From Scenedesmus sp. PABB004 (Eukaryota): DNA of 64,000 nucleotides. The stretch covers positions 620,001-684,000 of the forward strand of contig JABVCE010000020.1 of the NCBI GenBank assembly GCA_014905635.1, in the 5' to 3' direction. This document shows, one piece after another, positions 1-64,000 of this stretch (the stretch's first letter is position 1; each line of letters begins with the position of its first letter). The notes beneath the pieces are model-generated. The model was not told the origin of the DNA. It ran no database searches and worked only from the letters and a program-made list of their open reading frames with translations. The position numbers were made by a program, and so were the translations under genes.

Positions 1-693
1 CCAGGAGCGGCACGCCCTGCGTGCGGCGGCGGCGGCAGTGGCAGTGGTGGTGGGTCGGCGCTGCGCCCGGCGGCGGGCAGCTGCAGCTGCGCCGGCCTGG
101 CCAGCCGCTGGCCAGGCCTGGCCGCGCGCCGCGCGGGCGGCGCCGCACCGACACGAGTGCAGCCAGCCGTCCATCGGGATGGAGGTGCCCGGGTAGTACT
201 GGCCAGGTCCAGTCGCTGGCGCCGGCGCCGCGAGGTCCGCTGCGCGCTGCTCACGCTGGTCGCTCTCGCCGCGGGCCGCGCGGCCGGCGGCGGCGCCGGG
301 CAGGGTCGCGGGTTCGCGCAGCTTGCGCTTCGACCGCGGCGCGCCCAGCAGCATGGCGACGCTCGCGCGGGGCGCGGGCGGGCCGCGGGCGCGGGCGCGG
401 GAGGGCGCGGCCCTTGCGCACGCGTGCCGGCCGTGCCTGAGCGTGAACCCGTGAGGAGGAAGCTGAGGGTGTCTTTTCAATGGCGCGCGCTGCCTAGCGG
501 GGCATGCGCACGCGCGGCGGCGGCGGCGGTACGTCACAGGCGAGTTTCCCGACGCGCCCCGCCGCCACCGCTCGCCCGCGGGCCGGCGCCGCCGGGCGAC
601 GCTCGCCGCACCGCTGTCCCTGCGCCACGCCCGCGGGGCGGCGCCGCCGGGCACCGCGTCGCCGCTGCCGGTGCCGCCGGATCGCCGCCGCGG

Positions 694-1589
694 TCACAGC
701 GCGAGCTCGTAGACCTCGACGTGCTCCGGCGCCCAGCCCTCCGCCAGCTCGCCCGGCGGCAGCCGCGCCGCGGCCGCACCCGCGGCGGCCGCCGCGGCGA
801 GCAGGCCGGCGCGCAGCGCGTCGCCGCGCGCCTCAAACGTCACGAGCGCGCGCGTGCGCCCCGGCGCCGCGAGCGCGCGCATCGCGGCGAGCAGCCCCTC
901 CGCGCTCGGCACGGAGCCGTCGGGGTCGGGGTAGACGCAGTCGCTCGCGAGCAGCAGGTCCACGCCGCCCCCGGCCGCGCCGGCGGTGATGGCGCCCGCC
1001 GCGGCCGCCACGCTCGCGGGGTCCTCCCAGTCAAGCGCCAGCACCGACACGCGGCCGCCGCCGCCGCCGCCGCCGAGGCCGCTCTTGGCGGCGTTGACGC
1101 GCGCGTGCACCGTCACGGCGGGCTGCAGGGGGGCGGGGGTGGTTGCCGTTGGGCGTCGCCCGCCCGCGGCGCGGGACCGGGCCCCGTCGCCAGGCGCTGC
1201 GCCCGGCCGCGGCCGCCAGCCCTCACACGCACCTTGTCGGTCAGCCACACGTGCGCCGCGCCGAGCCGCGCCGCGGCGAGCCCCGCGAGGCCCATGCCGG
1301 CGCCGAGCTCAACCACGCGCGCGCCGGCGAGCCCGCCGCGGCGCGGGCCGTCGAGCAGCGCCGCCAGCACGAACGCGCCGTCCCACGCCGCCGCGCCGAC
1401 GCGCACGCCGCCGCCGGGGCCGGGGCGCAGCGCGGTGGGGTTCTGCTTGAGGGTCACGCAGCCGGCGCCGCCGCTGAGCGCCACGGTCACGAGGTCGGCC
1501 GCCTGGCTCTGCGCGCGGTCGACGCCGTGCAGCTCGCCGCGCACGGGCTGGCGGTCCACGGGGTCCCAGCCCTCCGTTGTCACGAGCAT
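694..1589 (-). CDS. Protein-lysine methyltransferase, METTL21/Methyltransf_16-like (2 exons)
   Basis: Motifs GAAAWDGAFVLA, VVELGAGMGLAGL (SAM motif I), LTD, LDW and LASDCVY. A GT-AG intron (1232-1123) joins LTDK|PAVTVHARVN. Stop at 694. Confidence 0.85.
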
Positions 1590-2102
1590 GGCCCGCCGCC
1601 GCCGCCGCCGCCGCAGCGATCAAGGGGCGGCGGCGGCGCCGGCAGCAGCAGCAGCGGCGGCTGGCCGCGGCGCGCGGCGGGGTCGCGCGCCCGGCGCCAC
1701 TGCCCGGAGCGACGAGGAGAGGCTGGCGCCGACCAGCACGGCCGCGAACGGCAGCGCAGCGCCGAGAGCAGGCGGGCGCGGCGGCGCACCGGCGGCGGCG
1801 CTGCTCGCGGTGCTGCTCGCGGGGCGCTCGTCGGGCGGAAGCGAGCTGAGGAGGGCGCGACGCGATCCCGCAATCCGAGGGGGCGGGAAGCACAGCGGCT
1901 GAGCAGTGGCCGAGCAAGCGGCGGCGGCGGCTCAGCGGCTGGGCCCTGCGACGCCGGCCGCGAGCGGCTGGCGACGCCCGTAAACTGCAGCAGCGTCCGC
2001 GGAGAGTTGGAACAGCGTCCAAGGGTCACAACTCGCTGCTGCTGCTCCGCGGCGAGGGAGGCGCGCGTCGCGCGCCGCCGCAACTTCGCCCTCGCCTCGC
2101 CG

Positions 2103-2772
2103 TCACTCCTTCCAGGTGAACTCGCACTCGACGCACTTGTAGAAGATCGTGGCCGGCTCGTCCGCGGAGCGCGTCTGCACCTCCTTGAAGTACGCCTGCC
2201 CCGCGCCGCACTTTTCGCACGTCACTGCGGGGGAGCGCGCGCGCGGGCGAGGGCGCGGGTGGGCGCCGCGCCGCCGTGCGGCGCCGCGCCGCGCCGCCGC
2301 CCTGGTGCGGGCGAGCGGCGCCGCGCGCGCTTGCAGGACGCGCGCGCGCACCGTCGGTCTTCTGCACGTTCTTCCACGCCTCCGGGCCGCCCAGCACGTC
2401 GTCGACCTGCTTCTTCTGCAGCTTCGCGTGCTTGACAATCTGCGCGGCGCGGCGGCGGAGGTCGGCGGCCGGGCTCGCAGCTCGCCGCCGCGCCGCCGTC
2501 GCGCGGTCGTCGCGCATCCGCCGCCGCAGCCGCCGCCGCAGTGCCGCGGCGGACCTTGCGCGTGATCTTGTAGTCGTAGGGGCACGTCTGGCAGCGGTAG
2601 CGCAGCTCCTTGGTGAACGCGCTCAGCTCGACTGCGGCGGCGGCGCGCGGCGCGGGGCGGCGTGGCGCTGGTCGCGTCGCGTCGCGCCCGCCGGGCGGGC
2701 AGCCGCGGCGCACGGCGCGGCGCGGCGCGCACCCAGGAGCATGTTGGCGCAGGTGGGGCAGTAGGTGATCAT
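2103..2772 (-). CDS. RPC10: RNA polymerase III subunit RPC10 (C11), 4 exons
   Basis: MITYCPTCANMLL...YRCQTCPY...VDDVLGGPEAWKNVQKTD|VTCEKCG...YFKEVQTRSADEPATIFYKCVEC: two zinc ribbons and the TFIIS-like RSADEP motif. Three canonical introns. Confidence 0.95.
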
Positions 2773-3198
2773 GGCGCCGCGCCGCTGCGGCGGCCGCCGC
2801 CGCCGGCGGCGCGCCGGCCGCTGCTGCTGCTGCCGCGGCCGCCGGCGCCCGCCGTCTGTCCCCCGCCTGACTCCCGGCCTGCGCGCCGCTGCCACGAGAA
2901 GGGGCACAGGACTGTCGCGAGCGTCGGAGCGCCCCGCCTGGCGACGGGGGGACGCCCCCAGGCCGGGGCGGCGCGCGGCGGGCTGCGACCGGCTGCGGCG
3001 AGTGCTGGCGGCGAGCGCGGGCGCGAGCGGGGGGGCGCGGGCGGGGGAGCCGGCGACTTCGCTGCGGGTGGGGTGCTGCGAGGGGGAGCCCGTCAGGGCG
3101 CAGGCTGCGCGCTGCACCGCCGCGTCACGACGCAGCGGAGGCGTGGGCTGGCTGAAGCCTCCGCCCGCGCCCACACGCTGCAGCGCCACTCACGCGCC

Positions 3199-4386
3199 AT
3201 GGCTCTGCCGCCGCCGTCGCAGCAGCTCGGGCCGCGCCTGACGCCGCCCAGGCGCGCTGCTGCCGCCGCCGCCGCGTGCCGCTGCCGCGCTCGCGCTCGC
3301 TGCCGCAGCAACGGTGCCCGCCCACGCCGCCCGCGCCGCCTGCCTCCTGCCATGGCATCTCCTTATCGCGCAGGACGGTCGGCGCGGTGGTCCGCCAGGC
3401 GCGCGACGCGCTGCGGCGGCAGCGCGCGGACCGCGCGGCGCAGGCGGCGCAGCAGCCCGAGGCGCCGGCGCCGACGCGGCTGACGCTGACGCTGCCGCTG
3501 CCGGTCGCGTCGGCGTCGCCGCGCGGCGCGCCGCTGGACGAGCTGCCCTTCTCGCTCTTCGATGAGAGCGACTGGCCCGGCGGCATCCAGCAGCGCTTCC
3601 GCGCGCTGCGCCCGCTCGTCGAGGCGACACTGGAGGGGTGCGGCGGCGGCGGCGCCTGGGCCGCAGCGCGGGGCGCAGGGGCTGAGCGGCGCCCGAACCC
3701 CGACCCCGGCGGCGTTCGAACGCGTCGACCGCCGACGTGCGCCGCCGCGCCGCTCCCGCCGCGCAGGTACGAGGTCAATTTTCTTGGCATGCTCGAGAGC
3801 CCCGCCGACGGGCTCGGCTGCTGGACGCTCGGCGCGCCGCCCGACGCGCCGTCGGCGACGTTTGTGGGCATCCCGACCAACGCCACGTTCGCCTCGTTCG
3901 CCAAGCTGTGCGACGGCGGCTACGGCGCCGCGCCGGCGCGGCCGGGGCACACGCTCGTCGCGGTCAACCCCGACTGGACGGGCCCCGCCGACATCGGCCA
4001 GTTCTGGGAGCGAGACCTCAAGGCCGCCGCGGCGCGGCTGCTCGCGCCCGGCGCGTGGGCGCCGCTCTACGCCGCGCGCATGCTGCGCACGAGCCGCGCG
4101 CGCGGCCACGGGCTGCTGGTCGGCAGCTGGGGCCGCGGCTGGCACCTCTGGGCGGCAGACTCAGGTGTGGGCGCGCACGCTGCGCTGTCCCGATGCTGCG
4201 CTGCGCCGCGCCGCGCCGCATGCAGCCGGCCGGCACTGGCGCCGACGCCCGACGGCCGAGCGCCGCCACGCAGAGGAGAGCAGCAGCGTGCGCGACGAGT
4301 GCGTGCTGTGGAGCGAGGCGGAGCCCGAGGCCGCGGCGGTCGTGGAGGCGCTGAACCGCGCAGCCGCGGGCAGCAGAAAGCGCTGA
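3199..4386 (+). CDS. DUF1995-like, probably plastid-targeted protein
   Basis: Arg/Ala-rich N-terminus, then VVRQARDAL, DESDWPGGIQQRFR, LVAVNPDW, DIGQFWE and WAPLYAARMLR, which resemble the DUF1995 family from memory. The first exon junction is uncertain. Confidence 0.6.
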
Positions 4387-4745
4387 GCCGTGCGGCAGCA
4401 ACCGAGGGAGCTGACCTGTTGCAACGCCGTCTGCAGCTGCCCCCGCCCGCACACACGCCCGCCCCCGTCACAGTGCCGCACCTCCCCCGCCGCGGGCCCG
4501 CCGCCGCCGCCTCGCAAGCGCTGGCGAGCAGCTGCGAGCTGCTCGGCCAGCGTTGCGGGCGCGGGCCCTTGTTCTGTGAGGGAGCTCCCTCTCGAGAGCG
4601 CACCCCACCCCAAGCCATGACCATGCACGCCACGCAATGCCGCATGCCGCAATGCCGCCGCCCCCAATACGCTGGCGACCGCCCCGAGGCTCGCTCGCTG
4701 TGCACGCGGGGCCCGCGAGGCCCGACTGACGCAACATCATCACGC

Positions 4746-5105
4746 TCACGCCCCGGGCGCGCCGCCGCCGCTGCCAGTGCCGGTGCCGGTGCCGCTGCCG
4801 CTGCCGCCGCCGCCGTGCTGCCGCGGGTCGCCGTCGGGCGGCGCCGCCCCCGCGTGCGGCGGCGCCGCCGCGGCGTCGAGCGACGCGCCCGGGTGCTCCC
4901 GCTCGAGCGCCGCGAGCTGCGCCTGGCCCTCCGCCTGCAGCTCCTGGTAGCGCGCCGAGAGCTGCGTCACGACGTGCTGCTGCTGCCGGATCTGCGCCGC
5001 CGCGAGGCGCTGCTGGCGCTCGAGCGCCTTCTGCACATGCTTCAGGCTCCCCGCCCACTGCTCCTGCGCGCGCGGCGCGGCAGGCGGCCGCGGCGGCGGC
5101 CGCGG

Positions 5106-5136
<31 letters not shown>

Positions 5137-7745
5137 CGGCGGCGCGCCGGGGCACGTGGCAGCTCCGCGCGCCCGCGCCAGCGCGGCGCCAGCGCGGCGG
5201 CCGCCGCTGCCGCCGCCGCCCCGCCGCCGCCGCACCTGATATTCCCGCATCCACGCGACCAGCTCCTCCAGCTGCGCCTCGCGCGCCGCGCGCCGCGCCG
5301 CGCGCGTCGCCACCTCGTCGTTGGCGCCCGCGCCGCCGGGGCTGGCGCCGCGCGCCGCCGCGCCGGCACCGGCACCGGTGCCGCCGCCGCCGCGCGCCGC
5401 GGAGAGGAACAGCGTGTCGTCGCGCGGCCCGATCGGCCCCCGGAACATCCATATGGCGCTCAGCTGGAGGCCCCCCGGCTCGGCGGCGGCGGCGGCGACT
5501 GCTGGGCCGGCAGCGCCGCCGCCGCCGCCGGCGGCGGGGTCGGGCGCGGGCTGCGAGAAGAGGTCCACCTCCACGCACTCAACGCTGCACCCGCCGGCGG
5601 GCGCGTCGCCGGCCGCGCCCGCGCCGGCGCCGCCGTCGGGCGGCGGCGCGGGCCAGCGCGGCGACAGGCGCGCCGTCCAGTGCGTGAAGGTCGCGAGGGC
5701 GCCCTCCGCCGCGGCGACGTCGAGCACCTGCCGCGGCGCGCGGCGGGGCGCGGCGCGGCGCGGCGCGGCGGGCGCGGCGCTGTGGGCCGCGGCGGCCGCG
5801 GCGCCGCCGCGCGGCGCAGCCCCGCGCCGCGCAGCGCGGCGCAGCGCGGCGCGGCACGCAGCGCAGCACACACAGCGCGGCGACCCGCACCTGCAGGTCG
5901 ACGTCGTGGCCGTAGCGCAGCTGCTGCAGCCAGTGCAGCGCCGCCTCGCGCCCGAGGTGGCGCCGCCCCTGCGCGCGCATGCCCGTCCACAGGCCGTACG
6001 CCTGCGCGAGCGCGGCCGCGGGCGCCGCGGCGGCAGCGGCGTCGTCGCCCCGGGGGCGGGCGCGGGCGGCGGGCGGCCGGTGGCGGGCCCGCGCGCGCCG
6101 GCCGGCAGCGCCGTGCGGCCAGCTCACGTCGTAGAGCCGGAAATTCTGCGCCAGCAGGTGCCCTGCCGCGAGGCCGGGGTCCGGCGCGCGCCGCAGCGAG
6201 CGCCGCGCCGGCTCCTCGCCCTCCGGCTGCTGCTCGCGCGGGGCCGCGGCGCCGCCGGCGTGCGGCGCCGACCAGGCCTGCCACCACGACTTGACCGCGG
6301 CGACCATGCGCGCCGCGGCCGCCTCGTGCGCGGCTGTGGGCGGGCGGGGGCGGCGGGCGGGCGCGCGCGCGCGCGCGCTCGGTTGGCGGCTCGCCGGCCG
6401 GCCCGCCCGCGTCCGCGCCCCCGCCGCGCCGCCGCGCAGCCGCCCCTGCCGCGCCCCCGGCGCGGGCCGGCGCGGGCCGGCGCGCGCCCCACCCGCGTCG
6501 ACCAGGACGAGGCTCTCCCGCGGGAAGGGTGACGGGTAGCACGCCAGCGGCGCGTGCAGCAGCTCGTCCTTGTCCTCCTCCGTGAGCTGCCGCCGCAGCC
6601 ACAGCCGGCCGACGCGGCCGCCGGGCGCGACCTGCGGCGCGCGCGGGGCGCGCGTGGGCGCGCGTGAGCGGCGGCGGCGGCGAGAGCCGCGGCGGCGGCG
6701 GCGGCGGCGACGGCGGCGCTGCGCACCTGCAGCGCGAGGATGTGGTGGACCTGGCTGATCCTGTGGTGCCGCGGCGGCGCGCGGCGGCGCGCAGCGTCGG
6801 CGTCGGCGTCTCGGCGCGCGGCGCGCAGCGCGCGCGGGCGCGCAGCACATCGGCCGCGCGCGCGCCTGAACGTCGCAGGGTGGCCGGGCAGAGCGCCGAC
6901 GTCCTGGTAGCGGCCCTCAACCAGCGCGTACACGCGCTGCGACGCGGCGCTCGCGGCGTAGAGCATCGGGCGGTGCTCGCTGCGGCGGCGCGTGGGCGGC
7001 GGCGGCGGCGGCGCGCGCGGGCGTCAGAGCGCACGGCGCTGCGACCGCGCAGACGGCGCTCAGGCGGGCGGGCGGCGGCGGCAGGAGCGGCGCGCCTGCG
7101 GTGGTATTCGAGGTGCGCCCTCTCCAGCTCTGCAAGCACCTGAGTCAGGCCCTGGCGGGTGCACGGGCGGCGACGGGCGGGCGGGCGGCGGTGACGGGCG
7201 CTGCGGGCCGGGGCCCGGCGCGCGCGGCGGGCGCGGCGCGCGCAGCGGGCGCGCCGCACGTGCGCGTCGTCGAGCTGCCGCACGCCGTCGGCGGTCAGCA
7301 CGACGCCGCGCTCCAGGATGCCGCCCAGGCCGTCCTCCACCGCCTGGGGGCCCTTGGCGATGCCCGCAAACCAGAGGCGCACAAAGCTGGCGCCCAGGTC
7401 CAGCAGCGCCTGCCGCGACAGCGGCGGCGCCGCGCCCCCGCCGCCGCCGGAGCCGCCATCGGCGCTGCCGCTGCCGTTGGAGCCGCCGCCGCCGTCCGCC
7501 GCGCGCGCCGGCGGCGCCGCCGGGTCGGCGGCGGCCGCCGCCACCGCGCGCGGCGCGCGGCGCGGCCGCGCGGGCGCGGGCAGCGGCCGCTGCTGCCGCT
7601 GACGCAGCGCCGCGCCCCCGGCCGCGCCGGCGCCCCGGCGGGGCCTGGCCGCGAGGGCGGGCGCCGGGAGCAGCGCGGGGAGTCCAAGAGCGGTCCCGCG
7701 CGGTCCCGCACCGCCCGCAAGCCTGGGCAGCGCGCTCGCCACCAT
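4746..7745 (-). CDS. Uncharacterised protein with transit-peptide-like N-terminus, two possible NTF2/SnoaL-like domains and a C-terminal coiled coil (9 exons)
   Basis: Exons join in frame from MVASALPRLAGG (7745) via LLDLGASFVRLWF, ISQVHHILALQ, GRLWLRRQ, VKSWWQAWS, FTHWTARL and IWMFRGP to the stop at 4746. The fold assignment is inference. Confidence 0.7.
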
Positions 7746-8090
7746 CTGGCCCGGCGCCGCCCGCCGCAGCGCGGCACCAGGGACCGCCGCCCGCGCGTGA
7801 GTGATCAATCCGATGCTTCAGGCGCGATGGGACGGCGCGCGAGATCGTGCGGCGCGCGGGCGCAGCGCGAGCTGCTCTCTGCTCCTTCCGGCACGCCCCG
7901 TGCGCGCTCGTGGGCTGGGGAGGCCGTCGTCCGGCGTGAACGCAGAGGGCTCTGGCTGGCGGAGAGCGCGCGCTGCGACCACGGTTCAAGGCGCGCCGCC
8001 GCGCTGAGCCCCGGGCTGCCGCGCTGAGCCCCGCGGCGCGGGGGCCGCGCGGATTGGTTGCCATCGCGCACTCACAGCGCGCAGCGCCGC

Positions 8091-8259
8091 ACAGTCACAG
8101 CGACAGTCGCAGGGACAGTCACACGAGACAGTCAAAAGAGACAGTCACACGAGACAGTCACAAGTCTCTGATGACTGCGCAAGACGCGCGAGTCTCGCTC
8201 AGTCGGTGCAGCTCCACAGACCGACCCCAGACCGACCCCAGACCGACCCCAGACCGACC
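8091..8259. repeat. Two short tandem arrays: ACAGTC x6 (12-13 bp period) and CAGACCGACCC x4
   Basis: ACAGTC at 8091, 8103, 8115, 8128, 8141 and 8154. The 11-mer starts at 8217, 8228, 8239 and 8250. Confidence 0.9.
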
Positions 8260-8352
8260 TGGTGACCATAGCGTGGTTTGGCCGTCGTCGTCGCAGCTGC
8301 TTAGTCGGCGCTGTCTCACAAGTCAGTCAAACCGACGCATTGCCACTGATCG

Positions 8353-8553
8353 CTAGCGCCGCTGGTTGTGCGCGGCGGCCTCGTAGAGGCGGCCGCCGGG
8401 GGAGTTGGTGGCGAGCAAGTACTGAAGGCTAGGCGCCGCGGCCGCGGCGAGCGCGTTGCCGGTCGGGCCGAGGTCGTGCGCCCCGAGGCGCAGCGCGAGC
8501 TCGGTCAGCGCCGCGTACACGGGCACGACGTCGGGCTGCGGCGGCGGCGGCGG

Positions 8554-8597
<44 letters not shown>

Positions 8598-11500
8598 GGC
8601 GGCGGCGGGGCTCGGCGCGGTGCGCGGCGCGGTGCGCGGCGGCGGCGCGGCCGGGCGGGCGCGGCGCGCCGCGTTGCCCTGTGCGCCGGGCGCGCGGCGG
8701 CCGGCGCGCACCAGGCCGAACAGGCGCGAGCCGGGCGCCGCGGCGAAGAGCTGCGCGATGAAGCCGGTGCCAAAGTTGGCCGCAACGTAGGCAAACTGCG
8801 GGCAGGCGCCCGGGGGGTTGCCATCTCGTTTTCCGCCCGCCGCGCCCGCGCCGCGCCGCGCCGCCCCCGCCGCCTGTCCACGCCGCTCGGCCGCCGCAGG
8901 GGTCGGTTTGCCGCGCGCGCACCTCGTACTGCAAGATCGCGGGCAAGCCGGGCCCCGCGAGCCACATGAGGTAGGGCGCGACCTGCGCGGCCAGCTGGAT
9001 ACCCGCCAGCGGCGGCGCGGTCGGGAGGGACGCGTAGTAGGCCTCCGCCGCGGCCGGGGAGGCCGGGCGCCAGCCCTCGGGCTTGGTGAGCGAGAACTCG
9101 TCGACGATGCTGCCATCGGCCGCGTCCCAGCACCTGACGCTCAGCAGCGCGGCCGCGCCGCCGCCGCCCTGCGAGGCCTCGAGCTCGCACGCGCCATAGT
9201 GCCACGACTCGACGGCCACCCAGGGCGGCGTCACATTCAACGCGAACGCGTCCACCTGAGCGGGCGGTGGTGGCGGGCGGGGCGCGGGGCGGGGCGGGGC
9301 GGGCGGGCGGGCTCGGCGGGCGCCCGGCGCGGCGGCCGGCAGCGAGCGCGGGGCGCGGGGCGCGGCAGTCGGCTGCCGGCGGCGGGCGCGTGCCTGGTAG
9401 CCGGCGTTGCCGAGCGTGATGTGTGTCGGCGCGCTCACGCCGCCGCTGGGCGGCACGGGCGCGCCCTTGGCGACAGGGTGCGACCGCGTGTACCTGGGCG
9501 CCGGCGGCGGCGGCGACGGCGGCGGCGGCGTCGGCGGCGGGCGTGCGCCAAGGCGCGCCGCGGGGCCGCCGCCGCCGCCGCCGCGGCGTCGGCGGCGGGG
9601 GCTGCCCGCGGCCGCGGCGGCGCCACGCACATGTGCACGTGGCCCGCGAGCACGAGGTCTGCCTGGTACTTGAAAAGGAGCGGCTCCCACGCGGCGCGGA
9701 TGCTGTCGGAGATCGCGTAGTTGCCGTCGGGCGACTGGTCGGCGTCGTCCACGTACATCGGCCGGTGGAACGCCACGAGAAGCCACGTCAGCCTGCCCTC
9801 GGCGCGCGCGGCGGAGACCTCCGCCAGCGTCGCGTCGAGCCAGCTGCGCGTGGGCCGCGGCGGGGCGGGGGGGGGGGGGGGCGTGCGGCGGGGCGGCGGG
9901 GTCGGGACCGGCGGCGCGGCGCGGCGCGCCCGCGCGCGCTCCGCAGCAGGCCCCGGCGCGGCGAGGGCGTACGAGCGCTCGCTCACGTGTACTGCGTCGA
10001 CCCGGGGCTCCAATCCTGCTCGGTGCTGAGCACAACGAAGGCGACGGGCCCGACCGTGTACCAGTACCTGCGGCGCGCCGGCGCGGCGGCCGGGGCGCTC
10101 GGCGGGCGCGCGGGGCGTGCGCGGTGCGCCGGCCGCGGAGGGTCGGCACGCACCACATCGCGCGGGGGTTGACAGTTGGGTCTACGCCGCTGGCGAGGGG
10201 CATCCTCAGCTTTGCTTGATACGGCACGCCGCACTCTCCGCCTGCCGCCGCAGGCGGCCGGCGCCCATGGGCGGTGTGGGCGGGCGGCGGCCGGGGCGTA
10301 CGCGGCGCGGCGGGCGCGGCGCGCACCGCCGTTGGACGGCTGGAACGTCTGCGCGACGGCGCCCTGCGGCAGCCCCGCGCCCGCGGCCTCGTGGTTCCTG
10401 CGGGGCGGCGGCGGCGCGTGCTGCGCTCGCGGCAGGGCCCCGCCGGCCGCGCGCGCCTCTCCCCCTCCACACGCGCGCGTGCGCACCCAAGCGCAAAGTT
10501 TGTGGGCACGGTGCTGAATACCGGCTCCAGCTGCGTGAGCCAGCGGTCCCACGCGCTGATCACGCCCTCAGCGTACGCGAGGTCGCCGACAAAGAGGGCG
10601 GCGTGGTAATTGCCGGTCGCCGCCGCGCGGGCGAGCGCGGAGTTGACGTACTTGGTCGCCGGCTGCGTGCGGCGGGGCGCGGGGTGGGGGCGCGCGTGCG
10701 GCGCCCCACCGGGGCCCTGCGCCCGCGCAGCGCCGCGGGCGCGGGCGCGGGGGCGGCGCGGGCGCGGGCGCGGCGGTCACCTGGACGCCCCACGCCGCGA
10801 AGGCGCCCCAGGCGAGCGCCGAGTACATGAAGGCACTGCTCGGGGCGGAGCGGGGCGGGGTTTGCAGCGAGGGTTTGAGCAAAAAAAGCAAAAGCTAAAC
10901 TGCGGGCCGATGCGGGCGCGCCGGCGCCGCCGCGCTGCCCGGCCGGCGCGCGCGCGCGCGCGCCCCTCAGCGGGAAGGGCACGGGCGCGCCAGTCACGTT
11001 GAGTGTGCGGCCGGGCGGGAGCGGGCCGGCGGCGGCCTGCAGGGCGTCCAGCACGGAGAAACCCTGCCCGTCCGCGACCCAGCTGCCGTCGCCCATGTTG
11101 TTCTTGCCGTTGTCGGCCGCCAGCAGCATGCGCAGCGGCCCGCCGCCGCTGTGGTCGCCGCCCGCCGCCGGCGGCGTCGTGAAGCTCCTGACGCCGCTGT
11201 ACCCGCCCTGCGCGTGGCGCAGCGCGGCGCAGCGCGGCGCGGCGCGGCTCGGCGCGGGGTCTGGCGAGCACGCCGCCGCGCGGAGTGCTGCGCGCTGGGC
11301 CGCTCTGGACGCAGGGCGCCGCGCGCCGCGCCGCGCGGCGTGCTGCGCCGCGCCTGGGGGCTGCCGACGGCGTAAACGTAGCGCGTGGCGGGCGCGAGGC
11401 GCAGCGATGCGGCGTTGGTGTAGCCCGGGTCGGTCCAGCCGCTCAAGTTGGCGGTGATGCTGCACAATGTCGGCCGTAGTGAACGTCGCCGGCGCCGCGG

Positions 11501-12403
11501 CCGCGACGCGCACGCCGCCGCCGGGCGCCCTGTGTTGGTGGTGCGGGCACGCGCGGAGCGCGGCGCGCAGCGCCGCCTCGGACGTTGACATGAGGACCTC
11601 GCCGCCCACGAACACGCTCTGCCAGGCAAACTGCACCGTCACGGGCTCGGGCTGGCCGTGCTCCGTGCCGCCGGACGAGGCCGCGCTGCGGGCGGCGGCG
11701 GCGCGTGCGCGGCGGCGCGTGTGTGCCGCGCGCGGCGGCGTGTGCGCGAGCGCCGCGCGCTGTGCGCCGCGGGCCGCGCGGCGAGCGCGCACCGCGCCGG
11801 CAGCAGCGAGAGGCGCAGCTGGTGCGGCGCCGAGCGCAGCGCGGGGCTGGGCGCGAGTGTCGCCGACGCGATGACGGACTGGCTGCCCCACGCCGCGCCG
11901 GGGCCGTCCGACTTGTACCGAAGGTACACGACCGTCAGATCGCGCCGCAGGTTGGGGACCCAGAAGCGTGTGGACCCCGCGCCGGTCTCGATCGTGCCGG
12001 GCGAGGACTCGCCGATCCAAACGTAGTTCAGCGGATACCTGCGGGCGGCGGCCGCGGCCGCGGCGCCTGTGAGCGTTTGGCGTCACTCTTGACCGCGGCG
12101 CCCCGCGCAGCACAGCGCCTTCTGGCGCGCTCCGCCTCGTGGATCAGTCGTGAGAGCGCCGCTGAGCTGGGCCAGGGCCACCGCCGCGCACCGCGAGCCA
12201 AACTCGGCGGCGGACGTGACCACGAGCGCGACGCTGTCGGTCGCGCGCGCCTGCGCGATGCCGCTCCAGCTGACCGTCACATTCTGGCCATTGACTTCAT
12301 ACACGCTGGGGCTGACGGTGAGCACAGGACCGGCCGCAGCGCCGAGCGAGAGTGAGGCACCAGCCGCCACCACCAGCGCGAGCGCCGCCCTGCGCCGCGA
12401 CAT
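8353..12403 (-). CDS. Secreted purple acid phosphatase / nucleotide pyrophosphatase-type metallophosphoesterase (14 exons; apparent 1-nt frameshift)
   Basis: Signal peptide MSRRRAALALVVAAGASLSLG, FN3-like PAP N-domain (GWTDPGY, RYVYAVG), and all five metal motifs: ADNG, GDLAY, GNHE, FHRPMY, GHVH. Also GGECGVPY. Frameshift at 11466-11467. Confidence 0.88.
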
Positions 12404-12986
12404 CGCGCGATCTATCTACACGCCGCGGCAGGCGCCTGGGGCGTGGACGGACGGGTTTGTGGCGCTGCGGGGACGCCTGGAACCAGCTGTGTCGCCAGGC
12501 ACGGGGTTTAGGGCGGGCTCACACTGAGTGCTTGGCTCCTTACCCGACGCGGGCGCCGCCGCCCCCGCGCCGCCGACCCACGGGTCCGGTTCAATGCCAG
12601 GCAGGCAAGCGGGCCATCAGCGAGCGCATTGCAAGAGAAGAGGACAGGCCAAGGGGTCGCGCACCAGCCTGCCTAGCTAGCCTAAAGAGAAAGAGAGAGA
12701 GAGAGGCACCCGCCGCCGCGCGCGGCACACGCCGCGCGGCGTCTGTCCGCGCGGCGGCGGCGGCGCGCCTCGCGGCGCGCGCCTCGTGCCTAGAGCCTAC
12801 GCGCGCAGCCGGGCGAAGCCGGCTGGCAATGCCCCGCCGTGCCGGGGCCGGGGCCGGGGCGGGGGCGGCCGTCCCATTCACATCGTCGTCCCAGCCTCTG
12901 CACAGAGCCCCCTCTCGGCGCGCGACCGCGCAAAGCTGCTGCACGGCGCGCGGCGCCGCCCGCCCGCCCGCCCGCGGCGCCCCGCG

Positions 12987-13689
12987 TCACGGCTGGACGT
13001 GCCGGTGCTGCCAGTAGCGCTGCTGCTCGGCGAGCTCCATGCGCCGCACGCCGAGCACCGCCAGCTTGCCCCACTCGTCCTGCGCCCACTCGACGGCGTA
13101 GACCTCGCCGCTCGCGGGGTCGGCCGCCGCCTCCTGCCCGACCGGCACCTCGAGCGTGCCGCCGCCGTCGGGGAGCTCCACGAGCACGGTGTGCCCGTGC
13201 GCGGCCGCGTGGTCCTGCTCCGCCTGCTTCACGACGGCAAGGAAGACCTCCTCGAGCGACGCGAGGCTCACGTGCACCTCGGCGAGCCCGAGCGCGGCCG
13301 CGGCCGCGGGGTCGTCGAGCGCCTCGAGCAGCGCCTGCAGCGCCGGCGCGAGGCCCGCGGGGATGACATAGTGCAGCATGCCGCGCCCCTCCTCCGTGGG
13401 CGCGAGCCCCAGGTGCCCCGCGACGAGCTCCTGCAGCGCGCCGGTGCCGCCGTCGGGCGACGGCGGCGGCGGCGGCGGCGGCGCGCCGCCGAGCGCCGCC
13501 GGCGGCCCGGCGGCGGCGGCGCCGCCCGACAGGACTGACTGCAGCCCCGCGTGCCGCGCGCCGCCGTCGCTGCCGCCGCCGCCGACCGCCAGCTGGCACT
13601 CGGCCGCGTGCTGCTGCAGCTGGCCCCAGGGGTCGGGCGGCGGCGGCGGCGCCGCGTCCTTCAGGCGCATGCGCAGCTGCGGTGACGGC

Positions 13690-13720
<31 letters not shown>

Positions 13721-16700
13721 GCGGGGTGAGCGCGCGCGGCGTGGCGCGGCGACGCGATGCGTCCGCGCCATAGCGGCCGCAACGCCTTGCCGCCTGGGCC
13801 GCGTCGCCGCCGGCGCCGCGCGCGCGGGCGCACCTGGTAGCCGTTGCCGTACTTCTGCTTGAGCGTGAGGCTGCCGCCCAGCACGCGCATGCGGCCGCGC
13901 ACCATGATGCCGATGCGGTCGCCCAGCGCGTCCGCCTCCTGCAGCGGCGCGGACCGGGCCGGCCGGTCAGCGGCGGCGGGCCGCGGGCAGGCTGCGCAGG
14001 GCGCGCGGGCGGGCAGGCAGGCGTCCGGCGCGCGGCGCACCTCCATGCTGTGCGTGGTGAGCACGATCGCGGCGTGGCTCTTGGCCGCGTTGATCGCGTC
14101 CCACACGGCGCGGCGGCTGATCGGGTCCATGCCTGCGCGGCGGCGGCGGCGGAGCGGTGACGGGCCGCGTGAGCGAGCACTGCCGCCACGCGGGCCGCAG
14201 CCGCCACGCAGGCGCAAGCTGCGGCCCCCGCCGCGGACCGGCGGCGCAGCAGCGGCGACGCTGCGCCCACCTGTGCTGGGCTCGTCCAGGTACACCAGCT
14301 GCGGCTGCCCCAGCAGCGCGAGCGCAACGCTCAGCCGCCGCTTCATGCCGCCGCTGTAGCTGCTGCTGCGCTTGCCCGCCGCCGGCGTGAGCTGCACCTG
14401 CTCCAGCAGCGCGGCGCCCTGCTCCGCCACCTGCGGCCGGCCGGCGGCGCCGGTGAGCGCCCGGCGCCCCGCCGCCGTGCGCGGCCGCCGCGCGCGCGCG
14501 CCGCGCCGTGCGCTGCATGCGCCGCCGCGCCGCCGCGCACCTCGTGGGAGGGCAGGCCTTTGATGCATCCGTAGATGTACATGTGCTCGCGGCCGGAGAG
14601 CTCGTCCCAGAGCACGTCAAACTGCGGGCACACGCCCATGGCTGCCTGCGCGACCGCGAGCCCGTCCGGCGTGAGCAGCGAGTGCCCCATCACGCGGATG
14701 TCGCCGCCGCTCGGCGGCAGCGCGCCTGCGCGGCGGGCGGGCGGGCGGGCGGGGCGGGCGGGGCGGGCGGGGCGGGCGGGCGGGCGGGGCGGCTGGGCTG
14801 CAGGCGGCGGCAGCGGCCGAGCCAGCTGCGGCCAGCCAGCTGCTGCCAGCCCGCCGGCCGGCCGCTGCCAGCCCAGCCAAGCCCCGGCGCGCACCTATCA
14901 AGCAGTTGATGCTCGTGGTCTTGCCCGCGCCGTTGGGGCCGAGCAGGCACAGCAGCTGGCCCTTGGGCACGCCGAACCAGCTGTCCGCGACGGCCACAAA
15001 CTGCTGCGGGCGCTGCTGCGCGCCGCCGCCGCCGCCGCCCTGGCCGCGCCACGCGCGCGCGCCAAAGGGCCACCAGCGCGCCGCGCCGCGCGCGGGCAGC
15101 TTGTACACTTTGCGCAGCCCGAAGACCTGCACCGTGTCCTGCTTGGGCGTCCAGCCCGCGTCCGCGTCTGCGGCGCGGCGGCAGCGGCGCGGCGCGCGCT
15201 CGGCCGCCGCCGCCGCCACTGCCATCGCCGCCGCCGTTGCCGCCGCTGCCGCTGCCATCGCCGCTGCCATCGCCGCCGCCGCCGCCGCCGCCGCCGCTGC
15301 GCCGCCGCCGCCCCTGCACGCACCTGAGTACCACGCCGCCTTCATGCGCTGCTCCTCCTGCAGCACCCCGGGGTCCAGCACCACCGGGACCATGCCGAAG
15401 CCGCCCGGCGGCGCGCCGTCGCGCCCGGCGCCGCCCGGCCCCGCCGCGCCGGCGGCGGCGACCATGCTGCCGTGCTTCCGGCTCGCGTGCAGCATCGCGC
15501 CGCCGCCCTCGGCGGTGGCGCCGCCGCGCCAGAACTGCCACCAGCGCCGCCCGCCGGCGCGCGCCGCCGCGAGCTGCTGCTGGTACGCGGCGAGGCTGAT
15601 GGTCGCGCCCGGCGCGGCCGCGGCACCGCCGGCAAAGCCGACCCCGCTGTGCGCCTCCGAGCTCGCGTCGCTTAGGCGCAGCACCGTGACCGACGGCTGC
15701 ACCATGAGCTGCTGCGAGAGCTGCTGCGAGTGCTGCTGCGGCGGGAACACGGGCAGCCGGCCGAGCGTGCTGTGCCCGCTCGCGCTGCGCGCGGCGCCCG
15801 GCTCGCCGGCGGCTGCGCCGGCCTCGCCCGCCGCGCTGCTGGCGCGGTGGTCGCGCCGGCGCAGGAAGCCGCTCGACACGCTGTGCCGGTGGCTGCTGCC
15901 CACGCTGCCGGCGGGCGCGTCGAGCGGCGCGCCGCGGCCCGGCTCGCCCGCGCCGCCGGCGCCGGGGCTGCTGCTGCAGCGGATGACCAGCTCGCCCTCC
16001 TTGGCGTCGGTGATGCTCTTGGCGGCCTTGCGGTTGACGTCCGACGCCGCAAACGGCGTGCGCGCGCCGCCGGCGCCGGAGCGGGCCTTGCCGCCCGCGG
16101 CGGCGCCGCCGCCGCCGCGCGGCGCGAGCCCGACGGCGCGCCCCGCCGCGCGCAGCAGCGCCGCGGGCCAGCGCCCGCCGAGCAGCAGCAGCGGGTACCA
16201 GGGCGGCCGCGCGACGCCGTGGCGGTCGGGGCGCACGCTGTCAAAGTAGACCGCGGCCGCCGCCCACGCGACCGCCTGCACCAGCAGCGTCGCAAAGCAC
16301 TGCTCGATGGAGTAGATGCAGTTGTTCTCCATGTAGAGCCAGGTCATGTTGCCCGCCGTGGCCTTGGCGGGGTCGGGGACGTAGCGGCAGTAGCTCGAGC
16401 GCTGCGAGAAGCGCAGCCCTGCGGGAGGCGGCCGGCCGGCCGGGCGCGGCGGGCGCGCGCGCGCGCGCGTGGGCGGGCGCGGTGCGGCGGTTCGGCGGCC
16501 CGGCGGTGCGACCCGCCGGCGGCGCCTGCCGCGCCCGAGCCGGCGCGGCGCGCACCTGGCGAGACCGGGTGCGTCGCGGCGGCGGACATGTCGAGCACGC
16601 CCTTGGTCAGCGGGTTCCAGGGGAAGAGCGCAAAGATCCAGAAGAACGCCTTGCCCATGCCGTTGGAGGTGTAGAAGATGCTCGGCGCAAAGGGCAGCCC

Positions 16701-18861
16701 CATCACGCCCAGCGCCTGGCACACCCAGCCCACCTGCGGCGCGCGCGGGCGCGGCGCGGCGCGGCGGGTGAGCCGCTCGCTCCTCTGCGAGAGGCGCGCT
16801 CCGGCTGCCGCTGGCGGCACTGCTGCTGGCCGCTCGCTGCCGCTCGCCGCCGCTGCCCCGCCCCGCGCCGCGCCGCCGCCCGCCGCCCGGTGCGGCGGCG
16901 CGCACCAGCACGATGCCGAGCCCCGCGTTGCTCGCCGACTGCGCGGTGCTGAGGAACACCGACACGCAGCACGTGAAGCTGCTCATCGCGACGCCAAAGA
17001 GCCAGAAGAGCACAAAGAGCAGGCCCACGTCATTCGTCACAAACATGTCCAGCCGCAGCGCGACGCCTGCGCGCCGCCGGCACGGCCGGGCAGAGCCGCG
17101 GCGTCAGGGCGGCGCGCGGCCGGCAGCGCGGCGAGCGGCGGCGGCGGCCGCGGCGGAGGCCCGCCCGCCGTGCTGCGCGCGCCGGCGGCGCACCAAAGCC
17201 GATGATCGCCCACGCGGTGACCGCGGCCATGGCCGCCTCGAAGAGCCACCAGGAGAGCCAGTAGGAGCCCTGCTGCAGGCCCATCGTCTGCAGCGCCTGG
17301 CGCAGGCCCGACTCCTTCTCGCTCACCAGCGCGGCGAGGTGGCTGATCGTGGCAAACATGCAGGCCACGAAGATGAACGGCGGCAGCACGTAACCCGCCG
17401 TGCCCGCCGAGAGCTGCGGGTGCGGGAAGATCGCGGTGCGCGGCGCCCACGCGAGGCGCGCCGCCTCGTCAGCGCGGCCCGCGGACGCGAGGTAGTGCCG
17501 CGCGACCTCGCGCGCGACCGCCGACATGAAGGGCAGCTGGAAAAAGTCGTTCGGCCCCTGCACGTAACCCTTGAACGTCGGCGTCTGCGCGCGCAGCGCG
17601 TGCGCCGCTCACGCCGCCCGCCGGCCGGCGGCCGGCGGCGCAGCCGGTCCGCGCGGCAGGCTCGGCGCGCCGCGCCCCCGGCGCCCCGGCGCACCGAGGT
17701 GTTGGTCTGCAGCACATACTGCAGCTGCGAGTTGGGGCCCTCGCTGAAGTGCACCGCGCCGAGCACGTACCTCTCCCGGCTCTGGATGAACGCGTCTGCG
17801 TCCGCCCGGCTCGCAAAGCCCATCACCTGCGCCGCGCGGGCGGCGTGTCAACGGCGGCGGCGGCCAGGCTGGCGTTGCTGCGCGCGCGCGCCGCCGGCCC
17901 CCTCGGGCTGGGCCGTCGCTGGCCCCGCCGCTGCAGGCCTGCGCACACGGCGCGGCGCCGCCGCCGCGCGCACCCGCGCGTCCGGTATGGGCGGGTCATT
18001 GTTCCGCTGTATCGACGACACGATGGCCTGGCGCGGGCGGCAGCGGACGCGGTGGCGGCGGCGGCGTCCGGCGCGGCGGCGGCAGCGGCGGCGCGGCGCG
18101 CGCGCGGCGCGGGCCCGCGCGGGGTCCGGGCCCGTCCTGCAAGCGCGCGCGCGCTGCCGCCGCCGCCGCCGCGCTCGCACCTGCACCGCGTCGGTGTCGT
18201 TGGGCGTGTAAATGAAGTCGAGGCAGGGCTTGGTGTGGATGAAGAGCTCCGAGCTGCAGGCGGGGATGGGCCCGATGCCGACGGGCTCGCTGACCGGCGC
18301 GTCGCGGATGCGGCCCGTGCGGCGCGCGTTCACGCCCATGACCTCCTGCACCAGCAGCGCCAGCGCCAGGAACAGCAGCGGCGCCAGCAGCCGGATGGCC
18401 GTCGCCCAGCGGTTGCGCCACGCGACGAGCACTGCGGCGGCGCGGCGGCGGCGGCGCGCAGCGGTTGCGGCGGCGCGCCGCGCCGCGGCGGCGCCCGGCG
18501 CCACGGCGCAGCTGTGGGTGCCGCCGCGCGCCCTGCAGCTGCCGGGGACCCTGCGGCGGCCCCCGGGGTCGCCGGGCGGCCGGTGCTGCTCCGGCCAGGC
18601 CTGCAACCGAACGCCCCCGCCCCGCGCGCTCGCTGCTCTGCGGCCGCCCTGCCGGCGCGGGGAGCTGGTGCTTGCTGTGTGACCGCCGGAGAACGGTGCG
18701 CCAGGCCCCCAGGGGGCTCCCCGCGGCGCCAGGGGCGCCGCGCCATCGCCGACCGCCTGCCCCGGTTCCGGCGGCTCACCATTCTTCACGAACAGCGCCC
18801 CCGTCTGCCGCACGCCCTTGTGGCGCTGCACGCGGTCCAGCAGCGCGCGCGGTTGGCCCAT
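12987..18861 (-). CDS. ABC transporter subfamily A, half-size TMD-NBD (14 exons)
   Basis: ALFVKN...WRN, LVSEKESGLRQALQTMGL...YWLSW, Walker A GPNGAGKTT, GVCPQFDVLW, signature YSGGMKRRLS, Walker B VYLDEPSTGMDP and H-loop LTTHSMEEA. Confidence 0.93.
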
Positions 18862-19355
18862 TGCTACACAACCGAAGGCGTAGCTGCCCCCGGGGCCCGC
18901 TGGGCAGCCCTGCACCGGGCACCGCAACGCACTAGGAGCGCGCGACTTCTGAACGGCCGCGCGGCCGCCACCAGCAGGCAGGCTCCAACAGCAGCACGAC
19001 GGCAAAACCCGGGCGCGGCCAGCACACCTTGTTCAGGTGGCCTGCTGGTGTTCTTTATTGGCCGCACACACACACGTGTGTGGCGCCCGGGGCCGCTTGC
19101 CCCCAGACGCGTCGGGCGTCCCGGCGGGACGCCCCGCGAGGGCGCAGCGTGCTGCTGTGCACACGGTCGTTGGCCGCACACACACACATGAGCAGACGCG
19201 CAGGCAGGTCCTGAGCAACTCGGACGCAGGCGCCGCTCAAACCCATTCAAGCCCGGCACCCGCCGCGACCGGGCACCGGCCGCCGCCGGCGCGCGCCCCG
19301 GCGGCGGCGACGGCTGGGACCTCGGACCTCCGACCTCGGGACCTCAAACTCAACT

Positions 19356-19740
19356 TCAGCCCGCCCCTGGCTCCCAATCCATATCGTCGCCGTCAGACTG
19401 GGGCGGCGTGAGCTCGCCCCCGCCGCCCCGCCCGCGCCCGCCGCGCCCGCGCCAACCGCCGCCCCGGCCCCGCCCGCCGCCGCGGCCGCGCCCGCCGCCG
19501 CCGCCGCGCGGCCGCCTCGGCCGCCTCACGCGCCGCCCGTGCGCGCGCCGCCGCGCGCCGCAGCTCGTCGGGCGTCTCGGCGCACCCGGCGGCAGCTCGC
19601 GCAGCACGTCCGCGCGCACGAGGCCGACGCAGTGGTTGATCTCGGCGTCCTCGAGCGCCGCGCCGTCGAAGCTGGGCGCGGCGGTGGCGGGCATGAAGTA
19701 CCCGGCCCTACGGTAGCAGTATGTGCGCAGCGCGTCCGGG
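19356..19740 (-). pseudogene. Possible degenerate coding fragment
   Basis: Protein-like stretch YRRAGYFMPATAAPSFDGAALEDAEINHCVGLVRADVLRELPP, with a likely frame change to ETPDELRRAAARARAAREAAE and an end at SDGDDMDWEPGAG*. No family recognised. Confidence 0.25.
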
Positions 19741-20178
19741 GCCGGCGCGCCGCGCCCGGGCGCGCTCCGTGCCCGCGCGCCGGCCGGCCGCGCGCTGCGC
19801 CGCCAGGGCGCAGGCGCCGCCCGCCGGCCGCCGCCCCGGGGCCGCCTCGCCCAGAGCACCCACCGTCCGCAGCTGCCACACGGCGCACGCCCGCCGTCGG
19901 CGGGGCCAGCTCGCGGGCAGCTGGAGGCGCTGCGCACGCTGGGTGCGCGCGAGCGGCTTTCGCTGGCGGCGCGCGTGGTGCGAGGTGCGCTGACGAGCGC
20001 TGACGTCGGAGAGCGCGCCAGTTGCCGCTGACGTCGAAGAGCGCGCCAGTTGCACGCCGCGAGCCTTCCCGCCCCGCCCGCCCCGCCGCCCACACGCTGC
20101 GCGCGCGGCGCGCGCCCCCGCGCCGCGCCCCGCCCGCCCCGCGCCGCCCGGCCGAAGAGAGCCGCAACACAGTGCCGC

Positions 20179-21287
20179 TTACTTCTTCTTGCCGCCGCCC
20201 TTGCCCTCCTTGAGCTTGATGAACTCGCCCTCGTAGCGGATGCCCTTGCCCTTGTAGGGCTCGGGCGGCCGCTGGCGCCGCACCTCGGCGCAGTACGCGC
20301 CGAGCGCGACCTTGTCGGCGCCGGTGAACGTCAGCTGCGTGTTCTTCTCTACCTGCCAGGGGGCCGAGGCGGGCGGGGCGCGGGGCGCGGTCGGCGGCGG
20401 CGCGGGCGACGGCGCGGGCGGCGGGCGCGGCGGCGGCGCGGGCGCGCCCGCGCGGCGGCGGTTCCGCACCTTGACCGTGAGGCCCTCGGGGATGGCCAGC
20501 ACGCGCGGCTTGCTGTAGCCGACGTTCAGCGTCAGCTCCTTGCCTGCCACGCTCGCGCGGTAGCCCGTGCCCACCATCTCCATGCGCCGCTCAAAGCCGG
20601 CCGACACGCCGACGACCATGTTGCTGGCCAGCGACCTGCTGAGCCCGTGCATGGCCGACGCCCGCTTCGTCTCCTCCGCGCGCCGCACGAGCAGTTGGTC
20701 GGCGTCCTGCGAGCGGGCGCGCGGGGCTCGCGCGGGGGCTCGCGCGTGGGCGCGGGCTCCCGCCGACCGCCCGCGGCCGCGCCGCTGCTGCTCCCGGGGC
20801 GACGCGGCGGCGGCGCCGCGGCGGCGCCCAATTGCTGCGCCGCTCGCCGCCGGCGCGCGGCGGCGCGTGTGGCCGGCGCCGCCGCACCTGCGACAGCACC
20901 ACCTCGGGCACGAACGTCCACTGCAGCTCGCCCTTGGGCCCCTGCGAGTCCGGGAGCGGCGCTGGGCGCGCTGCGAGGGACGCTGCGGCCCAATGCGCGC
21001 CGCCATTGCGGGCAGCAGCCTCCGGCGGCATGGCGCCCCCGCGCCCGCCCCGCGCGCGCCGCGATGGCGCCGCGGCGCCCGGTGGCGCGCGCCGGCGTCG
21101 CCGCGTCCCTCCGCGGGCCAGGGCGCACCTTGACCTTGAGCGTGCTGCCCTTGAGGTCGATGGTCACGCCCTTGGGGATGGGCACCGGCTTCATGCCGAT
21201 GCGGCTCTCCTTGGCGACCACCGCCACGCACCGCGCCCGGCCGGGCACGGCGGCGCGCTGGCCCGCGAAGGCGCGGGTGGTCTGCAT
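20179..21287 (-). CDS. PRPL6: Plastid 50S ribosomal protein uL6 (nuclear-encoded, 4 exons)
   Basis: Transit peptide [14 protein letters not shown]..., then [34 protein letters not shown] and [13 protein letters not shown]. Confidence 0.96.
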
Positions 21288-21713
21288 GCCGCCGGCGCTC
21301 TGCTGCTGCCGGCGCGGCGCTCCGACGCTGTCCCTGACGCGTGCCGGGCGCTGCTGCGCGTCCTGGAGCGCCGGTGCGAGTCGGCCGGGAGTGCGGGGCG
21401 GCAGGGGGCGACGCCAGGCACCTGGGCGGTCGCTCGGCCAGGCACCTGGGCGGGCGCTCAGGTCAGGGCGCGCGGTTTGTTGCTGATCGCGCCAGACCAT
21501 TTCCCGGTGCGCCGGCGACCTGCCAGCACGACCTCTGGCGCCGCCGCGGCGCGCTGCTGCTGCCGTGCGCCGCCGCGGCGCGCGCGGCCGGTCCTGCTGC
21601 TGCCTGCGCAGGCCCGGCGTGCGTGCGTCTCGAGCACCTGCTGGAAGCGGCGGCGCATCGACACCCTCTCTCGCCCCGGCGGCGGCGCCGCCGCCACGCT
21701 GCGCCGCGCCGCG

Positions 21714-22485
21714 ATGCCCACGCGCCCGGGCCTCGCCTGCGTGGCGCTGCCCGTGGCGCCCTACGTGCGCGCGGCGCTGCTGTCCGCGGGCCTGACCGGC
21801 GTGGACGACCTGCGCGCCGCCGGCGACGCGGCGGCGCTCGCCGAGCGTGAGCAGCGCGGGCCGCCCGCGCGCCGCGCCGCGCCGCCGCGGCCGCCGACCC
21901 GCGCCGCCCGCGCCGGCCGCAGTGACGGGGCTGAGCCACAGCGACGCGGGGGAGGTGCTCGCGATCGCGCTGGAGGGCGCGCGCCCGGGTGGCGCCTGGC
22001 GGGTGCGGGCGGCAGCCGCTGCTCGACGGCGCACAGCGTGGCGCGCGCGCCGCGGCACGCACCGCGCGGCGGCTCGGGCTCGACGGAGGCGCTGGAGCCT
22101 CACCGCCGCCGCCCCCGCCGCCGCAGGTGCTGTGAGCGCGGCGGAGCTGCTGGCGCGCGACGCGCCCGGCGGCGGGCCGCCGCCGGGCGTCTCCACGGGC
22201 TGCGCGGCGCTCGACGCGCTGCTGGGCGGCGCGGGCGTCGCGTGCGGCACGGTCACCGAGCTATGTGAGCGGCGGCGGCGCGCTGCCGCGGCGCGCTGCG
22301 GCGGCGCGCTGCCGCGGCGCGCTGCGGCGGCGCGCTGCCGCGGCGCGCTGCGGCGGCGCGCTGCGGCGGCGCGCAGCTGGCACGCAGCCAGCCGCCGCTC
22401 ACGCGCCGCCCGCCCGCCCGCCGCGCAGTCGGCGTGCCTGGCGTCGGGAAGACGCAGATGGGGTGAGCCGCCCGCCTGGCTGCCC

Positions 22486-22528
<43 letters not shown>

Positions 22529-23844
22529 GCAGCGGCGGCAGCAGCAGCGCCCGGCAACGCCCGCCGCGCCGCGCCGCGCCGCAGCATGCAGCTCGCGGTC
22601 AACGTGCAGCTGCCGCAGGCCTTCGGCGGCCTCTCTGGCAAGGCGATCTACATCGGTGCGCGCTGCGCGCCGCGGCCACGGCCGGGGCCCGGCCAGCGGC
22701 GCCCGCGCCCCTGGGCGCCGCTCACGCACCCGCCGCCGCCGGCGCGCCGCCCCGCTCAACCCCTCGTTTGAAACGCCGCGCCCGAACGCTTGAATTCGAA
22801 TGAACGCCCCAGACACCGAGGGCTCCTTCATGCCCGACCGCCTCACCGACATGGCCGCCGCGGCCGTCGCGCGCGTGCAGGCGGCCGCCGCCGCGGCGGG
22901 CGACGCCGCCGCGGTGCGCGCCCGCGCACGCCGGTGCACACCGCGCCCGCCGCCGCGCCGCGCCGCGCCGCGCCCGTGCCCCCTGACCCCCGCCCCCCGA
23001 CCTCCACCCCCGCCTCGCCCTCTCCCCGCCGCGCAGGCGCCGCCGGGGCTGAGCGTGGAGGGCGTGCTGAGCAGCATACTCTACTTCCGCGTGCACTCGG
23101 CGCACGCGCAGCTCGCGCTCGCGCGCGTGCTCGACGTCCTGCTGTCGCAGCACAGCGAGGCGCGGACGCGCGCAGCGCCGCGCGCGGCGCAGGCGCCGCG
23201 CCGCGCCAGCTGCACCCTCTCGCCCGTTCTCACCCGCCCACACAAGCCCACACCACCCCACAAAGCCCACAAAACTCTGCAAACGCCGGCGGCGTTTGCC
23301 ACTCCCTGCCTATCCTCAGGTGCGGCTCGTCGTGCTCGACAGCGCGACGTTCCACTTCCGGCAGGACTTCCCCGACGCCGCGGCGCGGTCGCGCCTGCTG
23401 CTGGGCATGGCGGCGGCGCTCGCGGCGGCCGCGGAGGCGCGGCGCGTCGCGGTGGTCATGACCAACCAGGTGGGCCGCTGCTGGGGCGTCAGCGCCGCGG
23501 GCGCCAGACGCCGGCCCCTCCGCGCCACACGCCGGCGCGCCCCGCCGCCGCCGCAGGTGGTGACCCGCATCATCGACGCCCCAGGCGCGGGCGGCGGCGG
23601 CGACGCGCCCGGCGCCGGCGCGCCCGGCGCGGCGGCGGCGGCGGCCGCGTGGCTCGCGCCCGCCGGCGGCGAGGTGTGGGGCCAGGCGGCGCCGGCGCGC
23701 GTCGCGCTGTTCTGGCAGGGCCCGCAGCGCTACGCGCTGCTGGCCAAGGCCAAGCACCTGCCGGCGCCGCCGCCCGGCGGCGCCGGCGCCGGCCAGCGGC
23801 TGTGCGTGCCCTACAGCGTGGACGAGCGGGGCATCACCAGTTGA
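21714..23844 (+). CDS. RAD51C: RAD51 paralog, most like RAD51C (9 exons)
   Basis: STGCAALDALLGG, Walker A GVPGVGKTQ, MQLAVNVQLPQAFGGL, YIDTEGSF, Walker B LVVLDS, FHFRQDF, VVMTNQ and GEVWGQA. Confidence 0.9.
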
Positions 23845-24329
23845 GCGTCAATTGAGCTCAGCTCAGCCACGCACGAGCGATGCACGCGGGCGCACGGCGG
23901 CAGCGGCCCGCGCGGCTCCCCTCCCCTCGGCCTGCGCCCCACCCACACGGCCCCGCGGGCCGGCCCGCGTGCTGGGCCCGCTGCGCCGCGCCCAAGCCGC
24001 GGCGGCGTGCAGCAAGGCCCGGCGGCTCCGGCCGCCCCGCGACCACCACGCACTGGTGAGCGGCGACGGGGCGGCAGGGGTTGGCTGCCCGGCGGCTGCT
24101 GGCCATGGCCGCGCCTCACACCCGCCCGGCCGCCTGCGCAGGCTGCGGCTGCCGCTGCCGGCGCGAGGGCAGGCGTCTGCTAGCAGAGGCTGACCGGTCG
24201 CAGCTGCAACCGGCGGCGCACGCGGGCGGACAGCTGACAGCGTGGGCCCGGCGCGCAGAGTAACTCTGTTGCACGCGCCCCGACCCAGCGCCGCGCCCAG
24301 GATCAAATGGCCGGCCCCGCAGCGCGGCG

Positions 24330-27300
24330 TCAGCTGTACCCGTAGCCGCCGCCGCCCGGCGAGCGCGCCGGCGAGCCCATCCCGCCGGCGAGCCCAGCGC
24401 TCCCTCGGCCGCCCAGCTGCGCCGCAGCGCCGCGAGCGCGCCCGGCGAGCCGCCGCCGGCCGCGCCGTACGGCAGCGCGCCGCCGCCGAGGCCGCCGAGG
24501 CCGCCGCCGCCCGCGCTGGCGGGCCGGCCTGCGAGCGCGAGCTTGCAGCGCAGCGCGTCGACGCTGCGCGCCTTCTCCGCCGCGTCCTCCTCGGTGCGCT
24601 TCACCCGCTCCATCAGCGCCGCGATCTGCGGCGGCGGCGGCGGCGGCGGCGTTGAGACGCGGGCGGCAGTGACACGCGGGCGGCGGCGCGCCGGCTGGCG
24701 GCGGCAGGCGCCCGCGCGGCAGCGGCGCCGGGCACCTGCGCGTCCTTGCCCAGTCGCATCGCCTCCCAGGCCTTGAGCATGTGGTTCAGCTCGCGCACCT
24801 GCATGCGCCGCCCAGGCAGGGCGGTGAGCGCCTCAGCACCGAGCTCACAGCGAGCGCGGCGCCCGCCCGCCGCCGCCGCCGCCGCGCACCTCCTGCGCCT
24901 TCTTGTACGCCGCCGCCTGCGCCGCGCGCAGCTGCTGCTGCACGCCCGCGAGCTCCGCGCGCGCGAGCTCGAGCGCGGCGAGCGCCTCCTGGCGCTGCAC
25001 GGCCGCCTCCGCCTGCGCCCGCGCCGCGCCGTCGGCCGCGGCCTGCGCGCGGCGGCGGGCGCGGCGGGCGGCTCTCTGCGCCGCGCCGGGCGGTGGGCGT
25101 GCGCGCGGCGCGCCGCACGCACCTTGAGCGCGGCGAGGCGCTGCGCGCCCGCGGCGCCCTGCTCCAGCGCGCGCGCGAGCTGCACCTCCAGCTCCCCGAC
25201 GCGCTCGCCCGCGGCCGAGAGCTGCTCCGTCTTGGCCGCGAGCGCGGCCTGCAGCCCCTCCTGGCCCTGCAGCTGGCGGCGCAGCCGGCCGTACTCCTCG
25301 ACCTGGCGCGAGATCTCGCCCTCCATCACCTCCTGCGCCGCCGCGCGCGCCTCGAGCTGGCCGCGCAGCGCGGCGGCCTCCTCCTGCGCGCGGCCGAGCG
25401 CCGCCTGCTGCGCAAAGATCTTGTCGGACTGCGCCCTGCGCGGAGCGATGGCGGTCGCGCGGGCGGGGCGGGGCGGGCGGGGCGGGGCGGGGCGGGGCGG
25501 GGCGGGGCGGGGGCGGCGGCGGGGCGGGGCGGGCGGGCGGGGCGGGGCGGGGCGGGCGGGCGGGGCGGGGCGGGGCGGGCGGGGCGGGGCGGGCGGGGCG
25601 GGGCGGGCGGCGGGGCGGGGCGGGCGGCGGGGCGGGCGGGGCGGGCGGGCGGGGCGGGGCGGGGCGGCGGGCGGCGCGGCGGCGGCGGGGCGGGGCGGGG
25701 TGGCGCCGGCGCGCCGCGGTGGGCGCGCGGGGCGACGGCGCAGCCGCGGCGGCGGCGGCGGGGCCGTGCGCCGCTCGCGCACGCGCCGCGGCGCGCCGAC
25801 CCCCCGCCGCTCACTTGAGCGTGCGCTGCGCCTGCGCCAGCTCCTGCCACCGCGCGTCGGCGGCCGCGTCGGCCTCGCCCGCGCGCCGCCGCGGCCGCGG
25901 CCTCGCGCAGCTTGCGGCTGAGCTGCGCTGCGACGAGGTCCAGCAGCTCCGACAGCACCTGCGAGCAGCGCAGCGCAGCGGGGCGAGGGTTGGGCGGCCG
26001 CCGCAGCAGCCGCGGCGCCGCGCGCGCGCGCCGGGCGCCCCGGCGACTCACGTGCACCGCGCGCGCGGCCTCGCGCGGCGGGTCGGGCAGGCCGGCCGCC
26101 GGCACGCCGACGCTGACGAGCAGCTCGCGCGTCACGCCGGCCAGGTGGGCGACTTGGTCCTCCAGCGCGCGCAGCGCCTCGCGCTCGCCCGTCACCGCGC
26201 CGGCCGCCTGCGCGCCGCGCCGGCGTGAGGGTTTGGTGGCGCATCCAGCGCGCGCGGCGGCGCGCCGAGCCCTGCCCCTGAGGCGCGGCCGCGCCGCGCG
26301 CACCTGCGTGGCCTCACGCCGCGCCGCGTCCAGCGCCCGCCGCGCCGCGGCCGCCTCCTCGCGCGCGGCTGCCAGCTCCGACTGGCTCGCGGCGAGCCGC
26401 GACGCCGCGCCGGCGGCGGCGCTGCTGTGGCGCGTGGCCTCCGCCTCGGCGAGCTCCAGCTGCCGCTGCAGCGAGGCCGCCTGGCGGCGCGGGGCGCGGG
26501 GGGCGTCAGCGTGGGCCGCGCTGCGCCGGGGGCGCGCGGCGGCTCGCATGCCTCGCGTCCGCGGCCCCGGGGCTCACCTTGCCGTCAGCGCTGCGCAGCT
26601 CCGCGTCGAGCGCCGCGAGGCGCGCCTCCGCCGCCGCCAGCCCCGCGTCCCTGCTCGCCAGCTGGCCCTCCAGCGCCTGCAGCTCCGCGGCGGCGCGCGC
26701 CTGCGCGGCCGTGAGCGCGGCGCCGCCGGCCATCACCTCGGCCCTGCTGCCCGCGAGCGCGGCGCGCAGCTCCGCCGCGTCGCGCTGCGCGGCCTCCGCC
26801 TGGCTCGCCGCCTGGCCGAGCTGGAATGCCAGCTCCTCAATCTTTTGGCCCTTGAGCTTGGCAGAATCCCGCCAGGCCGACACGACCTGCGACGCGGCGG
26901 CAGCGCGGGGCGCGGGCTCAGCGTGACCGCAGGGCGCGCGCCGCGCCGCGTGTGGCTGCCGCCGGCCCCGGGCCCGCGCGCCGCGCCGCACCCTGCCGAC
27001 GCCGTGCGTCGCCGCCGCCGCGCTCCTGCTGCTCTGGCGGCTGAGGCTCTGCTTGCCGGGGCTCGCCGCGCCGGCGGCCGCGGGCGTGCTGTCGCCGCTC
27101 CAGCCGCCGCCTGGCTCGCAGGCGCTGCCCGCCGCGAGGCCCGAGAGCTGCTCGACGAGCCGCTCCCGCGCGCCCACCGCCTCCTGGGCCGCCGCGAGCC
27201 TGCCGGCCAGCTCTGCACGCTCCTCGCGCGCCGCGCGCAGTAGGCGGTCCGCGTCGGCCAGCTGGTGCGTGAGGCTCGCGTTGGCCTGCGGCGCCGCGGG

Positions 27301-30300
27301 CGGCGGGGGCGTGAGCTGGCGGGGGCGCCCAGTCGCGCCCACAAACCTGGCGCGCGCGCGCCGCGCACCCTGGCCAGCTCGGCGCGCTTGGCATTGGCCG
27401 CCGCCACCTCCTCGCCCAGGCGCGCGATCTGCTCCTGCTGCGCCAGCAGGCGCCCCGCCAGCGCCGCGAGCTCGCCGTCGCCGCCTGCCGACCGGCGCGC
27501 GCGCGGCGAGCGGTCAGCGCCGCACGCGCTGCAGCACGCGCACAGCCCGCGCAGCGTGCGCACAGCGCGGCGCACCCGCGGCCTCCTCCAGGCTCGCCTC
27601 CGCCGCCAGCGGGTCCGCGCCGCCGCCGGCGAGCAGCAGCCGCGCGCTCGCTTGCTCCCGGGCCGCGTCGCGCGCGGCGGCCGCCTGCGCCGCGCCCGCG
27701 AACGCGTCGGCGCGCGCGCGCGCCTCGGCCGCCGCCGCCAGCGCCGCGGCCGCCTCCTCCTGCGCCGCGTGCAGCGCGCGCTTGTACGCCTCCAGCTCGG
27801 CCGCCAGCGCCGACGCGTCGCCGCCGCTCGGCGCCATGCCCGCCGCCTCAGCGGGCGCGGCGCCGCCGGGCTGCTCGCCGGGCGCCGCGCCTGCGCGCAC
27901 AGCGGACGGGCGGGAGGGCGCGGTCCGTGAGCGGCCTGGCGCGGCGCGGGTCGCGGAGGGCGATCCCTGAGTGAGGGCCGGGCTGGCGACCGCAGCAGCA
28001 GACCTGCCGCCGGTCCGTGCGGCGCGGCCGCGCCGCCGCACGGCGCGCGCCGCACACGGGCGACAGCCGCGAAATGAAGCAACCCCACGGCGCGCTGGCC
28101 GCGCGAGCGCGCGCGCAGGCAGGCAGCAAGGGGCGGGCGAAGGTGCTCGCTCTCGCGTGCCGGGTGCGGCGGGCCGCGCTCAAGCCGCGCCCCTAACGAT
28201 GCGATGCGCGCCCGCTGGGCGTTCGTTCTCGGGCAGCAGACAGGCGCGAGCGAGGGCTGGCGGCAGCGCACAACCGCGGTCAAGGCGCGCACGCGCTCAC
28301 CTCCGTCGTGCTCGGGCGACGCGGCCCCCGACGCCTGCCCCGACAGTGCGGCGAGCTGCGGCGGCGGCGCGGCGGCGGCGGGCCCAGGCGTCGCCGGGGC
28401 GCCCCCGCACGACGCCGCCCGCGCGAGCGGCGGCGCGCGCGCGCGCTCACCTTGGCGTCCGCGAGCGCCTCGCGCTGCGCGGCGCGCGCGCGCAGGAGCT
28501 TGAGCTTGCGGTGCGTCGCCGCGAGGCGGCCCACAAGGTCGACGTTCTCAGCCGCCAGCGCCGCCGCCTCGCGCGCGCGCCGCCGCGCCGGCGTCGCCTC
28601 CCGCGCCAGCGTCGCCGCCCGCGCCGGCGCCGCCCAGGCCCGAGCCGACGCTGCTGCTGCGGCTCAGCGGCCGCTCTGGCGCCGCGCCCCCGGGCGCGTC
28701 CGAGGCGCGCCTGCTGCGCAGCTCGAGCCGCAGCTCCCGCGCCTGCGCCTGCGCCGCTGCCGCGGCCGACAGCGCCGCCTGGAGCTCACGCTTCGCGGCG
28801 GCGAGCGCCGCGGCCAGCGCGGCCGCGTCGTCGGCGGCCGCGGCGCTGGCCGGCAGCGACGTCACCGACGGCGCATCGGCGCCCGGCGACGCGGGGGCAC
28901 GCCCGGCCGCGCGCGCCGCCGGCGATGGCGCTGGTCCCCGCCGTCGCCGCGCCGTCGCCGGGCACGGCGAGCTCGGCCGCCAGCTGGGCGAGCTCGGGCT
29001 GCGCCGCCAGCTGCCGCTCCAGGGCCGCCTTGCCGGCCTGCAGCCCCTCCGCCAGCAGCGCCTGGGCACCCAGCGCCTGCGCCCGGCGGCGCGGCACGGT
29101 CGGCGCCGGCTGCGCTGGTGCGCCCGCCCGCCGCCCCTCGCCACCACCAACCCACGCATTCCCGGCACGCGCGCCCACCTTTTCGAGGCCGGCAGCCTTC
29201 CGCTGCGCGCACCGCGCGCGCTCGCCCGCGTCGCGCACCTCCGCCTGCGCCGCGGCCTCCGCCCGTGCCGCGGCCGCGAGCTGCTGCTGCAGCGCGTCGC
29301 AGCGCTCGCGCAGGCCCGGCAGCTGCGCGGCGTCGGCGCGCGCCGCCGCGGCAGCCTGCGTCGCCTGCACGGCGACAGCGGCGGTAGCAGGCGCCGTGAG
29401 CGCTGCGGGCGAGCGGTCAACGCGCGGCGACGCGCGCAGCGAGCCTCGGCGGCAGCCTCACACCTGGTGCAGGTCGTGCTCCAGCTGCTGCACGCGCGCC
29501 GCCCACTGCGCCTCGAGCTCCGACGCGTCGCGCGCCGCCCGCGCCTCGGCGTCCCGCGCTGCGGCCAGAGCCTCGGCAAGGGCCCGCTCGCCGTCGGCCA
29601 CGCGGCCGCGCAGCGCGGCCGCCTGCTGCTCCACCGCCTGCTGCTGGCCCTCGCTGCGAGCCAGCTGCGCCTGCGCCGCGGCCAGCCGCTCTTGCAGCGC
29701 CGCAGCGGCGGCCTCCTGCTCCGCGGCGTGCTTCAGATCGCTCGCGCTGCCCGCCGCCGCTGCCGTCGCCGCGGCGTCGAGCTGCGCCCGCAGCTCGGCG
29801 CCGGCCGCGCGCTCCGCCGCCAGCTCGGCGGCGGCGGCGGCCTCTGCTGCCTGCAGCTGCGCCACGCGCTGCTGCAGGGCCTCCACCTCGCGCTCCAGCT
29901 CTGCGGCGCGCTGCTGCAGGGCCTCGGCGGCGGCGCGTGCCGCCGCAGCCCGCCCCTCCGCCGCGGCAGCAGCGTCGCCACTGGCGGCCGCCGCGCCGTC
30001 GGCGGCCAGCAGCTGCTGGCGGACCGCGCTGGCGTCGGCCTGCGCGCCGGCCGCGTCCGCCCGGGCAGCCGCGAGCGCCTGCGCCGCCTCTCCCTGCAGC
30101 CGCTGCGCCGCCTGGGCCTGCTCGGTCGCCGCTTGCTCCGCAGTCGCCAGCGCCTGCTGCAGCTGCGACGTCCGCGCGCGCAGCTCGCAGAGCTCTTGCT
30201 GCACAGCAGCCGAGGCCGCCTGCTGCTGCTCGGCCTCCTCCGGCGGCGGGCGCGGCGACTGCTCCGGCAGCGCCGCCGGCGCGGCAGCCGGCGGCTCCTG

Positions 30301-31730
30301 TTCGCCCGCCCGCTGCTCCGCCTCCGACGCGGCCGCGCTCGCCCCGGTGGGCCGTCTGCCTGCGGCCCCAGCAGCTGCACCGCCTGCTGCAGCTGGCCCA
30401 GCGTGCTGTCCACGCGGGCCTTGTCCTCCTGCCAGCCCACGGCCAGCGCCTCCAGCACCGCCAGCTGCTCGTCCGACTCTGCCAGCCGCTGCTCCGCGTC
30501 CGCCAGAGCCTGCCGCAGGCCGCCGCACTCTGCCTGCAGCGCAGCGTGCGCGGCCGCGAGTGCCGCGAGCTCGCCCCCACCCGCCGGCTGCTGCTGCTGC
30601 TGCTGCGCGTGCGCCGGCGCGCCGCCGCCGCCGCCCCCCGGCGCGCCGCGAGCTCGTCGCGCTCCCGCAGCGCCTCCGCCAGCGCGGCGCGCAGCTCCAC
30701 GATGCGCTGGGCCTTGGCGTCGTCCGCCTCCGCCGGCGCCGCGCTGGCGGGCGCGGCCGCGCCGCCGACGCGCGCGGGCACGTCCGCCGCCGCAGCGGCC
30801 AGGGCAGAGGCGAGCTCCTGGATGCGCTGGAGCTTGGGGTCAAAGCCGCTGTCGCCGCCCAGCCCCTGGCCGGCGAGGCCGAGCGCGAGGTGGAGCAGCG
30901 GCGCCTCGCCGCCCTGCTGCTGCTCGGGCGGCACCGCGCCGCCGGGCGCCGCCGCGGCAGCGGCCGCCGCGGCGTCCGACAGCGCCGCGGCCAGAGCGCT
31001 CCGCAGCTCCTGGATGCGCTGGGCCTTGGGGTCGCCCGCCGCGTCCGGCGGCGCGGCCTGCTGCGCCTTGAGCGAGGCGGCGAGGCCCTCGCACGCCGCC
31101 GCGGCCCCGGCGGCCGCGGGCCCGGCCGGCGCGCCCGCCGCTGCGGCGCCGGCGCCGGCGCCGGCGAGCAGGCCCCTCACGTGCTGCGTCAGCACGGCCG
31201 CCGCCAGCTGCCCCTGCGCCGCGTCGGCAACCGCGGCAGTCTGCAGCAGCTCCGCCCGCAGCGCCGCGCCCGCCTGCTGCGCCGCCGCCAGCTGCCGCCG
31301 CGCGTCGCCGAGCTCCGCGGCCAGCTCGTGCACCTGCGCCGCCGTCGGCGCGCGGCGGGCGCGCCCCGTCGGCCGGCGGCGCCCGCCTTGGCGCGCCGCG
31401 CAGCGCCGCTGCCCGCGCTCGCACCTGCGCATCGAGCCGCTGTCCCTCCTCCAGCAGCCGGCTGCTGGTGTCCTTGCCGCTGCGCATGCCGGCCTCGGCC
31501 TCCGTGAGCTGCGCCAGCAGCTGCGCGCGGTCCCCCTCCAGCGCGGCGCAGCGCGCGCGCGCCGCGTCGGCCTCGCGCCGCGCCGCGTCGGCTTGGCCCT
31601 GAGCGGTCTGCCTGTAGCCCTGCGCCGCCTGGAGGGGAGCGGACGGGGGCGACCGGCGGCAGCGGCGCTGTGAAAAGAACGGCGGCGCGCCGGGCTGGCC
31701 GCAGAGTCGGGGTGACTGGGGCCGTCGTTG

Positions 31731-31761
<31 letters not shown>

Positions 31762-31781
31762 ATCAGCATCAGCATCAGCAT

Positions 31782-31831
<50 letters not shown>

Positions 31832-34800
31832 GCGGCGGCGGCGGCGCACCTTGAGCTTGGCCTGCAGGTCCGCCACCTCGGCGCCCAGCGCCGCGCCGCG
31901 CTCGGTCAGGCGGCGCTTGTCGACCCCCAGGCTGGTCAGCCGCTCCTCCAGGCGCGGCACGAGGCCCTCCGCCCGGGCCAGCCTGGCCTGCGCCTCGGCC
32001 AGGCGCGCCTCGGCACCGGCGGCGCGCGCCGCCGCCGCGTCGCGCTCGGCCGCGGCCTTGCGCGCGCGCGCCGCCGCGGCGTCCAGCGCCTGCCCGCCCG
32101 CCGCGAGCGACGCGCGCTGCGCGCGGGCCGCCGCCCTGGCCGCACGCAGGCCGCCGGCCGCGGCCGTGCGGCGCGCGCGCGCCGCCTTGAGCAGCCGGCC
32201 GGCGCGCTTGGCGCGGCGCAGGCTGCGCGCGGCCGCCAGGGACGCCGCGGCCGCCGCCGCGCGCGCGCCCGCCAGCTCGCGCTGCGCCGCCTCGGCCGCC
32301 GCCGCGAGCGCCTCCGCCCGGCCCTGCACGCCGCGCATCGCCGCCAGCTGCTCCTGCAGCTGCGCCGCCGCAGCGCCCCGCTCCGCCGCCGCCGCCTCGG
32401 CGGCCGCCGCGCGCTCCTGCAGCTGGCGCGCCACCTGGCGCAGGCCCGCCGCCTCGGCGGCCGCGCGCTCAGCGGCCTGCGCGCCGGCGCGCCGCGCCTC
32501 GCCGAGCGCGGCCTCGGCCTCGCGCTGCGCCGCAAGCGCGGCCTCGCGCGCCGCGCCCAGCTGCGCGGCCAGCTCGCCCTGCTCGCGCTGTGATGATCCC
32601 TGCGCCAGCCCCAGCTCTGAGCGCAGGCCCTCGGCCTCCGCCTGCGCCGCCGCGGCCGCTGCGCGCGCGGCACGCAGCGCCTGCGCGGCCTCGTCCGCCG
32701 CCGCCGCCGCCGCGCCGCGCTCGGCCTGGGCCGCCTCCAGCTCCGCGGCCAGCGCCGCGCCGCGCGCGCCCGCCGCGTCGGCCGCCCCGCACGCCGCCTC
32801 GACCGCCGCCTGCAGCTCGCGCGCGACGTCGGCCAGCAGCTGGCGCGCGGCGGGCGCGCCCGCGGGCGTCGCCGGCGGCGCCGCGGGCGTCGCCGGCGGC
32901 GCCGCGGGCGGCGCCTCGCGCCGCAGCGCCGCCGCCGCCGCGGCGCCCGCCTGCGCGGCGGCGCCCGCCGCCGCGCACAGCTCGTCCAGCGCCGCGCCGG
33001 CCGCCGCGCCCGCCTCGGCCTGCTCCTCCAGCAGGGCCATCATCACGCTCGTGGTCAGCTGCGGCAGCTGCATGAGCACAGGCACCGCCGCCTCGAGGCT
33101 GTCCAGCGGCTCGCGCGCCATGCGCGGCAGCCGCGCGAGCTCGCGCGCGAGCTGCGCCTGCAGCGCGCCGCACAGCCCCGGCGGTGCGTCGCCGCTTGCG
33201 CCGGCGGCGCCGGCGGCGGCGCTGGCGCGGCACTGCGCCGCGCACGCCGCGACGGCCTCCTCCGCCGCGCCCTGCACCTGCACCAGCACCTTGCGCAGCA
33301 GCGCCTGCGCCGCCTCGGCCGCGCCGCGCGACCGCGACGCGTCCGCGCGCGCGCGGTCGGCCTGCATCCGCAGCGCCGCGCACTCCTCCTCAACCTCCCC
33401 GGCGTCGCGGCGAGCGCGCTCGAGCGCTCCGCCAGCGCCGCCTGGCCCGCCACCATCGCCGCGCGCGCCGCCGCGAGCTCGCCGCCGAGCGACGCCTCGC
33501 GCACCTGCGGCGCGCCGGCGCCGCGCGCGGGTGGGGCGGGGTGGGGCGCGCGCCCTGTGCGCAGCGAGCGCGCGCAGGGCCTGCGCATGCAGGCTGCGAG
33601 CTCAGGGGCTGACCAGAGGCCCGCGAGGCGGGCCAGCCCACCTGCTTCGACTCCATGAGGTCCCCCAGCGCCGCCCGCAGCTCCTTTATGCGCTCGTCCT
33701 TGGCCTGCAGACGACGAGCAGCAGGCGCGGCCGGCGGCAGGTGCCGGCGCGGGCGCGGTAGGTCGCGGGCCAGACGCGCCCGGCGGCTCGCGCCTGGCCG
33801 CAGCGCCCCGCCGCCGCGCCCGCCCGGCAGCGGCGGCGCGCACCTCCGCCGTCGCCTGGCTGGCGGCGAGGTCGGCGCGCAGCGCCTGCGCGGCGGCCTC
33901 GGCGCCGCGCGCCTCCTGCGCCGCGGCGTCGGCGGCGGCGCTCGCGCCGCGAGCCGCGCCCGCGCGTCGGCAAGCTCCGCGTCAGCCACGTCGAGGCGCC
34001 GCTGCAGCTCCGCCGCCGCGCCGGCCGCGTCGGCGGCGGCCGCGTCCTGCAGCGCCGCGGTGAGCTGCTCCACCTCGGCCTTCGCGTCCGCCAGCGCCTC
34101 GGCGCACGCCTCAAGGCGGGCGGCGTCGCGCGCGTGCTGCGCCGCGAGCGCGTCGCGCTGCGCGGCCACGTCGGACAGCTGCGTGCGCAGCGCCTGCGCC
34201 TCCGACGCCGCCTCGGCCCGCGCCGCGGCGCCGGCGCGCTCGTGGGTCAGGGCCAGCTCGTGCACCTGCGGGCCGCGGGCCGCGGGCCGCGGCGCGGCGC
34301 GCAGAGACGTGACGGGACAGGCCCCGCAGCGCGCACGCCGCGCGCGTGGCGCCGGCGCCGGCGCGCACACGCACCTGAGCGAGCAGCTCGCGCACGCGGG
34401 CCGCCACCGCCTCGCCGTCGGCCGCCGGCAGCAGCCTGGCTGAGAGCAGGCGGCCGGTCAGCGCCTCGTACGCGTCGCCATCGAGGGAGAAGCCGGCCTG
34501 CGCCTCGCCGCGCGCGCCCAGCGCTGCGCGCAGCGCGTGCGGCGCGAGCGCCGTGTGCACCGCGAGCAGCGCGTCGCGCGACGCGCACGCGGCGGCCGCC
34601 GCCTCGTCGGAGGCGCGCCGCGCGGCGTCGAGCTGCTGCGCCTGGACCTCCTGCGCGGCGGGGCGGGCGCGGCGCCGGAGGCCGGCGGGGTGAGGGAGGG
34701 GCCCGCGCACCCCTCGCCCCTGGGCGCGCGCGGCGCGCGGCGCGTCACCTGCAGCTGCACGCCGGCGTCCTGCTCGCGCGCCTCCATGCGCTGGCCCATG

Positions 34801-36981
34801 CGGGAGACTGCGTCCCGCATCGCCGCCACCTCGGCGCTCGCCGTCTCGAGCCGGCACTTGAGGTCACCTGCGCGGATGCGGGCGCGGCGTGCCGCGACGC
34901 GGCGCGTGAGCGGGGCTGGCTGCGGGCGGGGCCGGCCGGGCGGCGGCGGGCGCGCTGCGCACGCGCGCACCTCGCGCTCGGTCGGCGGCCGCCAGCTCGG
35001 CTGTGAGCCGCGCCTTGTCAGCGGCAGCCTGCACCGCGGCCGCGCGGCACGCCTCCAGCTCCGCCTGCAGCTCCGCCAGCTGCGACGCGACCTGCGCCTG
35101 CAGCTCCTGCCCCGGCGGCAGGCCGCGCCGCGGCGCCGCGTGAGCAGGCGGCGGGCAGCAGGCGACTGCGGGCAGGCGCCGAGGCGGCGCTTGCGGCTGC
35201 AACGCACGGCCGCACGCCCCCAGACCAACACTGCCCCGCCCACCTGTTTCTGGTTCAGCGCCTCTGTCAGCCGGTCACCGAGCTGCTCACGCTCCGCCGC
35301 GGCCGCCTGCGCCGCCGCCAGCAGCGCGCGCCGCTCCGCGCGCAGCGCGCGCGCCTCGCCCGCCTCCGCCGCCGCGCCCTCCAGCTGCGCCTGCGCCGCG
35401 GCGAGCTGGCTGGCCGCCGCGTCGAGCTGCGCCTGCAGCGCGCGGCGCTTGGCTTGCTCCTGCGCCACCGCGTCCTGCTGCTGCGACCGGAACGCGCCAA
35501 CGTCGGCCGCCGCCGCTCGCAGCTGCTGCCGCTCCTGCTCCAGCGCCGCCCTGGCCTGCTCCAGCTCCGCGGCCGCCGCCGACCGCACCGCCTGCAGCTC
35601 CGCCGCGTGGCGCTGTGCGTCGGCGCCGCGCTGCGCCAGCAGCTCCTGCGCCTGGAGCTGCAGGTCGGCCACTAGCCGCTGCTGTTGCCGCTGCTCGAGC
35701 GCGGCCGCATCGGCGCCGCCGGCGGCGCCCGCGCCGGCCGGGGGCGCCTGCACGCTGCGCCGCAGCTGCTCCACGCCCGCCGCCGCCGGCTGCTGGCCGC
35801 CCCCGAGCTGCAGCGAGCGCCGCAGCGCCTGCTGCTGCGACGGCTGGTGGGGCTGCTGCTTCTGCGGGGCGGCAGCGGCAGCGGCGGCAGCGGGGGCGGG
35901 CCGGCCGCGGCGCGCAGGCGGGGGTCGGCCGCGCGTGCCGGAGGCCGCTGCGCAGCGCCCGTCGCCGGCCAGCCCGCCCGAGCGCACCTGCGGCGTCGGC
36001 TGCGCCGACGCGCCGCCCCGGTTGCGCGCCAGCTCCAGCTCCATCAGCGCCGTGTCAACGCTGTAGCGAAGGTCCGCCACGCTGCCGGCTCCATCCGGTG
36101 GCCCGGGCGGCGCGGCGTCGCCCGCGCCCGCCGCGCCCGCGCTCGACCCGCCGCCGCCGCCGGGCGCAGGGCTGCCGCTGCTGCGGTCGCCGGCCGCCGC
36201 CGCGGCGCTGTCGCGCGAGGCCCAGTCCGAGATGCGCTGCCACTTTTGCCGCTGGTCCACCACGACGCGCCGCGCCGCGGGCACGTGGTGCTGCTGCGCC
36301 TCCTCCGCCGCCTGCAGCACCGGCTCGGGCGCCGGCGCGGCCTGCTTGTCCTTCGCCCGCCCCTGCTGCGCGGCGGGCGGGCCCACCGCGAGCGCCTGTG
36401 GCGACGCCTGCTGCGGCGCGTCCAGCTGGCGTCCCGCGGCGGCGGCGGCGCCTGCAATGCGCGCGCGCGTGCGGGGCGCCGGCGGCGCATGAGCGGCGCC
36501 CAGCTGCGCGATCGCGGCGGCGCCAGGCGCGTGCGCTGCCGGGCCGCGCGGCGCCGCACCTCTGTCGGCGCCGCGCGCCGCGCGCACGGCGTCCGCGCTC
36601 GCCGCCAGCGCCTGCAGCTTGGCGGGCGAGCGCTGGCGCTGCTGCTGGTCGGCCGCGGCCACGGCCTCGTCCAGGGCGGCGAGCTCCTGCGGCACGGCGC
36701 CGCGGCAGCGGCGCGGCGCGGCAGCGGCGCGCTCGCCGAGTGCGCCGCGCGGCGGGCAACCAGGCAGCTCCGGGGCGCGCTGCAGGCCGCCCCCGGCGCG
36801 GTGCCGGGGCCGGCGGCGCGCGCGCGCACCCGCGGCCGCAGCTGGCGCGCAGCAGCGGCGCCGGCCAGCGTGCGCTGCCACTCGGCGATGCTGAACTCCT
36901 GTGGCGGCGCAGGGGCTGAGCAGGGGGGCTGGGGACGCGGACAGCGGCGCGCGGGGCTCCGCGCACCGAGCTGGAGGCCAT
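24330..36981 (-). CDS. Very large multi-exon coiled-coil protein (multiple apparent frameshifts)
   Basis: A continuous chain of Ala/Glu/Gln/Leu/Arg heptad-rich exons with matching splice phases where checked, from MASSS|EFSIAEWQR (36981) to VRELNHMLKAWEAMRLGKDAQ|IAALMERVKR. The likely end is GYGYS* at 24330 (24116 if not frameshifted). Confidence 0.7.
25460..25700 (+). repeat. Intronic G-tract array (GGGC/GGGGC)n, G-quadruplex-prone
   Basis: About 240 bp of near-continuous GGG/GGGG runs separated by single C residues. Confidence 0.9.
31734..31830 (+). repeat. Intronic (CAG)n/(CATCAG)n microsatellite
   Basis: Seen directly. It lies just inside the intron whose donor is CTCAAG|GTGCGC at 31849. 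Confidence 0.92.
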
Positions 36982-37560
36982 GCCGCGCGGCGGCGCGCTC
37001 GAACGATGCCCGAGCTGTCGCGCCCGGCGCCAGGCGGCTCCTCGCCCGCAGCGAGCGCGTCAGGCGCGCATGAAGCGCTGCAGTGATCGTCAAGGCGCCG
37101 CCAAGGCGGCCTCACGGCGACGGGCGGCGCGAGTGCGCGTTGTTGCCGCCGCTGCGGGCAGCGGCCGGCGGATGCTGAAGTTGCTGCTGGCGCTGCTGCC
37201 GCGAAGGCAGCCTCGGCCGCGCGTCACACCAGCTGGGTTGCGGGCGCCGCGCCGCAAAGCCGTGACGGCGCCGTCGCCGCCGCGGCGCGCGCCTGCCCGC
37301 CCGCCCGCCGCCCGGCAGTGCGTCAGGCTGGACTGGCCCAGCAACCAGTGCGGCAGCGGGGGCGGCCCGACACCGCGAGAGCATCAGCTGCTCCCGGGGG
37401 GGCTCCAGGCCCGCGCCCGCAAGGCGAGGCGCGGCAACGGCAGCGGCACATCCACGGACGCGGCGCACGGCGATCAGCGAGCACGGCCAGCGCGCGGAGC
37501 TGTGAGAGGCACCAGCGAGGCCGAGAGAGCTCTCGCGAGGCGCCCCGCTTGCAGGGCGCC

Positions 37561-39846
37561 ATGGGGTGCGGCTGGTCGGCAGCGGACGACGCCCCCGGCG
37601 TCGACGAAGGCCCCGACATAGCCCGCGGCGCAGCCGGTGCGGCGCGGGCGGCGGCGGAGCGCCAGCAGCGGCGCCGCTGCCGGCGCCGCGACCGCCGCGC
37701 TCACGCGCCTGCCGCCGCGCCCGCAGGCCGCTCCCTGCTCGCCCCGGGGCTGACGGCGGCCGCCGCGGCGCCCTGCGCGCCGGCGGCGGCGCCGTGCTGC
37801 GCGCACCCGGGCGGCGACGCGCCGCTCACGCCGCAGGCGCTGCTCGCGCTGTCCGCCGCGCTGCTCGACCAGGAGCCAGACCTCGCGGCGGCGCCGGGGC
37901 TGTCGCCGCTGCTGCTCGCGTCGCTGGCGCTGATCGAGAGCGGCGGCCGCCCGGGCGCGCGGCGGCAGTGCGAGCCCGGCGGCGAGGCGGCGGCCGGGCT
38001 GTGGCAGGTGCTGCCGTCGACCGCGGCGTGGCTCGCCGCCGCGCGCGGCTACGACCGCTACGGGACGCGCCCGAGCGCGGCGCTGCTGGCGGGCTCGCCG
38101 CGCGCTTGCGCGTACTTTGCGGCGGCGGCGCTCACGGTGCTCGCGCGGCGCGCCGAGCCGGGCGGCGCCGAGCCGGGCGGCGGCGCGCCGGCCGGCGTGC
38201 GCAGCGAGGCGTTCCTGGTCAAGGCGTCCCACGTCGGCCCCGACCCCGACCGCGTGGCCGGCGCGGCCGCGGCGCGGCACTGGGCCCGCTACGTCAAGGC
38301 GCGGCACTGCCTCGCCGCCGTCGCGCGCGCCGCGGCGGCGACGCTCGCGGCCGCGGCCGTCGCGGCCGCGACAGCGCGCGACGGCGGCGGCGGCGGCGGC
38401 GGCGACGACGGCGACGGCGACGAGGAGGAGCTGCTGGTGTGGCACGGCGCTGTGCCGCTGGTGCAGCTGCTGGCGGACGGCTGGGGCGAGGGCCCGGGCG
38501 CCGCGCCGCCGCGCGGGGGCGGCGACGGCAGCCTGCTGGCGCAGCTCTGGCGGCCCGCGGAGCCCGCCGCCGCACACGGCGGCCCAAAGAAGCAGCAGCA
38601 ACAGCAGCACCAGCAGGTGGGCCCGGGCAGCGCCGCCCCGGGCGGCCGGCGGCGGCCGGCCAGCGGCGGCGCGCCGGCCGGCGGCGAGGGGGCCGGGCCG
38701 TTCCGGCTGGCGCCCGTGAGCCGCGGCGCCTTTGCGTGCGCGCTGCGGCGCCTCGTGCGCATCGACGCCGCCGCCGTGCGCACGGCGATGGCGAACGCCG
38801 CGGTCGCAGCCGCCACGGCCGCCGCCGCCGCGCGCGCCGGCGGCTGCGCCGACGACGGCGGCGCCGACACGGCGGGCCCGGGCCCGCCGCCGCTGCCGTG
38901 CCTGATGCACGTGGTGGGGCACAGCGAGACGCTCGCCGACATTGCCGCCGCGTGCGGCGTGGCGCCGGACGACCTGCTGCTGGCCAACCCGGAGCTCCGC
39001 GCCGCGGGCGGCGCCGTGCAGGCAAACGACGTCATCGCGCTGCCCGTGCCGGCGCTGCCGCCGCGGCTGTACGTGCTCCAGCCGGGCGACACGCTGCCGG
39101 GCGTCGCACGCGCGCACCGCGTGTCGCTGGGGCGCCTGCTCGCCGCCAATCCGGAGCTCGCCGCGCCGAGCGCGGTCGAGCCGGGGTGGGTTGTCGTGCT
39201 GCCCGCGCTCCGCGGCGCGGGCGGCAAGGGCGGGCCGCTCGCGCTCGACTGGGCGGCGGCGGCCGCCGCGGCAGAGGCAGAGGCAGAGGCCGCGGCGGCC
39301 GCCGCGGCCGCCGCGGCGGCGCTGCAGGCCGAGGAGAGCTGGGGCCGCGACGCAAAGCGCTCGGCGGGTGGTCGCCCCGACCAGGCGCCGGCCACGCCGG
39401 CCGCCTCCCGGGGCGACGACGACGTGCCCGCCGGCGCCGCAGGCAGCAGCGCCGGCGGCTGCGACGCGGCCTCGCCCAGCGCCAGCCCCGGCCGCGCCGG
39501 CGCCAGCCCCGGCAGCGATCTCCCCAGCCTCGCGTGGCTGCGGGCGCGAGGCATGGACGCCTCGGCAGCCGTCACTGCCAGCGTGCGCGCCTCGGCGCCG
39601 CCGCGCGCGGCAGCTCCGCAGCCGGCCTGGCCGGCCCTCGGCAGCGGCGCGTTCCTGTTCTCCGTTGGGCAGTCGCCCCCGGCGTTTGCGCCCGTCCCGC
39701 AGCAGCAGCACGGTGGCCGGCGCCGGCCGCACGCCGGCGGTGGCGGCGCGGCCAAGGCCGCCAAGGGCGCTGCCCCGCGCGCGCCGCGGCGGCACGCCGA
39801 CGCCGCCGGCAGCGCCGTGCCACGGGCGCCGCCGCTGGCCGGCTAG
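37561..39846 (+). CDS. SLT-family lytic transglycosylase-like domain + two LysM domains, MGC N-terminus, apparently single exon
   Basis: SLT motifs: LALIES (Glu codon 37936), GLWQVLPSTA and KASHVGP. LysM1 is HVVGHSETLADIAAACGV...LLLANPEL (~38905-39045). LysM2 is YVLQPGDTLPGVARAHRVSLGRLLAANPEL...PGWVVVLP (~39069-39204). Confidence 0.85.
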   Translation: MGCGWSAADDAPGVDEGPDIARGAAGAARAAAERQQRRRCRRRDRRAHAPAAAPAGRSLLAPGLTAAAAAPCAPAAAPCCAHPGGDAPLTPQALLALSAALLDQEPDLAAAPGLSPLLLASLALIESGGRPGARRQCEPGGEAAAGLWQVLPSTAAWLAAARGYDRYGTRPSAALLAGSPRACAYFAAAALTVLARRAEPGGAEPGGGAPAGVRSEAFLVKASHVGPDPDRVAGAAAARHWARYVKARHCLAAVARAAAATLAAAAVAAATARDGGGGGGGDDGDGDEEELLVWHGAVPLVQLLADGWGEGPGAAPPRGGGDGSLLAQLWRPAEPAAAHGGPKKQQQQQHQQVGPGSAAPGGRRRPASGGAPAGGEGAGPFRLAPVSRGAFACALRRLVRIDAAAVRTAMANAAVAAATAAAAARAGGCADDGGADTAGPGPPPLPCLMHVVGHSETLADIAAACGVAPDDLLLANPELRAAGGAVQANDVIALPVPALPPRLYVLQPGDTLPGVARAHRVSLGRLLAANPELAAPSAVEPGWVVVLPALRGAGGKGGPLALDWAAAAAAAEAEAEAAAAAAAAAAALQAEESWGRDAKRSAGGRPDQAPATPAASRGDDDVPAGAAGSSAGGCDAASPSASPGRAGASPGSDLPSLAWLRARGMDASAAVTASVRASAPPRAAAPQPAWPALGSGAFLFSVGQSPPAFAPVPQQQHGGRRRPHAGGGGAAKAAKGAAPRAPRRHADAAGSAVPRAPPLAG

Positions 39847-40454
39847 GCTGGGGCGCTGCCGGCCGCGGGGCCGGCCTTCCCCCCGTCCCTGCACCGTCCG
39901 GTCCGCTGCGCCGGCGGCCGGGTCAGGAGCGAACAGGGGCCATAGCAGCAGGAGCAGCAGCAGGAGTAGCAGGGGTTGGTTGTTGTCGCCGCCGAGCGGG
40001 GGCGGCCCTAGTCTCTAGCTCGGGCCCTGGGCAGGGCCCGCATGTACGACCAATCGTTGCGCGCGTGTATATACCGTGTTCTGTGTTGCCCTGCGTGCGT
40101 CTTGCGCCGCTCCACCGCCTCCCCTCGTCAACGCAGCCTGCCGCGTCGCCTCCTGGCTGACCGGCGGGGCACCGACCGCCCCCTGCCGTTGGCGCCGGCG
40201 GCGCCGCATCACCGGCTTGCCGCGCGGCTGCTGAGCGCCGCGCGCGATCGCATTTGATGATTAACCTGGAGGGGGAGGGGCTTGCTGTGGTTTACCGCCA
40301 CGGCGCAGCGTGAGGACCCTTGCTCGTGTTACTCAGCGTCGTCGTCGCAGCCCCCGCGCACGCCTGCGTGCCCCGCCCCCGTCCCCGGCCCCGGCGCGGG
40401 GCATCAACAGCCGAGCCAGCCGGCGCGTCAACACAACAGAGGTGCGGGGGCCGC

Positions 40455-41540
40455 TCAGCGCGCCGCGCCGCCGCCGTCGCCGCCGCCCGCGAGCAGCGCC
40501 TCTGACAGCAGGCTGCCCGGCGGCGCCGCCGCGGCGGCGGCGGCGCGGCCGCGCCCGCGGCGCACGTGTCGCACCGTCACCGCCGCGCAGCAGGCGGCGA
40601 GGGACAGGCCGGCGACCGCGGCGAGGGCCGCGACCGCGGCGTCGCCGCCGCCGTGCTGGCCGCGCGCGATGGCGGCGAGCACGCCGCCAAAGGCCCAGAC
40701 GAGCGTGAGCCCGTACGGCACGTCACGGCGCGCGAGGACGACCCACGCGCCGGCCGCCGCGACAGCGGCGGCGAGCGCGGCGCCGAGCGCGCCCTGCGCG
40801 CCGGCGGGCGCGCCCTCGCTCGCGGCGACGAGGGCGAGCCCGAGCGCCGACGCCACCGACATCCACGCCGCGTTGAGGCTCGTGGGCAGCACGAACAGCA
40901 CAAAGCACAGCAGCGGCACGTGGGTCGTCGAGCCCGCGCCGGCACCGCCCGCCGGCGGCGCCTCGCCGGGCGGCAGCGCGCCCGGCGGCAGCGCGTGCAG
41001 GCGCGCAAGCGTCACGCCGATCGCCGCCAGCCCGCCGAGCAGCAGCGCCGCGCAGCCGAGGAACGAGGCGCGCGTCTGCGTCGGGAAGAGCAGCTGCCAG
41101 GCCGCCTCGCAGAGCCACGTCGCCTGCCAGCCGTAGCCGACCGTGTTGACGACGAGCCGCTTCGCCGGCGCGCCGTCGCCCGCCGGCAGCGCCGCCCACA
41201 CCACGCCGGCGCCCTGGAGCAGAAATATGGCGCCCCATATGGCAAACGCCCACGGCGCGGGCGTGATCGGCGTCTCGTATTTGCGTGAGATCTGGAGGGC
41301 GGGCGGCGCCGGCGGTCGCAGAAGTCGGTCGCAGCTGACGCAGCGGCAGCAGCAGCGGCGGCAGCGGCTGCGGCAGCGGCAGCGGTCGCGCCGCGCGCCG
41401 CGCGAGCCCCAGCGCGTCCCCTCGCGTCTCCTGGCGCGTACGTCTGCGTTGCTGGGAGCCAGAGCGTTTACGGCGACAAAAGCAGCGAACGCCACGACGT
41501 TGCTCGCGCGCAGCAGTCGCGAGGGCAGCGGCGGGTCCAT
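40455..41540 (-). CDS. TspO/MBR-like (tryptophan-rich sensory) multi-pass membrane protein (2 exons)
   Basis: ISRKYETPITPAPWAFAIWGAIFLLQ, AWQLLF, SLNAAWMSVA, RRDVPYGLTLVWA, plus several hydrophobic helices. Confidence 0.75.
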   Translation of the reverse strand: MDPPLPSRLLRASNVVAFAAFVAVNALAPSNADVRARRREGTRWGSRGARRDRCRCRSRCRRCCCRCVSCDRLLRPPAPPALQISRKYETPITPAPWAFAIWGAIFLLQGAGVVWAALPAGDGAPAKRLVVNTVGYGWQATWLCEAAWQLLFPTQTRASFLGCAALLLGGLAAIGVTLARLHALPPGALPPGEAPPAGGAGAGSTTHVPLLCFVLFVLPTSLNAAWMSVASALGLALVAASEGAPAGAQGALGAALAAAVAAAGAWVVLARRDVPYGLTLVWAFGGVLAAIARGQHGGGDAAVAALAAVAGLSLAACCAAVTVRHVRRGRGRAAAAAAAPPGSLLSEALLAGGGDGGGAAR

Positions 41541-41750
41541 GGCGGCTCGACGGCTGGCGGCTGCGGCGCGACGGGAGAGCCAGAGCACAAGGCGTCGGCC
41601 GAGTGTGCGTGCGGGCGGGCGGCGGCGGCAGCGTTGTCTCACGGCGGCACGGCGGTTTTTCGCTCGTCAGCGGCGCGCGAGCCGCTGGGGGTGCGGCGGC
41701 GACCACTCCTCGTCCTGCAGACCCATCGCTCCCGTGTCAGCACACTCGTC

Positions 41751-43293
41751 ATGCAGCAGCTCGCGCGCAGGCCCCACCAGCAGCTCGCAGCGCCGCGGCG
41801 AAGCGCCGCTGCCGCGCGGCCGCGCCGCCGGCCACCGCGCGCCGCGGGCCAGGAGGCGCAGCAGCAGCAGCAGCCGCAGCAGCAGCAGCTGGTGATCACG
41901 GGTGCGTGCTCAGCGGCCGCTGGCAGCGCGGCAGCGGGGCGGCGCCCGCCGCGCGCGGGGCCAGGCAGCGCTGCCGCCCACGCGCGCTCCGTGCCGCCGC
42001 TGCGCCCAGGCGACTGCTTCGACGACGTCGTGCAGCAGCTGGCGCGGCGCGCTCTGGACGCGGCGCGCGCGCTGCCGGGCCCGCCCGCGCTGCACGTGGT
42101 CGGCATCGCCGGCGCGCCGGGTGCGGCAAGCGGGCTGGCGCGCGCGCGCTCTGCATGCGCCGCCGGCGGCGGCGGCGGCGGCGGCCGGCCCGGAGCGCCG
42201 ACCCCACGGCGCCGCCGCTGCGCCGCAGGGTCGGGCAAGTCGACGCTCGCGCGCGCCGTGGCGGCCGCGGTCAACGCCCAAGCAGCGGGCGCGGGGCTGG
42301 GCCGCGGCGCGGCGGTGGCGCCGATGGACGGGTTTCACCTCACCCGGGCGCAGCTGGACGCGATGCCCGACCCACAGGCGCGCGCGCCCGGCGCCCGCCG
42401 GCGGCGCAGGGCAGGCCGCCGGCCGTGCGCCGACGCTCCCGCCGCCCGCCGCCCGCCGCCCGCCGCCCGCCGCCCGCCGCCCGCCGCCCGCCGCCCGCCC
42501 CCCGCCGCCCGCCGCCCGCCCCCCGCCGCCCGCCGCCCGCCGCCCGCCGCCCGCCGCCCGCCGCCCGCCGCCCGCCGCCCGCCGCCCGCCGCCCGCCGCC
42601 CGCCGCCCGCCGCCCGCCGCCCGCCGCCCGCCGCCCGCCGCCCGCCGCCCGCCGCCCGCCGCCCGCCGCCCGCCGCCCGCCGCGCCCAGGCGGCGCACGC
42701 GCGGCGCGGCGCGCCGTGGACGTTTGACGGCGAAGCGTTTGTGTCTGCGCTCGCGGCGCTGCGGCGCAGCGGCGCCGCGGCGCTGCCGTCGTTTGACCAC
42801 GCGCTCGGCGACCCCGTGCCCGGCGACGCCGTCATCGACGCGGCGCGCCACGCGGTCGTGCTCGTGGTGGGGCCGCCGCGCCGCGCCGCGCGCGGGCCGG
42901 CGCTGCTGGCTCAGCCGACCGCGCGGTCGGTCAGTCGCCCACTGCCGCCGTGCGCGCTCGCTCGCGCTGCGCCGCACCGCGCTGCGCTGCGCTGTGCAGG
43001 AGGGCAACTACCTGCTGCTGCGGGATGAGCCCTGGGCGGCGCTGCGGCCGCTGCTGGACGACACGTGGTTTGTCGAATGCCCCCTCGACGTGGCGATGGC
43101 CCGCGTGATTGCGCGCCAGACGGCGCCCGACATCGGGCTCACACCCGCGCAGAGCGCCGCGCGCGTCGCCGGCAACGACCGGCCGAACGCGGAGCTCGTG
43201 GCCGCGTGCCGGGGCGACGCGCGCGTGCTCGTGCCGTCGACGGTGCCGCTCACGCGCGAACGCGGCGGCGGCGGCGACGCAGCTCGGCGGTAG
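41751..43293 (+). CDS. P-loop kinase of the phosphoribulokinase/uridine/pantothenate kinase family (YggC-like), 5 exons
   Basis: VGIAGAP|GSGKST, PMDGFHL, RRGAPWTFD, PSFDHALGDP, EGNYLLL and NDRPNAELV. Confidence 0.9.
42439..42685 (+). repeat. Intronic heptamer satellite (GCCGCCC)n, about 35 units
   Basis: Seen directly, inside intron 3 of the kinase gene. Confidence 0.92.
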
Positions 43294-43397
43294 CGACGCC
43301 TGCTCGAGGTTGCTGAGCTGGGCAGGCGGGGGCCGCGCTGCTGCCGGCCTGGGAGTCAGCGGGCCGGCGCGCGCGAGGCGTAACCGGCCGGCTGTCA

Positions 43398-44516
43398 TCA
43401 CCCGCCGCCCACCGACAGCCGCGACGCGCGGCGCGAGGCGCCGCCGCCGGCCTCAAACGCGAGCGCGCCGGCCTGGCTGCCGCCGTCGGCGCTGGCGCGG
43501 CCGCCGCCGGCGCTGCCGCAGTCCTTGTCCCAGCGCGCGCGCCAGGCGGCGGCCTCGCGCCGCGCGGCCGCGAGCTCCGTGCGCAGACGGGCACACTCGC
43601 TCTCCGCGGCTCCCCGCAACGCCGCCTGCCTCTCGGCCGCTGCCTCGGCCGCTTCGCAGCGGCCGGCCCAGCTCTGCGTCAACTCGGCCTCGCGCCGCTC
43701 GGCCGCCTCGCGCGCGCGCGCGGCCGCCAGCTCCAGCGCGGCCGCCGCCTGCTGCGCGCCGCTCAGCCGGCACGCCTGCAGCTGCGCCGCCGCCGCCGCC
43801 TCGAGGTGCGCCGCCTGGGAGGCCTGCGCCTCGTGCGCTGCCGCGAGCGCCGCCTCGACACTGCCGCCCATCGCGGCCGCGGCGGACGCGGCCAGGCGCT
43901 CGGCAAATGCGGCGTGCGCCCGCAGCGCCGCGGCCTGGCGCTCTGCGAGCAGCGCCTGCGGCGCGGCGCGGCGCGCGCGACGCGCGCGCGGCTGGGCCGG
44001 CGCCCGCGCACACACTGTGCGCTGCGCTGCCCGTCCTGCGAGCGCGCGCGCCTGCACGTCGTCGGCGTAGCTCCCTACGAGCGAGAGAAGCAGCCGCAGG
44101 TCCAGCTCCCGCGCCGCGCCCAGCTCTCGCAGCAGCGCCGCGCGCCGCTGCTCCAGCGCACCCGCCACTTGCCGGTGCGCCGCCGTGGCGGCGGCCGCCG
44201 CGGCCGCGGCCTCCGCCGCCAACGCGGGCCCGTGCGCTGCCGCGAGCCAGCGCGCTGGCGGCCCTGCGGCGGGCGTCCACGCCGCGGCCGGGCGCGGCGC
44301 CGCGCCCGCCCTCGTGCCCGCGAGCTCAGCGGGCAGGTCCGGCTCGGCCGCGGCACGCGGCGCGCCGGCCGGCGGCGATGCTGGCTGTGGCGGCGCGCGG
44401 CGCTGCTCGGCCGCGGTGCGAGCAGCGCCCGGCTGCGGCGAGCACGCCGGCCGCGTGCGCGCGTCCTTTGCCAGAACGAGCGCCCAGGCCGTCTGTGAGA
44501 TGTTGAGGTAGGACAT
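43398..44516 (-). CDS. Hypothetical Ala-rich coiled-coil protein
   Basis: Runs from MSYLNISQTAWALVLAK to the stop at 43398, with helical content (LEQRRAALLREL, REAAERREAEL). A probable in-frame GC-AG intron starts at 44051. Confidence 0.55.
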   Translation of the reverse strand: MSYLNISQTAWALVLAKDARTRPACSPQPGAARTAAEQRRAPPQPASPPAGAPRAAAEPDLPAELAGTRAGAAPRPAAAWTPAAGPPARWLAAAHGPALAAEAAAAAAAATAAHRQVAGALEQRRAALLRELGAARELDLRLLLSLVGSYADDVQARALAGRAAQRTVCARAPAQPRARRARRAAPQALLAERQAAALRAHAAFAERLAASAAAAMGGSVEAALAAAHEAQASQAAHLEAAAAAQLQACRLSGAQQAAAALELAAARAREAAERREAELTQSWAGRCEAAEAAAERQAALRGAAESECARLRTELAAARREAAAWRARWDKDCGSAGGGRASADGGSQAGALAFEAGGGASRRASRLSVGGG

Positions 44517-44700
44517 GGCGGGCAGCAGCAGCGAGCGAAAGCGCTGCTGCGTTCGCAGCGTGCCCGAGCGGCCCCCAGCGCGTGGCTGCTCCGCGGAGCG
44601 CGAGAGAGTGGGCGCGGACCCTGCGGTATTGTTAAAGGGGGGCCCATGGGCCGTTGGGGCGCGGCTGTGGCGCTCGCAGCGGGGCGGCGCCGCGGCGCTT

Positions 44701-44779
44701 GCTGGGCTGCAGAGGCAGCTGCCTCCCGCGCTGGGCTGCAGAGGCAGCTGCCTCCAGCAGAGGCAGCTGCCTCCCGCGC
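44701..44779. repeat. Three copies of the perfect palindrome GAGGCAGCTGCCTC
   Basis: At 44712-44725, 44741-44754 and 44760-44773. Confidence 0.9.
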
Positions 44780-45931
44780 TCACGACGGCGGCCTATGAAG
44801 CTCGCCGAGGCCCATCGCCCGAAACGCGAGCCGGTCCTGCAGCCACAGCGGCAGCCAGCGCAGCAGCCACTCGACGCCGGCGCACGGCCCCACCCAGTAC
44901 CGCGGCACGCGCGGCGCGAGCACCACGTCGGCCAGCGCGTCGGCGTATCGCTCCGCTGGCACCGCGCCGACGAGGAGGCGCGCCATCGCGCGCTCGAGCG
45001 CGCCGAGCCAGCCGGGCCAGAGCGACGACGGCGCGTCCGCGTAGCCCGCCGCCACCGCCGCCGCGGTGTCGCGCGCGTGGCTACGGATGAACCCCGGGGC
45101 GATGAGCAGCACCTGGCGCCGGCGCCGGCGGCGCCGGCGGCGGCAGCGGTCGGCCCGCGGCGCGCGGGGTCCTAGGCGGCCGGCGCCGCGCGCGCGGGGC
45201 TCGCGGGGCTCGCGCGCACGCGCGTGCCTGCACGCCGTGCATGCTGAGCTCCACGCGCAGCGCGTCGGTCAGCCGCATCACCGCGGCCTTGGTCGCGCTG
45301 TAGATGCCGCGCAGCGGCACGGGCGTGAACCCCGTGAGCGAGCCGATGTTTACGATCCGCCCGGCGCGCTGCGCGACCATCGCCGGCGCGACGGCCTGGC
45401 CGCGGCGGCCGCGGGGCACGCGTGAGGCAGGGGCGCGCGGGGCGGGCGACGGCGCCGGCGGCGGCGGCGCCTCCGCGCGCCGCTGTGCGCCGACCTGGCA
45501 CATCGCGAGCAGGCCGAAGACGTTGGCGTCGAACCCGGCCTTGACCAGCGACAGTGGCACCTCCGCGGTGGGGCCCAGCAGCACGACGCCTGCGCCCGGC
45601 GCGGCGCACGCAGCCCGTGCATCGGCCGCCGCCAGCGGGCGCGAGCGCCGCAGACCGAGTGCCGCCGCCGGCGCAGCGCGCCTGCGTTGTTTATCAGCAC
45701 GTCGATGCGCCCCGCCTCTGCGAGCACGCGCGCCACGCAGTCCCGCACGCTGCCGGCGTCGGTGACGTCCAGGCGCAGCACGCGGCAGCCGCGCTCCTGC
45801 AGGCCCGCCATCGCCTCCACGCGCCGCGCAGTCGCGAACACGACGCACCCTCGCGCCGCGAACGCTCCCGCCAGCGCGTGGCCGATCCCACCGGACGTAC
45901 AGCCCGTGACGAGCACGACGCGGGGGCGCAT
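44780..45931 (-). CDS. Classical short-chain dehydrogenase/reductase (AYR1/17-beta-HSD-like), 4 exons
   Basis: TGCTSGGIG, LDVTD, LINNAG, VNIGS, catalytic YSATK, and LIAPGFI. Confidence 0.93.
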
Positions 45932-46555
45932 CGCGGCCGCAGCAGCAGCAGCAGCGGCGGCATGCGCGGCGGGTGGCAGCGGCGGCGTGCGGCCCGTGCG
46001 CCCGGGCGGACGTGATGGGGGTGACGCCCTGGTCACGAATAGACGCCCCGGGCGCCGGCTGTCGGCGCGCTCGAACGCAGTGGTGTTAGTGGCACTCCCG
46101 CCCCGCCCGCCCGCCTGCGTGCCCCGCTGGCCGCGTCGGGTCGCGAGCGCGGCGCTCTCGTCCGTGCCGGCATCACCCGCCCGATCACGCCCCGCCTTGG
46201 CCCCCGCTGGCGACCGCGGCTCGCCCAGCCGGCCACGCCCCCGCTCCTCAGGTGCGCCGCCTCGCGCCTCGCTGCGCCGTCACGTCGGCTGATCGCCGGG
46301 CGCTGGCGCATCCGCGCGCGCGCACGGCGCCTGCGGGCCGCGCGGGGCGGTGGTTTGCCGCGCGCGATGTCGGGCAGCTCCACGGCGCGGTGACGACGCG
46401 GCGCGGCGGGCCCCGATCGCGGCAGAGGCGTGAGCGTGAGCTCCTCGTAGCATGGGAGCGGCGCCCGGCCCGCGCGCGCTCACGCCGGCCGCTGGCCCGG
46501 CTGCTGCCGCCCCACCTCGCCTCGCCCGCAGGCGCCCGCCCCCCCGCAGCGCGCC

Positions 46556-47977
46556 ATGGCTCCCCGGACGCACCTGATGCTGCTGGGCATGGTGCTGCTC
46601 GCCAGCGCAGGTAAAACGGCGGGCGTCACCGGCGCCGGCGGCGGGGCGCCGCTGCCGCGCGCACACACCGGCGGCAGCGCGCGCGTTGCAGCCGCGGGCG
46701 CGCAGTCCCGCAGGCACACAGGGCTCGTGAAGGAGCACGCGGGGCGCCCAGCGCCGCCGGCTGCCAGCGCGCGCGCAGCCCTGCGCAGCGCCCTTGACCA
46801 GCGCCCTTAGACCAGTCGCTGCGCGCCGCGCCGCCGGCCGCCGCCGCCGCCCTGACGCTGACGGCCGCCCCCGACGCGCGCTCGCGCCCAGCCGGCAGCG
46901 CCTCGGCGGCGCGCACGCTGCAGGGCGGCGACGTGCTGCCCCTGCTCAAGGGTAAGGGCAAGGGCGGCAGCTACTCCACCACCACCGTCCTCGCGGCGCG
47001 CCCCACGGTCGTGCTGGCCCCGGCGCCGATCATCGCCGCGGCGCCCACGGTCGTGGCGGCCGCGCCGCAGCCGACGGTGGTGGCCGCGGCGCCGGTGGTG
47101 CAGCAGCAGCCGCAGCCGGAGAAGCAGAAACCAGACCTGCGCGCCATCCTTGCAGGACTCATTGGCGGCAAGGGCAAGGGCGACAGCGCGCCGGCCCCCG
47201 TCCCCGTCCCCGTCCCCGTTCCCGTCCCCGTCCCCGTCCCGGCGCCCGTCCCGACCCCCGTGCCGGTGCGAGCGAGGGCGGGGGGGGGGGGGGTCGGCGG
47301 CCAGCGCGGCGCGCGCGGCCGAGGCGCGCGCGCGCGGCCGCGCGTCGCCCGCCCGCCGCCGGCCCCCCACCCCGACGCCGCCCCCCAAACCCAACGCCCC
47401 GCAGGTGCCCGAGCCCGTGCCGACGCCCGTGCCCGAGCCCGAGCCCGTGCCGGTGCCCGGCCCGCCCGCCAACATCATCCCGGCCACCGCCGGGTCGACC
47501 ATCATCGCCGCTGCGCCGCAGCTCACCGCGGCGCCCCAGGCCGGGCAGTACGTCGTCGCCGCGGCGCCGCAGCAGCAGTACGTCGCGGCGGCGACGCAGC
47601 AGGTCGCGTATGCGCAGCCCCAGGCCGTCGTCGCGGCGCAGCCCCAGGCCGTGCAGTACGTCGCGGCCGCGCCGCAGCAGGTGAGCTTCGACGTGTGCCT
47701 CGGCGCGTCGGCGCGGCGCGCTCGCGCGAGCACCCACGCAGAGCGCAGAGCGCCGCCGCGCCGTCCAACGCCGCACTGCCCCCCGCCGCAGGTCACGTAC
47801 GCGCAGCCCATGGTGGTGGCGGCGCAGCCCCAGGTCACGTATGTGGCCGCGCAGCCCCAGGTCACCTACGTCGCCGCGGGCGCGCCCGCGTACGTCGTGC
47901 AGCAGGGCGGCGGCGGCCTGGTGGGCGGCCTCAAGGGCAAGGCCGGCAGCCTCCTGGGCGGCTACGGCCGCAAGTGA
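46556..47977 (+). CDS. Secreted Pro/Val/Ala/Gln/Tyr-rich repetitive (cell-wall-like) protein, 4 exons
   Basis: Signal peptide MAPRTHLMLLGMVLLASA|AGSASA, then RTLQ, VVAAAP repeats, (VP)n, QVTYVAAQP repeats, and the end GGYGRK*. Confidence 0.8.
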
Positions 47978-48598
47978 GCGGCGACTCGTGCGTGACCGCG
48001 CGAGCGGCCAGCGGCCAGCGGCCCCACGAGCAGGCCGCGGCGGCGGCGGCGTCGGCGCATCAGCCGCCAGCAAAGGCGGCGGCGGCAGCGGTGGCAGCGG
48101 TCAGCAACGGCGGGCGGACGGGGTCGAGGGAGGCGCTCGGCGCGGCGCGACGAGGGCAAGACAAGAGACAAGGGCGCCAAGAAGACAAGAGAAGGGCTCA
48201 AGCCCAGGGCGCGGCCAGGCGCCCGTACAAGGAGCTGGGACAGGGCTCCTGGCCAGCGGCGCTGGCCGGGCACGCAGCAGTGTCTGCCTCGGGCCGCGCA
48301 TCACTGACCGCACTCGCACATAAACGAACCCGGCGGCGTGCTGGGCCAGGTTTAACTGCCGCGTGGGCTCGCCGCCGCTCAGTTGCCAAGCGCAACGCCC
48401 CGCGCCACCGCTGGAGCAAGCAAGGCGCGTCTGCAGCGCCGCAGAGCTGTTGTACACTCGCGCCAGCGCCCGAGCGAGCGCCGCTGGCCCGCCCGCCCCG
48501 CCGCACGCGGCAGCCCGCCGCTGGCAGCGCAATGCGCGCCGCCCTCGCTGCGCCCCTCTCGCCGCACTCGCGCGCCCGCGCCCGCGCCCCGCGGCGCG

Positions 48599-49570
48599 TC
48601 ACTTGGTCGGGTTCTTGCGCAGCGTCACGCCCAGCACGCGCGACAGCTTGGACAGCACCTGCCGGCGGCCGCGGCGGCGGGCGGCGCCGCGCGTGAGCAG
48701 CAAGCCACGCAGGCCTAGGCAGCGGCGGCGGCGGCGGCGGCGGGCGGCGGGCGGCGCTGCGCCGCGGGGAGAGCTGCCGTCGGGCGGCCGGGCACCTGGG
48801 GGTTGGGGATGGCCTTGCCGCTCTCATACTCTTGGATGACTTGCGGCTTCTCGTTGATCAGCTGCGGCCGCGCCGGCGGCAGAGACGGCGCGGAGCAGGC
48901 GCGGCCTGGCGTCGGGGCCCGCGCCCCGGCCGCCGCCGAGCAGCGCCGCGCCGTCCGTCGCGCGCGGAGCGGCCGCCGCCGCCCGCCGCCGCGGCCGCCG
49001 CCGCGCACCTGCCCTAGCTGCGCCTGCGTCAGCTTCTTGGCTGTGCGCGCCGCGACGATCTGCTTTTTGAGCTCGGTGGACACCTTTTCGTCTGCCGGTG
49101 CGCGGCGCGGCGGCAGGCGCGTCGGCGCGGCGCGGCGGCACGGCGCGTCGGCGCGGCAGCGGCGGCGGCGGCCGCGCGCGCGTGGTCGCCGGGCGCGGCG
49201 GCTCACGGTGGAAGTCCTCCGTCTCCGCGTCCAGCTTGTGCGCCGCCTTGCCGCTCGTCGTCGCGACGCCGCCGGGCTTGTTCTGCCCCGCGGTCACTGT
49301 GCGGGGCGCGGACGCGGGCGAGGTGGGCGCCCGCCCCGGCGCGCCGCGCGACGCCGGCGCCGCTGCTGGGCGCCGCGCCGCGCGAGCGGCCGCGCGCGGC
49401 GGGGCAGCGGCGGTGCGGCGGCGGCGGGGCGGCGCACTCTTCTTGGTGGTCTCCACGCCCACGCCGGCGCGGCGCGCAGCGTTGACGGCGCCCTCATCCT
49501 TGAGCGCCGCGGTGGTGGGCTTCTTCTTGCGGATGACCACCGTGTCCCAGTCCTGGCCGTTGAGGTTCAT
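48599..49570 (-). CDS. MBF1: Multiprotein bridging factor 1 (5 exons)
   Basis: QDWDTVVIRKK, AGQNK, KLDAETE, and the HTH LTQAQLGQ|LINEKPQVIQEYESGKAIPNPQ|VLSKLSRVLGV. Confidence 0.96.
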
Positions 49571-51608
49571 GGCTGCTGCGGGCGCGGCGCAGTGCGGCGC
49601 GGCGCGGCGCGCAGCAGCGGCGTCGGCGGCGCCGCCGCGCGCGCGCCGTGAGCCGGCGCCCCTCCGCGCGTGCTGGGCGCTGCGCCGGGCGCCCATGCGC
49701 GCGCCGGCGCGGGTCGGGGCCCGCGCAGGCCGCGGGCGGCGCCAGAGCGCGCGTGCATCACAGGCAGGGCCGGCTGCGCCGCGCGCGCGCGCCCCGGCGC
49801 GGCGCGCGCGGGCCAGGACCGCGCGGCCCGCTGCCACCCCGCTGTCCAGCAGGCGCCCACCTGGCGGCTGGCTGCGCAGGGGGCGCGACGCGGCGGCTGC
49901 AGGCGCTGGCGCGGGGAGCGTGGGGCTGTGTGAGCACGTCGGCTGGCTGCGAGGCGTCGAGGGAGTGTGTGTGTGGCGGAGCGCGGCGGGCGAGCAGGAG
50001 CAGCGGAGCAGCGGCAGGGCGCAACGCGGCGCTGGGCCCTGGCTCTCGGTGGCGGCGGCCGGCGGCCGGCGCGGGCGCGGGCCCGGCGTGCTGGAGATGC
50101 AAGCAGGCTGTCTGGCACCGTCGTGGCACCGCCGGCGTGCGGCGCGCTCCGTGTTGCCGCGCGCACGCCCCCGCCCGCAGCCCGCGGCCGCAGCCGCGGC
50201 GCGGCGCCGCCCGAGTCGTGGAACCCGCGCGGCCGCCCGCTGCTGCCGCAACTCCCTCCCCACCACCCTTTCCCACCCACCACCATCCTTTCCCATCATC
50301 ATCACAGCAAAGAACCACGGACAGGCCCCTGGTGGTCGGGAGGCAAAATTGGTCACCGAGTTTTTAGGCATTTTTCCTGTTGATAGGTGCGCAACACGTT
50401 TGCGCCGGCAGAGACACACACGCGCACGCACGCGCCCGCCACAGGCAGAGACGCGCGGAGGCAGAAGGCCGCAGAAGGGGTCCGAGCGAGCGGAGGAGCG
50501 CGCGCGCGCGCAACGCGCGGCGCAGCAGTGCGCAGCGACGGCGCGCCGCCGCTGGTCAAGACGTGGGGTCAGCAAACGACGACGGTGACGACAACGGTAA
50601 GGTGTGGGACACGACGGCGCGGTCCGACGGTGAAGAGGCGAAGCGCCGGCACAAAAGGGCGTTGCTGCGCGCGCCCGCGGCGCAGCACGCCCCATCCCGA
50701 TCCCAATCGCCCGCGGCCGCCAGTTCTGAGCCGCTGCCGGCGCCCGACAGGGTGCCAAAGGTGCCAAGGGCCGGCGCCGCGCGCGGGCAGCGCTGCCCGC
50801 GCTGCCGCCACGCGGCGCCGGCGATGCGGGCCGCCCGCGCGCGCGGGGCCAGTGTCGTCCGCCCTCGCCCTCGCCACTCCCGCAGGCCTTGCTGGTCTGG
50901 CCAGCCCTGGCCGTGCACACGCCATGCATTCCCGGGGGATCCTTGAGCTGCGCAGAGACACAGACTCGGGCTGTGGGGCACGACGCACACGTGTCATTGG
51001 CAGTCCCTGGGGGCGCACACGGACGCTGCCAACACACACACACGCACGCAGGAGCCAAGAGATGCGCGAACGATCGATTGGACAGCCGGCGGCGCCCGCC
51101 TGCGCGCCAATGGCTTGGCGGCAGCGGCCGCCGAGCCCCCCAAAAACCGCGCGCGCGCCTGCGGCGGCGCGACGCGCTCCCGTGCTGACGGCTCTCGCCG
51201 GCGCGGCGGGCGGGCGCCCGCCGGCCCGCCGCGCCGGGGTCGCACCGATGAGCCGCGCGCGCCCTTGCGCCCGCTTTCGGGCGTGGCAGCGCCGCCGCCA
51301 CCGCGCGTGCTGTCCACGGACGGTGGGTTGAGCAGCAGCCGCGCGGCGGCGGCGGCGCCGGTTGGGCAGCAGCAGGCGCCGCAAGTGCTGCATTTGGCGC
51401 GCGTTCTTCGTCTGTAGTCTGTAGTCGTCAGCGCCCTCTCCCGGCCCCCTCTTTTCCCATCCAGTGCATCCCCCAAAACCCCCACCGCTGCTGGGTCCTG
51501 GGTGCCGCGCACCCGAACCATGTGCCCACACAACAACTGCCACCTCCGGGCTGATACCATGCGCCAGTGCTGCGTGCAAAAAGAGGCGGCGCGCGCCGCC
51601 GCCGCGCG

Positions 51609-51929
51609 AGCTGTCCACGACGGTGGGTTGGTCAGCTTGCGCTGCGGCGGCGCGCGCCAGCCAGCGCCTGGCGCAAGCTGTCCACGACGGTGGGTTGGTC
51701 AGCTTGCACACGGCGCAAGCTAGCTGTCCACGACGGTGGGTTGGTCAGCTTGCGCTGCAGCGGCGCGCGCCAACCAGCGCCTGGCGCAAGCTGTCCACGA
51801 CGGTGGGTTGGTCAGCTTGCACACGGCGCAAGCTGTCCACGACGGTGGGTTGGTCAGCTTGCGCTGCGGCGGCGTGCGCCAACCAGCGCCTGGTGCAAGC
51901 TGTCCACGACGGTGGGTTGGTCAGCTTGC
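51609..51929. repeat. Array of six identical 32-bp hairpin units with alternating 35-bp and 10-14-bp linkers
   Basis: AGCTGTCCACGACGGTGGGTTGGTCAGCTTGC at 51609, 51676, 51722, 51789, 51831 and 51898. A degenerate partial copy sits near 51309. Confidence 0.95.
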
Positions 51930-52338
51930 ACGCAGCGGCGGCGGCGCGCGCCGACCAGCGTCGGCGCGTGCGTGGCAAGTACAAGCGGCCGGCCCCGCGG
52001 CCGCCCCGGCGCAGCGGCGGGCGGCCGGCTTGGCGCGCCCGCCGCGCGGCGCCGGGCCGGCCGCGGGGTGCGGCGGCAAAGGCAATGGATCCAGACGGCG
52101 CCCGCCGCACCAGGCTGAACCTGGGGGCGTGCGCAACCTAGCGTCCGCGCCGCTGACGGGCGCTTATTTCTGGGCAAGTGCGTGCTGGGGAAGGAGCAAA
52201 AAGGCTGTGCGCGAAGCGGGGAGCTTGACCACACACGCGTGACGCGCGGTCGCGGCAAGCCGGCGCGCCTGGCCTGGCCTCGGCCGCCTGGCCGGGCCGG
52301 GCCGGGGCGCCCAGCAGCGAGCCGCGGCGGCGCGCGGC

Positions 52339-54114
52339 TCACTCGCAGGAGCGGCGGCGCTTGCTGTCGGGGGAGGCCGCCTTGGCGGCGGCGGCCGCGG
52401 CCGCCTTGGCCGCCTGGCCGCGCCGGTACTTGTGGAGGGCCTGGTGCACCTGGAGCTGGATGTCGAGCGCAGACACGCCGTCGAGCTCAGTGCCCGGCTC
52501 GGCCACAGCCTCAAACACGTCGGCCACGGCGCCGCCGGCGCTCGTGGTGATCGCGGCGCGCGTGATCTGGCGGCGCGGGCGGCGCGGGCGCGGCGCGGGC
52601 GCGGCGCGGGCGCGGCGCGGGCGGCGGCGCGCGTGAGCGCGCGGGGAGGGGGCGCGGCGGCGCCGGGCTGCGCGCGGCGGCAGCGCGGCGCGGCGCGCCG
52701 GCGCGCGCACCTGCAGCGGCAGGCCGCCGAGCGCGGCGGTGATGTCTGAGAGCAGGCCGTGGCGGTCCTTGCAGTTGACCTTGACCAGGAAGCAGCCGGG
52801 CCCCTCCTCGACGAGGACGCCCACCGCGGCGGGCGCGTTGGCCGGCGCCTGCGGCGCGTGAGCGCGGCGGCGCGTGAGCGCGCGGCGGCGGGCGCGGCGC
52901 GGGCGGGCGGGCGCGGGGCGCGGCGCGGCGCGCGCGCGGGCGGGCGGGCGGCCGCGCACCGGGGGGAGCTCCGGGCATGCGGCCGGCGGCGTCGCGCCGT
53001 TGCTGGCGGGGCCGCTCAGGCTGCGCTGCAGCAGGGACTGCGCGCTGACGCCGCTGCCGCCGTCGGCGCCGCTGCTGCTGGTGGTCGCGGCCGCCGCCGC
53101 CGGCGCCGCCGCGGCGGCGGCGGCGCGGGCGCTCGTGCGCAGCTGGGCCTTGAGCTCGCGCAGCTGCTTCTGGTCCTTCTCCGCCTGCGGCAGGCAGGGG
53201 GGGGGCGCCCCGGCGCAGCAGCAGGGGCGGCGGGCGCGTCAGGTTGAAAGCGCGGCCGGCGCACGGGCCCGGCGGCGGCGGCAGCGCCGCTGTGCGCACC
53301 CGCTCCTTCATCGTGCGCAGCAGGCTGATCGTGTCGGCCAGCACCACGTGCTTGGGGCGCTTGGCGTCCGCGGCGGCGTCGCCGCCGCCCCGCGCGACCG
53401 CGGCGGACGGCACCAGGTCGCGCAGCTGCGAGCAGCGAGGCGGGCCGGGCGGCGCGTGTCGGCGCGTGCCAAGCGCGCGCCTGCGCGCGTTTGCTCGAGC
53501 CGGGGCGCGGCCCGGGCGCGCGCCGTCCAAAAAATGAGGAACGGCGCGCGCGGGCGCACCTCGTCAATGAGCGAGTTGATGCGGTCGCGGCGCTGCTTCT
53601 CGACGGTGCTGTGGCTCGCCTGCGCGCGCGCCTCTGCGAACGGGCGCGGAGGGCGCCGCTCAGGCGCCGCGCGGCGCGCCCTGGCGCGCCCCCAGCGCTG
53701 CTCTCGCCGAGCTGGCGTTCCACCGAGGCGCGCGGCCCGGGCCGCACCTCGCGCCGGCGCGGACGCCGCCAGGTAGTCGGCCGGCATCGCTCCCGGCGGG
53801 ACGGCGCAGAACACGGCGCTGCTGCCCGCGAGGAGCAGCTGGTGGCCCCCCGCGTAGCCGTAGAGCGCCCCACCCGCGCCCGCGGTGGTCGAGGCCACAG
53901 GGCTGCTGGTGCCGCTCTGGAGCTCGCCCTGGAGCGGGCGCTCGGCGTCGCTGGTGGCCGGCAGGGGCAGCACCTCGCCCGGCATGCCCCCCGCGAGCGC
54001 CTCGCCGGCGGGCATCTCCTCTGTTTTGGCCCAGTACGTGAGCATGTCGTTGAGCTCGCCCTCGGTGAAGCGATCGGTCACCGGCGCCGCTTGGGGAGGC
54101 GCGACCAGAGCCAT
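52339..54114 (-). CDS. bHLH transcription factor with C-terminal ACT-like domain (6 exons)
   Basis: bHLH: SHSTVEKQRRDRINSLIDE|LRDLVP...KHVVLADTISLL. ACT-like: FLVKVNCKDRHGLLSDITAAL...ITRAAITT...DVFE. Confidence 0.92.
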
Positions 54115-55052
54115 GTCGGCTGCGGCGTCCCTCGTGCGGCGACGCGGCGGCTGGCGCGCCGCGGGGCGTTCCGGCGTGCGCTCGCGGCCTCGGGGCGGGG
54201 GTGTGGCGGCGCCGCGGGGGCCGGGCGCGGGCACATGGCCTCGGGCAGCTGCTCACGTGTTGTGGAGGGTACAGAAGCGCAGGACCACAGCAGCGCACCC
54301 GCGAGCGCAGCGTGCGCCGATATCGACTGGCACGCGGTGCGCCGGGACGCCCGCACGCGCGTGCTGGGCCGCGGCGCGCGCCACGGCGAGCGTGAAGGTG
54401 CCCCGATCGGCGAGCCGGGCGCCTGTGTGCGATGCGACGACGACCGCGCGCCGTGTGGCCCCGCGCCCGCGGAGCTGACAGGCCGGGGTGCGTGCGGTGC
54501 GACCCGCGTGGCGGCGGCGCTGGGCGCGGGGAGCTGCGGGTCGCCCGCCTGCGCGTGCCGCACGCGGCGCGGCACCACCAGGAGCGGCGAGGCACGATCA
54601 GGTGAGCGCCTCGCCCCCTGCGCGCCTTGGCAGCCGGCGGAGCGCACTCGGGAGCCTTACCGTGACACCGCCTCGCTCGCAGAGGCGCAGTCGGCCGCGC
54701 ACGCAGCGCAGCGCGCCCGCACGCCGCGCGCCGCACGCCGCGCGCAGCCGGCCGCCAACGCTGCGGCACGCGCAGCCGGCCGCCAACGCTGCGGCGCGCG
54801 CGCCGCGCCAGGGGTGGAGTTTGAACTGCAGGCCCAGCCCGCTGCTCTGCTTGCAGCTCAGCGCGCCGCCGCCGGCCACCGCCGCCGGCGACGCGCGTCG
54901 CCGCGTGCGCACACGCGGTCGCCGACAGAGCCCTGCCGCCGGCGACGCACGCAGCCGCCGACACCCCTGCCTCGTCGCCGCCACCAACCTTTGGTGCCTT
55001 CACACAGGGCCCCTCGCCAGCTGCTGCGGAGGGCCCGCGCGTTAGGGCTCGG

Positions 55053-55651
55053 CGGCGCGCGCGCCCGAGTCGGCCGCGCACTTTCTCTTTGAGTGCGGCG
55101 CGCCCGGCCGCCCTGCGCGCCTCGCTGCGCTGCTTGCGGACCTCGGTGCCAGCGGCGGGGGCGCGCATGCTGGCGCGCTGACTGCGCACCTGCGTGCGGC
55201 TGGTGTTGAGCTGGCGGCCAGCGGCAGCCAGGAGCTGGAGGCTGGAGCTGGCGGCGGCGGCAGCGGCAGCGTCAGCGACCCCGGCGTCGTGGCTAGCGCG
55301 GCGGCCCCTCGGGCTGCTGACGCAGGCGCGGCGGTCAGCATCAGCGACAGCGGCGTCGCGGTTGATACGGCGGCCCCTCGGGCTGCTGATGTCAGCGCGG
55401 CGGTCAGCGTCAGCAGCGTCGCTGCTGGTGCGGCGGCCCCTCGGGCTGCCGTTACCGGCGCGGCGGGTAGGTGTGCAGCACTGGAGCAGGCTCGGCGTTA
55501 TCTGCTTGGTGATCTGCTGCAGGATCAGCTTGCTGTTCACTCTGTGGCAGATTATGTGATGGACATCTGGAAGATGCGGGACACCGTCCTTAAGGGGTGC
55601 GGGACCAATGGGCGCGAGCCTGTGGTGTAACTATCTTTGTCTTTGTCTTTG
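55053..55651 (+). mobile_element. 5'-truncated non-LTR retrotransposon (LINE) 3' end
   Basis: Open frame ESAAHFLFEC (end of the ORF2 CCHC knuckle)...DIWKMRD...* at 55630, followed by a (TCTTTG)3 tail. Absent from the sister duplicate. TCGG flanks both sides. Confidence 0.75.
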
Positions 55652-55679
55652 TCGGTGCGTCGCGCCGCGCGGCGGCGCC

Positions 55680-55916
55680 TCACGACTCGCCGCGGCCGCG
55701 CCGCCAGCTGGTGCCGCTCTGGAGCTCGCCCTGGAGCGGGCGCTCGGCGTCGCTGGTGGCCGGCAGGGGCAGCACCTCGCCCGGCATGCCCCCCGCGAGC
55801 GCCTCGCCGGCGGGCATCTCCTCTGTTTTGGCCCAGTACGTGAGCATGTCGTTGAGCTCGCCCTCGGTGAAGCGATCGGTCACCGGCGCCGCTTGGGGAG
55901 GCGCGACCAGAGCCAT
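55680..55916 (-). pseudogene. Chimeric 78-aa ORF: bHLH N-terminal 70 aa + Rab8-derived tail
   Basis: MALVAPPQ...LQSGTS is identical to the bHLH gene and is followed by WRRGRGES*, compared with Rab8 RRGCCES*. Confidence 0.75.
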
Positions 55917-56834
55917 GTCGGCTGCGGCGTCCCTCGTGCGGCGACGCGGCGGCTGGCGCGGGCCGCGGGGCGTTCCGGCGTGCGCTCGCGGCCTCGGGGC
56001 GGGGGTGTGGCGGCGCCGCGGGGGCCGGGCGCGGGCACATGGCCTCGGGCAGCTGCTCACGTGTTGTGGAGGGTACAGAAGCGCAGGACCACAGCAGCGC
56101 ACCCGCGAGCGCAGCGTGCGCCGATATCGACTGGCACGCGGTGCGCCGGGACGCCCGCACGCGCGTGCTGGGCCGCGGCGCGCGCCACGGCGAGCGTGAA
56201 GGTGCCCCGATCGGCGAGCCGGGCGCCTGTGTGCGATGCGACGACGACCGCGCGCCGTGTGGCCCCGCGCCCGCGGAGCTGACAGGCCGGGGTGCGTGCG
56301 GTGCGACCCGCGTGGCGGCGGCGCTGGGCGCGGGGAGCTGCGGGTCGCCCGCCTGCGCGTGCCGCACGCGGCGCGGCACCACCAGGAGCGGCGAGGCACG
56401 ATCAGGTGAGCGCCTCGCCCCCTGCGCGCCTTGGCAGCCGGCGGAGCGCACTCGGGAGCCTTACCGTGACACCGCCTCGCTCGCAGAGGCGCAGTCGGCC
56501 GCGCACGCAGCGCAGCGCGCCCGCACGCCGCGCGCCGCGCGCAGCCGGCCGCCAACGCTGCGACGCGCGCAGCCGGCCGCCAACGCTGCGGCGCGCGCGC
56601 CGCGCCAGGGGTGGAGTTTGAACTGCAGGCCCAGCCCGCTGCTCTGCTTGCAGCTCAGCGCGCCGACGCCGACCACCCCCCCCCCCCCGGCGACGCACGC
56701 AGTCGCCAGCACACCCCTGCAGTCCTCGTCGCCGCCTCCCAACCATTCGCGCCTGCGCAGGGCGCCCCGCCAGCTGCTGCGGGGGGCCCGCGCGTTGGGG
56801 CTCGGTGCGCCGCGCCGCCACGCGGCGGCACGCC

Positions 56835-58365
<1,531 letters not shown>

Positions 58366-58642
58366 CCCGGCCCCCTCCCGCGCGACGGGCGCCGCGCCTG
58401 CCCGCCCGCGCGTCCCCGGTACAGCCTCCGCGCTGTGCTCTCACGCCACGGCGTGCTGGCGGGCCGGCTCGGCGCGCGTGGCGGGCAGGGCAGCAGCAGG
58501 AAGCAGAGCAGAGCTGGCGACAGCTGGCGGGTCAGGTGGGCTGGGCTGCTGGCGTGTGGCGGCCGCCGCGGCGGCGGCGACCGAACCGGCCGGCGCGGCC
58601 AGCTCTGCGCGGTTCAGCCGGCCCACGCACAACCCCCGCGCG

Positions 58643-58794
58643 TCAACCGCCCCGGGCCGCCGCCGCGCGCGCCGCCGCGACGCTCTCCTCCAGCGCGGCC
58701 AGCGCGGCGGCGCTCTGCGCGATCACGCGCGCGTAGCGTGCGGCGACGCGCGGCCGCCGCACGCCGCCCGCGCCGCCCGGGCCGTCCCCGGCGG

Positions 58795-58825
<31 letters not shown>

Positions 58826-61800
58826 GCGAGCAGCGCCCGCACGATGCGCGGCAGCTCCAGCGCCGGCACCGACAGCGCGGCGGCCTCGCCGCGCGGCGCG
58901 CTGCCGGCCTGGGCCGGCACAGGGCTGGCTGGCCGCACCGCGGCCGCCGCGACTGCCAGCTCCGCCTCGCAGCCCTGTGCCGCCTCACCGCCCGGCGCCG
59001 CTGCAGCTGCCCCCGCGTCGCCGTCCGCCTCCCCGCCGCCGGCGGACGTGAAGCGCACACACGGGCGCGGCCCGCCGTCGGCGCTGCGCCGCGCCGCGCG
59101 CGGCCCGCCGTCGGTGCTGCGCCGCGCCGGGCGCGGCGGCCCGTCTTCAGCATGGCCTGCGGCGCGGCCGTGCCGGCCGCTCCCCTCGTCGTCCCACGCC
59201 ACGCCGCGCGCGGCGGGCGCCGTCTGGCCCTCCGGCGCTCGCGCGCGCTCCGCTGCCGCGCCAGGCTCGCGGCCGGCGGCGCCCCAGCCGCCGCTCCGCT
59301 TCAGCGCCCCTGCCGGCGCCGTGGGCGAGCCGGGCTGCGAGCGGCCGCCGCCGCGCGACGGGTCGGCCGCCGACGCGGCGCCGCTGCCCGGCGCGCCAAA
59401 GAGCGGCGACGGCGCGGCGCGCTCAGCGCCGCGCGCCGGCGGCTCGCCGGCGCCGCTCGCGGCGATCGCTGCCAGCAGGCCGGCCACCTCGGCAGCGCTG
59501 CCCGCGTTCAGCACCGCGCCCTCCACCTGCGCGCCGGGCGGTCGCGGGCGGGGCGGGGTCAGCGGTCGGGCACGCGCGCCGCCGGGCCGCAGCAGAGGCG
59601 CGTGCGCCCCCGGCCGCGCCTCCCGCCGCACCGGCAGGGGGTTGCCGCCCAGGTGGAGCTCCGCGAGCGCCGGCAGCGCCTGCAGCTCGGCCGCGGGCAG
59701 CCAGCGCAGCTTGCAGTGGGCCAGCTTCACGCTGCGCAGCTTTGCTAGGGCCGACAGCCCAGGCGGCAGCGCGGACAGCAGGTTGTGGCTGGCGTCCAGC
59801 AGGCGCAGCGCGGTCAGCGCGCTCACGCCCGCCGGGAGGTGCCAAAGGCGGTTGGAGCTGACCGCCAGCGCGCGCAGGTTGGTCAGCGCGGTGATGCCCT
59901 CTGCGCGCGCACACGCGCGGGCGGCGGCGCGGCGCGTGGGCGGGCGCGCCCGGCGCGAGCGCACGTCCCGTGCGCGGCCGCCGGCGCCCGAGGGGCGCGC
60001 AGGTGCAGGCGCCGCGCCGTGAGCGCGCGTGCGCGCTCGCCTGGGAGCGACGTGAGCGCGTTGGAGTGCAGGATGAGCGCCTGGAGCGTCGCCGCAGCGC
60101 CCCCCAGGTCGGCCGGCAGGTGCGTGAGCGCGTTGCTGGACGCCATGAGCACACCGAGCGAGGGCAGGCGCAGCACCGGCGGCGGCAGCGCGCGCAGCAG
60201 GTTGTGGTCCAGCACCAGCTGGCTCAGCGACGCCAGGCACGACAGCTCCTGCGCCACACAGCCGGGCGGGCGCACGGCCGTTGAGTGCGCGGCGCTGGCC
60301 GGCGGCGCCGCCACGCCGCGCGCGCTGCGCGCGGCCACCGCTGGCCGCTGGCGGCCCGCACCTCTGGCAGGTCTCGCAGGCGGTTGTTGGTGAGGCAGAG
60401 GCTCGTGAGAGCGCCGGAGCGGCCCGGCAGGTCCCAGACCTCGCGCGGCAGCGCGTCCAAGCCGCAGCCCGACAGGTCGAGCGCGCCGGCCGCGCCCTCG
60501 GGGCGCAGCAGCGCGAGCACGCCCGCCTCGCCGCGCGCCTCGAGCACGCGGCCCCACGGCGGGCGCAGCGGGTTGCCGCGCAGGCTCAGCTGCGCCAGGC
60601 GCGGCAGGCCGGCCAGGCCCGGCGGCGGCTCGCGCAGCGCGTTCTTCGCGAGGCTGAGCGCCGTGAGCTGCGTGAGGCCCAGCACGGGCGGCGGCACCGC
60701 GTCGAGCCCCGCCTCGGCCAGGTCCAGCGAGAGCAGGCGGCTGTCGTGCACGCGCACCAGGAGCAGCGGGTCCTGCGCGCGCGCCGGACGCGGCACGCCG
60801 CGGGGAACGCGCCGTGTGGTCGTGGAGCGCGGGGCGCGCCGCGGCAGGCGCCTCGCCGCCCGCGCTGCTGGCGCACCTTGGCGTACAGTGCGGCGAGCAG
60901 CGCGGCGAGCGGGCAGCCGTCTGCCTGCAGGCCCTCGAGCGCGCGGAGCTCGCCCAGGCCCGGCGGGAAGTCAGAGACGCCTGGGCCGGCACGGCACGGC
61001 ACAGCGGCGCGGCGGCGCGGGCGTGTGTCAGGGTGGCGCGCCGCCACGCGGGGCACGGCTCGCGGCGAGCTTTCTGCTGCGGGTGCGTCCAGCGCAGGCG
61101 CGCTCACCGGTGCAGTCTATGTTGAGCTCCCTCAGGCCCGTCAGCTCGCACAGGGGCGCGGGGAAGGCGGCCAGGGGGTTGAACCCCAGGTTCAGCACCG
61201 ACAGGCCGCTCAGGCGCCCCGCGCTCGGGGGCAGGCCAGAGAGGCTGTTGAAGCTGACGTCCAGGAAGCGCAGCTCGCGCAGGCCGGCCAGGCCGTCGCC
61301 GAGGTCCGCGAGCTGGCACGCCGCGAGGCTCAGCTTGGCCAGGCCGGCGCAGCGCCCCAGCACCTGCGCGGGGCGGTGGCGTCGGCCCCGGGCGCGCCGC
61401 GGCGCCTGCCGGCCGCGCTGCGCCGCGCGGCGGCGCACCGGCGGCACCGCCGCGAATGCGTTTTCGCTGAGGAACGCGGCCTCCAGGGGCGCCGCGCTGA
61501 GGCTGTCGGGCAGCGCCGCGAGGAAGTTGTTGGCGGCGTAGAGCTGCTGCAGCGCCGGCAGGCAGGCGCCGAGGTCGGGCGGCAGCGCCGTCAGGCGGTT
61601 GAACGAGACGTTGAGCACGCGCAGCGCCGGCAGCGCGAGGCCCTCGGGCAGCGCGCGCAGAGCGTTGCAGGACAGGTTGAGCACCGAGAGGCGGCCCAGC
61701 GCGCACAGCAGGCGCAGCGGCGGGGCGCGCAGGCGGTTGCCGCTGAGGTCGGCGACCTGCGCACGTGCGTGTGCGGCGCGCGAGGGGCCGGGTCGAGGGG

Positions 61801-63187
61801 CAGGGCGGGGGGGGGCCCTGGCGCATGCGCGGCCCGGCGGCGCGCGGCGCGGTGTGGCCGCCGCCGTGCCGCGCCTGCACGCCCTCGAGCGCCGCCGCGG
61901 CCGCGGGGTCGTCGAGCGCGGCCGGCAGCGCGTCGAGGCGGCAGCGCGCGGCACTGAACACGCCCAGGCGCTGCGCGGCCTTGACGCGTGCGGCCACGCT
62001 CGCGTCGTCCTGGTGCCAAGGCGCGCGGGCAGGGGGCGGCGGGCACGGCTTCAGTCGCGTGCGAGGCCACGGTGGCCGCCGGAGGACCTCTTGCCGCCGC
62101 GCCCCGCGGCGCCGCCGCACCTCCATCGTCCCCAGCGCCACGCCGCGGCGGTCCTGCAGCTCGGTGAGGCGCGCCGTGAAGCCCGCCATGTGGCGCGCCA
62201 CGAGCGCGTGCTGCTCGCCGACGACCTGCAGGAAGCTCAGCACCGCCCTGCGGCACGGAGCGGGGAGGGCAGCGCGACCGTGGCGCTGGCCGCCGAGCCG
62301 GCGCGCGCCCGGCGGGCGGCAGCCGTGGCGGCGGCGGCGGGCACGGCGCGGCGCGCGCCTGAAGCCGCGCTTGATGACGTGGGCGGGCACGAGGAGGTCT
62401 GGGTTGTCCGCCAGGTCCAGCTGCGGCGCGCGGCAGGGCAACAGGCGGCACCGTGCGCGTGTGCTGGCCGCCATCGGCGCGGCGCAGCGTGCGAGGGCGG
62501 GCGCTGCCTGCAGCGCGTGCGCCTCTCGGGCGCCGCCGCCGCGCCTGGCGCAGCTCGGCCAGCCACCCGACGTCCGCCGGGATGGCGCGCAGCCGGTTGC
62601 CCGCAACGTTGAGCACCTGGGGGCCGTGCCGCGCGGGGCAGGTCAGGGCGGGCCATGCACGCCGCCGTCGCGGCCCGCGCCGTGCCCCGCACGCGCCTGC
62701 AGGCCGGACATGCCTCCAATGCCCGCCGGGAGCTCGTCCAGCTCGTTGCGGCGCGCGTCCAGGCTGCGCATGGACGAGAGGGCGCAGAGCGCGTCGGGCA
62801 GCGCGCGCAGCGCGTTGTGGCCGACCGACAGGACCTCGAGCAGCCGCAGGCAGCCGACGTCGTCGGGCAGGACGGCGATGCGGTTGTGCGACAGGTCGAG
62901 GCTGCGCAGCTGGTTTATGTCAGGGAACAGGCCCTTTGGCACGACCTGCGAGCGCCGGCGGCGGCGGTTTCGGGCCGCGCGCGAGGCGGCGGGCGGTTGC
63001 TGGCGCCGCGGCCGCCGCGCCACGCGGCCGGCCGGCGCCGCGCCTCGATCTCGTTGTGCGAGAGGTCCAGCAGCTGCAGGCCCGACACCGCCATGACCTT
63101 GGCGGGCACGAACGTGAGGCCCGCGGAGCGCTTGACAAAGGCCGGCGGCGGCGCGTCGGCGTCCGCGGGCGCGGCCGCCGCGGCCAT
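58643..63187 (-). CDS. Large intracellular leucine-rich repeat protein (typical/PIRL-like LRRs, 13 exons)
   Basis: More than 20 LxxLxLxxNxLxxLP repeats from MAAAAPADAD..., then a low-complexity tail. The end is 58643 if a 1-nt deletion near 58787 is corrected, otherwise 58723. Confidence 0.9.
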
Positions 63188-63829
63188 GCTGGTCAGCGGC
63201 GCTGCTCGACGCCCCACGGCGCGCGCGGGCGCCGCCCTGGCTGGCTGCGTGCTCGAGGAGCTGGTGGCCGCAACGGAAGAGCTGGTTCACGCCGCGCCGG
63301 GGAGCGCGGAGGCCGGACGCCGCGCGCCGGCGTGGCGTCGGCAGCGCGGGCGGCGGCGGCTCTGCGTGCGTGCGCGGCGGCGGCGGCGGCGGCGGTGTTG
63401 CGTTGAGACTGCGCACAGCCTGAACGCCTCCGCGTAGGGCGGGTTTTGCTGCTGCTGACCAGACGAACGCGCCGCGCTGCACCCCGGCGCCCTGGACGTC
63501 GCGCGCCCGTGCGCCGCCGCTGGCCCTCCAGTTGCCTGTTTGCCCGCCCACACTCTCTTCGCCCGGTCAGCGCCGCCGTTGGCGGACCTCGAGCAACAAC
63601 CGCACGAACGCCCGCCGCCCCCGCGGCCCCTGCACGCAGCCGCGAGCTCCACCGGCGCCCTCACCGGTCGCGGGGAGCGTACTTACCTTCTCCAGAACAG
63701 CGGCCGGCGGCGCCGGCGGCCCCACGCCGCGGCGCGGCGGTTGGCGCACCGCCGCTGCTCTCCGCTGCTCTGCGCGGGATGCGCTGTCGCTGAGGCCCGG
63801 CCCGTTCGCGCCTGAGAGGGGCCCTGGAC

Positions 63830-64000
63830 ATGCCTCCCTCGCCGGGCGGGGCCGGCGGCCACGAGGCGCGCATGGCGGAGCTCGCGGCGCGCCTGCACGC
63901 GTCGCTCGACCGCGGCGGCGGCGCCGGCACCGCGGCGGCCGCGCAGCGCGCCGCCGGGGCGGCGGCGCCGGGCGCGCTGGCGCCGCCGTCACCTTCGCCG
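63830..64000 (+). CDS. Possible 5' start of the next gene (truncated by the window edge)
   Basis: MPPSPGGAGGHEARMAELAARLHASLDRGGG stays open to the edge. No domain is visible. Confidence 0.25.
   Translation, partial: MPPSPGGAGGHEARMAELAARLHASLDRGGGAGTAAAAQRAAGAAAPGALAPPSPSP

Follow-up and report, generated by a model that had tools for sequence, protein, structure and literature searches.

What is a protein with the domain order SLT-LysM-LysM doing in a green alga? The combination of SLT and LysM is the textbook architecture of bacterial autolysins, and core chlorophyte algae are, to our knowledge, usually regarded as having no plastid peptidoglycan. According to the accessible part of a 2009 survey, the SLT+xLysM arrangement is exclusive to bacteria (PMC2728734), and the accessible part of a 2015 comparison credits GH103, not GH23, to green algae and plants (PMC5741210). 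We analyzed a window of 64,000 nucleotides of nuclear DNA from Scenedesmus sp. PABB004, in which such a protein had been read from the letters alone, together with its relatives. Here we describe a GH23 SLT-LysM-LysM family that is conserved in several green algae, begins with a eukaryote-specific Met-Gly-Cys and carries no secretion signal. This family bears on how much of the peptidoglycan metabolism of plastids survives in the green lineage, and also on whether algae possess intracellular antibacterial enzymes.

Reading frame and gene model

The features of the locus are collected in Table 1. The sequence-only reading had described the gene as one open frame that needs no intron. The frame is indeed uninterrupted from its ATG (context GCGCCATGG) to its stop, but openness says little at this GC content, and the deposited model splices out 90 nt. 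The GC content of the window is approximately 80% overall and ranges from 73 to 85%, so that long open frames are common in it, and the gene itself, at approximately 82%, equals its flanks. Two further frames are open at the same locus, one on the plus strand (37506-40160, 884 aa) and one on the minus strand (37474-40014, 846 aa); the openness of the frame alone is therefore little evidence.

It is domain content, not openness, that singles out the real frame. We searched 50 other open frames of at least 250 aa between positions 27971 and 48693 with Pfam (E<=1e-4) and obtained matches in two, both of which are parts of one short-chain dehydrogenase gene. Five of the 50 lie across the SLT-LysM-LysM frame, and none of these five was matched. 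The GC contents of its first, second and third codon positions (0.86/0.69/0.94) show strong periodicity, the corresponding values outside it being 0.81/0.79/0.73 upstream and 0.72/0.66/0.80 downstream. The presence of more than one open frame across the locus could be taken to mean that this one is a chance product of GC-rich DNA and no gene at all. However, the domain matches confined to this frame, its homologues (E down to 1e-59), its confidently predicted fold and its coding periodicity refute that reading, which we consider to have practically no chance of being right. In other words, the frame is a real gene in the nuclear genome of Scenedesmus sp. PABB004.

The deposited protein (P0001) equals the translated frame without aa 27-56, which the predicted intron would take out from within a disordered N-terminal linker. 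The third-position GC content in windows overlapping this intron is 0.83-0.90, as compared with 0.93-1.00 over the SLT domain. The short-chain dehydrogenase gene, located at 45084-46279 on the minus strand, is divided between two frames.

Table 1. Features of the SLT-LysM-LysM locus, with positions counted from the first letter of the window
Feature	Position	Strand	Remarks
SLT-LysM-LysM coding frame	37561..39846	+	Single ATG-to-stop frame, 761 aa unspliced; deposited model HT031_005253, 731 aa
MGCGWS N-terminus (Gly2/Cys3/Ser6)	37561..37578	+	Motif of the N-myristoylation plus S-palmitoylation type; lipidation predicted
Predicted in-frame intron	37637..37726	+	90 nt, GT..AG (GTGCGG...CCGCAG); deposited model only
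SLT / GH23 family-1 lytic-transglycosylase-like domain	37816..38343	+	ORF aa 86-261; Pfam, family HMM, AF2 fold
Glu126 codon	37936..37938	+	Putative catalytic acid/base in SLALIESGG; aligns with Glu of MltE IESGG
Conserved block A (ELLVWHGAVPLVQLLA)	38428..38475	+	Long (chlorophycean-type) subfamily only; alignment
Conserved block C (LAPVSRGAFACALRRLVRID...)	38707..38847	+	Between SLT and LysM domains; alignment
LysM domain 1	38911..39045	+	Pfam; PDB profile matches; pLDDT ~92
LysM domain 2	39070..39204	+	Best Pfam stretch, aa 504-548; PDB profile matches; AF2 model
Short conserved motif ALGSGAFLFSVGQ	39634..39672	+	In otherwise disordered C-terminal tail; pLDDT <50

Domain architecture and active site

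The SLT motifs, the LysM pair and the MGCG start that had been noticed beforehand were all recovered at this locus. The Pfam SLT profile (PF01464) matches the protein above its gathering threshold (25.0 bits, cutoff 21.3; E 1.5e-5), and the match is partial, with aa 110-166 covering profile positions 8-59 of 117. This SLT score is the weakest in the family; several relatives score 35-56 bits, and matches up to 56 bits span profile positions 7-114. The HMM that we made for the SLT region of the family gives the same domain 166.8 bits. AF2 modeled aa 85-270 with a pLDDT of 92.7, and the top Foldseek match of this model is E. coli MltE (E 4.5e-4, probability 1.00); Slt, phiKZ gp144 and MltC come next, and Slt and MltC also reach a probability of 1.00. 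In a VIA alignment to MltE, 142 residues (model range 5-173) were aligned with a Z of 14.8 and an rmsd of 2.6 A, on a par with MltC, MltF and Slt70, and Z values of 12-14.8 were obtained by Foldseek/VIA across MltE, MltC, MltF and Slt70. The lysozyme fold expected for this region is thus matched.

Profile comparison with the PDB leads to the same structure: the family profile finds MltE at an E-value of 7.9e-8, with LIESGG lying over IESGG of MltE, and a second profile finds it at 3.6e-9. The residue concerned is Glu126 in SLALIESGG (aa 121-129). By counting along the alignment, its MltE counterpart would be E64, and the inactive MltE mutant named in PDB entry titles is E64Q. The Glu-Ser-x-Gly columns are at least 90% conserved in an alignment of 11 sequences and invariant in all seven sequences of another. 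Pfam, AF2, Foldseek/VIA and the MltE alignment therefore agree on a GH23 domain of the lysozyme fold, followed by LysM-LysM, in which the catalytic Glu is kept, as had been claimed.

The LysM profile (PF01476) matches two stretches with 46.7 bits (cutoff 20.9; E 3.1e-12), and the strand-helix-helix-strand elements of LysM are present in the AF2 model with a pLDDT of approximately 92. The PDB profile matches of the pair include Ecp6 (1.2e-5), SafA (3.7e-4) and the LysM pair of a T. thermophilus NlpC/P60 protein.

Both by profile and by fold, the closest solved structure is MltE (EmtA), a family-1 lytic transglycosylase of GH23 and an outer-membrane lipoprotein of E. coli. MltE and the algal SLT domain are alike in having a compact single catalytic domain, an aligned Glu-Ser and an N-terminal lipid, which in the alga is predicted. 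However, their identity is only about 20%, and MltE has no LysM domains. It is also periplasmic, anchored in the outer membrane according to PDB titles, and carries a bacterial lipoprotein signal and lipobox, whereas the algal protein starts with a eukaryotic Met-Gly-Cys and lacks a signal peptide. In its domain order, the algal protein is the same as the MltD-type enzymes (SLT and two LysM domains), such as P. aeruginosa MltD (PDB 8rhe/8rhf). Nevertheless, it is not an MltD ortholog: with the NCBIfam equivalog PRK10783 it reaches 11.2 bits, where 508 would be required, the family profile matches MltD 8rhe in the LysM part only (profile positions 269-319, E 1.4e-4), and the full-length algal model matches 8rhf weakly (E 0.012). 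The algal family also differs from the MltD type in its anchor, and its long subfamily, which includes the window protein, has 180 additional residues separating SLT from LysM.

Other conserved SLT positions are replaced in the window protein. Motif II reads GLWQ (aa 146) here and GLCQ in the family, motif III is degenerate (ASHVGP, aa 222, against AYHAGP in the family), and the conserved AAYL of the family reads AAAL, with Tyr changed to Ala. In Slt70-type enzymes, motifs II and III read GLMQ and AYNAGP. The relative from Raphidocelis has also diverged, from AAYL to AALL and from AYHAGP to AFRAGA. Given these replaced residues, the high alanine content (27.7% of the protein) and a deviant composition, the activity of the window protein may be reduced or lost.

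These replacements in the two proteins, a weak and partial Pfam match and a predicted intracellular topology for which we know of no substrate would all fit an SLT domain that is a pseudo-enzyme or binding module, in which case the protein would be a non-catalytic membrane tether or a scaffold binding glycan or protein, and would connect a lipid-anchored site with a LysM ligand. A comparable connecting role has been proposed for two intracellular LysM proteins of the chlorophycean Chlamydomonas, MIN1 (C2 and LysM) and EYE2 (LysM and thioredoxin). As far as the accessible part of the source goes, EYE2 lies within the eyespot, in the region of the chloroplast envelope, a part in attaching the envelope to the plasma membrane is postulated for MIN1, and protein-protein roles are suggested (PMC3084665). 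The homology of MIN1 and EYE2 with the algal family is limited to LysM, however; they have no SLT domain, and it is a C2 domain or transmembrane helix, not acylation, that attaches them to the membrane. Furthermore, the catalytic Glu-Ser is kept here and in nearly all relatives (at least 90% of 11 in one alignment, 7/7 in the other), and a complete catalytic fold is predicted with a pLDDT above 90, which is the pattern expected under selection for catalysis. We therefore regard a pseudo-enzyme as a serious candidate that is nonetheless on the unlikely side; if it were one, the protein would still represent a new type of intracellular LysM tether.

A green-algal family and its origin

The family SLT HMM, built from 16 of its 27 matching proteins, matches these 27 among 157 gathered proteins, mostly with two LysM domains, and Pfam finds SLT and LysM together in 11 of the 32 top relatives scanned. 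A homologue search with the whole ORF, the words of which were swamped by low complexity, returned only the window protein itself. Searches with the family alignment and with the SLT region of one relative (P0020) returned nine and three proteins, respectively, and no plant protein was among either set of matches. The taxonomic breadth of the family rests on three named relatives besides the Scenedesmus protein, namely one from Raphidocelis subcapitata and two from Ostreobium quekettii. The protein belongs to a green-algal family that may have members elsewhere in the green lineage. The sequence-only reading had considered that the same architecture might already be common and characterized in green algae. 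The architecture does recur across green algae, but our literature search found no characterization of the function of an algal or plant SLT protein.

The same reading had mentioned a land-plant SLT family, and a streptophyte SLT family does exist: among large structural clusters, the nearest neighbor of the algal SLT domain is a streptophyte 'Transglycosylase SLT domain-containing protein' family of approximately 406-416 aa. P0001 aa 55-240 matches it with a TM of 0.77 over 167 residues, as against 0.64-0.67 for bacterial clusters, and it is also the nearest cluster to the Ostreobium relative (TM 0.43-0.48). This relation, which comes from a structure-neighbor listing and not from a sequence alignment, suggests that a predicted green-lineage SLT fold family is shared by algae and streptophytes. 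In the streptophyte clusters, SLT is the sole common Pfam family, in contrast to SLT-LysM-LysM in the alga. Two SLT/LysM proteins of rice have been catalogued (PMC5485960, section 2.3.6).

It had also been proposed that the gene arose by domain fusion, retroposition or horizontal transfer. A lineage-specific fusion, a retrocopy and a recent transfer are all unsupported, because the same architecture, N-terminus and extra blocks occur in other algae, including Raphidocelis and Ostreobium, the composition is host-like, and we found no close full-length bacterial, phage or viral relative that could be a donor. We compared the protein with bacterial loci (the best 80 of 296 relatives among 585 stretches) and with 10 viral loci, both sets having been retrieved via LysM patterns. 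The matches in these loci were restricted to query residues 180-384, which comprise the LysM domains and the tail that follows, with identities of at most 44%, and no ORF of at least 80 aa in the 90 loci matched the family SLT HMM at E<=0.01. No match was obtained when the SLT region was searched by tblastn in 50,697 phage records. Metagenome contigs yielded five weak SLT matches among 13 stretches, and the ORFs scored 16-34 bits against the family HMM.

We also calculated a tree of 17 rows, including three outgroups; L094 (identical to L093), L095 and partial members (short coverage) were left out. Fourteen family members form one clade with 100/99 support, separate from three environmental SLT sequences. 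Of the 14 inner branches, six are open; three rows deviate in composition, and the window protein differs in composition from the alignment. The tree supports the monophyly of the family only against those three outgroup sequences and has no bearing on its origin.

A recent transfer from a bacterium or virus into the alga, or bacterial contamination of the assembly, would account for an architecture typical of bacteria, one that the accessible part of the survey calls bacteria-exclusive (PMC2728734), and for a gene that is essentially intronless. However, its GC content and codon periodicity are like those of the host, it sits on a contig of 737,270 bases, and relatives with an MGC start of the eukaryotic type occur in other green algae. 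The 14 family members cluster apart from the three environmental sequences, the bacterial and viral matches among the loci examined concern LysM and the tail only, and the phage records are silent. Recent transfer and contamination are thus already disfavored, and we consider them very improbable.

Predicted membrane anchor and proposed function

The consensus for dual acylation, in which Gly2 and Cys3 are combined with a residue at position 6 that is small or carries a hydroxyl group, is found both in MGCGWS and in the relatives. Among the 16 family members whose N-terminal SLT region is complete, 11 begin with MGC, and position 6 of these 11 is Ser in nine, Ala in one and Gly in one; other N-termini among the 16 are MGQCC (one), MGN (one) and an internal MGCFHS (one). 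This conservation backs the acylation-type N-terminus that had been noticed, and with it the predicted acylation and membrane tether. No signal-peptide-like or transmembrane segment was detected in the 11 MGC members, in which the Kyte-Doolittle maximum over 19 residues does not exceed 0.96 for the first 25 start positions. The window protein has no hydrophobic N-terminus (maximum 0.96), and hence nothing resembling a bacterial lipoprotein signal with lipobox. An Ala-rich segment after the SLT domain (Kyte-Doolittle value 1.84) was considered as a transmembrane helix and rejected; the model places it within a long helix, and the short members of the family lack it.

N-myristoylation is a cytosolic modification. 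Because of this, and because the protein lacks both a signal peptide and a transmembrane segment, extracellular antibacterial defense, one of the roles suggested earlier, fits poorly. An antibacterial or wall-remodeling enzyme could still be secreted or displayed at the surface by unconventional, acylation-dependent export. Dual-acylation-dependent export occurs in some protist proteins, bacterial murein enzymes likewise combine SLT with LysM, and the LysM pair resembles those with which Ecp6 and the T. thermophilus NlpC/P60 protein bind chitin or peptidoglycan. However, none of the 11 MGC members examined has a transmembrane helix or a hydrophobic stretch at its N-terminus, and the conserved Gly2-Cys3 start indicates cytosolic modification. 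Both observations speak against export, which we think distinctly improbable.

From these features we infer, with an even balance of confidence and doubt, that the protein is an N-myristoylated and palmitoylated, membrane-tethered enzyme that cleaves a glycan inside the algal cell. In the Met-Gly-Cys-x-x-Ser start, Gly2 would be N-myristoylated and Cys3 S-palmitoylated, and the lipids would tether the protein to the cytosolic face of a membrane via a disordered linker of approximately 55-85 residues. The GH23-like domain would then cut the beta-1,4 bonds of a GlcNAc/MurNAc-type glycan, with Glu126 as its single catalytic acid/base, and the LysM pair would bind the same glycan and keep the enzyme on it. 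Candidate substrates are bacterial peptidoglycan inside the cell, a residual peptidoglycan-like glycan of the plastid envelope, and some other GlcNAc polymer. If the enzyme is active, a GlcNAc/MurNAc-type glycan is needed on the cytosolic side of a membrane; we know of no such glycan in these algae, nor of any substrate on the cytosolic face of algal membranes. Peptidoglycan-pathway genes are few in chlorophyte algae, according to the accessible part of one report (PMC4815162).

We also considered the further-reaching proposition that core chlorophytes keep a catalytically intact, lipid-anchored, tandem-LysM lytic transglycosylase related to the SLT proteins of land plants, which would imply either a glycan at an intracellular membrane or an antibacterial enzyme on the cytosolic side. 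We regard this proposition as rather unlikely. If true, an intracellular membrane, for example the plastid envelope, would carry a peptidoglycan-like or GlcNAc glycan that has so far escaped discovery, or else a cell-autonomous, tethered enzyme would attack from the cytosolic side the walls of bacteria that enter the alga. In either case, the lipoprotein anchor of a bacterial autolysin would have given way to a eukaryotic myristoyl/palmitoyl anchor. Relatives in transformable algae offer a concrete, genetically tractable handle on the family.

In the long subfamily, two folded inserts and a C-terminal motif probably serve regulation or the binding of partners. In the full-length AF2 model, block A forms a strand (E260-264) and a helix (H265-275) with a pLDDT of 72-91, and block C a strand and two helices (E353-357, H358-371 and H373-399) with a pLDDT of 86-94. 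The motif of the C-terminal tail, [VIL]G[ST]G[AML][FY][LM]F, is present in 15 of the 21 family proteins whose printed tails were inspected.

Reading frame and deposited gene model

The gene under study is already public as an unnamed hypothetical protein, since the deposited 'hypothetical protein HT031_005253 [Scenedesmus sp. PABB004]' (731 aa, on a 737,270-base contig) corresponds to our ORF minus one 30-residue gap. The domains and the start are unchanged with or without removal of the 90 nt. The sequence-only reading had noted that the frame needs no intron. This is literally true of the single frame, but it is weak evidence because stop codons are scarce in such DNA, and other frames are open there too. 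The source organism is a chlorophycean green alga with an extreme GC content, and GC across the whole window was 73-85%. Two further open frames, of 884 aa (37506-40160, forward strand) and 846 aa (37474-40014, reverse strand), run over the whole locus, and neither has a Pfam match. We attribute these overlapping frames to the GC content of about 80%, and they call for caution in any ORF-based reading of the PABB004 genome.

The predicted frame was validated at the sequence level by its domain content, codon periodicity and colinear homologues. Among 50 other nearby open frames of at least 250 aa, only two gave Pfam matches, both of which belong to one short-chain dehydrogenase gene; the Pfam scan found none in the five of these frames that overlap the ORF. 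Codon-position GC was 0.86/0.69/0.94 over nearly all of the ORF, and its flanks differed. Colinearity with the homologues extended from the N-terminus through the SLT domain, a pair of middle blocks and the two LysM domains to a C-terminal motif.

The short-chain dehydrogenase/reductase gene extends over two frames (45084-46279, reverse strand) and is either spliced or frameshifted. Just downstream of the ORF, a 361-aa ATG ORF (40455-41540, reverse strand) carries several membrane-span-like hydrophobic stretches; the frame enclosing it gave no Pfam match at E ≤ 1e-4.

Features of the locus (nucleotide coordinates are window positions; aa, residues of the ORF's protein)
Feature	Position	Strand	Remark
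ORF	37561-39846	+	one open frame
Predicted in-frame GT..AG intron, 90 nt	37637-37726	+	taken out in deposited model
SLALIESGG	aa 121-129	+	motif I
Glu126 codon	37936-37938	+	within SLALIESGG
GLWQ	aa 146	+	motif in SLT domain
ASHVGP	aa 222	+	motif in SLT domain
Two LysM domains	aa ~451-495 and 504-548	+	Pfam
VGSGAFLF[ST]VG-type hydrophobic motif	39634-39672	+	disordered C-terminal tail
adh_short N-terminal part	45353-46279	-	dehydrogenase gene
adh_short C-terminal part	45084-46085	-	dehydrogenase gene

Domain fold and family

Every feature listed in the sequence-only reading was present, namely the starting MGCGWS, SLALIESGG, GLWQ, ASHVGP and the two LysM domains. The Pfam LysM profile scored 46.7 bits over two stretches, and the SLT profile scored 25.0 bits (cutoff 21.3) as a partial match to profile positions 8-59 of 117. 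With 15 relatives as input, AlphaFold2 modelled aa 85-270 at a mean pLDDT of 92.7. Foldseek against the PDB ranked E. coli MltE at the top (E 4.5e-4, probability 1.00), followed by Slt, phiKZ gp144, MltC and Slt70, and VIA-align superposed the model on MltE with a Z of 14.8 and an rmsd of 2.6 Å over 142 residues, with MltC, MltF and Slt70 within one Z unit. Because both methods found MltE-type structures, the lysozyme fold on which the earlier proposal depended is confirmed. The family's SLT-region profile also matched MltE (E 7.9e-8), aligning LIESGG with the IESGG of MltE, whose inactive mutant is E64Q in PDB entry titles. Across 11 aligned sequences the Glu-Ser-x-Gly columns were at least 90% conserved, and all seven compact members had them without variation. 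Orthology to MltD was ruled out (NCBIfam MltD equivalog, 11.2 bits versus a cutoff of 508); to the solved structure of P. aeruginosa MltD, the family profile matched in LysM only and the full-length model matched weakly.

A 12-residue Gly/Ala/Pro-rich insertion (38152-38187, forward strand; aa 198-209) lies in a surface loop of the SLT domain with a pLDDT of 64-69. An intron could not be this short (about 36 nt), and in the relative P0012 this loop holds an unrelated insertion.

A HMMER scan of 1.84 billion representatives at E ≤ 1e-3 gave 1162 matches, mostly via LysM, 23 of them at E ≤ 1e-30. When 32 top or SLT-matching proteins were scanned with Pfam, SLT was found at E ≤ 0.01 in 14 and SLT together with LysM in 11. 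The family SLT HMM matched 27 of 157 collected proteins, 16 of the 27 having been used to build it. An algal SLT-LysM family is thus present in the databases without characterisation; its named members come from Raphidocelis subcapitata (Sphaeropleales) and Ostreobium quekettii (Ulvophyceae). A small tree separated 14 full-domain members as a clade (100/99) from three environmental SLTs, and joined the ORF's protein to two further long members at weak support (83/76); this tree has few outgroups, flags the ORF's protein as compositionally deviant and is silent on origin.

Between SLT and LysM, the long subfamily, to which the ORF's protein belongs, carries a further two conserved blocks, which are predicted to be folded (pLDDT 72-94 in the full-length model). 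In this subfamily VGSGAFLF[ST]VG or a close variant occurs in the C-terminal tails of 15 of 21 inspected proteins; the relatives with this type of motif include P0003, P0004, P0007, P0008, P0009, P0011, P0014, P0021, P0022, P0024, P0031, P0032 and P0061. This could be a linear motif for binding. Some gene models of the relatives are irregular. In P0002, the second LysM is cut short and residues 644-681 show weak, below-threshold Rad51/RecA Pfam matches, and this model probably continues into an adjacent gene. P0007 is missing the catalytic motif region; it and P0016 look like mis-called 5' ends, not true variants.

Proposed membrane anchoring and possible function

We took a census of the N-termini of 16 members whose SLT match begins at the N-terminal end of the domain. 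Eleven start with MGC, one with MGQCC, one with MGN and two with other residues; the remaining one, P0016, has a model that is evidently over-extended, with the family's MGCFHS start 47 residues in from its N-terminus. Nine of the 11 MGC members have Ser at position 6. A Gly2-Cys3 start with Ser6 classically directs N-myristoylation during translation and then S-palmitoylation. No hydrophobic N-terminal segment was seen in the MGC members (maximum KD19 ≤ 0.96) and no transmembrane-like segment at all in the compact members, and the first 54 residues of the deposited protein were predicted by the model to be disordered. That distant algae conserve this signal is the strongest new argument for the membrane tether that had been read from the MGC start, and the N-terminal sequence makes lipidation of the protein fairly probable. 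N-myristoylated and S-palmitoylated proteins sit at the cytosolic face of membranes. Because dually acylated proteins face the cytosol, a secreted antibacterial role is not the simplest reading; the earlier observation was real, and its interpretation right in part.

We propose an intracellular, membrane-tethered GH23 enzyme that would be guided by its two LysM domains. The domain and family part of this proposal is near certain, and the whole chain stands at about an even chance. MltE, the nearest solved relative, is outer-membrane-anchored according to PDB titles, and since MltE is itself membrane-anchored, the algal family may, by analogy, be a re-anchored version of an MltE-type enzyme. 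On that view, an SLT-LysM autolysin architecture of bacterial type would have become a conserved algal family with a eukaryotic anchor.

The activity of this particular protein is predicted with slightly less than even confidence, because residues conserved in the family are replaced in it (AAYL by AAAL, AYHAGP by ASHVGP and GLCQ by GLWQ). Its Ala content is 27.7%, a richness that GC-driven drift could explain. The main rival reading, a non-catalytic tether, would suit these replacements and sits less easily with the conserved Glu-Ser-x-Gly; we regard it as rather unlikely. For the tethered enzyme, candidate substrates would be bacterial peptidoglycan that it meets intracellularly, a peptidoglycan-like remnant glycan at the plastid envelope, or another GlcNAc polymer. 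The relevant part of van Baren et al. (2016; PMC4815162) places MURE, DDL, MRAY and MURG throughout Viridiplantae and reports few peptidoglycan-pathway genes in chlorophyte algae. Two Chlamydomonas LysM proteins are described in a section of Boyd et al. (2011; PMC3084665): EYE2, which lies at the eyespot in the region of the chloroplast envelope, and MIN1, with a postulated role in attachment between envelope and plasma membrane. The literature searched, which comprised texts outside supplementary tables, yielded no study on the function of SLT proteins from algae or plants.

Origin of the gene

Domain fusion, retroposition and horizontal transfer had been suggested for this gene. The gene matches the host in both composition and codon periodicity. 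Using the family's most conserved peptide patterns, we searched bacterial genomes at one per GTDB species, along with IMG/VR contigs. In the best 80 of 296 bacterial relatives and in 10 viral loci, the matches were confined to the LysM domains and the tail that follows (query residues 180-384), at ≤44% identity, and in none of these 90 loci did a family SLT domain lie beside the match. The SLT region had no match in phage records and five weak ones in JGI metagenomes. Given the host-like composition, the lack of a close bacterial or viral donor in these searches and the green-algal family, a recent Scenedesmus-specific transfer, retrocopy or fusion is unlikely, and the most economical account is a gene that is old in the green lineage.

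Published surveys bear on this distribution. In the portion concerned, Zhang et al. (2009; PMC2728734) place SLT+xLysM in bacteria alone and do not record it for Chlamydomonas, and section 2.3.6 of the lectin catalogue of Van Holle et al. (2017; PMC5485960) includes two 'rice-specific' SLT/LysM proteins. An excerpt of Burns et al. (2015; PMC5741210) attributes GH103 to green algae and plants and GH23 to Cyanophora, and one of Suzuki et al. (2021; PMC8679911) reports lytic-transglycosylase transcripts of cyanobacterial origin in RNA-seq of a haptophyte with a cyanobacterial endosymbiont.

In the ESM Atlas, the structural cluster nearest to the ORF's SLT region was a streptophyte 'Transglycosylase SLT domain-containing protein' (TM 0.77 over 167 residues), and bacterial clusters reached TM 0.64-0.67. 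As a listing of structural clusters, this streptophyte link is a lead; the same streptophyte clusters came first for the Ostreobium member.
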